Source: Candidatus Omnitrophica bacterium UBA6253 (GTDB lineage Bacteria; Omnitrophota; Gorgyraeia; Gygaellales; Profunditerraquicolaceae). From it: a stretch of 64,000 nt of DNA. The stretch spans positions 260,255-324,254 of the forward strand of contig DJVP01000012.1 of assembly GCA_002441245.1 (NCBI GenBank), given 5' to 3'. Under the pieces are notes generated by a model. It ran no database searches, had not been told where the DNA came from, and worked only from the letters and a program-made list of their open reading frames with translations. Each line of letters opens with the position of its first letter. Within the stretch, counting starts at the first letter, position 1. A program made the translations under genes and the position numbers. Below, one piece after another: positions 1 through 64,000 of the stretch.

Positions 1-1037
1 TCAAATTTTACCCCCTCCTCTTTGGCATGCTCAATCTCCAGTCGCCTGGCGGGCATTTCAATCTCCGTGCGCCGATAAATAACCTTAGTATTAAGCACAA
101 GGCCGTTTATCTTCTGCAGCCTCAAAGCAACTCTAGCGGCATCCATAGCTGTATTTCCTCCGCCAACAATCAAAACATTCTTACCTATATTGACCGGCGT
201 GTGAAATTCAGGGAACTTGTAAGCGGACATTAGATTCACCCGGGTCAAAAACTCATTTACCGAATAAATATTACAAAGGTTTTCGCCTTTAATTCCTAAA
301 AAAGAAGGCACTCCGGCTCCCAACCCCAGGAATATTCTTGAATATCCCTGGGCAAATAATTCTTTAATCGTCCTGGCTTTTCCTACCAGGAAATTAGTAA
401 TAAAATTTACGCCTAGTTTCTGAAGGTAATTTATCTCAAAATCCAGGACGTCCCATGGCAGCCTGAAAGGCGGAATACCGTATCTTAAAACGCCGCCGGT
501 TTTATGCAGGCTTTCATAAATATCAACCTGTACGCCTTTACGGGCTAATTCTCCGGCACAGCATAACCCAGCTGGGCCGGAACCAACTACCGCCACTTTA
601 ACTTTAGAGAATTTTTCCTCAATTTCTACCGGAACATCCAAATTATTATTCTTGCCGTAATCTCCCGCAAAACGTTCCAGAAAATGTATATTAATTGCCT
701 GCTCCGAAGCAAAAGGCAAGCCTTTCTTAGTAAGTATACATGCCTTACGGCATTGGTATTCAGCAGGACAAACCCTTCCACAAATAGAAGGAAAATTACT
801 CTTCTCTCTGATCGTAAAATAAGCGGACTGGTAATCCTGTTGAACAATCTGGTGGATAAATTTTTTTATATCAATACCCACCGGACAGCCACTGCTGCAA
901 AGAGGATTTTTACACTGCAGGCACCTTGAAGCTTCCAATAAAGCCTCATCTTCAGAGTAGCCTTTTACTACCTCCTCAAAATTGCCTGCTCTTATTTCGG
1001 CGCTGGCCTCTCTAACTTTTACCGGTTCCTTCTTCAT
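1..1037 (-). CDS. nfnB: NfnB / GltD-family FAD-NAD(P)H oxidoreductase with an N-terminal 2x[4Fe-4S] domain; sulfide dehydrogenase SudA-like. The 3' end runs off the window.
   Basis: The ORF track omits it because no stop falls inside the window. Manual reverse-complement translation from the ATG at 1035-1037 gives MKKEPVKVREASAEIRAGNFEE...CLQCKNPLCSSGCPVGI...FPSICGRVCPAEYQCRKAC...VAVVGSGPAGLCCAGELARKGVQVDIYESLHKTGGVLRYGIPPFRLP. That shows the GltD/NfnB cysteine motifs and a GxGxxG dinucleotide fold. It starts 5 nt downstream of nfnA. Confidence 0.8.
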   Translation of the reverse strand, partial: MKKEPVKVREASAEIRAGNFEEVVKGYSEDEALLEASRCLQCKNPLCSSGCPVGIDIKKFIHQIVQQDYQSAYFTIREKSNFPSICGRVCPAEYQCRKACILTKKGLPFASEQAINIHFLERFAGDYGKNNNLDVPVEIEEKFSKVKVAVVGSGPAGLCCAGELARKGVQVDIYESLHKTGGVLRYGIPPFRLPWDVLDFEINYLQKLGVNFITNFLVGKARTIKELFAQGYSRIFLGLGAGVPSFLGIKGENLCNIYSVNEFLTRVNLMSAYKFPEFHTPVNIGKNVLIVGGGNTAMDAARVALRLQKINGLVLNTKVIYRRTEIEMPARRLEIEHAKEEGVKF

Positions 1038-1041
1038 AGAT

Positions 1042-1872
1042 TTAAGATGCTGGAAAAAGGTTACAGATATGTTTTTCCTGTACGCTATAAACTTTATTTC
1101 TTTTCTCAAGTTCCTCCCAATCCACTCCATGTCCGTCAAAATCCGGGCCGTCAACGCAACTGAATTTTACCTGGCCGAAAACACTCACCCGGCAACAACC
1201 GCACATTCCGGTTGCATCAACCATCAACGCATTAAGAGAAACTAAAGTTTTAGTATTGTATTCCCTGCTTACAGCTGCCACTCTTTTCATCATCGGAATA
1301 GGCCCAACAGAATAGATCAAATCATATTTATCTTTATCCAGAAGCTCCTTTAGCATATCCGTGGTAAAACCTTTCCTGCCGTAAGAGCCATCATCCGTCA
1401 TGATATAAATTTGATCTGATGCGCCTTTAAGTTCAGCCTCCAAAATAAGCAAATCTTTATTACGGGATCCTAAAATAGCAGTTATATGATTGCCTGCATC
1501 CTTTAATGCGCGGGCAACTGGCAAGATCTCAGCTATTCCTACGCCTCCGCCGGCTAAAATTACTTTTCCGAACTTTTTTATTTCTGTAGGGTGCCCCAAA
1601 GGGCCAACCAGGGCATAGAGGCTATCTCCGGCATTAAGTGCGCCTAAAAGCCGCGTAGTTAATCCTGCCTCCTGAAAAATAAGAGTAATACTGCCTGCAT
1701 TAATATCCACATCGACTATAGTAAGCGGGACTCTTTCGCCTCTTTCATCAACCATAACTACAACGAATTGCCCTGGCTTAGCCTTTTGGCTGATTTCCGG
1801 AGCAATCAAGGATAATTTTATAATCCTTACGCCTGCAGAATCTATAATTGCTTCTCTGGATATAATCTTCAT
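1042..1872 (-). CDS. nfnA: NfnA / PyrK-like FAD plus [2Fe-2S] ferredoxin-NADP+ reductase subunit (SudB-like)
   Basis: 276 aa. It has the PyrK/SudB architecture: FAD/NAD-binding core (ILAGGGVGIAEI) and a C-terminal cysteine cluster CGCCRVSVFGQVKFSCVDGPDF. It lies immediately upstream of the GltD-like nfnB. Confidence 0.8.
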   Translation of the reverse strand: MKIISREAIIDSAGVRIIKLSLIAPEISQKAKPGQFVVVMVDERGERVPLTIVDVDINAGSITLIFQEAGLTTRLLGALNAGDSLYALVGPLGHPTEIKKFGKVILAGGGVGIAEILPVARALKDAGNHITAILGSRNKDLLILEAELKGASDQIYIMTDDGSYGRKGFTTDMLKELLDKDKYDLIYSVGPIPMMKRVAAVSREYNTKTLVSLNALMVDATGMCGCCRVSVFGQVKFSCVDGPDFDGHGVDWEELEKRNKVYSVQEKHICNLFPAS

Positions 1873-1904
1873 ATTTGCCCTCTTTGCCTGTTTATATATT
1901 TGTA

Positions 1905-3143
1905 CTACTTTCTAATGGTTTTGTCAAACTCCATATCCAATTTTACCAGGCCGCCCTTAAACGGTTCAATTATCCGTTCAAGAATTCCGGATAGATAAGC
2001 CATCAGCACGCCATAATTAGTAATCGCAACGCCTGCGGACCTGGCCTTTTCAATACGATGCATAATTTCTTTACGGTTAACCATGCATCCTCCACAGGAG
2101 ATAATTATCTTATACCGGCTTAAATCCTGGGGAAAATCTCCTCCCGCAGTGACTTCATAATGCAGGTCTTTCCTGGTGTAATTCATCAACCAGGTAGGAA
2201 TTTTGGTACGACCGATATCTTCCGGCTGCACATGATGTGTACAAGCCTCAGCTATCAGGATCTCATCGCCATCTTTTAATTTCTCCAAGGCATAAACACC
2301 CTGGATATAAACATTGAGGTCTCCTTTATGCCTGGCAAAAACAGTGGAGAATGATGTCAAGGGCACTTCCACGGGAAGAATATCACGCACATCCTCGAAA
2401 ACCTGTGAATCAGTAATTACAAGTTTTGGCTTCTTTTTTAATGCATTAATACAATCTAAAAGTTCAGTTTCTTTGGTAACAAAGGCAACAGCGTTAGCAT
2501 CTAAAATATCCCGTAACACCTGCACCTGGGGGAGGATTAATCTTCCTTGAGGCATGGCACTATCAATTGGGCAAACCAAAATTACCACATCTTTAGGGCT
2601 AATTATATCAGCTACCAGAGGGATAGGCGACCAATGGCCAGGAGCCATCTCCATTATTTTCTCTTTAAGCTCCTCAATTGCCTGTTTTGTTTTAGAGCTT
2701 ACCCTGATAAATGGAAGCTTTTTATCTATTAAATAATCCTCCGCCCTTTTCCCCTGCAGTTCACCTTTATTGATTACAAACAGAAAAGGCAACTTTTTGC
2801 TGCGGAAGGTATTAATTAAATCCTCTTCAAAACTATCAATCATCGTATCCGGCTCAACAACAATTAAACCCACATCCGTCTTTCTTAATACCACCAGGGT
2901 ACGCTTAACCCTCTCCTCGCCTAAAACCCCCTCATCGTCAATACCGGCAGTATCAATTAATATACATGGCCCAATAGGTAAAATCTCCATAGCCTTATAA
3001 ACCGGGTCTGTAGTTGTCCCGGCTACCTCAGAAACGATTGCCGTATCCTGACCGGTAATCGCATTAATCAAACTGGATTTCCCCGTGTTCCTTTTACCGA
3101 ATATTCCAATATGCAGCCTGTTGCTTGCCGGTGTCCTATACAT
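1905..3143 (-). CDS. hydF: [FeFe] hydrogenase maturase GTPase HydF
   Basis: 412 aa. N-terminal GTPase domain with P-loop GKRNTGKSS and DTAG. The C-terminal region carries the cysteine-containing cluster-binding part. It sits between hydE and nfnA. Confidence 0.88.
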   Translation of the reverse strand: MYRTPASNRLHIGIFGKRNTGKSSLINAITGQDTAIVSEVAGTTTDPVYKAMEILPIGPCILIDTAGIDDEGVLGEERVKRTLVVLRKTDVGLIVVEPDTMIDSFEEDLINTFRSKKLPFLFVINKGELQGKRAEDYLIDKKLPFIRVSSKTKQAIEELKEKIMEMAPGHWSPIPLVADIISPKDVVILVCPIDSAMPQGRLILPQVQVLRDILDANAVAFVTKETELLDCINALKKKPKLVITDSQVFEDVRDILPVEVPLTSFSTVFARHKGDLNVYIQGVYALEKLKDGDEILIAEACTHHVQPEDIGRTKIPTWLMNYTRKDLHYEVTAGGDFPQDLSRYKIIISCGGCMVNRKEIMHRIEKARSAGVAITNYGVLMAYLSGILERIIEPFKGGLVKLDMEFDKTIRK

Positions 3144-4206
3144 TTGAATTAATCCTCCCTTGTTTTAAAGAGTCAGCTTTTGAATAATCAATAAACCTTC
3201 CTAGACCTTTAGCCATCTCATCCATACAAAAGTTACATGCGCCTTGCGGCTCATCAATACATCTCTTTTGGGGATATATCTCATAGAGCTTACGGAATGG
3301 TTGTGGAGTAAAATTCGGCATTAAAACATTTGCCCCGCACTTTAAACCATCCATTCTGTAATCTCTATCCAGACTGCCCAAGGCAGTCGTAGCAGGGATA
3401 TGCGCATTTTTAGTAACTATGCGGGTCAAGGCAATGGTTTTTAAACTAAGTTCAACATTACCCTTTTGCTGACCGGCAAACTGAGTATCCTGATGAGGAA
3501 TAAACGGGCCTATGCCGATCATATCAAAATCATTGCGTTTAAAGAAAATAATATCATGAGAGATGGTCTTTAAGGTTTGCCCGGGTAGGCCGATAATATT
3601 ACCTGAGCCAACCTGATAACCTAATCTCCTTAGAACCTGCAGGCAATCCAGGCGCTGCTTAAAATCCATTTGCGGATGCATAGATGAATATAAGGCCCCA
3701 TCGGTAGTTTCAATTTTCAATAAATACCTGTCAGCGCCGGCCTCTCGCCAAATCCTATAATCATCCCCGCTTCTTTCTCCCACCGAAAGAGTAACCGCTA
3801 TGTCAAAACTTGATTTTATTTTTAAGATAATATCTCTTAGCCATAAAACATCCAAACCTTCATCTTCTCCGGACTGTAAAACCACTGTCATAATCTTACG
3901 CGAAGCAAGATATTCAACTGCCTTAAGCAACTCATCCTTATCTATCCGGTAGCGCTCCAACTTACGGTTATTCTTATTCAGACCGCAATAAAAACACTCC
4001 CGCAGGCAAAAGTTAGAAAACTCTATTATCCCCCGCAAAACAATGCCATTTCCGCAAAACTTTTTTCTCACAGTATCGGCAAAAGAAAACAACTCATTTA
4101 ATTCTTCCTGCCTGTCTAAAGCTAAAACCCGCTCCAAGTCTTCAGGTTCTGGCAGAGAAACGTCGTAGATTCTATTTAAAAGCCCGTTTAGTTTAGACAT
4201 ATTCAT
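3136..4206 (-). CDS. hydE: [FeFe] hydrogenase maturase radical-SAM HydE
   Basis: 356 aa. Biotin-synthase-like radical SAM enzyme with CxxxCxxC as CLRECFYC. Its ends overlap hydG and hydF. Confidence 0.88.
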   Translation of the reverse strand: MNMSKLNGLLNRIYDVSLPEPEDLERVLALDRQEELNELFSFADTVRKKFCGNGIVLRGIIEFSNFCLRECFYCGLNKNNRKLERYRIDKDELLKAVEYLASRKIMTVVLQSGEDEGLDVLWLRDIILKIKSSFDIAVTLSVGERSGDDYRIWREAGADRYLLKIETTDGALYSSMHPQMDFKQRLDCLQVLRRLGYQVGSGNIIGLPGQTLKTISHDIIFFKRNDFDMIGIGPFIPHQDTQFAGQQKGNVELSLKTIALTRIVTKNAHIPATTALGSLDRDYRMDGLKCGANVLMPNFTPQPFRKLYEIYPQKRCIDEPQGACNFCMDEMAKGLGRFIDYSKADSLKQGRINSNV

Positions 4207-5623
4207 CTCTTAAACCGGAATCAACATGCAAAAAAAACAATTTCAGCATTTCTTGTTCAACAGGTTCTAACTGCTTAAAATAATGCCCGATCATTTTATA
4301 ACCCGCATCTTTAACCGCAACAGACGCAAAATCATCGAGATACTCCTTAAGCGTTATCAGGGCATTCATACTACATTTGCCTTTAATTGTCCCGGGCTTA
4401 GCCATCTGCATAAAAGCCTCTCCGGTCCTTTCTTTGCGATAACAGGCGGCGCAAAAAGAAGGAATATAGTCGTGCGCAATCAAAGAAGCAACGACTTCCT
4501 CAATAGTACGATTATCGCCAAGAGAAAACTGGCTTCCGGCCTTTTCGGAAACCATGCCGGCTTTTTCGGCAGGGATACCAGTACCAGCATCCCTGTTATC
4601 AGAATATCCTCCGGGCGAAGTAGAAGATTCCGCGCTGACCTGCGAAACCCCAAGGCCAAGAAGCGCGTCGCGCATAACAGCAGACTCACGGGTAGACATA
4701 ATAATGCCGGTGTATGGCACGGAAAGCCTTAAAACAGCAACTACCTTTTTAAAATCTTCATCCGAAATCTTATGCGGCGGATTAAAAGAAAGCATTGCTC
4801 CTTCTGCCGGTTCAATGCGCGGCACGGATATTGTATGCGGGCCAACATTAAACTCCTTTTCCATATGCTCTATATGGGAAAGCAACCCCAGTGTCTCAAA
4901 CCTCCAGTCATATAAACCATAAAGCGGCCCAATACCAATATCATCAATTCCAGCGGCAAAAGCCCTGTCCGGTGCACTGATCCGGTTATCCGGGTCACTC
5001 TTTGGGCCGCTAAGATGCATCGCCCGGTAAGTCTGGTCATGGTAGGTTTCCTGAAAGATTTGAAAAGTCCCGATACCGGAGGCCTTCAATTTTTTAAAAT
5101 CACCGACGCTTAACGGCGCACAATTGACATTAACCCTTTTAATTTTATGTTTACCTATTGCCGCTTCGTAAATAGTTTCAACCGCCTGGACATAATAATC
5201 GATGTTTGACTGTCCTGCAGGTGATGCCTCTCCGCAAACTGCCAATATCCTCTTATGCCCGCGCCTTAGGAGCCACTGGATTTGCTGGGTAATTTCGGAA
5301 GTAGTAAGCGCCTTGCGTTTAAGTCCTGAGTTATCCGATTTGAAACCGCAGTATTGACAGTTATTCACGCAAAGATTGCTGATATAAAGCGGCGCAAAAA
5401 GCACTACCCTCCTGCCATAAACAGCATCCTTAACAAAACTGGCCGCCTTGAATATCTTCTGGATATATTCAGGATCCTTGACCGAAAGCAAGGCCGCAGA
5501 CTCCTCCAATGTTAAACGTTTAAGTGATTTTGTTTTCTCAAGAATGGCATCAAGCTTAAGGCTATCAAACTTATCCATATCAGCAAGCAAATTATTTATC
5601 TTCTCTTCATTTATGTATTTCAA
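4193..5623 (-). CDS. hydG: [FeFe] hydrogenase maturase radical-SAM tyrosine lyase HydG
   Basis: 476 aa. ThiH-like radical SAM enzyme with N-terminal CVNNCQYC and a C-terminal auxiliary cluster region (SFCAACYR). It forms a contiguous hydGEF set with its neighbours. Confidence 0.88.
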   Translation of the reverse strand: MKYINEEKINNLLADMDKFDSLKLDAILEKTKSLKRLTLEESAALLSVKDPEYIQKIFKAASFVKDAVYGRRVVLFAPLYISNLCVNNCQYCGFKSDNSGLKRKALTTSEITQQIQWLLRRGHKRILAVCGEASPAGQSNIDYYVQAVETIYEAAIGKHKIKRVNVNCAPLSVGDFKKLKASGIGTFQIFQETYHDQTYRAMHLSGPKSDPDNRISAPDRAFAAGIDDIGIGPLYGLYDWRFETLGLLSHIEHMEKEFNVGPHTISVPRIEPAEGAMLSFNPPHKISDEDFKKVVAVLRLSVPYTGIIMSTRESAVMRDALLGLGVSQVSAESSTSPGGYSDNRDAGTGIPAEKAGMVSEKAGSQFSLGDNRTIEEVVASLIAHDYIPSFCAACYRKERTGEAFMQMAKPGTIKGKCSMNALITLKEYLDDFASVAVKDAGYKMIGHYFKQLEPVEQEMLKLFFLHVDSGLRDEYV

Positions 5624-5672
5624 AATTCACCTCGTTCGATAACAGATATAATGGCTGAACAGGATCCGCTAA

Positions 5673-5924
5673 CTATTCGGATTTGCTTAATCCTGATTTT
5701 ACCGACACCCCGCCGATCTTGCCCAGTTTACCGGTTAAGGCGCCTAAATCATCGGTAGACGCGTTTACAATCAATACAATTACGCTTAACTCCCTCTTCA
5801 CATGAGGAATCCCCATACGCCCGAGAATCAGCTCCCCGAATTCCGTCAAAATACTATTAACTAGCGGAGCGGACTTTTTACGGTTATGAATAATAACCCC
5901 CACAAATCCTAAACGCTTTTCCAT
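5673..5924 (-). CDS. Small TM1266-like protein, the putative iron-only hydrogenase system regulator family
   Basis: The track ORF 5673..6026 starts at TTG and its first 34 codons read through the tandem repeats. An internal ATG at 5924 is preceded by AAAGGAGATAGGG and gives an 84-aa protein, MEKRLGFVGVIIHNRKKSAPLVNSILTEFGELILGRMGIPHVKRELSVIVLIVN..., which has the typical size of this family. It is positioned between the hydrogenase structural genes and hydG. Confidence 0.5.
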   Translation of the reverse strand: MEKRLGFVGVIIHNRKKSAPLVNSILTEFGELILGRMGIPHVKRELSVIVLIVNASTDDLGALTGKLGKIGGVSVKSGLSKSE

Positions 5925-5952
5925 CCCTATCTCCTTTCTTATAAAAATCCGC

Positions 5953-6042
5953 CACCAGGCGGACACCCGTGCAATTCCAATTAGCACGGGGTGCCAGACA
6001 CCAGGCGGACACCCGTGCAATTCCAATTAGCACGGGGTGCCA
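5953..6042. repeat. Two tandem copies, 46-nt period, of a 44-nt unit. Each unit contains an imperfect hairpin: CACCCGTGC, then 12 nt, then GCACGGGGTG.
   Basis: caccaggcggacacccgtgcaattccaattagcacggggtgcca occurs at 5953-5996 and again at 5999-6042. The copies are identical except for the last 1-2 nt. Direct reading. Confidence 0.85.
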
Positions 6043-6057
6043 AACGCTGAATGTCCT

Positions 6058-6120
6058 CTAAAAATAAAAAACCCAACCCTTCTTAAAAAATAATCCTGCA
6101 GAAAGATTGGGATGTTGCAT
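6058..6120 (-). CDS. Candidate 20-codon leader ORF (MQHPNLSAGLFFKKGWVFYF)
   Basis: On the minus strand, AAGGGAGGATGA precedes ATG CAA CAT...TAG. The ORF lies between the hydA stop and the tandem hairpins. It may be fortuitous. Confidence 0.2.
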   Translation of the reverse strand: MQHPNLSAGLFFKKGWVFYF

Positions 6121-6181
6121 TCATCCTCCCTTGGGTATAGAGCCGCTTTCCGGTCCTTACCGCAGGATTCATTATTTGTTT

Positions 6182-7933
6182 CTATTTTATGTAAACCGGC
6201 CTGGCCTTATAATGCACATGCAGAAGTTTTTCCGACTTCTCGCTCAAGGGCTTGCCTAGAAATTCTTTATAAAGCCTTTTTATATACGGATTCTGATGAC
6301 TGCAACGAATCTGTTTTTGATCATCATCCTGATACAATGCCTGAGCCCTTTTAATCCTTAGTTCATCTGTAACCATATAAGGCTGGCCGCCGCCGCCAAC
6401 ACATCCGCCCGGGCAAGCCATAACTTCAATAAAATGATACGGCATTTCTTTATTATTAAGCTTGGCCTCGCGCACCTTATTTAAAATATGTTCCACATTG
6501 CCCAAACCATGGGCAATAGCAATCTTGAGTTTCTTGCCGTCAACCTCAATCTCAGTTTCCTTAACGCCCTTTAAGCCACGGACGCTAACAAACTCCACAT
6601 TTTTTAATTCTTTACCAGTAACAAAATAATGCGCGGTCCTTAAAGCTGCTTCCATTACACCGCCGGTTGACCCAAAAATAACCCCTGCGCCGGCATATTC
6701 GCCTAAAATACTATCGCACTCCTCATCGGGCAGAGTATCAAAATCTATGCCTGCCTGTTTAATCATGCGTACCAACTCCCTGGTACAGAGAACTGTATCT
6801 ATATCCTGAAAGCCCGAAGCAGACATTTCTGCATTCCTGGTAATCTCATATTTCTTAGAAGTGCAAGGCATAATTGAAACCATAAAAATCTTGGCAGGGT
6901 CAATTTTATTCTTTTCTGCATAGTACGTCTTGGAGAGTACACCTAAAATTTCATGCGGGGATTTACAGGAAGAAAAATGTTCAATCATATCCGGATAGAA
7001 CTTTTCCATAAAATCTACCCAGGAAGGACAGCAGGAGGTAATTAAAGGCAGTGGCCTATTCCCATGTAAAAGCCTTTCCTCAAACTCGCTTGCTTCCTCC
7101 ATAATCGTAACATCTGCGGCAAAAGAGGTATCAAAAACCGCATGGAACCCTAAGCGTCTTAATAAAGCGTAAAGTTTCTTGGTAAAATTCTTGCCCACAT
7201 AACCAAAGGCCTCTCCTATAGATACCCTGACTGCAGGGGCAATCTGCACCACGCAATATTTATCCGGATCCATCAGCCCCTTCCAGACTTTGGCTGTATG
7301 ATCCTGTTCAACAAAGGCACCCGTAGGGCAATGCGCTGAGCACTGCCCGCACTTAACACAAGGAGAATCGGCTAATTGTATATCCCCGGCAGGAGAAATC
7401 CGGGTTTTCATCCCTCTTTCCAAAAATGACAAAGCCCAGACATCCTGCAGCTCCTGGCAAACATGCACACATCTGCCGCAAAGAATACATTTTTTAGGAT
7501 CAAGGTCTACGGCGCTAGTTGAAGTGTCTATCGGTAAATCCCTTAAATACTGCGGGAATGATTCATCTTTAATTCCGAAATCCGCGGTAAGTTTTTGCAA
7601 CTCACACTGATTATTCCTGGCACATTTAAGGCAATCATTGGGATGGTTGGATAAAATAAGTTCAATTACCGTCCTGCGAATTTCAACTATTTCCGGGTCA
7701 TGCGTAATAATATCCATCCCCTCATCCAGCGGAGTACAGCAGGAACGCAGCATCTTATGCGACCCCTTATTCTTTACAATACAAATACCGCAGGATGCTG
7801 AAGCAGGCAGGTCCGGATGTTTGCATAAAGTAGGGATTTTTATCTGCACCCTCTTAGCCGCCTCTAAAATAGTAGTGCCTTCTTCTACCCGCAATAAAAT
7901 TCCGTTTATTCTTGCCTTAATTATTTTTGCCAT
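6182..7933 (-). CDS. hydA: [FeFe] hydrogenase catalytic subunit, Hnd-type HndD/HydA with M3 architecture
   Basis: 583 aa. N-terminal 2Fe-2S ferredoxin domain, His-ligated [4Fe-4S] (HPNDCLKC) and two ferredoxin-type clusters. All three H-cluster motifs are intact: L1 TSCCPSW, L2 MPCTSKKYE, L3 EVMACPGGCVGGGGQP. Confidence 0.92.
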   Translation of the reverse strand: MAKIIKARINGILLRVEEGTTILEAAKRVQIKIPTLCKHPDLPASASCGICIVKNKGSHKMLRSCCTPLDEGMDIITHDPEIVEIRRTVIELILSNHPNDCLKCARNNQCELQKLTADFGIKDESFPQYLRDLPIDTSTSAVDLDPKKCILCGRCVHVCQELQDVWALSFLERGMKTRISPAGDIQLADSPCVKCGQCSAHCPTGAFVEQDHTAKVWKGLMDPDKYCVVQIAPAVRVSIGEAFGYVGKNFTKKLYALLRRLGFHAVFDTSFAADVTIMEEASEFEERLLHGNRPLPLITSCCPSWVDFMEKFYPDMIEHFSSCKSPHEILGVLSKTYYAEKNKIDPAKIFMVSIMPCTSKKYEITRNAEMSASGFQDIDTVLCTRELVRMIKQAGIDFDTLPDEECDSILGEYAGAGVIFGSTGGVMEAALRTAHYFVTGKELKNVEFVSVRGLKGVKETEIEVDGKKLKIAIAHGLGNVEHILNKVREAKLNNKEMPYHFIEVMACPGGCVGGGGQPYMVTDELRIKRAQALYQDDDQKQIRCSHQNPYIKRLYKEFLGKPLSEKSEKLLHVHYKARPVYIK

Positions 7934-7935
7934 AT

Positions 7936-9678
7936 TTACTTTTTATTGATTGCCTTGAATTTACAAACATCAAAACACTGCCCGCATTTTATGCACTTAT
8001 CCTGGGCTATAGAATACCCCTCTTCCTTGCTTCCGCTAATTGCCTTTACCGGGCAATTATTAAAACATATCCCGCAACGCTTACACTTATCCTCAATTAT
8101 AGTATAAGTTATCAGGCTGCTGCATTTTCCCGCAGGGCATCTCTTGTTTAGAATATGCTCATTATACTCATCTTCAAAATATTTTAAAGTAGAAAGCACC
8201 GGGTTTGAAGCAGTCTGGCCTAATCCGCATAAAGATGCCTTCTGCATAGCCTGGGCAATCCTGCGCAACTGCCCCAAATCTTCCGGTATACCCCTGCCTT
8301 CAGAAATCTTTTTCAGATAACCAAGCATCTGGAAACCGCCGATACGGCAAGGAGCGCATTTTCCACAGGATTCCTCCACACAGAAACCCAGATAAAACTT
8401 GGGGATATCTACCATACAATCATCATCATCCATAACAATCATGCCGCCTGAGCCCATGATTGAACCCAACTTTTGTAAATTTTCATAATCCACCGGCGTA
8501 TCTAAAAGCTCTTCGGGAATAACCCCTCCTGAAGGCCCGCCTGTCTGCACTGCTTTTATCGGTTTGCCAGAAAGGGTTCCTCCGCAGATATCCATTACAA
8601 TCTCTCTTAAAGTAGCGCCCATAGCAATCTCTACTAAACCTGAATTCTTAACCTTGCCGGTTACCGCAAAGACTTTCGTTCCTTTTGAGGTCTGAGTACC
8701 AATCTGGGCAAACCACTTTCCGCCCTTAGCAATAATAACCGGAATATTAGCTAAAGTCTCGACATTATTAATAACAGTAGGTTTTCCCCATAGCCCTTTT
8801 ACCGAAGGATACGGCGGACGGGGGTGAGGAGTTCCCCTTTTACCCTCTATAGATGAAATCAAAGCGGTTTCCTCGCCGCAGACAAACGCTCCCGCACCTA
8901 ACCTTATATCTATATCCAGATTAAAAGAACTCCCAAGGATACCACTTCCTAACAGGCCATAATCATAAGCCTGCTTGATTGCCTTCTCAATTCTCTCTAC
9001 TGCCAGCGGATACTCTGCGCGGATATAAAAGTACCCCTTGGAAGCCCCAATGGCAAAGGCGGCAATAATCAAACCTTCGATAACCGAATGTGGATCACCC
9101 TCCAAAACACTCCTGTCCATATATGCCCCAGGATCCCCTTCATCGGCATTGCAGATAACAAATTTTTCGGCAGAATTCATCTCGCGGGCAAAATTCCATT
9201 TCATCCAGGTAGGATACCCTGCGCCGCCTCTTCCCCGTATACCGCTAAGCTTAATCTCATCAATTAATTTCAGCTGGCCCAATTCGCCGAGGACTTTTTT
9301 TAAGGCCAAATAACCTCCGCTGGCAATATAATCATCAATGCTCTCCGGGTCAATCTTTCCGCAATTGCGCAAAACGATCCTGTGCTGCTTTGCCTTAGGT
9401 TTAAAAACTAAATCTTCGATAACCTTGCCTTCGGACAAGATAGCATCAACTATCTTTTTAACATCCGTATCCTGAACATTAATATAAGTGACCTTATCCG
9501 GCAAGACCTTGACTACCAGCCCCTGATCATACACTCCGATATCGGCAACCCTGACCACCTGGATCTGCTCATGCAGGCTTGCCTCCCGAAGATAGTCTAA
9601 TAAACGGGTATAGAATTCACGCGTCTTATCTTCCCTTTTTAGATCCGTATCTTTTACTAAAATAACCTTGGTATACAT
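7936..9678 (-). CDS. hndC: NuoF-like flavoprotein subunit of the bifurcating hydrogenase (HndC/HydB)
   Basis: 580 aa. N-terminal thioredoxin-like 2Fe-2S domain, NADH/FMN site GRGGAGYPTWMKW, N3 cluster ESCGKCAPCR, and two C-terminal 4Fe-4S ferredoxin motifs (CKRCGICFNNCP, CIKCGQCFDVC). Confidence 0.9.
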   Translation of the reverse strand: MYTKVILVKDTDLKREDKTREFYTRLLDYLREASLHEQIQVVRVADIGVYDQGLVVKVLPDKVTYINVQDTDVKKIVDAILSEGKVIEDLVFKPKAKQHRIVLRNCGKIDPESIDDYIASGGYLALKKVLGELGQLKLIDEIKLSGIRGRGGAGYPTWMKWNFAREMNSAEKFVICNADEGDPGAYMDRSVLEGDPHSVIEGLIIAAFAIGASKGYFYIRAEYPLAVERIEKAIKQAYDYGLLGSGILGSSFNLDIDIRLGAGAFVCGEETALISSIEGKRGTPHPRPPYPSVKGLWGKPTVINNVETLANIPVIIAKGGKWFAQIGTQTSKGTKVFAVTGKVKNSGLVEIAMGATLREIVMDICGGTLSGKPIKAVQTGGPSGGVIPEELLDTPVDYENLQKLGSIMGSGGMIVMDDDDCMVDIPKFYLGFCVEESCGKCAPCRIGGFQMLGYLKKISEGRGIPEDLGQLRRIAQAMQKASLCGLGQTASNPVLSTLKYFEDEYNEHILNKRCPAGKCSSLITYTIIEDKCKRCGICFNNCPVKAISGSKEEGYSIAQDKCIKCGQCFDVCKFKAINKK

Positions 9679-9697
9679 AAATTAATTATTCCCGTTT

Positions 9698-10045
9698 TTA
9701 AATCAATACCTCAAAGATATAATCATTTACTAACATTTTAGAAATCACATGTTTTTCAAGTATTTTAGTGGCTATATCCTTATTCACTGAACCGTAGATT
9801 ACCGAAGGCAGGCCCTCTACATTTACCTCAACCAAAGGCTCAGCATAGCACATACCCGCGCAACCGCATTTTTTAATTTCAATTTGAAGGTTGCGCTTCT
9901 TTACCTCTTCGACAAAAAAATTAAAAACTTCATCTGCGCCGGCAGCAATACCGCAACTGCTTAAGCCAACCTTAATCCAATCTTTAGGCTTATCAGAAGG
10001 GGCCTTACTCATTTTATCTAAATCAGCGGGAGAAAGTTTATTCAT
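9698..10045 (-). CDS. hndB: Small thioredoxin-like [2Fe-2S] ferredoxin subunit (HndB-like)
   Basis: 115 aa with SSCGIAAG...KCGCAGMC. This is the size and position of HndB in tetrameric Hnd hydrogenases. Confidence 0.7.
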   Translation of the reverse strand: MNKLSPADLDKMSKAPSDKPKDWIKVGLSSCGIAAGADEVFNFFVEEVKKRNLQIEIKKCGCAGMCYAEPLVEVNVEGLPSVIYGSVNKDIATKILEKHVISKMLVNDYIFEVLI

Positions 10046-10051
10046 AATATA

Positions 10052-10525
10052 TTATTCCTCTTTAATATATTTTGACAAGATATCCGCTACCTCATTTTTC
10101 TTTACCTTGCCATAAACCTTATTATCAATCATTACTACCGGAGCCAAACCGCAACAACCAAGGCACCTGACGACATCCAGGTAAAAAAGACCGTCTTTAG
10201 TAGTCTGCCCCTCTTTGATACCTAATATATTTTTTATTTCATCCAGGATTACCGCCGCCCCCCGTAAATAACAAGCTGTCCCCATACATAGGGCAATACG
10301 ATGTTTTCCGGGAGGGATCAATTTAAAGAAATTATAAAAAGTGATCACTTCATAGATCCTGGCCAGCGGGACATCCAGCATTTTGGATAATTCCAATGAT
10401 AGCTCCCTCGGGACATAACCATGATGGTTCTGGATCTCATGCAGAATCATGATTAAGTTGCCTTCTTTACCCTTCCATTGCTGGACAAGGCTGACTAATT
10501 CTGGATTAAGTTTTTTATGTTCCAT
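10052..10525 (-). CDS. hndA: NuoE-like 24-kDa [2Fe-2S] subunit (HndA/HydC)
   Basis: 157 aa. NuoE signature CMGTACYLRG...CLGCCGLAPV. Confidence 0.88.
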   Translation of the reverse strand: MEHKKLNPELVSLVQQWKGKEGNLIMILHEIQNHHGYVPRELSLELSKMLDVPLARIYEVITFYNFFKLIPPGKHRIALCMGTACYLRGAAVILDEIKNILGIKEGQTTKDGLFYLDVVRCLGCCGLAPVVMIDNKVYGKVKKNEVADILSKYIKEE

Positions 10526-10669
10526 GTTTGAAATTTCTAAGAATATTATCTTGCCGGTTTGATCCTTAAGTTCTTAACTTGGCTTACTGAAGATGGGCCA
10601 AAAACAAGAAGCTCGTAGATTAGCGTAAAAATTTTATCATATCTTTCCTAAAAGGCAAGGGAAATTTTA

Positions 10670-12448
10670 CTAAAGCACTCCTTCTCTTTTTTTGTAATAC
10701 GTGTGCAACAAATGGTGCGATTTCTCTCCTAAGGGCTGGCCCAAGAATTCCTTGTATAAAGCCTGTACAGCAGGATTTTCATGTGATTTCCTCAGGGGCT
10801 TATTTTTATCCTCGCGATAAATTGCCTCCATCCTCTTTAGCCTGATCTCATTATTTGTAGGGATCGGCTGCCCTGCGCCTCCCAGGCATCCGCCGGGACA
10901 AGTCATAATCTCAATAAATGCATAAGGCGAACGGCCTTCTTCAATCTCTTCTAATAATACGCGCGCATTGCTTAAGCTATTTGCCACAGCCACCTTTAGA
11001 TTCAACCCGTCAATATCTATGTCGGCAACTTTAATGCCGTTAAGACCCCTTAGATTCATAAAATCAAGCTTTTCCAATTGCCTGCCAGTAAGCACCTCAT
11101 AGGCTGTCCTTACCGCAGCTTCCATTACTCCGCCGGTTGCCCCGAATATTACCGCGGCCCCTGTAGAAATACCCAAAGGCTCATCAAAATCTTCACCCGG
11201 GAGATTTATAAAATTTATCCCCGCCTCTTTAATCAAACGGCTGGCTTCCCGGGTAGTCAAGACATAATCCACATCCCTAAAAGCCTCGTCTTCCTTAAGG
11301 GCCATTTTATTCTTCCAATAATCGAATGCGCTTTGCATTTCTGGCCGGGATGCCTCAAATTTCTTGGCAGTACAAGGCATAATTGAAACAACTATTATAT
11401 TCCTGGGGTCAATATTATATTTCTCGGCATAATAAGTCTTGGCGACTGCACCAAACATTTGCTGAGGAGATTTACAGCTGGAAATATTCCCTAATATCCC
11501 GGGGAAGAAATGCTCGGCAAATTTTATCCACCCCGGAGAACAGGAGGTTATCATGGGAAGTATGCCCTTGTTCTTAATCCGTTGGATCAACTCATAACCT
11601 TCTTCCATAATCGTCAGGTCTGCTGAAAACTGAGTATCAAAGACTTTCGCAAAGCCTAATTTGCGTAACCCCTGGGCCAGTTTAGCTGTAACCAGGCTAC
11701 CTGCAGGCATACCAAACTCTTCGCCAATTGCCGCCCTTACCGCCGGAGCAACCTCAACAACAACAAATTTTTTGGGGTCAGATAAAGCATGCCAAACTTC
11801 CTCTATGGCATTTTTTTCAATGATTGCGCCAGTAGGGCACACTAAAAGACATTGACCGCAGTTAACGCATACGCTGTTTGCCAGGCCGGAATCAAAAAAT
11901 GTAGTTACCTTGCTGGACTTGCCGCGTCCGGAAAAATCAATCGCTTTTACACTCTGAATAGCCGAACACACAGAAACGCAACGGCCACACAAAATACATT
12001 TATTAGGATCACGGGATAAAGATACTGATGTAGCATCCAGGGGTAACTCTGTTTTCGTTGTCTTGGGAAACCTCACCTCTCTTATCCCCATATCAAAAGC
12101 TAGCTTTCTTAATTCACACGACTGGTTTCTGTCGCAGACAAGGCAGTCTTTGGGATGGCCTGCTAAAAGCAGCTCCAGATTCAACCTTCTGGCATTTCTT
12201 ACGCGCTCGGTATTCGTAAAAATCTCCATACCTTCTTTGATGGAAGTAACACATGAACGCAACAAGGTTTTAGCTCCCTTAACCTCAACTAAACAAATTG
12301 AACAGGCAGCTTCCTGATTGATATCTTTTAGATAACAAAGCGTAGGGATATCAATGGCAGCTTTTGCGCAAGCCTCCAAGATAGTCATGCCGGCATCGCA
12401 TTCATAAACCTTGCCGTCAATCTTTAAAGAAACCTTCTTATCTTCCAT
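10670..12448 (-). CDS. Second HydA-type [FeFe] hydrogenase large subunit with an atypical L1 motif
   Basis: 592 aa with the same M3 domain order as hydA. L2 MPCTAKKFE and L3 EIMTCPGGCLGGAGQP are intact. L1 reads TSCSPGW. The second Cys of the canonical TSCCPxW is Ser304, codon TCT at about 11537-11539. Confidence 0.85.
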   Translation of the reverse strand: MEDKKVSLKIDGKVYECDAGMTILEACAKAAIDIPTLCYLKDINQEAACSICLVEVKGAKTLLRSCVTSIKEGMEIFTNTERVRNARRLNLELLLAGHPKDCLVCDRNQSCELRKLAFDMGIREVRFPKTTKTELPLDATSVSLSRDPNKCILCGRCVSVCSAIQSVKAIDFSGRGKSSKVTTFFDSGLANSVCVNCGQCLLVCPTGAIIEKNAIEEVWHALSDPKKFVVVEVAPAVRAAIGEEFGMPAGSLVTAKLAQGLRKLGFAKVFDTQFSADLTIMEEGYELIQRIKNKGILPMITSCSPGWIKFAEHFFPGILGNISSCKSPQQMFGAVAKTYYAEKYNIDPRNIIVVSIMPCTAKKFEASRPEMQSAFDYWKNKMALKEDEAFRDVDYVLTTREASRLIKEAGINFINLPGEDFDEPLGISTGAAVIFGATGGVMEAAVRTAYEVLTGRQLEKLDFMNLRGLNGIKVADIDIDGLNLKVAVANSLSNARVLLEEIEEGRSPYAFIEIMTCPGGCLGGAGQPIPTNNEIRLKRMEAIYREDKNKPLRKSHENPAVQALYKEFLGQPLGEKSHHLLHTYYKKREGVL

Positions 12449-15400
12449 TTATTTTCCCTCTTTGATATCGCACCTTAAACATCTATTTACTTCAACAATG
12501 GCCTGTTTTAATGACAATCCCAAAGAAACTTCCCTAAAGTTATTCCGCCGCTTATTTATCCCCAGCTTCCCGCCGTCTAATCTCTTAGACACTTTTGGTT
12601 CTAAGGGGATTTCAGATTTATAAGTAAACTTACGGAATAACTTGGCAAACCTGTCTTCCGAACTTAACGCCAGATCAATAATCCTGGCAGCTTTCTTACC
12701 GTCAGACATTGCCTCTACTGCCGTTGCCGGGCCCATGACTAAATCCCCCCCGGCATAAACCTTATCCAAACTGGTCTTTAAATCAAACCTGCCTGCCTTA
12801 ACTGTCCCATTCTGGTTAACCAAAATACCGCAACCCTTAATAAACTCTGCGTCTACTTTTTCTCCAATTGCCAGAATTACAGTATCGCAAGGAATTTCAA
12901 AAAACTCATCAGTAGCTACAGGCCTTCTCCTTCCGGAAAGATCATAATCTCCCAATATCATCCTGGTTGCAATCAAACCCTTTAATCTGCCGCGGGGATT
13001 ACCCTGTATAGCTTTGGGACTGGCTAAAAATATAAACTTGACACCTTCAGATTCAGCCCCTTTAATTTCATCTTTATTCGCAGGCATATCCGTTTTTTCT
13101 CTCCTGTAGACAATGGTCACTTCACTGCCAAACCTTAAGGCCGTACGCGCGGCATCCACCGCAACATTTCCGGCGCCAATTACCAAAACTTTTTTGCCGA
13201 TAAGCGGCTCTTTGCCGACCGCCACGTCCTTTAAGAATTCAGTACCCGATAACACGCCTTTTAAACCTTCTCCCGGAATACCTAAACCCATATTTTTATA
13301 AGCCCCCGTTGCCAAAAATACGGCATCCGCCCCTTTAATCTTTTTGTTTAAATTATCTGCGTTAATTTTCTTATTGCATAAAATTTTTGCCCCCATCTCC
13401 TGTATAAAAGCAATTTCTTTCTTTAGCACTGCCTTAGGCAGGCGGTATTCGGGAATACCATAACGCAAAACCCCACCGGCTTCAGGATTAGCTTCATATA
13501 TGATAACATCGTGACCAAGCCGGCTAAGGTAAAAAGCCGCAGTTAACCCGCAAGGACCTGCGCCGACAATACAGATCTTCTTGCCTGTCTTCGGCAACCG
13601 TTCTTTTGCTAAACGCTCAATTATCCTTGCCTCCCTACCGGTTTTATATACCTGGTCTGCAATATACCTATGAATTTCACCCTGAGAAACCGGATAATCA
13701 ATATCTTCCCTGCGGCAGCGCATCTTACAATGGAAATGACAGATCCTGCCGCTGGAAGAAGGAAAAGGATTGTCCCGAATAACACACTCAAACGCTTCAA
13801 TAATTTTCCCTTCCTTAAATAACTCCAGAAACCCCGGGATATTCATGTGCAATGGGCAGCTATTCTCACAGGGGGAAACAAAAAGATCCGAACATACTCC
13901 GCCGTCACAACGCTGCTCTTTAATATGCTCCTCGTATTCACCTCTAAAATATTTAAGTGTAGTAAGTACGGGATTTGGCCCGGTTTGCCCTAATCCGCAA
14001 AGGGCGGTGTCTTTAATCACTGCCCCTAAATCCTGCAAACCCTGAATATCATCCTGGATGGCTTTTCCCTTTGTAATATTAGTCAGGATATTCAAACTCT
14101 GGGTCAGCCCTTCCCGGCAGGGGGTACACTTACCGCAAGACTCACTGGTTGTAAATTCCGTAAAATAACGCGCCACATCAACCATGCAATTATCATCATC
14201 CATTACCACCATTCCGCCTGAGCCCATGATCGCCCCTAAGGAAGCCAAGGTCTCATAATCAATCGGAGTATTAAATAGCGATGCGGGGATACATCCTCCT
14301 GAGGGACCGCCGCTCTGCACAGCCTTGATCTTTTTATTTGTACCGGTACCTGCGCCAATATTATATATAAGGGTCTGCAAAGTTGACCCTAGGGGCAATT
14401 CTACCAAACCTGTATTTTTTATCTTGCCTACAAGAGAAAAAACTTTAGTCCCGGAACTATTTTGAGTACCAGTCTGCGTAAACCAATCCGCCCCTTTTGC
14501 AATAACAACCGGGATATTGCTCCAGGTTTCAACGTTATTAATATTAGTGGGTTTGCCCAAATATCCTTTTTGCGCAGGAAACGGCGGGCGGGGATGCGGT
14601 CTTCCTGATTTACCCTCAAGCGAAGAGATCAGTGCCGTCTCCTCTCCGCAGACAAATGCACCGGCACCTTCCACTAACTGCAGGTTAAAAGAAAAACCAC
14701 TATTAAATATATTGTCGCCAAGTAAACCAAAACTACGGGCATCGGCAATTGCTTTTCTTATCCGCTCTACCGCCAAAGGATATTCTGCGCGCACATAAAT
14801 AACTCCCCTAGAAGCCCCCATAGCATAGGCACCGATAATCATCCCCTCTAAAAGCATGTGCGGATCGCTCTCACTTTCATTACGATTCATATATGCTCCG
14901 GGATCGCCTTCATCAGCGTTACAGATTATATATTTCTCCTCTTGGCCCTCCTTACGCATTAATTCCCATTTTAATCCGGTAGGAAAACCTGCCCCTCCCC
15001 TACCCCTTAACTTTGATTTTTTTACCTCTGCAATTACGGCTTCAGGCTTAAGGTCTCTTAAAACAGTCAGTAAAGCCCGGTATCCGCCTACAGCGATATA
15101 CTCTTCTATATCCTCCGGGTTAATCAAACCGCAATCCCTTAAAACAATCTTTTTTTGCCACTTAAAAAATGGGGTTTTATTCCAATCAGGTATCTGCTCA
15201 AACCCTTTGCCGTAAGAGATTTGGCCGGTGAGATGGTCCCATGTCTCAATTTTACATAAAGCCCTTCTGGGATTAATATTGTTACGGGCAAGCCCCCTAA
15301 CTATAGAATCTGCTTCTTTGGGCAAAACACGATTTAGAATAACCAAAGGCTTACCTGGCAAAGAAATATTGACTAAGGGCTCCTGAGAGCAAAAACCAAA

Positions 15401-15616
15401 ACAACCTACCTTGGTCAATAGTGCCGGCATCTTTCTTTTGGCAAGTGCAACCTTAAAAGCAGAAAATAGCTCTTGTGCGCCGTTACCAATACCACAAGTC
15501 CCCATACCCACTGCGATACGCAAGTTTTTAGGTAATAATTTCGCCATCCCTTTTTCTTTAACCAGCTTTAAATCTTCGGCGTTTTTAATGATCATTTCTT
15601 GTTTCTCCGCAAGCAA
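12449..15616 (-). CDS. Fusion protein. The N-terminal part is a NuoF-like flavoprotein (HydB: 2Fe-2S, FMN/NADH site, N3 cluster). The C-terminal part is a complete GltD/NfnB-like module (2x[4Fe-4S] plus FAD plus NAD(P)H).
   Basis: 1055 aa. Residues up to about 560 carry GRGGAGFPTGLKW and ESCGKCTPCREG. No C-terminal ferredoxin domains follow. Instead a GltD-type N-terminal Fe-S domain appears (CENSCPLHMNIPGF...GRICHFHCKMRC), followed by two Rossmann motifs: ICIVGAGPCGLTAAFYL...GGVLRYGIPEYRLP and VLVIGAGNVAVDAARTALRFG. Confidence 0.85.
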   Translation of the reverse strand: MLAEKQEMIIKNAEDLKLVKEKGMAKLLPKNLRIAVGMGTCGIGNGAQELFSAFKVALAKRKMPALLTKVGCFGFCSQEPLVNISLPGKPLVILNRVLPKEADSIVRGLARNNINPRRALCKIETWDHLTGQISYGKGFEQIPDWNKTPFFKWQKKIVLRDCGLINPEDIEEYIAVGGYRALLTVLRDLKPEAVIAEVKKSKLRGRGGAGFPTGLKWELMRKEGQEEKYIICNADEGDPGAYMNRNESESDPHMLLEGMIIGAYAMGASRGVIYVRAEYPLAVERIRKAIADARSFGLLGDNIFNSGFSFNLQLVEGAGAFVCGEETALISSLEGKSGRPHPRPPFPAQKGYLGKPTNINNVETWSNIPVVIAKGADWFTQTGTQNSSGTKVFSLVGKIKNTGLVELPLGSTLQTLIYNIGAGTGTNKKIKAVQSGGPSGGCIPASLFNTPIDYETLASLGAIMGSGGMVVMDDDNCMVDVARYFTEFTTSESCGKCTPCREGLTQSLNILTNITKGKAIQDDIQGLQDLGAVIKDTALCGLGQTGPNPVLTTLKYFRGEYEEHIKEQRCDGGVCSDLFVSPCENSCPLHMNIPGFLELFKEGKIIEAFECVIRDNPFPSSSGRICHFHCKMRCRREDIDYPVSQGEIHRYIADQVYKTGREARIIERLAKERLPKTGKKICIVGAGPCGLTAAFYLSRLGHDVIIYEANPEAGGVLRYGIPEYRLPKAVLKKEIAFIQEMGAKILCNKKINADNLNKKIKGADAVFLATGAYKNMGLGIPGEGLKGVLSGTEFLKDVAVGKEPLIGKKVLVIGAGNVAVDAARTALRFGSEVTIVYRREKTDMPANKDEIKGAESEGVKFIFLASPKAIQGNPRGRLKGLIATRMILGDYDLSGRRRPVATDEFFEIPCDTVILAIGEKVDAEFIKGCGILVNQNGTVKAGRFDLKTSLDKVYAGGDLVMGPATAVEAMSDGKKAARIIDLALSSEDRFAKLFRKFTYKSEIPLEPKVSKRLDGGKLGINKRRNNFREVSLGLSLKQAIVEVNRCLRCDIKEGK

Positions 15617-16140
15617 ATACCTTTTATAATTTTTCGTAATTTCTCCGAGTTCATCCGGCTGTAAATATTGCCGTCTATCTCAACTACCGGTGCCAGCGCG
15701 CACTGACCAAAACAGGCAACGGTTTTAATCGTAAATTTATTATCCTTGGTAGTTAGAAATGACTTACCGTCTTGGCTGAAATCATCCTCTTTAAAACCGA
15801 ATAGATTAATTAAGAAATCCAAAAGGTTTCTTGACCCCCGGGTATGGCATGCCGTACCCCGGCAGACAATAATTGAATGTTCCCCCTGCGGCGTAAGATT
15901 AAAAAAAGCGTAGAAGGTAATAATATTATAAATCCTGGACAAGGGTACCTTGGTTTTGGCGGCAATATATTCTAAATCATCCTGGGCAAGATATTTATGC
16001 TGATTTAGCTTCTGGGCATCTTCTAATATTCCCAAAAGCCTTCCCGGCTTACCAGCATATCCAGAGATAACTCTATCTAATTCTGCCCTATCTAAACTAG
16101 CCTTTGAAATTTTATTTCCTTTTAACGCAACCCTGTTCAT
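15592..16140 (-). CDS. NuoE-like [2Fe-2S] subunit (HydC) of the second hydrogenase
   Basis: 182 aa with CRGTACHTRG...CFGQCALAPV. It overlaps the start of the fusion gene by 25 nt. Confidence 0.85.
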   Translation of the reverse strand: MNRVALKGNKISKASLDRAELDRVISGYAGKPGRLLGILEDAQKLNQHKYLAQDDLEYIAAKTKVPLSRIYNIITFYAFFNLTPQGEHSIIVCRGTACHTRGSRNLLDFLINLFGFKEDDFSQDGKSFLTTKDNKFTIKTVACFGQCALAPVVEIDGNIYSRMNSEKLRKIIKGICLRRNKK

Positions 16141-16158
16141 CTCTTCCTTTAATATATA

Positions 16159-16785
16159 TTATTTGGTCTTTTCTGTTACATTAACAAAATAAATAAGGTT
16201 CTCTAATTCAATCTCCAGGTTAACATTATTAATGATGCAGCCTTCGGCGGCCTTAAGCCCTAACGGCGCAAAATTAAGTATCCCCTTTATTCCCGAAACA
16301 CAAATTAAATCAGCGGCCTGTTGGGCAGCGATATCCGGCACAGCTAAAATAGCTATGCGTATGCCATTAGATTTTACAAAAGCCTTGACTTCCTCTAAGG
16401 GTAGAACCGGAACAGGGCTAGAGCGGTTAATCTTAGCCGGATCAATATCAAAACCGGCAACGATTTTTATGCCTTCCTTTTCAAATCCCCGATACCGCAT
16501 AAGCGCGCTGCCAATATGTCCGGCACCGACAACAATAACCTTTTGCAACTGGTCCTTGCCGAGGATGCTATTTAATTTTTCAAGCAGTGAATCAATCTGG
16601 TACCCCCCTTTTTTATTACCGGAGATACCAAAGATTGAGAAATCTTTTCTTACCTGAGAGGCAGTTCCTCCTACGGCATCTGCCAGGTTATCTGAGAAAA
16701 CTTTCACAAAACCCAAGGTTTGTAATCTGTAAAGAGCGTTTTTATATCGGGAAAGCCGAATGATGCAGTTCTTATTAGTAATCAT
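16159..16785 (-). CDS. rex: Redox-sensing transcriptional repressor Rex
   Basis: 208 aa. N-terminal winged HTH (IIRLSRYKNALYRL) and Rossmann NADH domain VIVVGAGHIGSAL. It ends 18 nt upstream of the hydC-like gene. Confidence 0.88.
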   Translation of the reverse strand: MITNKNCIIRLSRYKNALYRLQTLGFVKVFSDNLADAVGGTASQVRKDFSIFGISGNKKGGYQIDSLLEKLNSILGKDQLQKVIVVGAGHIGSALMRYRGFEKEGIKIVAGFDIDPAKINRSSPVPVLPLEEVKAFVKSNGIRIAILAVPDIAAQQAADLICVSGIKGILNFAPLGLKAAEGCIINNVNLEIELENLIYFVNVTEKTK

Positions 16786-16786
16786 T

Positions 16787-16842
16787 TTGTTCTATTTTTC
16801 ACAATAACAAGATCAATATAACATCTTCAGTTTATTTGTCAA
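16787..16842 (-). promoter_or_regulatory. Sigma70-type promoter with a Rex-box-like operator, in front of rex and hydrogenase operon 2
   Basis: On the minus strand: TTGACA (plus 16837-16842), a 16-nt spacer, TATATT (plus 16815-16820), then TTGTGAAAAATAGAACAA (plus 16787-16804). The operator compares to the Rex consensus TTGTGAA-N4-TTCACAA. One half-site is perfect and the other matches 4 of 7. It ends 1 nt before the rex ATG, and no Shine-Dalgarno sequence is visible. Confidence 0.4.
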
Positions 16843-16862
16843 GAATATTCTAAGATTATTTT

Positions 16863-17111
16863 TTACAAAAGGAGGGTTACCTGATTTTTAAGGATTTCGA
16901 GAAATCCGTTAGGGTATGAGTCTATAACGCTGGTTTTACCTCCGGGCAGACGCAAGGTAATTTTACCGGAAGAGAGCTTGGCCACTAGAGGTGCATGTCC
17001 GGCTAGAACACCCAAATAACCTGATTCTGAAGGCACAACCAGAGAAAGCGCCTGGCCTTCATAAATAATCTTGTCGCTGGAATAGATACTAACATGAAAA
17101 GATTTGTCCAT
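16863..17111 (-). CDS. atpC: F1 ATP synthase epsilon subunit. Short form containing only the N-terminal beta-sandwich domain.
   Basis: 82 aa, MDKSFHVSIYSSDKIIYEGQALSLVVPSESGYLGVLAGHAPLV... It stops where the C-terminal helical hairpin would normally begin. It is the last gene of the atp operon. Confidence 0.8.
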   Translation of the reverse strand: MDKSFHVSIYSSDKIIYEGQALSLVVPSESGYLGVLAGHAPLVAKLSSGKITLRLPGGKTSVIDSYPNGFLEILKNQVTLLL

Positions 17112-17116
17112 CTTAC

Positions 17117-19376
<2,260 letters not shown>

Positions 19377-19383
19377 AATACTT

Positions 19384-20907
19384 TTAATGATTAGCTAGAA
19401 ATTCTTTTTTACAATCAATGATCAACTTATCCAGCTTATTCCTTAAATCTACATCTAAACCATTCTTCAACTCTATTTCTGACCGAAGCCCAGGATATTT
19501 TATCTCTATAAATTTATATAGATAGACTTCAAATTTCCTTACCGCACCTACAGGCAAATCATCCAGATAGCCATTGGTGCCAGCATAAATAATAATTACC
19601 TGCTTAGCTGTCTCAAGCGGCTCATATTGCACCTGTTTTAAAACCTCAACCATCCTCTCCCCGCGGGTTAGCTGTGCACGCGTTGTTTTATCTAAATCCG
19701 TTCCAAATTGAGTAAAGGTTACCAACTCACGGTATTGCGCAAGATCCAGTCTTAATTTTGAAGCAACCTGACGCATGGTTTTGCTTTGTGCCTTTCCCCC
19801 AACCCGGGAAACTGATAAACCAACATTTACCGCAGGCCTCACCCCGGCATAAAACAAATCACTTTCCAGATAAATCTGTCCGTCAGTAATGGAAATAACA
19901 TTAGTAGGGATATAGCTTGAAATATCGCCGGCCTGAGTTTCAACAATAGGAATAGCAGTTATTGAACCTGCGCCTAATTCATTATTCAATTTAGCAGATC
20001 TCTCAAGAAGCCTTGAATGCAAGTAAAAGATGTCTCCCGGGTATGCCTCTCTTCCCGGGGGCCGCCTAAGCAATAAAGACAACTGCCTATAGGCTTGAGC
20101 ATGTTTGGACAAATCATCATAAATTACTAAAACATGTTTCCCTGAATACATAAACTCTTCTGCCATGGCTGTCGCCGCGTAGGGGGCAAGATACTGCAAA
20201 CTTGCCGAAGCCCGGCTGGAAGCACTGACAATCGTAGTATAATCCATTGCCCCGTGTTTTTTAAGCATTTCATTTACCGCTACCACACTTGACAACTTCT
20301 GGCCGATAGCGCAATAAATGCAATAAACATCCTTTCCTTTTTGATTAATAATCGTATCAATAGTAATAGCGGTCTTGCCGGTTTGCCGGTCACCGATGAT
20401 CAACTCACGCTGACCCCGGCCAATAGGAGCCATGGCATCAATAGCCTTTATCCCGGTCTGCAATGGTTCTTTTACCGGCTGCCTCTGTACGACATTAGGA
20501 GCGCTGGATTCAAGCGGCCTGGATTTCTGCGTGTTAATTGGCCCCTTGCCATCAATTGGCCGGCCTAAAGTATTAACTACCCTACCGATAAGCGCCTCTC
20601 CTACGGGGACCTGGACGATCTTACCGGTACGCTTAACAATATCGCCTTCCCGGATATTCTTATCCGGATTATCCGTTCCAAAAATAACTACGCCAACGCT
20701 ATCTTCTTCCAGATTTAAAACCATACCCATTATATTATCGGAAAACTGCACCAACTCCCCCATCATCACATCATCTAATCCATAAACACGCGCGATGGTA
20801 TCCCCCACCTGAATAACCGTGCCTATAGACTCAGTGCGCAACCGAGTTTTATATTTTTCCAGTTCTTTTTTAATTATGGAAGTAACCTCTTCCGGTTTTA
20901 AAACCAT
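19384..20907 (-). CDS. atpA: F1 ATP synthase alpha subunit
   Basis: 507 aa with Walker A GDRQTGKT. Confidence 0.95.
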
Positions 20908-20923
20908 TTTACACCTTCCTTAG

Positions 20924-21471
20924 TTATTCCATGCTTACCGTAGTAAGCTTTCCCTTTAACTCATCAAGCCGTTTTACTACCGAGCCGTCAATAATAGTAT
21001 TTCCGATGACTACCTGCACTCCCCCCAGGAGGCTGCCGTCTAAATCAATATAAAATCTTAGGTCTTGTTTAAACCGTTTTCTTAAAACAACCTCTATTTT
21101 TTTTATCAGATCCAGCTCCAGCGGAAAAGCAGTCCTGAGCAACACATCCATTTGACCATGATGAGCGTATTTTGCGCGCAGGTACTCCGCGACATCCCGA
21201 AAAATATCAAAACGTTTTTTTCAATAAGAAGTTTTAAAAAGTTACGTATTTCGTCTGAAAGGCCGTCCCTGATTGCCTCGTCTATAATCAAACATTTCTC
21301 AGTATACGAAATCTCGGGGTTATGCATAAGCTCGCTGAACCCTGGGTTGTCACGAATAATATTCTTTACAATTACCAAATCATCTAAGGCCTTATCCAAT
21401 CCGCAATTTTCCCGCGTCAAACTTATAAAGGCCTCGGCATACCTGCTAACAATTACCTTATTCTTTATCAT
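20924..21471 (-). pseudogene. atpH: ATP synthase delta (OSCP) subunit interrupted by a +/-1 frameshift in a T7 homopolymer
   Basis: Track ORFs 21106..21471 (N-terminal part, VSRYAEAFISL...) and 20924..21151 (C-terminal part, ...GNTIIDGSVVKRLDELKGKL) are two halves of one delta subunit of about 180 aa. Shifting frame inside the T-run at 21215-21221 restores the continuous read ...LIEKKRFDIFRDVAEYLRAKYAHHGQMDVLLRTAFPLELD.... This is probably a sequencing artefact, but as given the gene is broken. Confidence 0.75.
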
Positions 21472-21965
21472 TGCGCGTTTTCCAGATCCTTAATAAAATC
21501 TTCCACTATCCTGCGATCCCCGTCTTCGGTGAGTTTTTCCTGAATTACGCTTCTGGCTGCGCCCAAGGCAATATCCACTATTTTATCCTTGAGTTTCTCT
21601 TGAACCTGAGAAACCTCATACTTTACCTGATTACGCGCATCAATAATAATATCCTGCGCATCTTCATGGGCCTGTTTACGCATCTGCGCATTTATTTTCC
21701 TGCCCTGCTCAATAGCCTCCTTGATTTTTAATTCAGCCTGATCCTGGATTACCGCCATCCTAGATTCATAATCAGCTTTTAACCTGGAGATTTCAAGTTT
21801 AGACTCTTCGATTTTCTCAAATTCAGAGCGTATTCTTTCTTTGCGCTGATCCAGGAGACCAAGAATCTTCTTCCAGACAAAGAATCTTAGCAAGAATAAC
21901 AGCAGAAAGAAACTTAAAATCTGCGCAAATATTTCGCTTGCGCTAAGCATCTTTAAAAATTCCAC
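21468..21965 (-). CDS. atpF: Fo ATP synthase b subunit
   Basis: 165 aa. One N-terminal transmembrane helix followed by a long charged coiled coil. Confidence 0.85.
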   Translation of the reverse strand: MEFLKMLSASEIFAQILSFFLLLFLLRFFVWKKILGLLDQRKERIRSEFEKIEESKLEISRLKADYESRMAVIQDQAELKIKEAIEQGRKINAQMRKQAHEDAQDIIIDARNQVKYEVSQVQEKLKDKIVDIALGAARSVIQEKLTEDGDRRIVEDFIKDLENAQ

Positions 21966-21986
21966 GCTATTTTCCTCCTCTTGAGC

Positions 21987-22214
21987 TTACTTGGCGGCGT
22001 ACATAAAAGCAAATACCAAAACATATATGGTAATGGCTTCAATAAATGCACAACCGATAATCATGCTCATCATAATCTTATTGTTTGCTTCCGGCTGCCT
22101 GCTGATTGCCCCCATAGCCGAAGCTATCGCAATACCTAAACCGATCGCCGAACCAAGTGCCGCCATGCCCAAAGCTATAGCTACACCTAAATCCATTGCT
22201 GTTTTTGAATCCAT
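21987..22214 (-). CDS. atpE: Fo ATP synthase c subunit
   Basis: The internal start MDSKTAMDLGVAIALGMAALGSAIGLGIA...AITIYVLVFAFMYAAK follows AAGGAGGATAAT. That gives a 75-aa helical hairpin. The 45-codon N-terminal extension in the track ORF is rejected. Confidence 0.85.
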   Translation of the reverse strand: MDSKTAMDLGVAIALGMAALGSAIGLGIAIASAMGAISRQPEANNKIMMSMIIGCAFIEAITIYVLVFAFMYAAK

Positions 22215-22285
22215 ATTATCCTCCTTACCCAGAAAGGGTATACCCGCGCAATTTTTACAACAATAGCCAATACCAACGCAGGGTA

Positions 22286-23044
22286 CTATTCTGCTGCTTC
22301 TTCTTCGTGGTTTAAAACAAGTGCAAAATATATTGTAGTTAACAGGCAAAAAACCGCGGCCTGAACAATTGCCGTTAAAACTGCCATTAACATATTAAAA
22401 AATAATAACGGCAACCCTTTAATCCCAAAACCAGAAAGCAGGCCAATTAATACCTCATCCCCCCAAATATTACCGCGCAAACGTAAAGATAAACTTAAAG
22501 GGCGGATTAATTCTGTAATTACGTGCAGGAAAAGCATAAACAACGGCATAACAATGGTAAAGGCTAAAACCCCGCGCGGCTTTCCTGCCAGATGATCCAG
22601 GTACCCCAGAAAACCTAATTCCCTGACAGCCGTATACTGCACATAAAAAAATACGCACAACGCTAAAGCTAAAGTTGTCGACCAGCTGGCGGTAGACGAT
22701 TTCATAAACGGGATTAAACCTGAAAGATTCATGCAGAGTATATAAATAAACAGCGTGCCTATAAAAGGCGTGTATTTTCTACCGCTTGGCCCCATAATCC
22801 CGCATATAAAATCATCCAGGCCTCCAACAATAATTTCAACGGCTGCCTGCAGCCGGCTTACAGGGATAAAACTATTTTTTCTACAGGCGAAAAAAGCAAA
22901 AATTCCCAAAGCTAAAACAATGAGCAGGGAAAAGCTAACATTTTCCCAAAGATAAATGAATTTAAAAAAAACATTCCCGGGAAATTTATCTGCCAAGATC
23001 GCGAAGATATTCGCCAACTCCGGCATTACAGTATTCTCATTCAT
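22286..23044 (-). CDS. atpB: Fo ATP synthase a subunit
   Basis: 252 aa polytopic membrane protein with the conserved Arg region LSLRLRGNIWG. Confidence 0.88.
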   Translation of the reverse strand: MNENTVMPELANIFAILADKFPGNVFFKFIYLWENVSFSLLIVLALGIFAFFACRKNSFIPVSRLQAAVEIIVGGLDDFICGIMGPSGRKYTPFIGTLFIYILCMNLSGLIPFMKSSTASWSTTLALALCVFFYVQYTAVRELGFLGYLDHLAGKPRGVLAFTIVMPLFMLFLHVITELIRPLSLSLRLRGNIWGDEVLIGLLSGFGIKGLPLLFFNMLMAVLTAIVQAAVFCLLTTIYFALVLNHEEEAAE

Positions 23045-23310
23045 TGCTTATTCACCCTGGCAATAGCTTTTAAAACCTTAACTATCTCAATAATTGCTGT
23101 CAAAAAACCAAAAACAATACCAATCGATACCACTAAAAAAGGCAAATTAAACTTTTTCTGTAAATAAATACCTGCAAGGTAACCTGAAAGCGGGCCGGCA
23201 GCTAAGATAAAGGGAATAAAAGAAACAAAACCTACGGTTTTTATCCCTTTATAGAAATCTTCTTTCTGCATAAAGTGCTTATAAAAAAATCGACGTCTTA
23301 TATCCACCAC
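23041..23310 (-). CDS. atpI: AtpI/AtpZ-like small membrane protein at the head of the atp operon
   Basis: 89 aa with two hydrophobic helices. GTG start. It overlaps the atpB start. Confidence 0.5.
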   Translation of the reverse strand: MVDIRRRFFYKHFMQKEDFYKGIKTVGFVSFIPFILAAGPLSGYLAGIYLQKKFNLPFLVVSIGIVFGFLTAIIEIVKVLKAIARVNKQ

Positions 23311-23367
23311 TGGATTTAAGACGTCTGTTATCTTAATAACTGCTTTACCCTTTTGTAAGCAAGTGTT

Positions 23368-23395
23368 ATTTTACCATAATTTACAAGCTTGTCAA
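23368..23395 (-). promoter_or_regulatory. Sigma70-type promoter of the atp operon
   Basis: Minus strand: TTGACA (plus 23390-23395), a 16-nt spacer, TAAAAT (plus 23368-23373). Confidence 0.4.
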
Positions 23396-23406
23396 TTATT
23401 CTTTGC

Positions 23407-23811
23407 TCACTCTGTTTTAGTAGCGATATTCAGATTCTTTATACTCAATTCATTAAAAATATCCAAAAGGCCAACTATATCTTTAAACCTTACCATTTTA
23501 TCGGAATACAAGATTACCTCTAAGCCTGGATCAGCCTGATGAAGCTTGGTGACTTCTGCCTTGAGCGCTTTTCTTGAAATCAATTTATTATCGAGGTAAA
23601 TCATCCCTTCATTAGTTGCCATAATACTGATTTGCCTGGCCTCTTTCATTGGTTTGCCGGTTGAGGAACTGGGCAGGTTAACCTGAATATTTGACTGCAT
23701 AACAAGAGGCGTAGTAACCATAAATATAGCCATAAGCACCAATATTATATCTGTAAATGGCGCGGTGTTTATCTCAGTGAACGGCTTTTGTCTTCTGCCA
23801 GGCTGTCTCAT
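23407..23811 (-). CDS. exbD: ExbD/TolR family biopolymer transport protein
   Basis: 134 aa. N-terminal transmembrane helix APFTDIILVLMAIFMV and the ExbD periplasmic domain. Confidence 0.8.
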   Translation of the reverse strand: MRQPGRRQKPFTEINTAPFTDIILVLMAIFMVTTPLVMQSNIQVNLPSSSTGKPMKEARQISIMATNEGMIYLDNKLISRKALKAEVTKLHQADPGLEVILYSDKMVRFKDIVGLLDIFNELSIKNLNIATKTE

Positions 23812-24428
23812 TTTTTTATCGCGCTAATTAAATCCATGGTTTCCGATGCCGCCAACTCCATATCTTTAATAAAATCATCTATTTTCTTCATGCAGTAATT
23901 ATAGGCAGCTACCGCCGGGACTGCAATAGTAAGACCTGCGGCAGTAGTAGATAATGCCTCGGATATTCCTCCGATAATTACGCTTATGCTGCTTGAGCCG
24001 CTGATAGATACATCATGAAAAGCCCTGAGAATACCAGTTATTGTCCCTAGAAGGCCAATATAAACCGAAACACTTGCGATTGTGCCGATTACGGACGTAA
24101 AACGCTCAAGGATGACAGTTTCAATAATAATCTGGCGCTCCATATTGTTAGATATCTCTTTTTCGCTGCAATCAAAGAAATTCAAACCCGCATAGACTAC
24201 CTGGGCAAAAGGGGCATTACTGTCTTTGCATATTTTCATTGCCGGATTTACCCCGCCCTTCTTGATTTCATGACGGATCCTAAGCATAAGGTCTTTACGT
24301 TTTAACCTTGATTTACTGCGATAAAAAATAACTCTTTCCAGGATAATAGCAACGGATACCACTGAGATTGCCAAGAGTACAACCATGGTGACCCCGCCGA
24401 TTTTAATCAAATGCCACAACATATTCAT
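23808..24428 (-). CDS. exbB: ExbB/TolQ/MotA family proton-channel protein
   Basis: 206 aa with three transmembrane helices and the MotA/TolQ/ExbB C-terminal motif. Confidence 0.8.
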   Translation of the reverse strand: MNMLWHLIKIGGVTMVVLLAISVVSVAIILERVIFYRSKSRLKRKDLMLRIRHEIKKGGVNPAMKICKDSNAPFAQVVYAGLNFFDCSEKEISNNMERQIIIETVILERFTSVIGTIASVSVYIGLLGTITGILRAFHDVSISGSSSISVIIGGISEALSTTAAGLTIAVPAVAAYNYCMKKIDDFIKDMELAASETMDLISAIKK

Positions 24429-24531
24429 AAAAGCTCCTCCTATTGTTCATTGTGCTTAAAGAAATAACCGAAATATGCATACCAATTAGGATAAGATATT
24501 CTACATCAAATTTTAGAAAAAGTCTTGATTT

Positions 24532-25974
24532 TTATAACGCAGGCAAGCTTGACTGTTTCATAAGGTATTTATCAATATGGTGGGCAGCGCGCCGACCCTC
24601 AGCAATCGCCCAGACAATTAGGGATTGACCCCGGCGCATATCCCCACAGGCAAATACATTTTTTCTGGAAGTCATAAATCTTTCATCTGTTTTAACATTA
24701 CCCCGCTGGTCTAAATCAAGATCCAACTCCTGGATTAATCCTTTTTTTTCGGGATGCAAAAACCCTAAAGCCAGTATCGCTAAATCTGCCTCGATTTCAA
24801 AATCAGACCCGGCTATTTCCTGCATAAGCGTACAACCCTGGGCATCTTTCTTAAATTCTACCCTAACACAACAAAGCTTGGTTAACTCTGAGCCTATACC
24901 AATAAATTTCTTAGTTAATATTGACCAATCCCTTTCTCCCCCCTCCTCATGGCTGGTCGAAGACTTAAGCAATAAAGGGTATTTCGGCCAAGGATAATCC
25001 TTGCCTCGGCAGGTTAACGGTTTAGGCATAATTTCAATCTGCATAACGCAAGAGGCACCCTGCCTGTGCGCAACCCCCACACAATCTGCTCCGGTATCGC
25101 CTCCGCCTATTACCACTACACGCTTAGCCTTCGCATCAATTAATTCTTGTGGCGTAACCTGTTTTGCCTTTATTCTCATATTGGACTGAATAAGATAATC
25201 CATTGCAAAATGAATCCCGGAAAGCCCCCTGCCTTCAATATTTAAATCGCGAGGAGTGCGCGAACCACAGGCAATACAAACTGCGTCAAACTCACCCGCT
25301 AACTGCTCTGCCTTATAATCAATACCTATATTTATTTTTGTTTTAAATTTTATCCCTTCTTTTTCTAAAATCTTAATCCTGCGCTCTATAATTCTCTTAT
25401 CTAATTTAAACTCCGGAATCCCATAGCGTAAGATTCCGCCAACAGCATCATCTCTTTCAAAAACCACAACTCTATGGCCTGCAGAATTAAGTTGATCCGC
25501 ACAAGCTAAGCCAGCAGGCCCCGAACCAACCACGGCAATTTTCTTACCTGTTCTTTTCTTGGGGATACACGGTTTAATTAATCCATTCTTAAAAGCATAT
25601 TCAATTATCCCCAGCTCATTTTCCCGGATAGTGACCGGGTCATCATTAATACCTAAAACACAGGCGTATTCGCAAATTGCCGGGCAGATACGCCCGGTAA
25701 TCTCAGGAAGATTATTGGTAGCACTAAGCAAACTAAAGGCTTTCTCCCAATGGTTATGAAAAACAAGATCATTCCACTCCGGGATATAATTACCGATAGG
25801 GCACCCCGAATGGCAAAAAGGCGTGCCGCAATCCATGCAACGCGAAGATTGCTCTTCAACCTGAGATTCAGTACGCAAAAGGTTCACCTCGCTAAAATCT
25901 TTAACCCTTTCGCAAACCGGCCGATAATTACCAGGCTGTCTTTTAACTTTTAAGAAACCTTTAATGTCACCCAT
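24532..25974 (-). CDS. gltD: Glutamate synthase (NADPH) small subunit
   Basis: 480 aa. CMDCGTPFCHSGCP...CPAICEYAC Fe-S motifs, then IAVVGSGPAGLACADQL and a second Rossmann fold VVVIGGGDTGADC. It is directly downstream of gltB. Confidence 0.9.
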   Translation of the reverse strand: MGDIKGFLKVKRQPGNYRPVCERVKDFSEVNLLRTESQVEEQSSRCMDCGTPFCHSGCPIGNYIPEWNDLVFHNHWEKAFSLLSATNNLPEITGRICPAICEYACVLGINDDPVTIRENELGIIEYAFKNGLIKPCIPKKRTGKKIAVVGSGPAGLACADQLNSAGHRVVVFERDDAVGGILRYGIPEFKLDKRIIERRIKILEKEGIKFKTKINIGIDYKAEQLAGEFDAVCIACGSRTPRDLNIEGRGLSGIHFAMDYLIQSNMRIKAKQVTPQELIDAKAKRVVVIGGGDTGADCVGVAHRQGASCVMQIEIMPKPLTCRGKDYPWPKYPLLLKSSTSHEEGGERDWSILTKKFIGIGSELTKLCCVRVEFKKDAQGCTLMQEIAGSDFEIEADLAILALGFLHPEKKGLIQELDLDLDQRGNVKTDERFMTSRKNVFACGDMRRGQSLIVWAIAEGRRAAHHIDKYLMKQSSLPAL

Positions 25975-28900
25975 CAGTATATTCTCCCGGATCTATTCTC
26001 CTGGACAGTTTTTTCTCACCCAGAATACGCTTATACTCTAAAGGCATGACCTTAACAAAAAGACCGATGTATTTGCGAAAATTACTAAGCATTAGTTTTG
26101 CCTTTAAACTCTGAGTATATTTATAATGATTAGCCAGCAAATATTTAATTGTCTCTATGTCAGAGGAATCAATTTTCTCTAATATCACCATCCCCATATT
26201 ACATTTTTTATTAAAATCTTTATCTTCATCCAGGCAATAGGCTACCCCTCCGGACATTCCTGCAGCAAAATTCCTGCCGGTTTTACCTAAAATAACCACC
26301 CTGCCTCCAGTCATATACTCACAACCATGGTCACCTACGCCTTCAACCACAGCATTTAATCCTGAGTTCCTGATGCAAAATCTCTCTCCGGCAACCCCCC
26401 TGATATATGCCTCTCCGTTTATTGCCCCGTAAAAAATAGTATTTCCTACGATAATATTCTTACCCGGATTATAATCTGCGCTTCTATCCGGATAAATTAT
26501 GATTTTACCACCCGAGATACCTTTACCCACATAATCATTAGCCATCCCCTCTAAGATAAAAGTGACCCCTCTGGTTAAAAAAGCTCCAAAACTTTGACCA
26601 GCTACCCCCTTAAAATTGCATTTAATCGTATCCTCCGGCAAACCACTCTCCCCAAATCTCTTGCAAATTTCTCCACTTAGCATAGCACCGACTGTGCGAT
26701 TCACATTATTAATCTGCCGATTAATCTGAACCCCCTGAGATTTCTCCAGCGCTGCCCCGGATAATTCAATTAGCTTTAAATCCATTATTTTATCAAGGCC
26801 GTGCTCCTGTTGCTGAGAATAATGCATAATTACCGATTGCGGCATTTGCGGCGCATAAAGAATCCTCGAGAAATCTATTTCTCTTGCTTTCCAGGGCAGT
26901 ATTTTTTTATTTAATTCAAGCAAATCTGTTCTGCCCACCATATCCTCTAATCTTTTTATGCCTAAGGAACCCATAATCTTACGCAGCTCATTAGCAACAA
27001 AGGTAAAATAATTTATAATAAAATCCGGATTTCCGCCAAATCTTTTCTCAAGAATTTCATCCTGCGTAGCAATCCCTACAGAACAATTATTTAAATTACA
27101 ATGCCTGAGCATCACGCACCCTAAAGTAATTAATACTGCGGTAGAAAATCCAAATTCCTCAGCTCCCAATAAAGCAGCAATGGCTACGTCGCGTCCGGTA
27201 CGCATCTGGCCGTCAGCCTGCAGACGCACCCTGCTTCTTAAATCATTTAAAACCAAGGTCTGATGCGTCTCTGCAAGGCCTAATTCCCAGGGCAGGCCGG
27301 CATGTTTAATTGAACTTAAAGGCGAAGCACCCGTTCCTCCATCTCCGCCTGAGATAAGGATCATTTCTGCATGCCCCTTGGCAACGCCTGCGGCGATCGT
27401 GCCTACGCCAATTTCAGAAACTAGCTTAACGCTAATACGTGCAACAGGATTAACATTCTTTAAATCAAAGATAAGCTGCGCTAAATCTTCTATAGAATAA
27501 ATATCGTGGTGCGGCGGAGGAGAAATCAATGTTACTCCAGGAGTAGTATAACGCGTCCTGGCAATTATTGCACTTACCTTATGTCCGGGAAGCTGTCCAC
27601 CCTCGCCAGGTTTTGCACCCTGGGCTATTTTAATCTGAATTTCATCAGCATTGACTAGATAATTGGTAGTTACCCCGAAACGGCCTGAAGCCACCTGCTT
27701 AATTGCGCTTCTGGAAGAATCGCCATTAGGCAATGGAGAAAAACGCGCAGGGTCCTCACCCCCCTCACCGGTATTAGACTTGCCCTTCAATCTATTCATG
27801 GCAATTGCAATTGTCTCATGAGTCGCCCGGCTGATTGAACCAAAACTCATCGCCCCTGTAACAAACCGTTTTACAATCTCTTCGACCGGCTCAACTTCAT
27901 CCAAAGCAACGGGTTTTTGTGTTTTAAATTTCAACAGGCTTCTTAAGGTAGCAGGATTTTTCGACTGATCATTAATCAGGTTAGCAAACTCCTGATATTT
28001 TACTTGATCATTATTTCGCACGGCATCCTGCAGACAGGCAATAGAATCCGGATTCCAAAGGTGAAACTCCCCATCCCGCTTCCACTGATAAACTCCTCCG
28101 CTAGCCAAATAATCCTCCTTGATTGGCCTTGCAGGAAAAGCCTCTTGATGGCGCATAATGGTTTCCTTGGCAATAGTAGCTAAAGATGCCCCGTTAATCC
28201 TGGAAACAGTACCGCTAAAATAATTATCAACCACGTTTTGCTTTAACCCTACTGCCTCAAATATTTGCGCCCCACGGTAACTCTGTAAAGTAGATATGCC
28301 CATTTTGGAGAGCACCTTTAAAATTCCTTTATCTACCGCCTTAATATAATTGTATTCAGCTTTCTCAATACCAAGAGTTAGCTCTTTATCTTTAACCAGT
28401 CCCTCTACTGCCCTGAAGGCAAGATAGGGATTAACGCAATCTGCACCATACCCAAAAAGCAAAGCAAAATGGTTTACTTCACGCGGTTCAGCACTTTCTA
28501 AGACAATGCTGATTTGAGTACGCAAAGAATGCCGGACCAGATAATGATGCAAACCGGAAACTGCCAAAAGGCTAGGAATACTGGCATAATTTTTATTTAC
28601 TCCGCGGTCGCTTAAAATGATAAAGGTATATCCTTTCTTTATCGCGTTTTCTGCTTCGCGGGATATTTTATTAATTGCTTTGGCAAAATCTATTTTTCCG
28701 GTTATCTTAAAAAGCAGGGAAATAACTTTAGTTTTAAAACCATTCTTTTTTATTTTACGTATTTTCTCAAGCTCAACATTGCTAAGGATCGGTTGTGCAA
28801 CCAATAACTTACGGCAATGATCTTCTCCATCACTTAAGATATTCTTCTCTGGACCTAAATAACTGGCCAAGCTCATCACTAATTCTTCGCGGATAGGATC

Positions 28901-30508
28901 GATTGCCGGATTAGTCACTTGAGCAAACAATTGCTTAAAATAAGAAAATAAAAGCTGTGGCTGAGCAGAAAACACGGCATGCGGGGTATCATTGCCCATA
29001 GAGCCTATCGGCTCTTGTGCATCAGAAGCCATAGGCTTAATAATGGTTTTCAAATCTTCGCGTGTATAGCCAAAGGCTTTCAATTGCACCAACATATTAC
29101 TCTTATCTTCTCCAGAAAATCTACAGGGTATTTCATCCAACTGGACTATATTTTTCTTGACCCATTGCTTATAAGGCCTGGATTGGCTAAGCTCTTTTTT
29201 AATCTGGCTGTCCTCAATTATGCATCCGGCCTTTGTATCAATAAAAAATGTCTTGCCCGGCTCAAGACGCCCCGAATAAAGTATGTCGAAAGGCGCAATA
29301 TCCAAAACACCTACCTCAGAAGCCATGACCACAAAATCTTTCTTAGTAACAATATACCTGCAAGGCCTCAGGCCATTACGATCAAGCACGGCTCCAATAC
29401 TCTGTCCATCGGTAAAAGCAATAGCTGCCGGGCCATCCCAGGGTTCTATCAAACAAGTGTTATATTCATAAAAAGCCCTTACTTTTTCCTCAAGCAAATT
29501 ATTCTGCTCCCAGGCACTCGGTATAAGCATAGAAATAGCATGCGGCAGGGTTCTCCCGGATAAAGTTAAAAGTTCAAAAACATTATCAATTGTTGCAGAA
29601 TCGCTTCCATCCGGAACGATTACAGGAATTATCTTCTTTAAATCCTTCCCAAATAATTCACTACACAAGAGGCTTTCCCGGCTACGCATCCAGTTAATAT
29701 TCCCCCTTAAGGTATTAATCTCCCCGTTGTGCGCGATAAACCTAAACGGCTGAGACAGGTCCCAGGTAGGAAACGTATTCGTAGAGTAGCGAGAATGCAC
29801 CAACGCCAGGGCACTTTTAATCTTTTCAGATTGTAAATCCAAGAAGAAATTCTCCACCTGATACGGCATAAGCAAACCCTTATAGACAAAGGTGCGGCTG
29901 GATAAGCTGGGGATATAAAATGACCTCTTCTGCTTTATCTTGGATGCCCGGATAATGTTTTCTGCTTGTTTACGGATAACATAAAGCTTCCTTTCAAAAA
30001 CCAAAGAATCCGTTATTTTCTTGTTACGGCCAATAAAAACTTGTTCAATCTTCGGCTGGCTGTCTTTTGCGCTTTGCCCAATATCCTGATTATCTACCGG
30101 AACGCTGCGCCAACCCAAAAACGCTTGAGTTTCATCCCGAATAATTCTTTCAAGAATATTTTTACAAAATTTTCGCTCCATGGCATCCTGAGGAAGAAAT
30201 ACCAGGCCTGAGGCATATCCGCCTTCTTTAGGTAAATCAATCTCTGCCTCTAAACAAATGGAGGCAAAGAAATCATGCGGAAACTGAATAAGTATGCCTG
30301 CGCCATCACCTGTCTTAGGGTCTGCGCCAGTTGCGCCACGATGCGCAAGTCGCCTTAAAACATTTAGACCCTGTTTAACAATGTCATGGCTTTTATTGCC
30401 CTTGATATTACAAACAAACCCTACGCCACAAGAATCATGCTCAAATTGCGGATCGTATAAACCTTGTTTTTGAGGTAAGTACGTATATCTCATAGACTTA
30501 TTTTCCAC
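25967..30508 (-). CDS. gltB: Glutamate synthase large subunit
   Basis: 1513 aa. N-terminal amidotransferase Cys (FEHDSCGVGFV), FMN/3Fe-4S central domain and C-terminal GXGXG beta-helix domain. Confidence 0.95.
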   Translation of the reverse strand: MENKSMRYTYLPQKQGLYDPQFEHDSCGVGFVCNIKGNKSHDIVKQGLNVLRRLAHRGATGADPKTGDGAGILIQFPHDFFASICLEAEIDLPKEGGYASGLVFLPQDAMERKFCKNILERIIRDETQAFLGWRSVPVDNQDIGQSAKDSQPKIEQVFIGRNKKITDSLVFERKLYVIRKQAENIIRASKIKQKRSFYIPSLSSRTFVYKGLLMPYQVENFFLDLQSEKIKSALALVHSRYSTNTFPTWDLSQPFRFIAHNGEINTLRGNINWMRSRESLLCSELFGKDLKKIIPVIVPDGSDSATIDNVFELLTLSGRTLPHAISMLIPSAWEQNNLLEEKVRAFYEYNTCLIEPWDGPAAIAFTDGQSIGAVLDRNGLRPCRYIVTKKDFVVMASEVGVLDIAPFDILYSGRLEPGKTFFIDTKAGCIIEDSQIKKELSQSRPYKQWVKKNIVQLDEIPCRFSGEDKSNMLVQLKAFGYTREDLKTIIKPMASDAQEPIGSMGNDTPHAVFSAQPQLLFSYFKQLFAQVTNPAIDPIREELVMSLASYLGPEKNILSDGEDHCRKLLVAQPILSNVELEKIRKIKKNGFKTKVISLLFKITGKIDFAKAINKISREAENAIKKGYTFIILSDRGVNKNYASIPSLLAVSGLHHYLVRHSLRTQISIVLESAEPREVNHFALLFGYGADCVNPYLAFRAVEGLVKDKELTLGIEKAEYNYIKAVDKGILKVLSKMGISTLQSYRGAQIFEAVGLKQNVVDNYFSGTVSRINGASLATIAKETIMRHQEAFPARPIKEDYLASGGVYQWKRDGEFHLWNPDSIACLQDAVRNNDQVKYQEFANLINDQSKNPATLRSLLKFKTQKPVALDEVEPVEEIVKRFVTGAMSFGSISRATHETIAIAMNRLKGKSNTGEGGEDPARFSPLPNGDSSRSAIKQVASGRFGVTTNYLVNADEIQIKIAQGAKPGEGGQLPGHKVSAIIARTRYTTPGVTLISPPPHHDIYSIEDLAQLIFDLKNVNPVARISVKLVSEIGVGTIAAGVAKGHAEMILISGGDGGTGASPLSSIKHAGLPWELGLAETHQTLVLNDLRSRVRLQADGQMRTGRDVAIAALLGAEEFGFSTAVLITLGCVMLRHCNLNNCSVGIATQDEILEKRFGGNPDFIINYFTFVANELRKIMGSLGIKRLEDMVGRTDLLELNKKILPWKAREIDFSRILYAPQMPQSVIMHYSQQQEHGLDKIMDLKLIELSGAALEKSQGVQINRQINNVNRTVGAMLSGEICKRFGESGLPEDTIKCNFKGVAGQSFGAFLTRGVTFILEGMANDYVGKGISGGKIIIYPDRSADYNPGKNIIVGNTIFYGAINGEAYIRGVAGERFCIRNSGLNAVVEGVGDHGCEYMTGGRVVILGKTGRNFAAGMSGGVAYCLDEDKDFNKKCNMGMVILEKIDSSDIETIKYLLANHYKYTQSLKAKLMLSNFRKYIGLFVKVMPLEYKRILGEKKLSRRIDPGEYTDG

Positions 30509-30873
30509 CTGCTAACATCAATGCCCAGCTTTTTAATCTTTGCGCGCATAGTATTACGATTAATCCCCAGTATACGCGCAGCCTTAAGCTGATTGCCTTC
30601 ACAACGCTCTAAAGTTTGCTCAAGCAAAGGCTTCTCTATCGCTTCTAAAACAGACTTATATAATACTCCTCTTTTTTCAATAAACAAAGAGTTCTCCAGC
30701 TCAACTACCCTATCCTTAATAAAAGCCAAGTCCCTTATACAATCCTTCTTAACTAACCTGATAATGTTATCTCCGGCAGTATTTTCAGGAAAAGAATAAC
30801 CCTCCTGCGCAAACAATTTAGTCAACGCATCTTTTACCTGCAACTCATTTTCTGTTATGAGGATTGTAATCAT
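30490..30873 (-). CDS. Small Fis-family HTH regulator (NtrC C-terminal-like) with a degenerate receiver-like N-terminus
   Basis: 127 aa. C-terminal LLEQTLERCEGNQLKAARILGINRNTMRAKIKKLGI is a Fis-type HTH. The first 50 aa resemble a truncated receiver (ILITENE...) lacking the phospho-acceptor region. It overlaps the gltB start. Confidence 0.55.
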   Translation of the reverse strand: MITILITENELQVKDALTKLFAQEGYSFPENTAGDNIIRLVKKDCIRDLAFIKDRVVELENSLFIEKRGVLYKSVLEAIEKPLLEQTLERCEGNQLKAARILGINRNTMRAKIKKLGIDVSRWKISL

Positions 30874-31073
30874 CTTCTGCTTAAACTTTATGCATCGTTA
30901 TTGAAAAAAAGACGCTCACTTTGGCAAAAAGAATTTAAGCCATCATGAACGTCTATGTTCTATGTGTTATATGTTATACTTGAAGCACTACGCCGTGCTT
31001 ACATTTTAAACTCTAATACCTGATCCCATTAGTGTCCAATCCAGTATTTCGCTGGATCAAGATTTTAAGTTGC

Positions 31074-33269
31074 TCACTTTATAAACAGCATCTCGCGATA
31101 CTTAGGCAAATCCCAGGCATCATCAGAAACCACGCATTCTAATTGATCGACATGTTTTCTAATATGCTCCATCAAAGGCTTGAGCTCATTAAAATAAAGC
31201 TCCGAACGTTTTTCGTCGCTTACCTTTTTGGCATTCTCGAGCAATTTGACCATTTCATTGGCATTTCTACGCACGTAATAAATCTTGGCGACAATTTCAG
31301 CTAAATGCTCCTTTTTGTCTTTTAATGCAGCAGTATCTAACCTCAGGCTGGCATCTTTTTGTAACTTCACTAAAGCATCCAGATTACCCGCCAGCAATTG
31401 TTCATATTTATAACCTGCCGGAACTATCGAGGCATTAACCATTTCATTCAAGGTGTTAGCTTCGATTTCAAGAGTTAAGTTATACGTATGGATCCAAATG
31501 TGATAACGAGCAACCAATTCTTCCTTGGAGAAAACTTTATACTTCTCAAAAAGAGCAATATTTTCTTTCTTGGTTAAAGCTTCCAAAGACTCGTAGGTTG
31601 AGGCGATATTCGGCAGGTTACGTTTTTTAGCTTCTTTAAGCCAGGCCTCCGCATAATTATTCCCTTCGAAACGGATATCTTTGGTTTCTTTAATAATCTT
31701 AGAAATGACCATTAACACCGCGGAATTAAAATCCTTCCCGGTAGACGTGGTCTGCTTAATCTGTTGGGCAATATAATCCAGGCTTTCCGCAATTATAGTA
31801 TTCAATATTGCAATCGGGGTAGAGATATTTTGCGAAGATCCTACGGCACGGAATTCAAATTTCGCACCGGTAAAAGCAAAAGGCGAAGTACGATTCCTGT
31901 CTGTAGCGTCTTTATTAAATTTGGGCAAACGACCAATTCCTAAATCCACAATATCGGATTTAGAAACTTTTGACTCAACCCCTTTTTCAATCATATTTAG
32001 GATCTTGGTCAATTGCTCACCCAAAAATACACTGATAATCGCAGGAGGAGCCTCATTTGCCCCAAGACGATGTTCATTGCCAGCCAGTGCAACCGAGGCG
32101 CGCAAAAGATCAGCGTGCAGATAAACTGCCCTCAAAACCGCAGCTAACACTGCCAGAAACTGCAAGTTATCTTCCGGGGTCTGGCCGGGGTTAAGAAGGT
32201 TATTGCCCTTATCATCTGCCAAAGACCAGTTTAAGTGTTTTCCACTTCCATTTATACCGGCGAATGGCTTCTCATGTAGAAGACAAACCATATCGTGGCG
32301 CAGGGCAACCTTTTTCATCAACTCCATAAGCAATTGATTATGATCAGCGGCTATATTTGATTCTTCAAATACCGGGGCAAATTCATACTGGTGAGGCGCA
32401 ACCTCATTATGCCGGGTCATCAAGGGGATCCCCAATTTATATGCCTCTGCGGCAACCTCAAACATAAAATTAATTACTCGTTCTTTAATCGTGCCAAAAT
32501 ACTGATCTTCCAATTGTTGGCCTTTAGGTGAAGCTGCCCCGACTAAAGTACGGCCTGCCATGATTAGATCCTGCCGCAAGTTATAATAATTTTTATCAAT
32601 TAAGAAATATTCCTGCTCCGGACCGCAGGTTGAGAACACTTTCTTTACGTTTTTATGACCAAAAAGCTTAACCAGGCCTAAGGCAGCTTTATTCAAGGCT
32701 TCATCTGAACGCAAGAGAGGAAGTTTTTTATCTAATGCCTCTCCATGATAAGATATAAAGATCGTAGGGATACATAAAGTTTTACCGAGCTTGCTCTCGA
32801 TAATAAATGCCGGGCTTGAAGGATCCCAGGCTGTATAACCTCTGGCTTCAAATGTCGAGCGAATACCTCCGGAAGGAAAGCTTGAGGCATCAGGTTCCCC
32901 TTGGATTAATTTATTTCCGGAAAACTTCTCAATTACCTTACCCGGCCCGGTTATCGAAATAAAGCTATCATGTTTTTCAGCAGTGAGACCGGTCATCGGT
33001 TGGAACCAATGCGTATAATACGTGGCGCCTTTTGCGATTGCCCATTTCTTCATAGCATCGGCGATTTCATTTGCCTGCGTTAAAGTAATCGTCTTGCCTT
33101 CAGACATCCAAGTTTTAAATGCCTCTAAGGTATTTTTGGAGATATGCTTCTGCATAGTCTCCATACTAAAAGTATTTTCCCCAAAATATGTAGAAACCTT
33201 CTTTGGGGCATCCACTTTATCTAATTCTATACTCTTGATTTTAAATAAAACTTTCTGTCTTATGCTCAT
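31074..33269 (-). CDS. glnN: Glutamine synthetase type III
   Basis: 731 aa. The size and motifs (FGPEQEYFLID, NGSGKHLNWS) are typical of GS-III. Confidence 0.9.
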   Translation of the reverse strand: MSIRQKVLFKIKSIELDKVDAPKKVSTYFGENTFSMETMQKHISKNTLEAFKTWMSEGKTITLTQANEIADAMKKWAIAKGATYYTHWFQPMTGLTAEKHDSFISITGPGKVIEKFSGNKLIQGEPDASSFPSGGIRSTFEARGYTAWDPSSPAFIIESKLGKTLCIPTIFISYHGEALDKKLPLLRSDEALNKAALGLVKLFGHKNVKKVFSTCGPEQEYFLIDKNYYNLRQDLIMAGRTLVGAASPKGQQLEDQYFGTIKERVINFMFEVAAEAYKLGIPLMTRHNEVAPHQYEFAPVFEESNIAADHNQLLMELMKKVALRHDMVCLLHEKPFAGINGSGKHLNWSLADDKGNNLLNPGQTPEDNLQFLAVLAAVLRAVYLHADLLRASVALAGNEHRLGANEAPPAIISVFLGEQLTKILNMIEKGVESKVSKSDIVDLGIGRLPKFNKDATDRNRTSPFAFTGAKFEFRAVGSSQNISTPIAILNTIIAESLDYIAQQIKQTTSTGKDFNSAVLMVISKIIKETKDIRFEGNNYAEAWLKEAKKRNLPNIASTYESLEALTKKENIALFEKYKVFSKEELVARYHIWIHTYNLTLEIEANTLNEMVNASIVPAGYKYEQLLAGNLDALVKLQKDASLRLDTAALKDKKEHLAEIVAKIYYVRRNANEMVKLLENAKKVSDEKRSELYFNELKPLMEHIRKHVDQLECVVSDDAWDLPKYREMLFIK

Positions 33270-33411
33270 CCTTCCTCCCCCTTGCGTATTAAATTAGGTT
33301 TACTTATTTTACCACAAGCCGTAAAAATTAAAAGAGGCATTCTTTAAGCCCCCAGAACGCCCGACTCTTTAATTACAAGTAAGGAAATCAGGCTTCTGGT
33401 AACCTATTTTA

Positions 33412-33753
33412 TCACCCTATGGCAGATGATCCGCGCTCTTCAGTACGGATGCGGACACATTCTTTAAGATCAAGAACAAAAATCTTGCCGTCTCCGGTTT
33501 CACCGGTCTTGGCCCCCCCGACAATCGCTTTTATGGTAGGCTCAAGAAAGTTATCATTAACCGCAATTTCAAGGCGAATCTTTCGCAACAGGTTGCCGGT
33601 TTCTTTAGAACCACGGTAAACCTCAGTAACTCCTTTTTGTCGGCCATGCCCCAAGACCTCGCTTACTGTAATTAAATTTACTTCCGCTTTATACAACTCT
33701 TCTTTTACTTCTTCAAGTTTATATGGTTGAATTATGGCAATCACTAATTTCAT
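33412..33753 (-). CDS. glnB: PII nitrogen regulatory protein
   Basis: 113 aa with T-loop GHGRQKG and the GDGKIFV motif. Confidence 0.9.
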
Positions 33754-33849
33754 ATAATCCTCCTTGTAGCATTCAGCGAATAATACTTAACGTTAATAAG
33801 ATTCTTATTCATCCTATAAGTAAGCTCCTATGCTTTATGCTAATCATAA

Positions 33850-35079
33850 TTATTCTAACACTGTATATGCCCGCTCACGATGCTGTGTAAGATCTAAACC
33901 AATAGCTTCCGATTTATCATCTACCCTGACCCCGATAAAGATATCCACTAATTTGTAGATAATAAAAGTAACCGCGCCAGTATAAGCAATAGTTACCCCC
34001 ACGGCTAAAAGCTGTATCAGGAACTGCTTGGGATTACCAAAAAATACCCCGTTTGCTCCCGCAGAATTAACCAACTTTGAAGCAAATAGCCCTGTAGCCA
34101 AAGCGCCCCAGATACCGCCAACACAATGAACGCCAAAAGCATCCAAAGAATCATCATAGCCGAATAATGGCTTAATCACAGCCACGGCAATAAAACAAAT
34201 AACACTAACCAACAAACCGATGATAATCGCAGAAATCACGCCTACAAATCCAGCTGCAGGAGTAATGGCGACTAAACCTGCAACTGCACCGGAACAAACG
34301 CCTAGAATGGTCGGTTTACCATTACGTATCCATTCTATCAATGCCCAACTTAAACCAGCGGCTGCAGCAGCGGTATTGGTAACTACAAAAGCATTTACTG
34401 CTAAACCATTTGCTGCAAGCGCACTTCCGGCATTAAAGCCAAACCAGCCAAACCATAAAAGCCCGGTCCCCAAGACCACAAAAGGCATATTATGCGGAGC
34501 AGGAACATTCTTTTCTAAATTAGTGCGTTTTCCTAAAATTATAGCCGTAATTAACGCAGCAATACCGGCATTGATATGTACAACTGTGCCTCCGGCAAAA
34601 TCTAATGCCCCTACATTTCTCAGCCAGCCACCCATGCCCCATATCCAGTGGCACAGCGGATCATAAACAAAGGTTGTCCAAAGAAGAGTAAAAATCAAAA
34701 ACGCAGAGAACTTCATCCTCTCGGCAAATGCACCAATAATTAAAGCGGGAGTAATAATGGCAAACATGGCTTGAAAGATCATAAACGCCTGATGTGGGAC
34801 TGTACCGGCATAATCAGTGTATGGCTCTAAACCTACCCCATTTAAACCAAACCAGCCAAACCCTCCCCAAAAACCCTCCCCCGGGTGAAAAGATAAACTA
34901 TAGCCAATCAAAACCCACTGGATACTTAAAACGCACATAATAATAAAACATTGCATCAAAACGCTTAATACGTTTTTACGCCTGACCATGCCTCCATAAA
35001 AGAATGCCAGACCCGGGGTCATCAATAACACCAACGCTGACGAGATTAGCACCCATGCTGTATCTCCTGCATTAATCAT
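33850..35079 (-). CDS. amt: Ammonium transporter (Amt family)
   Basis: 409 aa, 11-12 transmembrane segments, Amt signature regions (DFAGGTVVHINAG). Confidence 0.9.
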   Translation of the reverse strand: MINAGDTAWVLISSALVLLMTPGLAFFYGGMVRRKNVLSVLMQCFIIMCVLSIQWVLIGYSLSFHPGEGFWGGFGWFGLNGVGLEPYTDYAGTVPHQAFMIFQAMFAIITPALIIGAFAERMKFSAFLIFTLLWTTFVYDPLCHWIWGMGGWLRNVGALDFAGGTVVHINAGIAALITAIILGKRTNLEKNVPAPHNMPFVVLGTGLLWFGWFGFNAGSALAANGLAVNAFVVTNTAAAAAGLSWALIEWIRNGKPTILGVCSGAVAGLVAITPAAGFVGVISAIIIGLLVSVICFIAVAVIKPLFGYDDSLDAFGVHCVGGIWGALATGLFASKLVNSAGANGVFFGNPKQFLIQLLAVGVTIAYTGAVTFIIYKLVDIFIGVRVDDKSEAIGLDLTQHRERAYTVLE

Positions 35080-35169
35080 TTTCCCTCCTCTTTTTAGTTA
35101 CTTAAAAAACCTGATTAACCAATTGTGCAAAAACAAGGCAAAAAAACACCCTCTTTCCTCCTTTCAATC

Positions 35170-35349
35170 TTAATCTAAACCCAGCTTTTCTTTAACCAGC
35201 TTTGCATAAACCTTATTTATATGCCTGGTCTGCAGCCATCTCTCTATGGTAGTAACTTGAATATCCAGCTTCTTAGATAAATCATACAGGGTATAACCAT
35301 TTTCTTCTTTCACCCGCAATATTTTCCTGATTAATTCATTATCTACCAT
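35170..35349 (-). CDS. Small HTH DNA-binding protein (59 aa) between glnK and amt. It is not in the ORF track because it is under 60 aa.
   Basis: Manual translation gives MVDNELIRKILRVKEENGYTLYDLSKKLDIQVTTIERWLQTRHINKVYAKLVKEKLGLD. It has an excisionase/MerR-type HTH (LSKKLDIQVTTIERW). The ATG lies 5 nt after the glnK stop, and the frame is open across the whole amt-glnK gap. Confidence 0.4.
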   Translation of the reverse strand: MVDNELIRKILRVKEENGYTLYDLSKKLDIQVTTIERWLQTRHINKVYAKLVKEKLGLD

Positions 35350-35354
35350 ATGCG

Positions 35355-35693
35355 TTATACTGCTACATCACCGCGTTCTCCTGTGCGTATGCGCATAGCA
35401 TCTTCTATAGTAGAAACAAAAATCTTCCCATCGCCAATTTCGCCTGTCCTGGCAATCTTGGCTATAGCACTTATAATCTTATCCACCTGGCTATCTTTAA
35501 CAATTATTTCAATCTTTATCTTAGGCAGGAAATTGACCTTGTACTCTCTCCCCCTGAATTGTTCAACAATTCCCTTTTGGCGTCCATGGCCTTCAATATG
35601 CGTGATCATCATGCCAGGGCAACCCAATGTTTCCAAGGCTTCAGTAACCTCTTCCGATTTTTCTACCCTAATAACCGCTTCTATCTTTTTCAT
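35355..35693 (-). CDS. glnK: PII nitrogen regulatory protein GlnK, paired with amt
   Basis: Start taken at the internal MKKIEAVIRVEK.... T-loop GHGRQKG, GDGKIFV. The 14-codon extension in the track ORF is rejected. Confidence 0.88.
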   Translation of the reverse strand: MKKIEAVIRVEKSEEVTEALETLGCPGMMITHIEGHGRQKGIVEQFRGREYKVNFLPKIKIEIIVKDSQVDKIISAIAKIARTGEIGDGKIFVSTIEDAMRIRTGERGDVAV

Positions 35694-35750
35694 TCTTAAT
35701 CCTTCCTGCTGCTCCGCCTTTAGGCGAAGCAGCAAAATTAAATTAATAAA

Positions 35751-37112
35751 TTAACTCTGATTCGTGGTATAAAAGTTCGGATAAGCCGGAGTCCCGTGTT
35801 CGATTATATCCAACCCCTTCAGCTCCTCTTCAGGAGCAACTCTGATACCGAAATATTTATCCATAAGTTTAAATATGATAAACCCAAGGCTAAAAGCCCA
35901 GATTACACATACCAGCGCGCCGATAACTTGAGCGATCAACTGGCCAGATCCACCGCCGTAAAATAATCCCTTAATCAATGGTGCTTCAGTTGTACCAAGG
36001 CCGTATGTCCCGTCCGCAAAAAGGCCGACGCTGATCAATCCCCATACGCCATTTACGCCATGGACACTTACTGCGCCAACCGGGTCATCAATCCCTCTTC
36101 CTTCAAAGAAATATACCCCCAACACTACCAATAAACCCGCAATTGATCCAATAGCTACCGCTGCCCACGCTTCTACCCAGGCGCAAGGAGCAGTTATAGC
36201 GACAAGACCAGCCAGGCAGCCGTTCAACATCATACCCACATCCCATTTTTTTGTCTTCAGAAACACCAAAAGAAGGGCAACCGCTGCTCCTGCCGCTGCT
36301 GCCAGGTTAGTATTTACGGCAATCACAGCAATCCTTAACTGATGCGCAGAGAAAGTGGACCCCGGGTTGAAACCAAACCAACCAAACCATAATATAAAGG
36401 TACCAAGTGCCGCCAGAGTAATGCTATGACCGGGAATTGCTTTCGGCTTTCCATCTTTGCTGAATTTGCCAAACCTCGGACCAAGAACAATAGCGCCGGC
36501 TAAACCGACAATCCCGCCAATAGTATGTACTACGCCGGAACCTGCAAAATCAATATGACCTACCCCAAAAGGAAGCTTAGAAAGCCACCCTCCTCCCCAT
36601 ACCCAATGTCCATATATAGGATAGATTATGGCCGTAACTGCAAGACTATACAGAAAATACGCCTTAAATTTCAATCGTTCGGCAATTGCGCCTGAAACTA
36701 TCGTTGCCGCTGTCCCGGCAAAAACCAACTGCCAGAAGAATGTCAAATATCTACCCACATCGTAATTCTCACCATGCAGAAACCAGCCCGATGTACCAAT
36801 CAACCCCATATAATCATTTCCCATCATAAAAGCAAAACCAACGGCCATAAAAACAAGAGAAGCCACAGTAAAATCAATCACATTCTTAGCCATCAGATTA
36901 GTGGCATTCTTAGCCCTGCAAAAACCTGCCTCAACCATAGCAAAACCAGCCTGCATGAAAAATACCAGAAATCCGCACATTAGAACCCAAACATAATCGA
37001 TGGGAGCTGACGGATTGGCCGCCAAAGTCTCAGCCCCTCCCGGATCCTGGGCAAAACATAAAGCACTCATCCCCAGTAAAAACGTCAATAATAAAAATAT
37101 GAATTTATACAT
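35751..37112 (-). CDS. amt: Ammonium transporter (Amt family) with a signal peptide
   Basis: 453 aa. N-terminal signal peptide followed by the Amt core (DFAGSGVVHTIGG). Confidence 0.9.
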   Translation of the reverse strand: MYKFIFLLLTFLLGMSALCFAQDPGGAETLAANPSAPIDYVWVLMCGFLVFFMQAGFAMVEAGFCRAKNATNLMAKNVIDFTVASLVFMAVGFAFMMGNDYMGLIGTSGWFLHGENYDVGRYLTFFWQLVFAGTAATIVSGAIAERLKFKAYFLYSLAVTAIIYPIYGHWVWGGGWLSKLPFGVGHIDFAGSGVVHTIGGIVGLAGAIVLGPRFGKFSKDGKPKAIPGHSITLAALGTFILWFGWFGFNPGSTFSAHQLRIAVIAVNTNLAAAAGAAVALLLVFLKTKKWDVGMMLNGCLAGLVAITAPCAWVEAWAAVAIGSIAGLLVVLGVYFFEGRGIDDPVGAVSVHGVNGVWGLISVGLFADGTYGLGTTEAPLIKGLFYGGGSGQLIAQVIGALVCVIWAFSLGFIIFKLMDKYFGIRVAPEEELKGLDIIEHGTPAYPNFYTTNQS

Positions 37113-37124
37113 GATCCCTCCCCC

Positions 37125-37943
37125 TTAAAATACATAGCTTAGATAAACACCGCCGTATAATCTATTCTTTTGATTACCATTATCCTTATCGCTGATATTG
37201 CCCCAGGGAATAGAATAATTAATATTTGGCTTACAGGTTAAGTTCTTTAATAAAGGCACGGTAACCCCTACCCCTAAACCCGCGTCGCCACCCTTACCGC
37301 GATAATACTGTTTATTGTTATAACCTAGGTGTCCTGAAAAATCCAAGCTCATATTATACTTGCTTATAACAAATGGGATGCTGTGGGATAAATTAAGCAC
37401 CGTGTAACTACCCTCACCTCCGCCATCATCTTTCTTGCCAAAATCATAATAATAATAAATAGCCGGAGAAAGCAGCAATTTAGTAAAAGTTATCCCCCCA
37501 TATACTTCCCGGCTGAATCCTCTCGGAGCGCCATCCGCAGGCGCAGCATCAGGAAAATCATAATAAGTAAACCCGGTAGAAAGATCTATGCTGGGAAAAC
37601 TATAGGTATAGTCAAACAGATAATCTGTTTCACTGGATTTTAAATTATCCTTGTTTTCTAGATCATGATTAAGCCATATACCTACTTTTATCCTGCCAAA
37701 CTTTGATTCCGGGCTGCGTACATAAAAACCCGGCTGTACTACGGCATCTCCGTCAAGCATTATGCCTCTCCACATATATATGGAATTAAAAGCTAAATCT
37801 CCGGAAACTTCGATCCCCGAAGTTGATAAAATACCATCCAGCAACCCGCCTTCGGCTGCCTGCGCTGATCCGAATGTTAACACACTTAAGAATACACTTA
37901 AGAATACACTTAAGAATAATCCTGGTTTAAACCTTTTCATCAT
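37125..37943 (-). CDS. Outer-membrane beta-barrel protein (porin-like) ending in a C-terminal Phe
   Basis: Start at ATGATG after AAGGAGG (MMKRFKPGLFLSVFLSVFLSVLTFGSAQA, a signal peptide). Alternating amphipathic beta-strands. Terminal ...YLSYVF. It is the first gene of the amt-glnK cluster. Confidence 0.6.
   Translation of the reverse strand: MMKRFKPGLFLSVFLSVFLSVLTFGSAQAAEGGLLDGILSTSGIEVSGDLAFNSIYMWRGIMLDGDAVVQPGFYVRSPESKFGRIKVGIWLNHDLENKDNLKSSETDYLFDYTYSFPSIDLSTGFTYYDFPDAAPADGAPRGFSREVYGGITFTKLLLSPAIYYYYDFGKKDDGGGEGSYTVLNLSHSIPFVISKYNMSLDFSGHLGYNNKQYYRGKGGDAGLGVGVTVPLLKNLTCKPNINYSIPWGNISDKDNGNQKNRLYGGVYLSYVF
37882..37917. repeat. Perfect 3x tandem 12-nt repeat (acacttaagaat) inside the OMP signal-peptide coding region
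   Basis: Direct reading. It encodes the (SVFL)3 stretch of the signal peptide. Confidence 0.8.
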
Positions 37944-38012
37944 TACCTCCTTAAAAAGCGAAGGCGCCTGGCCCGCTCTTTTAAAATACGGTTTAGACGC
38001 CCATGTCTTTTG

Positions 38013-38046
38013 AAAACAAAAAAAGCGTACTATTTTCATAGAACGC
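38013..38046 (-). terminator. Rho-independent terminator after the sigma-factor gene
   Basis: Minus strand: GCGUUCUAU-GAAA-AUAGUACGC (one U-U mismatch) followed by UUUUUUUGUUUU. Confidence 0.5.
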
Positions 38047-38113
38047 CCGTGTCAAATTTTACACTTCAATGTGTCTTACATTACTACAAGTATAAAAAAC
38101 ATAAAAATGGTAA

Positions 38114-38638
38114 CTAAATTTTATCCAAATGCCTCTGGGATTTAACCCTGATTTTCTGCGTCATCTTTACTATAGTAACATGCGATACGCCCATACGCTT
38201 ACCTATATCCCTGGTAGTCAACCCCTGACTAAAATAATCAAGCAGCCTTTTCTCCACTGGATTAAAACCATTATTCCTGATACTTTGGGCCAAAAACTTA
38301 TTGTGCAGCTCCTGACGGCAATCATCGCAAGCCCAATATTCGCCAAGTATATCCTCCACGGTCGCCTCATTATTACTATTCAAGGCCGCATCGATACTCA
38401 CAATATTTGAACGTTCATTAATCTTGCGGATATAGTTCCTCAGATGAAAATAACACCCTTGTAAAATATAACTATCTGTTTTATCTCCTAGTTCTCCCTT
38501 GAGAAAACTGCCCCAAAGATGAATAGTTGCTTCCTGATAAAGATCATCATGATTAAATGAACGGTAATGCCCATTTAACCGGTAGGCAATCCTTTTTATG
38601 GTTGGCGATAACTTCTTATGCAACTCTTCAAAACTCAT
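38114..38638 (-). CDS. ECF-type sigma-70 family RNA polymerase sigma factor
   Basis: 174 aa. Region 2 (DDLYQEATIHLW) and region 4 HTH (LTTRDIGKRMGVSHVTIVKMTQKIRVK). Confidence 0.7.
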   Translation of the reverse strand: MSFEELHKKLSPTIKRIAYRLNGHYRSFNHDDLYQEATIHLWGSFLKGELGDKTDSYILQGCYFHLRNYIRKINERSNIVSIDAALNSNNEATVEDILGEYWACDDCRQELHNKFLAQSIRNNGFNPVEKRLLDYFSQGLTTRDIGKRMGVSHVTIVKMTQKIRVKSQRHLDKI

Positions 38639-38650
38639 ATTGCCCCCATG

Positions 38651-38698
38651 GATAAAATAAAAAACGTCCCTACCTTATTTTTCAGGTAAAGGACGTCT
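38651..38698 (-). terminator. Rho-independent terminator T1, immediately 5' of the sigma-factor RBS
   Basis: Minus strand: GACGUCCUUUACC-UGAAAAAUAA-GGUAGGGACGU followed by UUUUUUAUUUUAU. The sigma gene's GGGGG RBS and ATG follow within about 15 nt. Confidence 0.6.
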
Positions 38699-38704
38699 TG
38701 GTCC

Positions 38705-38743
38705 AAAAAAAAGCCTTCTGGCATACCAAATTCACCAGAAGAC
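38705..38743 (-). terminator. Rho-independent terminator T2
   Basis: Minus strand: GUCUUCUGG-UGAAUUUGGUAUG-CCAGAAGGC followed by U8. Confidence 0.6.
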
Positions 38744-38771
38744 TTCCGTGTCTCTTGCTACAACGCTGTAA
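38740..38771 (-). promoter_or_regulatory. Candidate ANTAR-type dual-hexaloop RNA antiterminator element
   Basis: Minus-strand RNA: P1 UUAC[AGCGUU]GUAG (plus 38758-38771), a 3-nt linker, P2 (G)AGAC[ACGGAA]GUCU(U) (plus 38740-38753). Both hexaloops have A at position 1 and G at position 4. The 3' arm of P2 (GUCUUC) is the start of the 5' arm of terminator T2. Confidence 0.4.
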
Positions 38772-38780
38772 TCTATTTAA

Positions 38781-38808
38781 AGTATATCATATCCTTTATT
38801 GATGTCAA
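38781..38808 (-). promoter_or_regulatory. Sigma70-type promoter between the nadE stop and the terminators
   Basis: Minus strand: TTGACA (plus 38803-38808), a 16-nt spacer, TATACT (plus 38781-38786). The predicted transcription start is about 5 nt before hairpin P1. Confidence 0.45.
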
Positions 38809-38884
38809 GCAAAAATTGAATACTTTATAGCTTTGATCTCCGCAGCCCTTTATCAAACACCAGCAAGATCAATGACAATAATTT

Positions 38885-40573
38885 TTAACCACAATACTTA
38901 TTGGTGATCGGCATACGCCTATCCCGGCCAAAGGCTTTAGGCGTGATCTTTATTCCCGGAGGAGACTGTCTGCGCTTATACTCATTCTTATCTACCATAC
39001 CTATAGTCTTATTAACTATTTCTTTATCAAAACCTAAAGAAATAATCTTCGCTAAAGATTTATCTTCTTCAACATAAGCCTTTAGGATCGCATCCAGTAT
39101 TTCATAAGGAGGTAATGTATCCTGATCCAACTGATTCGGCTTAAGTTCGGCAGTAGGCGCTTTTGTAAATACGCGCTCAGGAATAACCTGGTGCAGAGAA
39201 TTCCTGTATACGGCTAATTTATAAACTAATGTCTTGGGCACATCTTTTATTACGGCAAGGCCACCGGCCATGTCGCCGTAAAGAGTAGCATAACCAGTGC
39301 TCATCTCTGATTTATTCCCGGTAGCCAAAACCAACCAACCGAATTTATTGGAAAAGGCCATCATAATATTGCCTCTTATGCGTGCCTGCAGGTTCTCTTC
39401 TGCCGTATCCCTTCCTAAGCCTGCAAAATGCGGTTCAAGCACCAATAGATAAAATCTGAATATTGGTTCAATAGAGATAGTAACGAATTTAATCCCTAAA
39501 TTTTTAGCAAGCGCCGTAGCGTCTTCCTGCGACTGGCTGCAAGTATAACGTGAGGGCATAAATACACCGGTAACATTTTCATTACCCAGGGCATCAACCG
39601 CCAAAGCCCCAACAAGAGAAGAATCAATCCCCCCGCTCAAACCGATTACAGCTTTTTGGAAACCGTTTTTAACTACGTAATCCTTTACCCCCAGAACCAA
39701 TGCCTGATAAACCTCTGCTACAGGTTCTAAAACCTTGGGCTTCTGCGGAATAACTAAACCTGTCTTTGGCGTTGAGAGCAGATTAGCAATTTTAATTACT
39801 TTCTTAGGATGCTTGAGCCTACTTACAGGAATACCTAAATCACGAATTAATAAATCTTCGGCAAAAGCCTTAGCCCTGGCTAGTATCCTGCCTTTGTTAT
39901 CAACTATCATGCTCTGGCCGTCAAATATCAGCTCATCCTGGCCACCAACGAGGTTAGCGTAAACAACGAATACGTCGTTAGTTTTAGCCTGCTTAGCGAT
40001 AACCGCCTGCCTTTCTTTAAATTTAGTCGCGTAATAAGGAGAGGCATTGATATTAAGGATTAATTTTGAACCCGCAGCCGCTTGCGACTTTGTCGGCCCC
40101 TCAGGATGCCAGATATCCTCACAGATATTTACTCCGAAGATAAAATCGCTAAGACCAAAAACCAGCGATTTATCCCCGGAGGAAAAATAACGCTGCTCAT
40201 CAAAGACTCCGTAATTAGGTAAGAAATTCTTACGGTACACCCCTTTGATTTGCCCATTATGGATTATTGCCGCGGCATTGTATGCTTTTTTGAATTCGCC
40301 ATCAGCAAAGCCCACAACCGCAACGATATCGCCATTAATAGTTTTTGTTAAATTCTTCAGGATATTGACATTATCGCTGATAAATTTCGGCTTTAACAAG
40401 AGGTCTTCGGGAGGATATCCGCAAAGCGCCAATTCAGGAAAACAGATTATATCTGTGCCGTAATTTTTTGCTTCTTCAATATACCGGCTGATTTTAACGG
40501 CATTTCCATGCAGGTCGCCAACAGTAGAATTTACCTGCGCAATTGCTACGCGCAACGAATTTTTATCTTTCAT
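38885..40573 (-). CDS. nadE: Glutamine-dependent NAD+ synthetase (N-terminal nitrilase domain plus C-terminal NAD synthetase domain)
   Basis: 562 aa. CN-hydrolase domain (CFPELALCGYPPEDL, NICEDIWHPE) and PP-loop GLSGGIDSS. Confidence 0.9.
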   Translation of the reverse strand: MKDKNSLRVAIAQVNSTVGDLHGNAVKISRYIEEAKNYGTDIICFPELALCGYPPEDLLLKPKFISDNVNILKNLTKTINGDIVAVVGFADGEFKKAYNAAAIIHNGQIKGVYRKNFLPNYGVFDEQRYFSSGDKSLVFGLSDFIFGVNICEDIWHPEGPTKSQAAAGSKLILNINASPYYATKFKERQAVIAKQAKTNDVFVVYANLVGGQDELIFDGQSMIVDNKGRILARAKAFAEDLLIRDLGIPVSRLKHPKKVIKIANLLSTPKTGLVIPQKPKVLEPVAEVYQALVLGVKDYVVKNGFQKAVIGLSGGIDSSLVGALAVDALGNENVTGVFMPSRYTCSQSQEDATALAKNLGIKFVTISIEPIFRFYLLVLEPHFAGLGRDTAEENLQARIRGNIMMAFSNKFGWLVLATGNKSEMSTGYATLYGDMAGGLAVIKDVPKTLVYKLAVYRNSLHQVIPERVFTKAPTAELKPNQLDQDTLPPYEILDAILKAYVEEDKSLAKIISLGFDKEIVNKTIGMVDKNEYKRRQSPPGIKITPKAFGRDRRMPITNKYCG

Positions 40574-41295
40574 TTCTTCTTGGCTCTTATATCTTTAGCC
40601 AAAATAATTGCTTCGGCTACTTCACGCATGGATTTACGCATATCCATGCTTTGTTTTTGAATTAAACGGTAGGCCTCGGAAGACGGGATATTCGCATCTT
40701 GTGAAAGTATATCCTTTGCCCTCTCAACCAGCTTACGCGTAGTTAATGCCTCCTCGGCAGAACGAACGCGCAAGTCTAACTCCGCATTCTCAATAGCAAT
40801 GGCTGCCTGGTTGGCTAAAGCAGTCAAAAGGTCCAATTCATGTTTAGAGAATTTGTGTTTTTTAGAAGTATAACAATTTAATACTCCGATAACCCTGCCC
40901 CTTACCGCCAGGGGCACACAAGCCAAAGAACACAGTTTTTCTTTATTGGCGACGTCCTGGTTTAAATAGCGATGGTCAGTCTTTACATCTAGGACACAGA
41001 TCGCCTTGTTATCTTGGGCCGCTACACCGGCAATACCCTCTCCTAAAACAATATTCGCTTTTTTATTGTATGCCTCGGATATCGACTGAGTAGCCTTAAC
41101 TACTAACTCTTTTTTATCTGGGTCTAACAGCATTAAAGAAGAAATCTTGGAATTCATAATCTCGGCGGTGACCTGAACCACCAAACGCAATAATTCTTCA
41201 AGATACATCCCGGAGGTAATTAAATTAGCAACCTTGGAAATTGCCTCAATCTGCTTTACATAAACCTGGAAACTATCTTTTTTCTTAACCGTCAT
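40570..41295 (-). CDS. GAF-ANTAR RNA-binding antiterminator-type regulator (NasT/AmiR-like output domain)
   Basis: 241 aa. N-terminal GAF domain (about residues 20-170). The C-terminal ANTAR domain (TTRKLVERAKDILSQDANIPSSEAYRLIQKQSMDMRKSMREVAEAIILA) has the conserved KxxL...EAY pattern. Its stop overlaps the nadE start by 4 nt. Confidence 0.75.
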   Translation of the reverse strand: MTVKKKDSFQVYVKQIEAISKVANLITSGMYLEELLRLVVQVTAEIMNSKISSLMLLDPDKKELVVKATQSISEAYNKKANIVLGEGIAGVAAQDNKAICVLDVKTDHRYLNQDVANKEKLCSLACVPLAVRGRVIGVLNCYTSKKHKFSKHELDLLTALANQAAIAIENAELDLRVRSAEEALTTRKLVERAKDILSQDANIPSSEAYRLIQKQSMDMRKSMREVAEAIILAKDIRAKKK

Positions 41296-42446
41296 TATTT
41301 CCTCTTTTCTAGAAACCTTTTTAACCTGACCAAGGCTTCTTTTAAACTATCAAAACTAGAAGCATAAGAAATCCTGATATAACCTTCACCACAAGAACCA
41401 AAAGCTGTCCCTGGGACAACTGCAACTTTCTCCTCTTCCAATAATTTACGCGAGAAATCCATAGAAGACAAACCTGTGCATTTTATCGAAGGAAAAATAT
41501 AAAAAGCCCCCTGGGGACGCGAACATTTTAACCCAAGAGCATTTAACTCTGCCACCATAAAAAGACGTCTGCGGTTGTATTCACGCTTCATCTGTTCTAC
41601 TGATCTTTTGCTATTGACCAATGCCTCCGCAGCCGCCATTTGGCTGGTAATGGGCACACACATAATCGTATATTGATGGATTTTAGTCATTGCGGCAATA
41701 ATCTCTTTCGGCCCGCAGGCAAAACCTACACGCCAGCCGGTCATCGCGTGAGACTTGGAGAACCCGTTAAAATAAACTGTATTTTTCTTTGCGCCCGTTA
41801 ATGTTGGAAAGGCAGTATGCATAAAATCATAAGTCAAGTCTCCGTAAACTTCATCACTAATACAAAGTATTTTATGCTTTAATAAATATTTGTTTATATC
41901 CACTAACTCCTTGCAACGATATGAAACACCAGTAGGGTTAATAGGGTAATTTAAAACAATACCTTTGGTTTTTTTATCAATATATTTTTCCAAAAGTTTG
42001 GGTGTTATTTTAAATCCGTCTTTTGAAGTATCGATATAAACCGGCACCCCTCTTGCAAGTTCCGTAACCGGACCGTATGAAACATAACTGGGCTGAGGGA
42101 TCAATATCTTATCGCCCGGGTTAATTATTGCCCGCAGGAGAAGATCCAGGCCTTCGCTTACTCCTACAGTAATTAATATTTCTTCATCCGGGCAATAATC
42201 AAGAGCATATTTATTCTTTAAATAACGGTGTATGCCCAAACGTAGTTTATAGAGACCTTTGTTTGAGGTATAGCTGGTAAACCCCTGCTCAAGAGAATAT
42301 ATACCTGCTTCGCGAATCTGCCACGGAGTGACAAAATCCGGCTCACCTACGCCTAACGATATGACTTCCTTCATTCCCAGCACCAAGTCAAAGAATGCAC
42401 GGATTCCGGATGGCTGCATTTTCTCTACAATTCTCGATATTTGCAT
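41295..42446 (-). CDS. Pyridoxal-phosphate-dependent class I/II aminotransferase, aspartate-aminotransferase-like
   Basis: 383 aa. The PLP-lysine region SFSKSHAMTGWRVG is typical of AspC-family enzymes. Confidence 0.8.
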   Translation of the reverse strand: MQISRIVEKMQPSGIRAFFDLVLGMKEVISLGVGEPDFVTPWQIREAGIYSLEQGFTSYTSNKGLYKLRLGIHRYLKNKYALDYCPDEEILITVGVSEGLDLLLRAIINPGDKILIPQPSYVSYGPVTELARGVPVYIDTSKDGFKITPKLLEKYIDKKTKGIVLNYPINPTGVSYRCKELVDINKYLLKHKILCISDEVYGDLTYDFMHTAFPTLTGAKKNTVYFNGFSKSHAMTGWRVGFACGPKEIIAAMTKIHQYTIMCVPITSQMAAAEALVNSKRSVEQMKREYNRRRLFMVAELNALGLKCSRPQGAFYIFPSIKCTGLSSMDFSRKLLEEEKVAVVPGTAFGSCGEGYIRISYASSFDSLKEALVRLKRFLEKRK

Positions 42447-42458
42447 TTTATTATTAAG

Positions 42459-42944
42459 TTAATACGATATTGCTATTCTTTTGTTTTCAGATTTGTGCTT
42501 TAAGATAACTCCATCTTCCTTGTATTTCTTTAATAAGAAATGTGTAGCCGTGCCGCGCACATTTTCCAGACAAGAAAGCTTCTCCGCAACAAAGTTAGAA
42601 ACCGTATGCAGATTTTTACCTTCCACAACTACCAATAAATCATATGTCCCACTAATTAAATAACAACTGGTTACCTCGGGAAAAGAATAGATGCGCTCGG
42701 CAATCTTATCAAAACCCAGATCCTTCTGGGGAATGATATTTACTTCAATTAAAGCCCTGACCTCAGATTCATTATCTTTGATCAAATCTTTATTGATCAC
42801 TGCTTTATATTTTAAGATCGCGCCCTCTTTCTCATACCTTTTAATTGTTTTTTTTACCTCATCCGGTTTTTTACGGATCATTTTTGCGATATCCTCCACG
42901 CTTGCCCGGCCGTCTTTTTCTAAAATTTCTAAGATTTCATCCAT
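42459..42944 (-). CDS. lrp: Lrp/AsnC family transcriptional regulator
   Basis: 161 aa. N-terminal HTH (ILEILEKDGRASVEDIAKMI) plus a RAM ligand-binding domain. Confidence 0.85.
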   Translation of the reverse strand: MDEILEILEKDGRASVEDIAKMIRKKPDEVKKTIKRYEKEGAILKYKAVINKDLIKDNESEVRALIEVNIIPQKDLGFDKIAERIYSFPEVTSCYLISGTYDLLVVVEGKNLHTVSNFVAEKLSCLENVRGTATHFLLKKYKEDGVILKHKSENKRIAISY

Positions 42945-43058
42945 TTTAGCTCCTTTTGCTATAATTGTGCCACTGAAAGATTAACTTATATTAGTTGGCG
43001 GATATTGAATGGATTATATACCACTAAATTCGGAGGGTCAAGGAGATATATTAACTAT

Positions 43059-43727
43059 CTACTTTAGTTCTTCAGGATGATGCTTAACCACTTTAGCTTC
43101 TACCATATAAATTACATCTTCGGCAATATTAGTAGCATGATCACAAATACGCTCTAAATATCTGGCGATGAGCAATAATGCCACGGCCCGGTCTGCGGTT
43201 TTCGGATCGCACGCCAAATATTCATTAATCAACTCATCCTGCACCAGGTTACGCAACCTATCTGCTTCGGCATCTGCCAGGGCTACTTTTCTAGCAAGCT
43301 GGGCATCTCTTTTTATAAATGCATCGATGGCATCTCCTACCATATCCTGAGAAACCTGAGAAAGCTTAGGAATATCCACTAATGGCTTAAGCAACGGTTT
43401 TTCCATCAGGACTAACGATCTTTGCGAGATATCCACGGCAATATCGGCAATGCGCTCCAATTCCGTATTGATCTTCATCCCGGTAGTAATATATCTTAAG
43501 TCCCCTGCCATTGGTTGATAAAGAGCAATCAGGTCAATACATTTCTCGTCTATTACCAACTCTAGCTCATCAATCTTATTATCGGTATTAATAACATCTT
43601 GGGCCAGGTATTTGTCACGGCTTCTTAATGATTCAATGGATTTAAAAATTGATTCCTGCACAGACACCGCCATTTTTAAAATATCCCTATGCAATTCTTT
43701 TAATTCTTCATCTAAATGCCTTAACAT
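43059..43727 (-). CDS. phoU: Phosphate signalling complex protein PhoU
   Basis: 222 aa with two PhoU repeats (ExxxDxxxD-like RIADIAVDI and RICDHATNIAED). Directly downstream of pstB. Confidence 0.88.
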   Translation of the reverse strand: MLRHLDEELKELHRDILKMAVSVQESIFKSIESLRSRDKYLAQDVINTDNKIDELELVIDEKCIDLIALYQPMAGDLRYITTGMKINTELERIADIAVDISQRSLVLMEKPLLKPLVDIPKLSQVSQDMVGDAIDAFIKRDAQLARKVALADAEADRLRNLVQDELINEYLACDPKTADRAVALLLIARYLERICDHATNIAEDVIYMVEAKVVKHHPEELK

Positions 43728-43821
43728 TTTGAGTACCTCCTGTTTTTATCCAGTGCATCTTGATAAATAAAAACCTCGCTATATTGATTAGGGCGTGCAT
43801 ACTTGCTGCACGAAATCATAC

Positions 43822-44583
43822 TTAACCGTATCTACCAGTAATATAATCCTCTGTCCTTTTTTCCTTAGGGCTGGTGAAGATATCCTGAGTCTTGCCAAAT
43901 TCCACTAATTCACCTAAAAGGAAAAACCCCGTATAATCAGATACTCGAGCCGCCTGTTGCATATTATGCGTAACAATCACGATAGAATAATCCTTCTTTA
44001 ACTCCAGTATCAACTCTTCTATTTTAGCAGTCGATATAGGGTCAAGGCTTGCACAAGGTTCATCAAACAAGATTACTTCAGTTTCTACCGCCAGGCACCT
44101 GGCAATACATAAACGCTGTTGTTGTCCTCCAGATAATTTTAAAGCACTGTCATTGAGCCTGCATTTTACCTCATCCCAGATAACTGCTTTTTTTAAAGAA
44201 TCCTCGACCTTCTGCTCAATGAATGCCTTATCCTTTATGCCGTTCACTTTTAAACCATAACTTATATTCTCAAATATACTCTTGGGGAAAGGATTGGGTT
44301 TCTGAAAAACCATCCCCACTCTTCTCCTGATATCAACGGCATCGACCAGCGGGCTGTTAATTTCTAAATCATCAAGAAAAATCTTACCGTGAAGAATAGT
44401 ATGCGGGACAAGTTCATTCATACGGTTAAATAAACGAATAAAGGTTGACTTACCGCAACCCGATGGCCCGATCATCGCCGTGACCTTGTTCGCATAAATA
44501 TCAAGGCTTACATTATTTAACGCCTGATTTTTCCCGTAGAAAAAATCTACGTTTTTTGCCTGCATTTTTACGTTATTATCCAT
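43822..44583 (-). CDS. pstB: Phosphate ABC transporter ATP-binding protein
   Basis: Start taken at [18 protein letters not shown] after AGAGGGG. The track's longer N-terminus overlaps pstA and is rejected. Walker [10 protein letters not shown] and signature LSGGQQQR. Confidence 0.9.
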
Positions 44584-45424
44584 ACAAACCCCTCTTTCTT
44601 TGCCGCAAGAATATAGCAACCCCCGAAATAAATAAAACCAGCAATAAAAGCACCAAGCTACACCCATAAGCGATTGCTCTTTGCTCATCAGGATGCGCTC
44701 CTTCGGTCATAAGCGCATAGATATGATATGGCAAAACCATAACTTCAGAAAATACGGATTTAGGATAACCGCGGGTATAAAAAGCTGCGGCGGTAAACAA
44801 GATCGGAGCAGTCTCACCTGCCACTCTGCCAATACTTAAGATTACCCCGGTAAGAATACCAGGCAAAGCTGAAGGCAAAACAACATTCTTGATTGTTCCC
44901 CATTTCGTTGCGCCCAAAGACAATGAAGCCTCCCTGATTGAATGCGGAACAGCTAAAAGCGCCTCTTGTGCTGATGAAATAATTATAGGAAGAGCAAGGA
45001 TGCCCAAAGTTAGGCTGCCGGAAAGGATCGATACCCCAAACCCGAGAAATTTAACAAATACCGCAAGGCCAAATAAACCAAAAACAACCGACGGTACTCC
45101 GGCCAGGTTATTTATGCTAATTCTAATAATATTTACCACAATGCTCTTAGGGGAATACTCGCAGAGGTAAATTGCACAAGCGAGCCCAAGCGGCAAAGCA
45201 AATATAATTGCCCCTAGGGTAATATAAAATGTTCCTGTTATTACAGGAGCAATTCCACCTTTAGTCATAGCCGAATACGGTACTTTAGTAAGAAAATCCC
45301 AGTTTAATACTCCAAATCCGCGCGCGGCAATAAAATATATGATTGAACCCAAGGCTAAAAGAGTAATAACCATACAAAAAAATAAGCCAAAGAATCCAAT
45401 ATTCTGAGAAAATTCTTTTTTCAT
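44576..45424 (-). CDS. pstA: Phosphate ABC transporter permease PstA
   Basis: 282 aa with six transmembrane helices and the EAA-like loop. Its position is right for PstA. Confidence 0.88.
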
Positions 45425-46344
45425 CCGCTTAACCCCAGTTTTATCCTGAAACGCCGGCTGATTATCTCAGCGATAACGTTAAATAAAAACGTAATTACAA
45501 ATAATATGAGCGCAATAGCAAAAAGCGCATGATAATGGTTGCCGCCCATAGGTGCCTCCCCCATCTCCGCGGCAATTGCCGCAGTCATCGGCCTCACCGG
45601 CTCTAAGAAGGTATGCGGTATAACTGCCGCGCCTCCGGCAACCATTAATACAGTCATAGTCTCACCAACCGCCCTGCTCATCCCTAAAATTATGGCTGTA
45701 GATATCCCTGAACCTGCTGCAGGAATTACTACCCGAGTCAAAGTTTGCCAGCGGGTTGCGCCTACGGCAAAAGATGCCTCACGAAATGCATTTGGGACAT
45801 AATTTAACGCATCTTCCGCAATACTGCATACCGTAGGAATAGCCATGACTCCAAGAATGATACTGGCATTTAAAGCAGTTAAACCAGTAGGTAAATGGAA
45901 TACCTTCTGTAGAAAAGGGGTAAGTATAACCATGCCAAAAAAACCAAAAACTACCGAAGGGATGCTGGCTAGCAACTCAATGACCGGCTTCAAGATTGCT
46001 TTTTGAGCAGGACCCGCCAATTCATTCAAATAAAGCGCGCTGCCCACCCCCAGGGGGACACAAATTATCATTGCGCCCAAAGTGACCCAAACAGAAGCTA
46101 AGATTAAGGGTAGAATTCCAAATTCTGCCGGGTTATAAGTAGGATACCAATAGCGGCCGAAAATAAATTTTAGAAAGCTTACTTCCTTAAATATTGGCAG
46201 CCCCTCCTTAATAAGTACCAGCACAATGCCCACCAAAAAGAAAAGCGAGGCAAAGGCAAGGATGGTAAAAATCCCTTTATACAGTTTTTCTTTAAAATGA
46301 AGTTTTTTCATAACAGGAGTGATGGCGCAGCAGGGTAAACCCAC
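45421..46344 (-). CDS. pstC: Phosphate ABC transporter permease PstC
   Basis: 307 aa with six transmembrane helices. Its position is right for PstC. Confidence 0.88.
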   Translation of the reverse strand: MGLPCCAITPVMKKLHFKEKLYKGIFTILAFASLFFLVGIVLVLIKEGLPIFKEVSFLKFIFGRYWYPTYNPAEFGILPLILASVWVTLGAMIICVPLGVGSALYLNELAGPAQKAILKPVIELLASIPSVVFGFFGMVILTPFLQKVFHLPTGLTALNASIILGVMAIPTVCSIAEDALNYVPNAFREASFAVGATRWQTLTRVVIPAAGSGISTAIILGMSRAVGETMTVLMVAGGAAVIPHTFLEPVRPMTAAIAAEMGEAPMGGNHYHALFAIALILFVITFLFNVIAEIISRRFRIKLGLSG

Positions 46345-46375
46345 CGCGCCATCTTAGGATTAGTAAGTAAACGCT

Positions 46376-47221
46376 TTATTTTTTCTCCTTTAACCCCACA
46401 AAGCCTTCCTCTTCAACTATCTTTTGACCTTCATCACTTAGGATAAAATCAATATACTCCTTGACTAACCCCTGGGGCTTTCCATTAGTATACATAAAAA
46501 GCGGCCGGGTAACCGGATATTTTCCAGAGACAACCGCATCTTTTGAAGGCATCACCCCGTTTATTTCAATTCCTTTTACCGAAGATGAAAGGAATCCCAG
46601 CCCCACATAACCTATGGCTCCCGGCGTACCGCTAACAGTAGTTGCGACTGCCTGGTTAGATGCCTGCATCAAAGCATCAGAGCGGGTTTTATTGCCTTCC
46701 AATACTAATGTAAGAAAAGCCTCAAACGTGCCGCTTGAAGTATCACGGGAAATAACCACGATCTTCTCGTCGCTACCGCCTAACTGCAACCAGTTAGATA
46801 TGCCCCCCATAAAAATATCCTTTACCTGTCTTTTGCTTAACTTACTAATGCTATTTGCCGGATTAACTATCACTGCCAAACCGTCCATGGCAACTATATT
46901 AGCTGTGGCATCAACGCCGTTAGTTACCGCTTTATCCAATTCCGTGTCTTTGATCGGACGGGAAGAAGCGGCGATATCACAATTTTTGTCTAATAATGAC
47001 GCTATGCCCACGCCTGAGCCGCCGCCGCGTACTGAAATATTAGCGCCGGGATTATTATCCATATAAACTTCTGCTGCCTTTTGAGCAATGGGAAGCACGG
47101 TAGTTGAGCCCTCAACAACAATTTTCTCAGCATAACACGGGAAAACGATACCTAAAACCAGCGCTCCTAATATTATTAATTTTGCAAATTTCATCTCGAC
47201 CCCTCCTTTAAATAATTGCAC
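46376..47221 (-). CDS. pstS: Phosphate-binding periplasmic protein PstS
   Basis: 281 aa. Signal peptide plus the PBP fold (SGSGTFEAF-like SSGTFEAF). Confidence 0.88.
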   Translation of the reverse strand: MQLFKGGVEMKFAKLIILGALVLGIVFPCYAEKIVVEGSTTVLPIAQKAAEVYMDNNPGANISVRGGGSGVGIASLLDKNCDIAASSRPIKDTELDKAVTNGVDATANIVAMDGLAVIVNPANSISKLSKRQVKDIFMGGISNWLQLGGSDEKIVVISRDTSSGTFEAFLTLVLEGNKTRSDALMQASNQAVATTVSGTPGAIGYVGLGFLSSSVKGIEINGVMPSKDAVVSGKYPVTRPLFMYTNGKPQGLVKEYIDFILSDEGQKIVEEEGFVGLKEKK

Positions 47222-47224
47222 TCA

Positions 47225-48511
47225 TCAAAACTTCATGTTGAAATCAACCTGGGCTAAAGTTTCGGGCTGCGCCCCCTTGCTGCCATTTATCCCATTTATA
47301 CCCCATGAACGGTATACATCAAGACTAAGCCAGACATTTTTACCTAAACCATAACCAAAGGAACCTTCATGGCTCCTGATGCCTGTTTTACCGCTATAGC
47401 GGTCAGAATCAGGCAATATATCAAGCACTGCATCCTTACCAAGCATGGCATATATATATTTAAATTGCCAATCACCCCATTTCTCGATTTTTTCATTGCC
47501 AAGCTGAAACCCTAAGGAAAAACCGGTATTTTTATCTGAGACATCCAGATTATTTACATATTCACCAAAAAACTTTAAAGATTCAACATTAAATCCAAAA
47601 GCCTTAAAAGGCTGCATAATCTTAAACTCTAATGCCGGATTGAGCATTGCGTAATTATAGGCATAGTTCCCGGTAGTAGCAGAACTACTGTTATATTTAG
47701 TGTTATAACCTTTATCATAACTCGAAGGGGTCTGGTCTTTAACATCAAATGAAGAATAGGAAACAGCTCCTTTTAATGAAAAGGTATCATTAAATTTGTA
47801 ACTTGCTCCCGGTTGGATAAGAAACGCCGAGGCCCCGGAAGTTGATGTAGAATCAGTTTGGACAACCAGAAATCCGCCATTCATAAATACTGAGGCCTGC
47901 GGGTTTAAAGCCTTATTTAATCCAAAAGCAACACCTTCGGGATTTATATCCGTGTCCCAGACCAAGTCAGTTGGCTCCCAAAATATATCACCAGGAAGCA
48001 TCTTGCCACCAACAAGTTTTAACCAGGGTAATGGCATATATTTACCATAAGCATAATCCAACACAAGCTGCTTTTTAGAATTGTAATCGCCAAAGGAGAT
48101 ATTTGTAGAACGCGGATCTCCGCTTCCGGTAGCTATACCAATCCCTGCTATGACCTTATCGTTTATCTTGCTTTCTATGCCAAGCCGCATACGCACACGG
48201 CCGATATTTACATCTTTTTGGATATCATTAGTATTTTTCTCATGCTGGTTTTGATACCTTAACCGCAGATCGCCTTTAAACTTGATATTCTGCACCCAGG
48301 CGGGCAGGGAAGAAAACTTACCCTGGGCAATTTCTTTCTTTACCTGCTCCTGGGTTTCGGTTTTAACCTGTTGCGCTTCTGAGCCAGTTAAAACACCCTT
48401 TTCCACTAATTTTTGTAATAATAGGTCAATTTCTCCCGCGCAAGAAGCTTGGACACCTAAGCTCATCAAGCAAAAACTCACCATCAGGACTGCAATAAAC
48501 AACCTCTTCAT
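47225..48511 (-). CDS. Outer-membrane beta-barrel porin upstream of pstS, possibly phosphate-selective (OprO/OprP-like)
   Basis: 428 aa. Signal peptide, N-terminal coiled-coil segment, alternating beta-strand pattern, terminal ...VDFNMKF. Its function is inferred only from the pst context. Confidence 0.5.
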   Translation of the reverse strand: MKRLFIAVLMVSFCLMSLGVQASCAGEIDLLLQKLVEKGVLTGSEAQQVKTETQEQVKKEIAQGKFSSLPAWVQNIKFKGDLRLRYQNQHEKNTNDIQKDVNIGRVRMRLGIESKINDKVIAGIGIATGSGDPRSTNISFGDYNSKKQLVLDYAYGKYMPLPWLKLVGGKMLPGDIFWEPTDLVWDTDINPEGVAFGLNKALNPQASVFMNGGFLVVQTDSTSTSGASAFLIQPGASYKFNDTFSLKGAVSYSSFDVKDQTPSSYDKGYNTKYNSSSATTGNYAYNYAMLNPALEFKIMQPFKAFGFNVESLKFFGEYVNNLDVSDKNTGFSLGFQLGNEKIEKWGDWQFKYIYAMLGKDAVLDILPDSDRYSGKTGIRSHEGSFGYGLGKNVWLSLDVYRSWGINGINGSKGAQPETLAQVDFNMKF

Positions 48512-48529
48512 CTCTCCTCCTCCTTTTTG

Positions 48530-48718
48530 TTAATTATCCATGCACAACTTGCGTATCTGGCGTAAATTCAACTCTATTTCTTTTAATGAATCACTGGCGC
48601 ATTCTCCATCAACCAATCTCTCTTCCTCTATATTATTTAAGATGTTGCTCAACCTGCCTAACTGGCTCCTGAGATTACTGGCTAAGAAATCCTTGCGAAT
48701 AGCAGACATGGCATTCAT
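48530..48718 (-). CDS. Hypothetical small helical protein (62 aa)
   Basis: The ORF lies between the receiver gene and the porin gene on the coding strand. I recognise no motif. Confidence 0.25.
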   Translation of the reverse strand: MNAMSAIRKDFLASNLRSQLGRLSNILNNIEEERLVDGECASDSLKEIELNLRQIRKLCMDN

Positions 48719-48811
48719 TTTCTCAACCCTCCTTTCTGTATACCGCTATTAATATTACATTCTTCATATTGATTCTAAATTAAGCAGAGGTAAAATCTGC
48801 GTAAAGCCTGT

Positions 48812-49216
48812 CTAGCCATTTTCTACCACATACTCTTTATCCAAAGATGCGCAAATTTCTTTTACCGCGCTCAATAGGTTTGCCAGGTTAAAAGGCTTAG
48901 TTAAATAACAATCCGCTCCAAGTAAATGGGCATATAGTTTATCCTGCTCACGGCATTTAGCACTGATTACCACAATAAACGATCTATAATATCTGGGGTC
49001 ATCTTTTATCTGCCGGCAAATATCAAAACCATTTATACCGGGAAGCATAATATCCAAAATAATAAGGTTAAAAACATCCTCTTTAATCCTTTGTATGGCA
49101 CTTACGCCATCAAAGACTTGCTCGACCGTAAAACCTTCTTTACCTAAATTATAGGCTAGAAGGTTATTTATATCCTCGTCATCTTCTACAATAATAATTT
49201 TCTTATCATTAGTCAT
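48812..49216 (-). CDS. Stand-alone response-regulator receiver domain (CheY-like)
   Basis: 134 aa with IIIVEDDEDIN, LIILDIMLPGINGF and SAKCREQD. No output domain. Confidence 0.8.
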   Translation of the reverse strand: MTNDKKIIIVEDDEDINNLLAYNLGKEGFTVEQVFDGVSAIQRIKEDVFNLIILDIMLPGINGFDICRQIKDDPRYYRSFIVVISAKCREQDKLYAHLLGADCYLTKPFNLANLLSAVKEICASLDKEYVVENG

Positions 49217-49300
49217 TGGACCATCCCCGGGGTAATGTTAATTATAGTTGGAGTATAAAACAAGATGGTTAAATCTGCCGCAAGGATAGGTAAAATTTGA

Positions 49301-49333
49301 GTAAAATAAAAACGCCCCTTTTAAGGGCGTTTC
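49301..49333 (-). terminator. Rho-independent terminator after phoR
   Basis: Minus strand: AACGCCC-UUAAAAG-GGGCGUU followed by UUUUAUUUUAC. Confidence 0.6.
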
Positions 49334-49362
49334 AGTTAATTAACAGCTTACTAATTAGTAAT

Positions 49363-51132
49363 TTACCTGGGAATGGTGAAGAAAAATTTGGAACCGAGGC
49401 CTTCAGTACTTTCAACGCCAACGGAGCCAGAGTGAAGTTCTACGATATGCTTAACAATAGAAAGCCCGAGGCCTGTTCCTCCAAGCTCGCGCGAACGCGC
49501 CTTATCTACACGATAAAAACGTTCAAAAATACGCGGGATATCTTTTATGGGTATACCGGAACCGGAATCCTCCACAATAATCTTTATTTTGTCTGCAAGC
49601 TGTTCGGAATAAATCCGCACAAAACCTTTCTCTTTATTATACTTGATGGCATTGTTGACAAGATTGACCAAAACCTGTTCAATCTTACTTTTATCGGCAA
49701 ATATCTCTAAGCCCTGCGGCAGTTCAAAACTAAGCTCTACCCCCTTTTTCTTTGCCTGTGACTTAAACCCTAATACAACTTCACTGACCAACCCGGATAA
49801 TCCGAATTTATTCTTTGAGAATACAATCTCTTTTGATTCCATATGCGAAAGATCGAGCAGATCATTAATCAGGGTATCCAATCTATTTACATGTTTATTG
49901 ATTATTTCCAGGAAATTAAGGCTATTTTCTTTATCCTCCAACGCACCTTCAATCAACGTCTCCACAAAACCTTTTATAGAAGTAAGCGGGGTTTTTAATT
50001 CATGGGAAACATTAGCCACAAAATCCCGGCGAATTGTTTCAAGCCGGCGTATCTCAGTAATATCATGAATTACCGTAACAGAGCCGATTACTTTATCCTG
50101 TTCAAAAACTGGAGAAACATTTACCTGCGCTACTTTTTGCGCAGAAATAAGCAGCACTACCTCTTTTGAAATGAACTTAGCCGAACCCATCGCGTTATTT
50201 ATGAGCTCAGATATTTCGCTATTGCGTATGACTTCTAAGAAAAACTTTCCCCGCATCTGGGTTCTTTTAATATCAAATAATTCTTCAATAGCATGATTTA
50301 TAGAAATTATCCTGGAACTGCTATCTGTAACAATAATCCCCTCAATCATACTGTTAAAGATAGCCTCCAGATGCTGATTCTTGGTTGAAATCTCACGGAT
50401 CTTCTCTTCAATGTCCTGCGCCATTTTATTTAATGTAGCAGCGAGCTTGCCTATTTCATCGTCAGAACTCTGGAATATCCTGTGAGAAAAATCTCCTTGC
50501 GCAAATTTGGAAGAGGTATAAATTATACGATTAATCGGCCCGATTAATGCCTTAGCTAAGATTGAAGATAGGACAAAAGCAAGCCCCAACGTAAAAAACA
50601 ATCCTACGATGATCGTCTTTCTTACGACAAATAAAACCTTCTGCACACTGGTCAAGGGCAGGGCCAGCCTTAATACTCCAATATTAATATCGTTATTTTT
50701 AATGGGAATGGCTAAATAAAGCATATCTATTTTTAGGGTAGAAGAATAACGGATCTCCTGCCCAATCTGCCCCTTAAAAGCCTTAATTACTTCAGGCCGG
50801 TAAAGATGATTTTCTAAATTAGCTGTCTCCTGAAAAGAAACCCCCGAATCAGCTAATACTTTACCTTCAGGATTAATTATAGTAATACGCGATTTGATCC
50901 TCAGACCTAAATCCTTGCTTAGCTTATCCAGATATGTCGAATTATTTAAAACCGAAGGAACAGCAGAAATATTACTTTCTATAAGGCGGGCTTCATTGAT
51001 TAAAGAAGTTTTAATTTCCTGAAGTGATTTTTCTTCCAGGTTCTTGTCAAGAAAAAAGGCAATAAAACCCAAAGATATGAAAATAAGAAAAAGATAGGAT
51101 AAAATAAGTTTGAGCTTGAAACTAATCCTCAT
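49363..51132 (-). CDS. phoR: Phosphate-regulon sensor histidine kinase (PhoR-like: TM-HAMP-PAS-HisKA-HATPase)
   Basis: 589 aa with H-box VSHELKTPLTSIKGF, N-box LVNNAIKY and G-boxes DSGSGIP, GGTGLGLSI. Confidence 0.85.
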   Translation of the reverse strand: MRISFKLKLILSYLFLIFISLGFIAFFLDKNLEEKSLQEIKTSLINEARLIESNISAVPSVLNNSTYLDKLSKDLGLRIKSRITIINPEGKVLADSGVSFQETANLENHLYRPEVIKAFKGQIGQEIRYSSTLKIDMLYLAIPIKNNDINIGVLRLALPLTSVQKVLFVVRKTIIVGLFFTLGLAFVLSSILAKALIGPINRIIYTSSKFAQGDFSHRIFQSSDDEIGKLAATLNKMAQDIEEKIREISTKNQHLEAIFNSMIEGIIVTDSSSRIISINHAIEELFDIKRTQMRGKFFLEVIRNSEISELINNAMGSAKFISKEVVLLISAQKVAQVNVSPVFEQDKVIGSVTVIHDITEIRRLETIRRDFVANVSHELKTPLTSIKGFVETLIEGALEDKENSLNFLEIINKHVNRLDTLINDLLDLSHMESKEIVFSKNKFGLSGLVSEVVLGFKSQAKKKGVELSFELPQGLEIFADKSKIEQVLVNLVNNAIKYNKEKGFVRIYSEQLADKIKIIVEDSGSGIPIKDIPRIFERFYRVDKARSRELGGTGLGLSIVKHIVELHSGSVGVESTEGLGSKFFFTIPR

Positions 51133-51134
51133 AT

Positions 51135-51821
51135 TTATTTTGATTTAATCGCCAGAACCTTAATAAAATCAGCGCAATCTTCTATCTTATCAGTTACGCC
51201 TTCCAGATATTCCGCCAGCTGATAAGTCAGCAACAGACTAACCGGCTCAAGCTTTGCGTGAATAATAGCTTCGATCATCGCTTTTTTCTGGTCATCGGCT
51301 TCATGCTCTAAATGGTCGATCTCAGCGCTAAGCAACATGGCATTTTTTAACTCATTCTTGGTTAATGCAACTATAGCCTCCTGCAATTTAGAAATAGAGT
51401 TTACGATCAAATCCGTGCCTAAGGAAATATTCTTTAGTACGCCTTCGGGGATCTCGCCTTCAATAAAACCCAGAAGCCTGGCTGCGCCATTAGTCCAATC
51501 AGCTATTTTATCCAAAGTTTTTACAAAATGCATCATATCCTCCCTGTCAGGAGGCAGAAGCATGCCCTCGGAAAGCTGATCGATCATTTTAGAACGTAAG
51601 ACATCCGCCTGGTGCTCACTCTGCCTGACACTCTCAATTGCTTGTGTCTTGGCCTCAAGGTCTCCTTTAATAAAATATTTTACTGCCTCGGCAAAAAAAG
51701 CAACCGTCTTATAAGTTTCTTCTACATGCCTCTTGGCATCCTGAAGTATTGATTGTTCCTCTGCCATGCCTAACCAACCTAAGATATTCCTCGTTTCTTT
51801 CATTTTTACCTCCTTACCCAC
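51135..51821 (-). CDS. DUF47 / PhoU-related protein, the accessory partner of PiT transporters
   Basis: 228 aa helical protein of the Pit-accessory family, directly upstream of the PiT gene. Confidence 0.65.
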   Translation of the reverse strand: MGKEVKMKETRNILGWLGMAEEQSILQDAKRHVEETYKTVAFFAEAVKYFIKGDLEAKTQAIESVRQSEHQADVLRSKMIDQLSEGMLLPPDREDMMHFVKTLDKIADWTNGAARLLGFIEGEIPEGVLKNISLGTDLIVNSISKLQEAIVALTKNELKNAMLLSAEIDHLEHEADDQKKAMIEAIIHAKLEPVSLLLTYQLAEYLEGVTDKIEDCADFIKVLAIKSK

Positions 51822-51907
51822 AAGGGCATACTCGCGTAACCTGCGCTACCTAGCGCACACCGGCGCAATACCTATTAACGCCGGGTGATTATTAACGCGG
51901 AATCTTG

Positions 51908-52885
51908 TTAAATTTTTATAAACATTCTAATTACTTGCAGCACCATATAACTAATTAATCCAGAAATAAAAGGAGTGGCCATCCAGCAAATGATCATATC
52001 CTTCATTATGCGAAAGTTTAACACCCTGATCCCCCTGACCAAACCCACCCCGCAAATCGCACCGACTATAGAATGGCTGGTAGAAACAGGTATACCGAAA
52101 ACCGTATATAGATGCACATTAACTGCGCTGGCTAATTGCGCGGAAAGCGCCATAATCGGAAGCAAGCGGGTAATCTCTGACCCCACAGTCTCAATAACCT
52201 TATACCCCCAGGTCATTATACCTAAGACTATAGCTAAACCGCCAAAGGTTACGCTCATATTCTGCGTAAGCACTCCAACTCCGGAAATAACTCCCACGGA
52301 ATTAGCTACATCATTTGCCCCCCAGGTATATGCTACATAACATCCGCTGGCGATAACCAGAAAAAAAACAATTGGTTTTATGAATTTACGCGGAAAAAAA
52401 CGATAAAATAAATTTTGCAGAATCCTAAAGAATATATAACCTAAAATTGCCGCGCCTACAGGAGTAAAGATCCAGCAAGCAAATATATCCAGCAACATCT
52501 TCCATCTAACCGGGGCCCCGACTGCAAGACCCGCTCCCGCAACCGCTCCGACAATGGAATGGCTTGTAGAGATAGGAATCTTCCAATAAGTAGCAATAAT
52601 TACCCAAACACAAGCTGCAAACGTAGCCACTAAAGCCACGTACATAGAAACTTGTTTCTCCAGCTGGTCCAGTGGGACAATCCCCTTACCAACGGTTTTA
52701 GTTACATATGCGCCCTGTAGATACGCTCCTAAAAAACCAAAGATTACAATCAGAATGATTGCCTGACGCAAGGTTAGAACCTTTGAACCAACGGCAGTAC
52801 CCAAAGAATTAGCGGCATCATTAGCACCAATTGACCAACCCACTGCTAAACCCATAAGCAAAACTAGAATAACAAGCAATGCCAC
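51908..52885 (-). CDS. pit: Inorganic phosphate transporter, PiT family
   Basis: 325 aa with duplicated PiT signature GANDVANSVG / GANDAANSLGT. Confidence 0.88.
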   Translation of the reverse strand: MALLVILVLLMGLAVGWSIGANDAANSLGTAVGSKVLTLRQAIILIVIFGFLGAYLQGAYVTKTVGKGIVPLDQLEKQVSMYVALVATFAACVWVIIATYWKIPISTSHSIVGAVAGAGLAVGAPVRWKMLLDIFACWIFTPVGAAILGYIFFRILQNLFYRFFPRKFIKPIVFFLVIASGCYVAYTWGANDVANSVGVISGVGVLTQNMSVTFGGLAIVLGIMTWGYKVIETVGSEITRLLPIMALSAQLASAVNVHLYTVFGIPVSTSHSIVGAICGVGLVRGIRVLNFRIMKDMIICWMATPFISGLISYMVLQVIRMFIKI

Positions 52886-52892
52886 CTCTTAG

Positions 52893-53588
52893 TTACTCCT
52901 CTCCTGTTTCAAGCCTATAGCCGTAATTCTTAACCGTTACAATCATCTCAGCCAATGATCTAAGTTTCTTACGCAACGTCCTCACATGTACATCTACCGT
53001 GCGAGTCTGGATCTCCATGGCATGATCATAGCCCCAAATAGAATCCAAAAGATAATCCCGGGATAAAACCCTTCCCTTAGCTTTAAGCAAAGTTTTCAAC
53101 AGTTCAAATTCTTTAGCTGTAAGCTCAACCGGTTTATCCTTAACGCTTACAGATATTCTGGCAAAATCTATTCTCAGGCCGCCCGATTGAAATATTTCGG
53201 GAGTTTTCTCTTTTTCAGCTGCCCTACGTAACACCGCTTTTATGCGGGCAATCAGTTCACGTGGACTGAATGGTTTAGTAATATAATCATCAGCTCCTAA
53301 TTCTAAACCCACCACCTTATCTGACTCCTGACTTTTAGCAGTAAGCATAATTATGGGGATAGGGGCGGTTTTAGTGTCTTTTCTTAAAGTTCTGCATACC
53401 TCCAGGCCATCTATCCCCGGAAGCATTAAATCCAATAAAATAAGGTCGGGGTATTCACGCAAAGCTAAATCAAGGGCATCCTCTCCGTCTCGGGCAGCAA
53501 TAACCTTAAAACCTTCTTTCTTAAGGTTATACTCCAGCATTTTAATAATATCTTTCTCGTCTTCAACAATCAGGATCTTCTCTTTCAT
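52893..53588 (-). CDS. phoB: OmpR/PhoB-family response regulator
   Basis: Start taken at MKEKILIVEDEKD. Receiver (LILLDLMLPGIDG) plus winged-helix output (VDVHVRTLRKKL). Confidence 0.88.
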   Translation of the reverse strand: MKEKILIVEDEKDIIKMLEYNLKKEGFKVIAARDGEDALDLALREYPDLILLDLMLPGIDGLEVCRTLRKDTKTAPIPIIMLTAKSQESDKVVGLELGADDYITKPFSPRELIARIKAVLRRAAEKEKTPEIFQSGGLRIDFARISVSVKDKPVELTAKEFELLKTLLKAKGRVLSRDYLLDSIWGYDHAMEIQTRTVDVHVRTLRKKLRSLAEMIVTVKNYGYRLETGEE

Positions 53589-54265
53589 CCTGTACCTTCT
53601 CTCCTGCCCTTGCACACATTTACGCAAATACCGCAAACATAAGAATCAACCTGGCGCTGCTTTTGAAACTCCCTTAGTTTTTCAAAACATTTGGCATGCT
53701 CAAACTGCAGCGGATCATCTTTTATGGCCTGCGCAGGACATATTTTAACACAAAGCCGGCACAAACCGCAATCTTCTTTTACCGGCTCATCCGGCTCAAG
53801 CGGCATATCAGTTAATATGGTTACCAGGCGAAACTGACTACCTAATTTTCTATTTACCAAAAGATTATTCCTGCCGATCCAACCTAACCCCGCTAAAACC
53901 CCTAATTTTCTATGTGATGCATGCGCGCTCATCTTCTCCCAGTCGATAATCTGAGAGGTCGGGATACCCAGGCTAAGATACCCCTTTTTTTGTATATAAT
54001 TCCCCACTCTCAAAGCTACTTGATCTAAAAACATATTCACCATCCGGTAATGATGAAAATACATTCTTGTAGGAACCTGCTCTATCTCAGCCAAAGCAGC
54101 CTGCGAAATACGTAAACCTAAGCATACCGCACGGTCCATCCTTGCCAAAACCCTAGGCGCAATTAAAAACTCATGCTTTATATTTTTTATATCAGCAATA
54201 CCGAAGAGGTCAATTTCCAGTGATAAACAAAATTTCCTAAGTTCAAGTTTACTATTATTGGGCAT
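53585..54265 (-). CDS. QueG-like (epoxyqueuosine reductase family) 4Fe-4S protein, short form
   Basis: 226 aa with SHRKLGVLAGLGWIGRNNLLV and CGLCRLCVKICPAQAI. Confidence 0.45.
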   Translation of the reverse strand: MPNNSKLELRKFCLSLEIDLFGIADIKNIKHEFLIAPRVLARMDRAVCLGLRISQAALAEIEQVPTRMYFHHYRMVNMFLDQVALRVGNYIQKKGYLSLGIPTSQIIDWEKMSAHASHRKLGVLAGLGWIGRNNLLVNRKLGSQFRLVTILTDMPLEPDEPVKEDCGLCRLCVKICPAQAIKDDPLQFEHAKCFEKLREFQKQRQVDSYVCGICVNVCKGRREGTG

Positions 54266-56114
54266 TGACCTTCCTTATATAAACCATGAGCAAGGAAATC
54301 GCAGCAGGAGTAACTCCGGAAATCCGTGATGCCTGCCCCAGGTTGAGCGGCTTAAATTTAACTAACTTTTCTCTTATTTCCCGGGATATCCCGGATAAAC
54401 TACTATAATCAAAATCAAACGGCAACCTTATTTTCTCAAGGTGTTTAAAACGCTCAACATCCTTAAGCTGCCTCTGAATGAAACCGGAATATTTTACCTC
54501 TATTTCAATCTGTTGCCAAGCAGATTCAGGTATGCCGGTTTTTAACTTATGCATTGTTTTCAAATCTTTAATACGTATTTGCGGCCGTTTTAACAATTCC
54601 TCCAGGCTTACTATCCGCTTAATTGCAGAAGAACCAAGTTGCGTTAATTTAATATTAATCTTATTGTCCGGCCTGATACGCGTTTTTCTTAAGAAAGCTA
54701 GCCCCTCCTTTATGCCCTTTTGTTTATTTTTAACTTTGCGGTAAATTGCCGCACTCAACAGGCCTAAATCAAAACCAATTTTGCTTAAACGTAAATCCGC
54801 ATTATCTTCACGCAAAATAAGCCGGTATTCCACACGGGAAGTAAACATGCGATACGGCTCCAGGGTTCCTTTGGTAGTTAAGTCGTCAATCAGAACTCCG
54901 ATATAACTACTGGCACGGTCCAGAATAAACGGCTCTTTATTCTGGATACGCAAGAAGGCATTAATTCCCGCAACTAATCCCTGCGCCGCAGCTTCCTCAT
55001 AACCCGTAGTGCCGTTAATTTGCCCTGCCAGGTAAAGATTCTTAATTAGTTTTGTTTCAAGGTTCGGATAAAGCTGTGTTGGTTCAACTACAATATGCTC
55101 AATACCATAACCAAAACGGGCCACCTTGACATTTTCTAATCCCGCGATAGAACCTAAAATTTTAATCTGTACATCTTCGGGCAAACTGGTAGAGATGCCA
55201 TTAGGATAGACCTCGCAAACCCCCAAACCTTCAGGCTCCAAGAATACCTGATGCCTTTCTTTACCGCTGAATTTGACGATTTTATCTTCTATTGACGGAC
55301 AATACCTTACTCCGGTAGACTTGATTTTACCGGAATAAAGCGGAGAACGATCCAGGTTGGCACGGATAATTTCATGTGTCTTCTTATTGGTATAAGTTAT
55401 GTAACAGGGAATTTGTTTCTGTTTGAGTTTTAGCGTAGAAAATGAGAACGGTTTGGGAATAGCATCGCCATCCTGCCTGACAAGATTAGAAAAATCTATA
55501 GTGTGTTTATCCAGGCGCGGGCAGGTCCCGGTTTTAAAACGCAGCAGGTTAAAACCTAATCTCTTTAAGTTATCCGCAAGGCCAATGCTTGCACGTTCAT
55601 TAATCCTGCCGCCGCTAAAATGCCTTAACCCTATATGGATCAAGCCATCCAGGAATGTCCCAGGGCAAATAACCACGCATTTAGCGCGAATCTCTTCTTT
55701 ATCTGTTACTACTCCTGAAATCTTTCCATTACCAACGATTAATTTCTTTGCCTCTGCCTCTTTTATTACTAGATTTTTCTGGTTGATAAGCAATTTCTGC
55801 ATATAGCGGCCGTATTTATGCATATCAATCTGGGCCCGGGATGACTGCACAGCCGCGCCTTTAGAAGAATTAAGGATGCGAAATTGTATCGCGCAGGCAT
55901 CCGCTGCCTTAGCCATAACTCCGCCTAAAGCATCGATCTCTTTTACCAATTGCCCTTTACCTACGCCGCCGATAGCCGGGTTACAGCTCATTTTACCAAT
56001 AGAATTAATATCAAGGGTAAGCATAAGGGTTTTCGCACCCAGGCGGGCACAAGCAAGAGACGCTTCGATGCCGGCATGGCCGGCACCGACAACAATCACA
56101 TCAAAATTGTTCAT
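54255..56114 (-). CDS. mnmG: tRNA uridine 5-carboxymethylaminomethyl modification enzyme MnmG (GidA)
   Basis: 619 aa. N-terminal FAD motif DVIVVGAGHAGIEA and the conserved MnmG C-terminal domain. Confidence 0.95.
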   Translation of the reverse strand: MNNFDVIVVGAGHAGIEASLACARLGAKTLMLTLDINSIGKMSCNPAIGGVGKGQLVKEIDALGGVMAKAADACAIQFRILNSSKGAAVQSSRAQIDMHKYGRYMQKLLINQKNLVIKEAEAKKLIVGNGKISGVVTDKEEIRAKCVVICPGTFLDGLIHIGLRHFSGGRINERASIGLADNLKRLGFNLLRFKTGTCPRLDKHTIDFSNLVRQDGDAIPKPFSFSTLKLKQKQIPCYITYTNKKTHEIIRANLDRSPLYSGKIKSTGVRYCPSIEDKIVKFSGKERHQVFLEPEGLGVCEVYPNGISTSLPEDVQIKILGSIAGLENVKVARFGYGIEHIVVEPTQLYPNLETKLIKNLYLAGQINGTTGYEEAAAQGLVAGINAFLRIQNKEPFILDRASSYIGVLIDDLTTKGTLEPYRMFTSRVEYRLILREDNADLRLSKIGFDLGLLSAAIYRKVKNKQKGIKEGLAFLRKTRIRPDNKINIKLTQLGSSAIKRIVSLEELLKRPQIRIKDLKTMHKLKTGIPESAWQQIEIEVKYSGFIQRQLKDVERFKHLEKIRLPFDFDYSSLSGISREIREKLVKFKPLNLGQASRISGVTPAAISLLMVYIRKVNAQ

Positions 56115-56138
56115 GGAGATATTTTAAGGGAAACTAAA

Positions 56139-58436
56139 CTAACACTTAGAGTAACCACAGGCATGGCATTTAACACAGCCTTCCTCGTGGCGCAGGGCGC
56201 CTCCGCAATCAGGACAAACACCGACAATATTTACCTGCTCATTTAAATCCGAAGACTGTAGTTGATCATCATGCGAATGTTTCATCGGAATAGTCATAGA
56301 TTCTGCCTCAAGCCTTGCAGGCGCCTGCGCATTAACCAAGCGGCGCTCCACAACACGGGCAATAGCATCGGCGCAAGAGAATATCCTCTGCCCCTTTTCC
56401 CAGGAAGGAGACGGGCAGCGTATATTACGCAGCTGTTCAATAATAGATTTTACTTCAATGCCGGCGCGAAAGGCTAAAGAAACAAGGCGACCGGTAGCCT
56501 CAAGCTGGCTGGCAGCACAGCCGCCGGCTTTACCCATCTGGGTAAATAGCTCAAAGGGCTTACCGTCTTCGTCGACGTTTATGGTTACATAGAGGTTACC
56601 GCAGCCCGTAGATACTTTAGTTGTCGTACCGATGATTACTTCCGGACGGGGGCGCGGGGCGATCTCTTTTTTTGTTTCCAGCGCAGCTTTTATTTCTTGC
56701 TTTTCTTTGGGTTTTCCGACATTTAACACTTGTTCTTCGCGGCTCTTATCGCGGTAGATAGTTATGCCTTTGCAGTTTAAATCAAATGCCAGGACATAAG
56801 ACTTACGCACCTCTTCAATAGTTGCTTCGTGCGAAAAATTAATGGTTTTAGAGGTTGCATTGTGCACATATTTTTGAAAGGCTGCCTGCATACGCACATG
56901 CCACTCCGGAGAGATATCATGCGAGGTCACAAATACCCGGCGCACATCTTCAGGGATCTCTTTTATATCTTTAATTGAAGCACTCTCAGCAATCTTCTCC
57001 ATGAGTTTAAGGCTATAAAATCCTTTTTCGCGCGCCACCTGTTCAAATAACGGCTCAACCTCAACCAGCTTATCATTATCCATAACTTTACGGTAATATG
57101 ATATCGCGAACAACGGCTCAATACCCGATGAGCAAGGGCCGGCAATAATGCTTATTGTACCCGTAGGGGCAATAGTTGTCAGTGTGGCATTACGCATCCT
57201 GGTTGAACCGTCTTTTTTATCATAAATGCTGCCTTTAAAAGCCGGGAATACGCCTTTTGTTTTACCTAGTTCCAGAGACTTTTTATTCGCCTCATCCAGG
57301 ATAAATCCCATTACCTTTTCCGCCAAAGCCACAGCCTCTTCGCTATTGTAAGGTATATTCAGGCGGATCAATAAACTTGCCCAACCCATAACACCTAACC
57401 CTATTTTACGGGTAGCCTTGGTAGCCTTTTCAATTTCCGGCAGCGGGAATCTATTTACATCAATTAAATTATCCAGAAAATGCACTGCCAGTGCAGTTAC
57501 CTCCTTAAGCCTTTCCCAATCAATTTCACAGCGTAAACCAACCTTCCTGCACATCTGGTCTAAGTTTATCGAACCTAAATCACAACTTTCATAAGGCAAT
57601 AGTGGCTGTTCGCCGCAGGGATTGGTGCTTTCAACTTTTCCTAATTTAGGGGTAGGGTTATATTGATTGATACGGTCAATAAAAATTATCCCCGGCTCAC
57701 CGTTCTTGTGTGCCTGCTTGACAATGAGATCAAACACATCCTTGGCATTAATCTTCTGAACCGGCTTATGCGTATGCGGATCAATCAAATCATAATCCTC
57801 GCCACGGGAAAGCCTAAGCATAAATTCATCGGTTATGGCAACGGAAATATTAAAATTAGTAATGTGGTTATTATTTTCTTTACAGGTAATAAATTCCATA
57901 ATATCCGGATGATCCACGCGCAATATGCCCATATTCGCACCGCGGCGCGTCCCCCCCTGTTTGACTGCCTCAGTCGCCGCGTCATAAACACGCATAAATG
58001 AAATAGGCCCGCTGGCGACTCCCCCGGTAGTCTTGACCACGGCGTTTTTCGGCCGCAGACGGGAAAAATTAAAACCTGTCCCGCCTCCGGACTTATGAAT
58101 AAGGCTGGTGATCTTTAAGGTTTCAAAAATAGATTCCATTGAGTCTTCGATAGGAAGAGTAAAGCAAGCGGAAAGCTGGCCCAAATCCTTTCCTGCATTC
58201 ATAAGACACGGAGAATTCGGCAAGAACTCTAAATTAGACATAATCTTAAAAAATGAGTCCTGAAGTTTCTTTACATCCTGCTCAGTCCTGCCGTATTGTT
58301 TATCCGCAATAGCGATAGCGCTGGCAACGCGAATAAACATCTGCTCTGGAGTTTCAATAAGCCTGCCCTCTTCGTCCTTACGAAGATACCTGCGTTCGAG
58401 AACTTTGATGGCATTGGGGGATAACTTTAAATCCAT
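56139..58436 (-). CDS. nrdJ: Class II (adenosylcobalamin-dependent) ribonucleotide reductase
   Basis: 765 aa. RNR active-site region (NPCGEQPL, SGGGTG) and a C-terminal Cys4 zinc ribbon CPDCGG...CVKCHACG. Confidence 0.9.
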   Translation of the reverse strand: MDLKLSPNAIKVLERRYLRKDEEGRLIETPEQMFIRVASAIAIADKQYGRTEQDVKKLQDSFFKIMSNLEFLPNSPCLMNAGKDLGQLSACFTLPIEDSMESIFETLKITSLIHKSGGGTGFNFSRLRPKNAVVKTTGGVASGPISFMRVYDAATEAVKQGGTRRGANMGILRVDHPDIMEFITCKENNNHITNFNISVAITDEFMLRLSRGEDYDLIDPHTHKPVQKINAKDVFDLIVKQAHKNGEPGIIFIDRINQYNPTPKLGKVESTNPCGEQPLLPYESCDLGSINLDQMCRKVGLRCEIDWERLKEVTALAVHFLDNLIDVNRFPLPEIEKATKATRKIGLGVMGWASLLIRLNIPYNSEEAVALAEKVMGFILDEANKKSLELGKTKGVFPAFKGSIYDKKDGSTRMRNATLTTIAPTGTISIIAGPCSSGIEPLFAISYYRKVMDNDKLVEVEPLFEQVAREKGFYSLKLMEKIAESASIKDIKEIPEDVRRVFVTSHDISPEWHVRMQAAFQKYVHNATSKTINFSHEATIEEVRKSYVLAFDLNCKGITIYRDKSREEQVLNVGKPKEKQEIKAALETKKEIAPRPRPEVIIGTTTKVSTGCGNLYVTINVDEDGKPFELFTQMGKAGGCAASQLEATGRLVSLAFRAGIEVKSIIEQLRNIRCPSPSWEKGQRIFSCADAIARVVERRLVNAQAPARLEAESMTIPMKHSHDDQLQSSDLNEQVNIVGVCPDCGGALRHEEGCVKCHACGYSKC

Positions 58437-58483
58437 ATTTCACCTCGATTAAATAAGGAAGGTTAATTTCAAATCACCTCAGC

Positions 58484-58512
58484 AATATAACAAAAGGAGC
58501 TTACATTGTCAA
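58484..58512 (-). promoter_or_regulatory. Sigma70-type promoter of nrdJ
   Basis: Minus strand: TTGACA (plus 58507-58512), a 17-nt spacer, TATATT (plus 58484-58489). Then about a 45-nt UTR with AGGTGA before the ATG. Confidence 0.5.
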
Positions 58513-58575
58513 CAAAAAAATTACAAGATATGGTGTAGATATACATTGTAATATACAATAGATTGTATTAAGAGC

Positions 58576-59601
58576 TTATCCGCCGGAAAATGGCTTGCAG
58601 GATTCCCGGATGACTAATTCCGCAGGAAGCAGAATCTTTTTTGGCGAATTTTTCTTTAAAGCAATCAGGCGATTTAACTCTTTAACACTCTCTTCGGCCA
58701 TACGGATTAACGGCTGGCGCACCGTGGTAAGGGCAACCGGGCCATAAAGGCCCGAAGGATTATCATCAAAACCGACAATCGATAAATCTCCCGGAATATT
58801 CTTACCCAGTTCGCGGGCAACAGCCATTACCTCAAGGGCCATAGAATCAGAGGCAACAAAAACAGCAGTTGCCGGGTCAAGGGCCTTAATCAGGCTCTCG
58901 GCCGCGCTTCGAGCCTGCCCCCGGGAATAATCGGTATAAAAAATGTAATCCTCTCTCAACTTAATACTATTCTTCTCCAATGCCCGCTTATACCCTTCCA
59001 GGCGCTTTGCCGCTGCCTGAGTCATTACGTCGCCAGTAATATGCGCTATTTTCTTATGCCCTAATTCAATCAAATAATTAACCGCGTTCTCCGCGCCTCC
59101 GCAATTATCTACGGCAATACAGGAAACATCCATATCTTCCACGTAATAATTGATAACTACGGTGGGGATCCCTTTTTCTAGGCTATCTTCCAATTGGACG
59201 CGGTTGCCTATGATGTCAGAAAAGATCATGCCACCTACCCCGCGCAAAGACAGTGCAGAACGGGCATCAGTAAGATGCAAAAGCAAATCCAGCTTCAATG
59301 CCTCGCACATCGTGCCTACGCCACGAATAATCTCCAAGGCATAGAACGAATAGAAAACACCTTCGTAGCGGGGGATAACTAAGGCTACTACATTGCTTTT
59401 TCCGGTTGCAAGGCGCTGCGCAAAGATAGACGGTTGGAATTTTAAATCCTTAATCACATTCATCACCCTGATACGATTCTTTGCTTTTACGGTTCCTATT
59501 TTATTAATTACCCGCGAAACAGTGGTAATGGATACACCGCTTTCCCGGGCAACATCCATAATAGAAATATTCTTAGGAGAAGGTTTCTTAGTGCGTGTCA
59601 T
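58576..59601 (-). CDS. LacI-family transcriptional regulator
   Basis: 341 aa. N-terminal HTH (IMDVARESGVSITTVSRVIN) plus a periplasmic-binding-protein-like sugar domain. Confidence 0.85.
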   Translation of the reverse strand: MTRTKKPSPKNISIMDVARESGVSITTVSRVINKIGTVKAKNRIRVMNVIKDLKFQPSIFAQRLATGKSNVVALVIPRYEGVFYSFYALEIIRGVGTMCEALKLDLLLHLTDARSALSLRGVGGMIFSDIIGNRVQLEDSLEKGIPTVVINYYVEDMDVSCIAVDNCGGAENAVNYLIELGHKKIAHITGDVMTQAAAKRLEGYKRALEKNSIKLREDYIFYTDYSRGQARSAAESLIKALDPATAVFVASDSMALEVMAVARELGKNIPGDLSIVGFDDNPSGLYGPVALTTVRQPLIRMAEESVKELNRLIALKKNSPKKILLPAELVIRESCKPFSGG

Positions 59602-59616
59602 TATATTACAAGGAAG

Positions 59617-60789
59617 TTACTTAATGATGTCTCCGATTTTAAACGTAGTGCTTTTTTTCTTTATGTCACAAGCAGATATATTGCCCCTGGCCTGGATTAC
59701 TTCGATTAAACCTATAGATTTTCCTTCGCGGTAAACATCAAAAGTATCCCCGGTCTTAACGCCAGAGGAAACACCCAAGTCTATAACTACAAAGTTGCTA
59801 TCCGGGTTTACCGCAAGTATTTTACCGGAAGAGGTACCTGATCCCGCTTCTTCCTTCCCCTCAGAAGAAGACAAGGAACGCACGACTATTGCCGGAAGCT
59901 CCACAGACTCTCTGGGCTTATCTTTTGAAACAGGCAAAGTCTTACCGCTTCTTATCAGGTCCAAGTCGTCTTTAAGAGAATCAATTTGAGAAACCCTGTC
60001 TGCAAGCATTGTCTCCATCTCGTTCAGGCGCTTTTCAACCGTAGTCTTACCTTCCTGAAGCTCTTGAATTTTCCTCTCTAAAGCTGCCTTGCGGCTATTC
60101 AGGCTCTTCAATTGTCTGCCAAGGGTTAAATTTTCATTCTTGATTATCTTAAGATTATCCTGAATCTTGGCCTTATCATTTCTTTCCCGGACCACATCTT
60201 GAGCCAAACTGTCTAAAAGCCTTTGGTTATAATCAATCTGCCTTAAAAGGTCCTTCTTTTCATTATTCAGGCTGTTTATATCTATCCCCAAAGCGCTCTT
60301 CTCCCTCTGCAGTGATTCATTGCTAATCTGCAGCTTCCTTAATTCTATACGTATACTGGATAATTGCATCTCTAAATCTGTTTTTGCCTTAAGCACTCCT
60401 GCCCAATAGGCATCAGATGTATTAACCGGAGCAGCCTCAACTTGTTTAGTAATAAATACTTCTCTGGGCTTAGCCTGGCTCTGTTGTTCTAGCTTATTTA
60501 CCAATTCATCTCTGGCGCGGCTGGCCTGTTCAAATTTCTTCTGCAAATCAACAAGCTCCTGCGCCGCTTTATCCCTGTCACCTTTGAGAGAAACCAGCTT
60601 TCTTTGATTCTCTTTTAAATCACCCTCGAGTTGATTTATTTTACCGTTAAGGGCGGCATTTTCGCTTTTTAAATCATTACGTTCCCGGATAAGCATTTGC
60701 TGTGAACTGGTTGCCTGAATAAAAAGGAAAAGGCAAACCAAGGAAAAACCAGCCAAGCCGATAATAATAAATTTTGTTTTATGCTCCAT
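59617..60789 (-). CDS. Membrane-anchored long coiled-coil protein with a small C-terminal beta domain
   Basis: Start taken at MEHKTKFIIIGLAGFSLVCLFLF (a transmembrane helix) after AGGGGGGATT. The track's 57-codon extension is rejected. It has about 300 aa of heptad-rich sequence, then GKILAVNPDSNFVVIDLGVSSGVKTGDTFDVYREGKSIGLIEVIQ. Confidence 0.5.
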   Translation of the reverse strand: MEHKTKFIIIGLAGFSLVCLFLFIQATSSQQMLIRERNDLKSENAALNGKINQLEGDLKENQRKLVSLKGDRDKAAQELVDLQKKFEQASRARDELVNKLEQQSQAKPREVFITKQVEAAPVNTSDAYWAGVLKAKTDLEMQLSSIRIELRKLQISNESLQREKSALGIDINSLNNEKKDLLRQIDYNQRLLDSLAQDVVRERNDKAKIQDNLKIIKNENLTLGRQLKSLNSRKAALERKIQELQEGKTTVEKRLNEMETMLADRVSQIDSLKDDLDLIRSGKTLPVSKDKPRESVELPAIVVRSLSSSEGKEEAGSGTSSGKILAVNPDSNFVVIDLGVSSGVKTGDTFDVYREGKSIGLIEVIQARGNISACDIKKKSTTFKIGDIIK

Positions 60790-60842
60790 AATCCCCCCTG
60801 TTATGGCTTTGCTAAACGGAAGGCAACTATAGCCCTTCCGGA

Positions 60843-62075
60843 TTATAATTGGGCAAAGACTCTCTCTAAAACCAAGCTTGCCGCACCCATGGCCACGGCA
60901 TTCTCTCTTAATTGAGAATAAACAATCTTTAATTCGCTGGTCGCTTCCCGGAAAGCCCAATCCATAACTGTAGACCTGACTTTATTTAAGAAGGCCTCTC
61001 CTGATTCTTCAAGGCCTCCGCCGATAACCACTACCTGCGGGTTTAAGAGATTCACCAAATAAGCAATTTTAATGCCTAATCTTTTAGCTGCTCTATCTAA
61101 AGCCGCCAAAGCTATCTCATTATTTGCCCGCGCAGCGGTAAAAATACTTTTTAAATCTACCTCCTCTGCCCTGGTTGAAGTAATACGGAAAAAATCCTCT
61201 GCCTGTTTCCTGGCGTTAAGCAGGGATGTTTTTACATCATTAACAATTCCCAAATCCATATCCCAGCGTTTAACCAGGCATGGCGCGTTATCCGAACAGC
61301 TAAGTATATCCTGCTCTTTGTAATTATATACGGATACCTCACCGGCGTAACCCTGTGAGCCGCGGTAAAGCTCTCCATTAATCATCATCCCGCAGCCAAC
61401 TCCGGAAAACATATAGAGGACGTTCTTGTATCCTTCCTCTAAATCCAACCAGTGCTCTCCAAAACAAGCGCTAGTGGCGTCATTTTCTATAAGAGTCGGC
61501 AGGTTAAATTCTTTTTCCATTAAGCCTTTTAAGGGCAGGTCTACCGAGGCATAGGTATAATAATGGTCCATTTTCTGCGGCCAATGGATGGAGCTGTCTT
61601 TTTTATTGATTAAACCGGCAACGCCTATGCCGATGCCTTTTATATTTTCAGCATAGCCTTTGGAACGCCTTAGAATCTCGCGTACGATTTCTAATAGACA
61701 TTCGGAAACTTCCTTTACTGACGTCTGCGGCCGGGCGATTTGAGTCTTAGTGATGATATTGCCTTTTAGATCCACCAGCAGGCCGACCATGTTCATCAGA
61801 TTCAGCCCTACGCCGACAGCAAAGCCGGCGCGAGGATTTAAATCTAACAGTACCGGCCTGCGGCCGCCTTCAGATACATCCAGATCCTTTTCATAGACCA
61901 GGTTATATTTTATAAAATCATCAACATAATTAGAGATGGTCACCACGTTTATACCCATCCCCTGCGAAATATCCGAACGGCTTATCGGTCCCCGCTTCCT
62001 GAGTATGTCAAATATTTCAATATTGCGTTTTTCTTTTTCGCTGAAAATTTCCTTCTGTAAATCCAATGTGTGCAT
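60843..62075 (-). CDS. ROK-family (NagC/XylR-type) transcriptional regulator or sugar kinase
   Basis: 410 aa. N-terminal winged HTH plus a ROK sugar-kinase fold (GIGIGVAGLIN, and a CxC...C zinc motif region). Confidence 0.8.
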   Translation of the reverse strand: MHTLDLQKEIFSEKEKRNIEIFDILRKRGPISRSDISQGMGINVVTISNYVDDFIKYNLVYEKDLDVSEGGRRPVLLDLNPRAGFAVGVGLNLMNMVGLLVDLKGNIITKTQIARPQTSVKEVSECLLEIVREILRRSKGYAENIKGIGIGVAGLINKKDSSIHWPQKMDHYYTYASVDLPLKGLMEKEFNLPTLIENDATSACFGEHWLDLEEGYKNVLYMFSGVGCGMMINGELYRGSQGYAGEVSVYNYKEQDILSCSDNAPCLVKRWDMDLGIVNDVKTSLLNARKQAEDFFRITSTRAEEVDLKSIFTAARANNEIALAALDRAAKRLGIKIAYLVNLLNPQVVVIGGGLEESGEAFLNKVRSTVMDWAFREATSELKIVYSQLRENAVAMGAASLVLERVFAQL

Positions 62076-62269
62076 AAAATAGAATTGCCTTTCCCCGTGG
62101 CAAATTAGAGAAAATATTTATCTTATTTATACTACTAAAAAAAGTATAAGTCAAGTATTTTCAAGAGAATCAGTTAAATTTGGGTAATCCTCACAGTAGC
62201 AAGGAAAGTAAAAATAGCGCTTTCCTGTGCTATAAGAAATAATAAGAGCTTGCCTGGCAAGATAGTAAA

Positions 62270-63841
62270 CTAATATACATCCGCCATCGCAAATGAAAGG
62301 TCGGTTATTCCTGCAGGTGAAACTATAACCACATTTATCTCTTTTGTGCCAGTACCTGAATAAGAACTCTCAAAACTCGCATCAGTTGCCTGGGGATTAG
62401 CGCCTCCTAAGTTACCTGACCAGAGATACTGAACCTGAACCTGATTACAACCACTCTCCGGCATATTAGCAAAAGTGGAAACTATAACTTTTTGTTCTTT
62501 TTTCAATATAAAGCTGGAGAGTTTTAATTCAGAGCTGCCTAATTCAACCGGCGCATTTTCTTTTTTTAGGGTTGCGTCCAGGAAAGTCTTTAAATTATAG
62601 CTAAGCTGTTTATTCTCTTCAATTTCTTCAAGCCTGTCATTAGCTTGTGCAACGACTTGCGCATATTTATCTCCAGAACTCTTCAACAACACATCATAAT
62701 ACCCCTTGGCCTTGGCTAAATCACCTTCCCATTGAGCCAATAAACCCAACTGATAAAAACTGGAGATTACCTGGGGGCTGAATGCAGTCTTGGCAATAAG
62801 CTTGTCAAAATATTCCCTGGCTTTCTGAACATCCGCCAATACATACGCGTTGATCATGGCAATCTTATAAACAGCCTCATCAAAATGCCTGGTATCCGGA
62901 TAAAGCTGGACCAGTTTAGAATAAAGCTCGCCAGCTTTTTTATAATCCCTGGATTTCTCTAAGTTAAAGGCCCGTAGGTAGATTGATTCCTCGTTAAAAC
63001 TATTTTCCTGGCCCAACTCATCTATTTTGGTATAAATTTTCTCCGCATAGGGCATATCATATAAACCTGGCGCCTTATAAACAAATAGGCTGGCGATCTC
63101 AAATAATTCCGGGGTTAATTTTTCGGGAGTCAAATCCCTGTAAATTCTCTCAAGATAAATATCGTAAACAGTTTCGGCTAATTCAAGGTTACCGTCTTTA
63201 TAAAAACCCAAGCCTACGTTTTTTAACTCGGCATCGCTGATTTTACCTGAAGCAAGCTTATTTACATAAAGTTTATAAATTGCGCGTGCCCCCGGCTTTT
63301 CATCAGTTGATAAAAGTTTATCTGCGATAACTTTTATCAACCCTGGGTCATCTGCTACCTTAGCATAAGTACTTACATCTGCTATTAATTCATCCAACCC
63401 TTGCTCTCCAAAAGTATTCTGCTGATCATGGTAAAACTGCCAAAGTAAAAACCTGCTCTTGGGCCTCAAGCAACTGCTGCTATCGGTTTCAGCAATAGCC
63501 TTTTTAACATTTTCCAAGATTTGGTCGCGATAGGTATTGCCATTGCTAAAATAATCATCCCATAGCTGTTTTTCTTCCAAGTGTTTAAGCTGTGCATAAC
63601 GGCTAAGCGCCTTATAATAATCCAGGCAGCCGGCAGGAAGACTCTTTTTGTCTTTAAAATTACCAAGGAAATCGACAAATTCATTATAACGGTTATCTTT
63701 AAAATAATCTGTCTTTGACTCTTCTATGTTGGCGCAACAGGCAACCCCTGTGGCGGTATTTTCAGCAGCGGCTTTGGAAGAAAACGACGCCCATAAGAAC
63801 ATACTTAAAATAAATACTGTAAACTTTATACTCTTTGACAT
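62270..63841 (-). CDS. Secreted TPR-repeat protein
   Basis: 523 aa. Signal peptide and multiple TPR-like helical repeats. I recognise no catalytic motif. Confidence 0.55.
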   Translation of the reverse strand: MSKSIKFTVFILSMFLWASFSSKAAAENTATGVACCANIEESKTDYFKDNRYNEFVDFLGNFKDKKSLPAGCLDYYKALSRYAQLKHLEEKQLWDDYFSNGNTYRDQILENVKKAIAETDSSSCLRPKSRFLLWQFYHDQQNTFGEQGLDELIADVSTYAKVADDPGLIKVIADKLLSTDEKPGARAIYKLYVNKLASGKISDAELKNVGLGFYKDGNLELAETVYDIYLERIYRDLTPEKLTPELFEIASLFVYKAPGLYDMPYAEKIYTKIDELGQENSFNEESIYLRAFNLEKSRDYKKAGELYSKLVQLYPDTRHFDEAVYKIAMINAYVLADVQKAREYFDKLIAKTAFSPQVISSFYQLGLLAQWEGDLAKAKGYYDVLLKSSGDKYAQVVAQANDRLEEIEENKQLSYNLKTFLDATLKKENAPVELGSSELKLSSFILKKEQKVIVSTFANMPESGCNQVQVQYLWSGNLGGANPQATDASFESSYSGTGTKEINVVIVSPAGITDLSFAMADVY

Positions 63842-63860
63842 AAATACTCCTCCTAATATC

Positions 63861-64000
63861 CTAATGAAGTTTTCTGCCGCGCGTTTTTTTTAAAACCGGG
63901 TGTTTCCAGAATTCCCTGATTACGTAATACGCCTTTCGCGGGATGCGCTTATTCAGGCCGTTTTCCATCTGATCACCCAGGGCAACTATACCAAACCATT
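63861..64000 (-). CDS. C-terminal fragment of an unidentified protein. The 5' end is outside the window.
   Basis: Open frame ...WFGIVALGDQMENGLNKRIPRKAYYVIREFWKHPVLKKTRGRKLH*, with its stop at about 63861-63863. Only 46 codons are visible. Confidence 0.25.
   Translation of the reverse strand, partial: WFGIVALGDQMENGLNKRIPRKAYYVIREFWKHPVLKKTRGRKLH

Follow-up and report, generated by a model that had tools for sequence, protein, structure and literature searches.

Transcripts that start downstream of an operon for an aminotransferase, a GAF-ANTAR regulator and NadE face two intrinsic terminators before they reach a sigma-like gene, which raises the question of what might let RNA polymerase pass. 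We examined this locus in the window, that is, the whole 64,000-nucleotide stretch of DNA under analysis, together with related loci from other Omnitrophota. The answer that we consider likely, judged from sequence comparison, is that the RNA ahead of the sigma-like gene forms an ANTAR-type leader for protein-dependent attenuation of transcription, with the protein encoded by the adjacent GAF-ANTAR gene as the best candidate effector.

Genes of the cluster

The genes on either side of the leader are as follows.

41295-42446, minus strand: aminotransferase gene, upstream operon
40570-41295, minus strand: gene for a GAF-ANTAR one-component regulator, the presumed effector, with GAF_2 and ANTAR domain matches
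38885-40573, minus strand: gene for glutamine-dependent NadE, upstream operon, stop codon at 38885
38114-38638, minus strand: divergent sigma-70/ECF-like gene of 174 aa, the first gene behind the leader, ATG at 38638

The first three make up the operon recognised in an earlier note on this DNA, with stop and start codons that overlap or abut. The GAF-ANTAR protein scored 83.7 bits for GAF_2 and 61.5 bits for ANTAR (residues 180-231), for which the curated cut-off (Pfam PF03861) is 27.3 bits, and its ANTAR domain matched those of Rv1626 (1s8n), EutV (6wsh/6ww6) and NasR (4akk). By these profile matches, it is a genuine ANTAR-domain protein. Domain annotation found no further RNA-binding regulator encoded in the cluster.

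The gene behind the leader had been called an ECF sigma factor. Its sigma-70/ECF-like character stands, but the protein is divergent and scores just below the curated cut-offs: TIGR02937 aligned over the full length with 39.9 bits (cut-off 42.9), Sigma70_r2 reached 22.8 bits (cut-off 24) and GerE 21.9 bits (cut-off 23.5). Weak PDB profile matches were to FliA and SigH (E 2e-4 to 2e-3), and the protein is 75-90% identical across more than 100 Omnitrophota protein clusters.

Anatomy of the leader

Between nadE and the sigma-like gene we located a promoter, three hairpins with six-base loops (given in brackets) and two terminators.

38781-38808, minus strand: sigma-70-type promoter, with TTGACA (38808-38803), a 16-nt spacer, TG (38789-38788) and TATACT (38786-38781)
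38758-38771, minus strand: hairpin P1, UUAC[AGCGUU]GUAG, 4-bp stem, at the 5' end of the transcript, overlapping no terminator
38739-38754, minus strand: hairpin P2, GAGAC[ACGGAA]GUCUU, 5-bp stem, antiterminator of T2
38705-38745, minus strand: terminator T2, stem from 38743/38745 to 38713, U8 at 38712-38705
38691-38704, minus strand: hairpin P3, GGAC[CAAGAC]GUCC, antiterminator of T1
38659-38696, minus strand: terminator T1, 11-bp stem with one bulge, stem to 38664, U-run (U6) at 38664-38659

The promoter hexamers match in 11 of 12 positions, the extended -10 element reads TGaTATACT (38789-38781), and no other such site exists on the minus strand within 37500-40000. Transcription is predicted to start near 38774. 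The two tandem terminators described ahead of the sigma-like gene, T2 and then T1, were both recovered on the minus strand; a simple terminator scan missed T2 because its loop is 11-13 nt long and the limit of the scan is 8. The dual hexaloop was likewise present as described, with P1 and P2 separated by 3 nt (CAA; about 1-5 nt in orthologues) and with A at position 1 (A1) and G at position 4 (G4) in both loops, AGCGUU and ACGGAA. As had been proposed, the 3' arm of P2 is the base of the 5' arm of T2, the shared sequence being GUCUU. The same holds for P3 and T1, which share GUCC.

When we folded the minus-strand RNA, a check that the earlier note had suggested, T2 was the dominant hairpin in the minimum-free-energy fold. 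The T2 form had an energy of -19.8 kcal/mol, compared with -10.8 when P1 and P2 were enforced, and the T1 form -19.2 kcal/mol, compared with -11.3 when P3 was enforced. Until the 3' arm of T2 or T1 has been made, the nascent RNA reaches its minimum free energy as P2 or P3, respectively. Since the antiterminator hairpins are some 8-9 kcal/mol weaker than the terminators, a protein would have to clamp them. A riboswitch was considered and rejected: the approximately 60 nt before T2 hold just two hairpins of 3-5 bp and have no Rfam match. RNAalifold found no structure in the leader beyond P1 and T2.

We then asked how often such an arrangement arises by chance. After dinucleotide shuffling, the window gave 0.04 pairs of A1/G4 hexaloops overlapping a terminator per 64-kb strand when stems of 4 bp or more were required, and 0.2 when 3 bp sufficed; one was observed. 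Single-sequence statistics for the dual hexaloop are therefore suggestive; this chance rate is weak evidence, and the case thus rests on the comparison of orthologous loci.

Conservation of the promoter and hairpins across Omnitrophota

The comparison covered 80 Omnitrophota loci with flanks of up to 6 kb each, including 48 leaders for the promoter, 35 orthologues for P1 and P2 and 46 for P3; these 35-46 species-level orthologues span 43-86% protein identity. The promoter reported downstream of the nadE operon (TTGACA, 16 nt, TATACT) is not only present but conserved in 47 of the 48 orthologous leaders as TTGACA, 16-17 nt and TAnnnT, with the TG in 44 of the 47. Its retention bears on the possibility that T2 and T1 are plain terminators of the aminotransferase/GAF-ANTAR/nadE operon, the promoter and small hairpins being incidental. 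There is no terminator from the nadE stop codon (38885) to the promoter, so transcripts from upstream would reach T2 and T1, and the chance rate given above shows that hairpins with such A..G.. loops can arise by accident. Set against this are the promoter hexamers and TG, which are kept across the leaders despite a variable spacer; the 5' arms of P1, P2 and P3, which have no role in a terminator and yet are invariant in 35-46 species; and the reappearance of the triple-hairpin design elsewhere. We give this explanation hardly any credence.

The hairpins of the proposed attenuation leader vary in a restricted manner. In P1, 34-35 of 35 orthologues have UAC/GUA unchanged; the loops, of which 15 are distinct, have A1 in 32/35 and G4 in 35/35 but vary at positions 2, 3 and 5. 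P2 has an invariant AGAC/GUCU stem in the 35 orthologues and 20 distinct loops, with A1 in 27/35 and G4 in 31/35; loop positions 2 and 3 are free in both hairpins. Pairing is possible in 88.6% (P1) and 96.6% (P2) of cells across the 35 orthologues. Both hexaloops are thus kept at orthologous loci with A1 and G4 largely constant, the outcome on which the earlier note had staked its reading. Fixed stems, A1 and G4 with the remaining positions free fit what would be expected of an RNA that is read by a protein. Other pairings involve the same loops: positions 1 and 6 of the P1 loop can pair in 31/35, giving a tetraloop, and positions 5 and 6 of the P2 loop pair with the T2 U-tract.

P3 had been described as a weaker single hairpin that overlaps T1. 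The overlap holds, but "weaker" is wrong, P3 being the most conserved element of the leader, with GAC/GUC in 46/46, G4 in 45/46 and the consensus loop UAAGGC. Position 1 of this loop is U or C, not A, in 40/46. The conservation of P3 is not purely a protein signal, because AAGG in its loop can also base-pair with the U-tract of T1. P1 is missing altogether from more distant leaders.

Covariation supports the terminators. For T2, 27 cells changed on both sides compared with 14.5 in shuffles (reached by 1/500), and 92.7% of cells were paired; for T1, 7 of the 11 pairs changed on both sides and 0/500 shuffles reached the observed score. The outer pair of P3 changes from G-C to A-U in two loci (L018 and L039), where the matching T1 position changes too; among the 46 orthologues, P3 stem covariation was confined to this pair in these two sequences. 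We found no covariation in the core stems of P1 and P2 among the 35 orthologues, because the core stem pairs never vary.

Strand specificity and synteny

The lack of covariation in the stems could also be expected if the TAC-N6-GTA and GAC-N6-GTC repeats were DNA operators for a dimeric transcription factor, for example the AsnC, Fis-type or sigma-like protein of this cluster. The stems are perfect palindromes as DNA, and the repeats lie just downstream of the promoter, a frequent position for repressor sites. This reading is highly improbable. The repeats are asymmetric, with G4 invariant and its symmetry partner, position 3, the most variable. GAC-N3-G-N2-GUC occurred 202 times in the sense and 22 times in the antisense orientation, and 68 times versus once when A1 was required as well. 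Every 3' arm coincides with the base of a covarying terminator, and the units recur within the operon, distant from promoters.

The gene order around the leader is asnC, aminotransferase, GAF-ANTAR, (nadE), leader, sigma-like gene, (porin), amt and P-II. The GAF-ANTAR gene is syntenic in most loci and abuts the leader directly in approximately 25; in loci whose nadE directly abuts the sigma-like gene, this leader is found upstream of nadE. A different binder could nevertheless use the same clamping mechanism, whether an ANTAR protein encoded at another locus or an RNA-binding protein of an unrelated kind. Approximately eight leader-bearing loci have no GAF-ANTAR gene within 6 kb upstream (for example, L002, L005, L007, L008, L013, L017 and L032), a second GAF-ANTAR paralogue with 53-58% identity is present in some genomes, and the U or C that starts the P3 loop could point to a different reader. 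We nonetheless think another binder unlikely, given the GAF-ANTAR gene immediately before the leader in so many loci, hairpins that fit validated ANTAR sites in closing pairs, loop length and G4, and a cluster that encodes no alternative RNA-binding regulator. The upstream-encoded GAF-ANTAR protein remains the best candidate.

The basis of the attenuation reading is thus computed, comprising anatomy, the conservation pattern, terminator covariation, energetics, synteny and strand specificity. The ANTAR-type antitermination first suggested for this site is supported by loop conservation, covarying terminators, the promoter, strand bias, synteny and the likeness of P1 and P3 to known sites.

Searches with family models

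No Rfam family reached its gathering threshold anywhere in the window, and at E≤10 the only matches around the leader were the PyrR binding site (30.6 bits) and atoC RNA (16.3 bits). The PyrR match (RF00515, E 0.043, gathering threshold 54) was a weak alignment over the full length and was rejected: it lacks the binding loop ARUCCAGAGAGGYU, most pairs in its first helix are non-canonical, it owes its score to the two terminator hairpins, and no pyr genes lie nearby. The atoC RNA match lay over the promoter and P1 with a score at chance level and was also discarded.

We also built a covariance model, R1, from 30 published Firmicute and Proteobacterial ANTAR sites (Ramesh Fig. S2). R1 gave 3.9 bits for 38771-38740 on the minus strand, which was not significant in the window-wide search; its best matches in the window were at chance level (E≥2), and the reverse complement of P1 ranked above the actual leader. 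The low score is explained by the short linker and by GAC/GUC stems in place of AGC/GCU. A negative Rfam or covariance-model search had been named beforehand as refuting the ANTAR reading, and here the prediction failed, as the leader was not called. We do not take this as a refutation because focused ANTAR models have been reported not to transfer between phyla (PMC8164766); we take the published Firmicute-centred model to be too sequence-specific, and the site not to be false on that account. A second model, R2, covering P3 and T1, scored its own match at 59.5 bits by construction and the units of a second leader in the window (leader 2, below) at 7.2-7.4 bits, so what these units have in common is architecture, not sequence.

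Further leaders in the window and the genes probably gated

The window holds at least two further leaders of like design, with at least eight candidate hairpins in total.

37953-38074, minus strand: leader 2, between the sigma-like and porin-like genes, with three hairpins and two terminators
38074-38061, minus strand: leader 2 hairpin ACAC[AUUGAA]GUGU
38053-38042, minus strand: leader 2 hairpin GAC[ACGGGC]GUU, with a terminator at 38046-38018
38008-37995, minus strand: leader 2 hairpin AGAC[AUGGGC]GUCU, with a terminator-like hairpin at 38002-37953
30904-31000, minus strand: candidate leader 3, between the gene for glutamine synthetase (GS) type III and a Fis-type HTH gene followed by gltB
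31000-30983, minus strand: leader 3 hairpin AAGCAC[GGCGUA]GUGCUU
30960-30947, minus strand: leader 3 hairpin GAAC[AUAGAC]GUUC, overlapping a terminator at 30953-30904

Leader 2 lies within the operon and has no promoter. Most of 78 loci keep its design behind the sigma-like gene, and its hairpins, collected with no filter on loop sequence, have G4 in 163/178 and a purine at position 1 in 164/178. The idea that the ANTAR regulator gates the sigma factor is supported as a model, but the gating would not be confined to the sigma-like gene: the sequence evidence supports a first leader that gates the whole downstream nitrogen cluster, including the porin-like, Amt and P-II genes.

Leader 2 also helps to assess whether the promoter, P1 and T2 mainly serve to make a small RNA of approximately 70 nt, possibly an ANTAR decoy like EutX/Rli55 of Enterococcus and Listeria. 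The predicted default product is indeed a short terminated RNA with a free P1 hexaloop, and sequestration of ANTAR proteins by single hexaloops has been proposed in the literature. On the other hand, the element is invariably found immediately ahead of the sigma-like gene or nadE and reads in the same direction, a second attenuator unit (P3 and T1) precedes the gene, and the same design occurs in leader 2 within an operon and without a promoter. We judge a mainly decoy function very unlikely, and such a role would in any case supplement attenuation in cis, not replace it.

Proposed mechanism

For attenuation in cis, we propose the following course of events, in which we infer the identity of the binding protein, its ligand and the direction of regulation. 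The sigma-70 promoter would produce a transcript from near 38774, which by default would fold into T2 and end as a product of approximately 70 nt; polymerases reading through T2 would be stopped at T1, at approximately 115 nt. P2 and P3 would each take up the first 4-5 bases of the 5' arm of the next terminator. Either hairpin, if held closed, would block the U-tract-side base of its terminator, and RNA polymerase would continue. The clamping protein would most plausibly be the upstream-encoded GAF-ANTAR regulator, whose ANTAR dimer would engage the hexaloops of P1, then P2 and later P3, with a flipped-out G4 as the key contact by analogy with EutV. Its GAF domain is similar to the nitrogen- and carbon-status sensors of NifA and PtsP, and presumably ties RNA binding to a nitrogen-status signal. 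Read-through would switch on the sigma-like protein and, past leader 2, the genes for a porin-like protein, two ammonium transporters and P-II proteins, and leader 3 would act ahead of gltB.

Significance

The principle is not new because ANTAR antitermination of nitrogen genes is established. In the papers on ANTAR regulators that we consulted, we found no description of a GAF-ANTAR one-component regulator. This may be the first sequence-level pairing of such a protein with RNA targets, in the form of a nitrogen regulon that extends across Omnitrophota, although we put this forward only tentatively. The claim comprises a fixed module of three hairpins and two terminators in which one hexaloop hairpin would override the second terminator (both terminators in distant species that lack P1), a loop rule of R1/G4 (Y1/G4 in P3), and an ECF-like sigma factor as the first gated gene.

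Amt, P-II, GS III, GOGAT and NadE appear from these arrangements to be controlled after initiation, behind constitutive-looking sigma-70 promoters. On the tentative regulon reading, an RNA-level switch would form the entry to a cascade of transcription initiation through the ECF-like sigma factor. A GAF-ANTAR protein together with at least eight candidate hairpins and dozens of natural variants makes the recognition rules directly testable. The conserved units with only one hexaloop, namely P3 with T1 and, in distant species, P2 by itself, are relevant to whether one hexaloop can drive antitermination. To our knowledge, Omnitrophota is a phylum without cultured members, and this is a rare regulatory prediction for it that is well supported.

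Comparison with known systems

The closest architectural parallel is with the eut leaders of E. faecalis, in which EutV acts on dual-hexaloop antiterminators (Ramesh et al. 2012, PMC3369931; Walshe et al. 2022, PMC8934654). As in eut, two short hairpins have six-base A1/G4 loops, with YAC...GUR as the closing pairs of P1; an intrinsic terminator has the 3' arm of the second hairpin as its 5' base; and serial attenuators lie in one gene cluster that also encodes the regulator. P1 fits the published P1 consensus, SYAC-AAHGRH-GUDB, and shares the closing pairs A-U and C-G with P1 of eutP. In the published account of ANTAR-hexaloop binding, G4 is the sole base-specific contact, and one hexaloop is the smallest unit to which ANTAR binds (Walshe et al. 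2022, PMC8934654).

Several features differ from eut. The regulator here is a one-component GAF-ANTAR protein, whereas eut uses a phosphorylated REC-ANTAR protein, and the linker is 1-5 nt here but 5-12 nt in the E. faecalis eut leaders. The 3-nt linker of the window falls within the 2-25 nt accepted for curation (PMC8164766), but induction by EutV was impaired when the eutP linker was cut to this same length. The P2 and P3 stems are GAC/GUC instead of AGC/GCU, position 1 of the loop need only be a purine, or a pyrimidine in P3, and the second terminator of each leader has a single hexaloop hairpin.

The nasF leader of Klebsiella oxytoca, read by the NIT-ANTAR protein NasR, likewise combines a one-component sensor-ANTAR regulator with nitrogen-assimilation genes, and its P2, GGAU[AAAGGC]GUCC, is almost identical to the consensus P3, GGAC[UAAGGC]GUCC. 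Here the sensor domain is GAF instead of NIT, the promoter is of sigma-70 instead of sigma-54 type, each leader has two terminators, and the genes serve ammonium uptake, GS and GOGAT instead of nitrate assimilation. The PyrR site (RF00515) offers a more general likeness, as an upstream protein-binding hairpin is there also followed by antiterminator and terminator hairpins.

In Desulfotomaculum and Pelobacter, P-II, Amt and glutamate synthase genes have been predicted to lie behind ANTAR targets (Ramesh et al. 2012, PMC3369931). As in those genera, many ANTAR-type attenuators are spread over several nitrogen-metabolism units. The system described here differs in its phylum, Omnitrophota, in the architecture of its regulator, in having a sigma-like gene as the first to be gated, and in its fixed unit of three hairpins and two terminators.

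Gene context and anatomy of leader 1

Pfam and NCBIfam annotation of the window revealed a long co-directional nitrogen cluster on the minus strand of this genome, which is assigned to Candidatus Omnitrophota. The cluster contains leader 1, located between the NadE and sigma-like genes, and two similarly built elements, leaders 2 and 3.

Nitrogen cluster and leader features in transcription order
minus strand: PhoU, AsnC-type regulator, aminotransferase
40570-41295, minus: GAF-ANTAR protein
38885, minus: stop codon of NadE (glutamine-dependent), 5' of leader 1
38808-38781, minus: leader 1 promoter, TTGACA 38808-38803, 16-nt spacer, TG 38789-38788, TATACT 38786-38781 (11/12 match)
38771-38758, minus: hairpin P1, UUAC[AGCGUU]GUAG, then a 3-nt linker to P2 (CAA)
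38754-38739, minus: hairpin P2, GAGAC[ACGGAA]GUCUU
38743/38745 to 38713, minus: stem of terminator T2, with U8 at 38712-38705
38704-38691, minus: hairpin P3, GGAC[CAAGAC]GUCC
38696-38664, minus: terminator T1, its U-run reaching 38659
38638, minus: ATG of the 174-aa sigma-like protein, preceded by a G-rich ribosome-binding site
38114-38638, minus: sigma-like protein
37953-38074, minus: leader 2, 3' of the sigma-like gene and 5' of the porin-like gene; three hairpins, two terminators
minus strand: TorF/Gcw_chp porin-like protein, Amt, P-II, small HTH ORF, Amt, P-II, glutamine synthetase type III
30904-31000, minus: leader 3 (candidate), 3' of glutamine synthetase type III and 5' of a Fis-type HTH gene (127 aa) and gltB
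minus strand: Fis-type HTH protein, GltB, GltD-like protein

The earlier note had proposed a promoter, two hexaloop hairpins, T2, a third hairpin and T1 at this site, and every detail proved accurate on the minus strand. A promoter scan found no other such site on the minus strand in 37500-40000, while a simple terminator scan gave T1 only, because the T2 loop exceeds the scan's 8-nt limit. When leader 1 RNA was folded, T2 and T1 dominated the minimum-free-energy structure (-41.2 kcal/mol, z = -3.3).

The downstream gene, which had been called an ECF-sigma gene, encodes a protein whose end-to-end alignment to the sigma70-ECF superfamily model scores just below the cut-off (39.9 vs 42.9 bits); divergent ECF-like sigma is the most fitting name for it. 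The mechanical ORF of the porin-like gene (37125-38039, minus, start 38039) overruns leader 2; its true start is probably 37943, since alignments to homologues begin only at about residue 20-30 and the signal peptide begins at MMKRFKPG. Between the P-II and second ammonium transporter genes, a small ORF of ~59 aa at about 35170-35349 (minus) is helix-turn-helix-like in appearance (MVDNELIRKILRVKEENGYTLYDLSKKLDIQVTTIERWLQTRHINKVYAKLVKEKLGLD).

Conservation of the leader across related loci

We compared the motif with dinucleotide shuffles, searching for two A..G.. hexaloop hairpins with a linker of at most 25 nt, the second overlapping a terminator of at least 7 bp. Shuffles gave 0.2 (stems of at least 3 bp) or 0.04 (at least 4 bp) motifs per 64-kb strand, vs one observed. 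The window alone separates the leader 1 motif from chance only weakly; the comparative evidence is decisive. A one-genome-per-species scan identified 151 loci that code for relatives of the sigma-like protein, 80 of which were retrieved (43-86% identity), nearly all from Omnitrophota MAGs. The promoter is kept in 47 of 48 leaders, with an essentially invariant TTGACA, a spacing of 16-17 nt, TG in 44/47 and a variable, still recognisable -10 box.

Hexaloop conservation in orthologous loci was examined in an alignment of 35 leaders covering P1, P2 and T2 (A2), where A1 and G4 were mostly kept in both hairpins. Neither the P1 core (UAC/GUA) nor the P2 core (AGAC/GUCU) varies. P1 carries A1 in 32/35 and G4 in 35/35 among 15 distinct loops, positions 2, 3 and 5 being variable (entropy 1.2-1.6 bits); P2 carries A1 in 27/35 and G4 in 31/35 among 20 distinct loops, and loops lacking G4 (AAUUGA, GAAUGA, AAUUAA) occur in a small clade. 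P1 is missing from more distant leaders. In the alignment of 46 sequences covering P3 and T1 (A4), GAC/GUC of P3 is invariant and G4 is present in 45.

Both terminators covary. The distal half of T2 showed 27 cells changed on both sides vs 14.5 in shuffles (1/500), with 91.6% of cells paired vs 37-55% when partners were slid (A2). In T1, 7 of 11 pairs changed on both sides, a score reached by 0/500 shuffles (A4). No covariation was seen in the antiterminator stems of the aligned leaders, because these stems never vary. The outer P3 pair changes from G-C to A-U in two loci (L018, L039) along with the matching base of the T1 3' arm, as would be expected of a nucleotide common to two mutually exclusive helices. 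In 753 kb of loci, GAC-N3-G-N2-GUC occurred 202 times on the gene strand vs 22 on the opposite strand, and with A1 added 68 times vs 1; since the stems are palindromic, this asymmetry indicates that the constraint acts on one strand, i.e., on RNA.

Part of the loop conservation has a second possible source: positions 5 and 6 of the P2 loop and AAGG of the P3 loop are able to base-pair with the U-tracts that follow, and the terminators therefore have a share in keeping them conserved. The A/R1...G4 signature is displayed most cleanly by P1 and by its counterpart, the opening hairpin of leader 2, since neither of these overlaps a terminator. In the P1 loop (38762-38767), positions 1 and 6 are themselves pairable in 31/35 orthologues (A-U 28, G-U 2, G-C 1), so P1 might be a 4-5-bp stem with a tetraloop instead of a hexaloop; such pairing was not seen for P2 or P3.

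Energetics and proposed mechanism

The terminator forms (T2 -19.8, T1 -19.2 kcal/mol) are more stable than those with P1 and P2 enforced (-10.8 kcal/mol) or P3 enforced (-11.3 kcal/mol), making termination the default outcome. In nascent RNA, before the terminator 3' arms are made, P2 and P3 are the minimum-free-energy structures. A factor clamping P2 or P3 would remove 4 or 5 bp beside the U-tract and permit read-through, as the remaining upper terminator stems would be set apart from the U-runs while P2 or P3 was held closed.

Link to the GAF-ANTAR protein and a candidate regulon

A common gene order runs through the loci: asnC, aminotransferase, GAF-ANTAR, (nadE), leader, sigma-like, (porin), amt, P-II. 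In about 25 of them the promoter and leader directly follow the GAF-ANTAR stop codon. More distant genomes have nadE immediately next to the sigma-like gene, and there the P1-P2-T2-P3-T1 leader lies upstream of nadE (L042, L052, L059, L063, L064). In the GAF-ANTAR protein, the ANTAR domain is clear (61.5 bits) and akin to those of Rv1626, EutV and NasR, and the GAF domain best matches those of PtsP and NifA. As these sense 2-oxoglutarate or glutamine, it is reasonable to infer a nitrogen-status ligand. Conservation, terminator covariation, strand bias and synteny uphold the antitermination reading first put forward in the earlier note: leader 1 is, with good probability, an ANTAR-type, protein-dependent antitermination leader, this being the best-supported reading, and we infer that the adjacent GAF-ANTAR protein is likely its effector.

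Leader 2 comprises three hairpins, ACAC[AUUGAA]GUGU, GAC[ACGGGC]GUU and AGAC[AUGGGC]GUCU; the second overlaps a terminator and the third a terminator-like hairpin, and the leader has no obvious promoter of its own. The same three-hairpin, two-terminator unit follows the sigma-like gene in most of the 78 related loci; among its hairpins there, collected with no loop-sequence filter, 163/178 carry G4 and 164/178 a position-1 purine. In the window sequence, candidate leader 3 consists of AAGCAC[GGCGUA]GUGCUU, 22 nt, and GAAC[AUAGAC]GUUC, the last of which overlaps a strong U7 terminator. Leader 1 would thus stand at the head of a nitrogen cluster attenuated in series, a putative regulon rather than a single site.

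Some genomes encode a second GAF-ANTAR paralogue (53-58% identity; L038:3292-3972, L041:1791-2468, L047:3363-4046, L067, L076) preceded by its own hexaloop and terminator units, e.g., GGAC[AAAGGC]GUU... and AAC[AAUGGC]GUU..., which suggests possible auto-regulation or cross-regulation. In L038, L041, L047 and L067, a P3-type unit alone precedes the sigma-like gene.

Other elements in the window and related loci

At 23290-23400 (minus), upstream of ATP synthase genes (AtpI-like small ORF, atpB, atpE, atpF), a promoter-like TTGACA-17-TAAAAT precedes a strong hairpin (GACGUCUUAAAUCCA...GGAUAUAAGACGUC) with its U7 run. This hairpin is T1-like (13.7 bits, E 0.11 with R2, a model of P3 and T1) and has no hexaloop hairpin ahead of it; the element may be a different attenuator. 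A single A1/G4 hairpin, AGC[AUAGGA]GCU, at 33823-33853 (minus), upstream of the second P-II gene, weakly matches R1, a covariance model built from 30 published ANTAR sites (A3; 8.6 bits, E 3.3), and is probably a chance occurrence because no terminator follows. Two overlapping dual-hexaloop matches at 49076-49132 (minus), whose stems have 3-4 bp and which are followed by a U-run, lie in or beside ORF 48812-49216 and appear to be chance.

Related Omnitrophota loci also contain, on both strands, a ~30-nt palindromic repeat, CACCCGCGCAAT(A/T)CC...(A/T)AAGCGCGGGGTG (L005:5959, L018:5865, L027:5880 and 5959, L012:3876, L030, L047, others), sometimes inserted into a leader, either between T2 and P3 or behind T1. 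The repeat resembles a REP-type element and is absent from the 64-kb window.

Comparison with known ANTAR targets

The earlier note's expectation of an Rfam or covariance call was not borne out: Rfam gave nothing at gathering thresholds for the leader or window, and R1 scored leader 1 at only 3.9 bits, which we attribute to a linker much shorter than in the seeds and to GAC/GUC, not AGC/GCU, in P2. Beyond the phyla they were built from, focused ANTAR models reportedly fail (PMC8164766), and we do not treat the R1 miss as refuting. A PyrR binding site was rejected (30.6 vs 54 bits), the weak alignment stemming from the two terminator hairpins. In the literature searched, we found no report linking ANTAR to Omnitrophota or characterising a GAF-ANTAR protein.

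Ramesh et al. 2012 (PMC3369931) define targets as two hairpins of at least 3 bp with A1/G4 hexaloops, a variable linker and a terminator overlapping P2, with consensus SYAC-AAHGRH-GUDB for P1 and RRGY-AAHGDV-GCYY for P2. P1 of leader 1 (UAC-ANNGNN-GUA) fits the former, and P3 closely resembles nasF P2, GGAU[AAAGGC]GUCC. The sequence-sensitive closing pairs of eutP, A-U and C-G, are the same in P1, P2 and P3. One EutV dimer contacts a single hexaloop at a time, the minimal binding unit, with G4 as the sole base-specific contact (Walshe et al. 2022, PMC8934654), which lends plausibility to a P3/T1 unit with one hairpin. The very short linkers, single-hexaloop units and relaxed loop position 1 of leader 1 are variant features that merit experiments. 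Its biology is expected, since ANTAR targets had already been predicted upstream of genes for P-II, ammonium transporters and glutamate synthase (Ramesh et al. 2012, PMC3369931).
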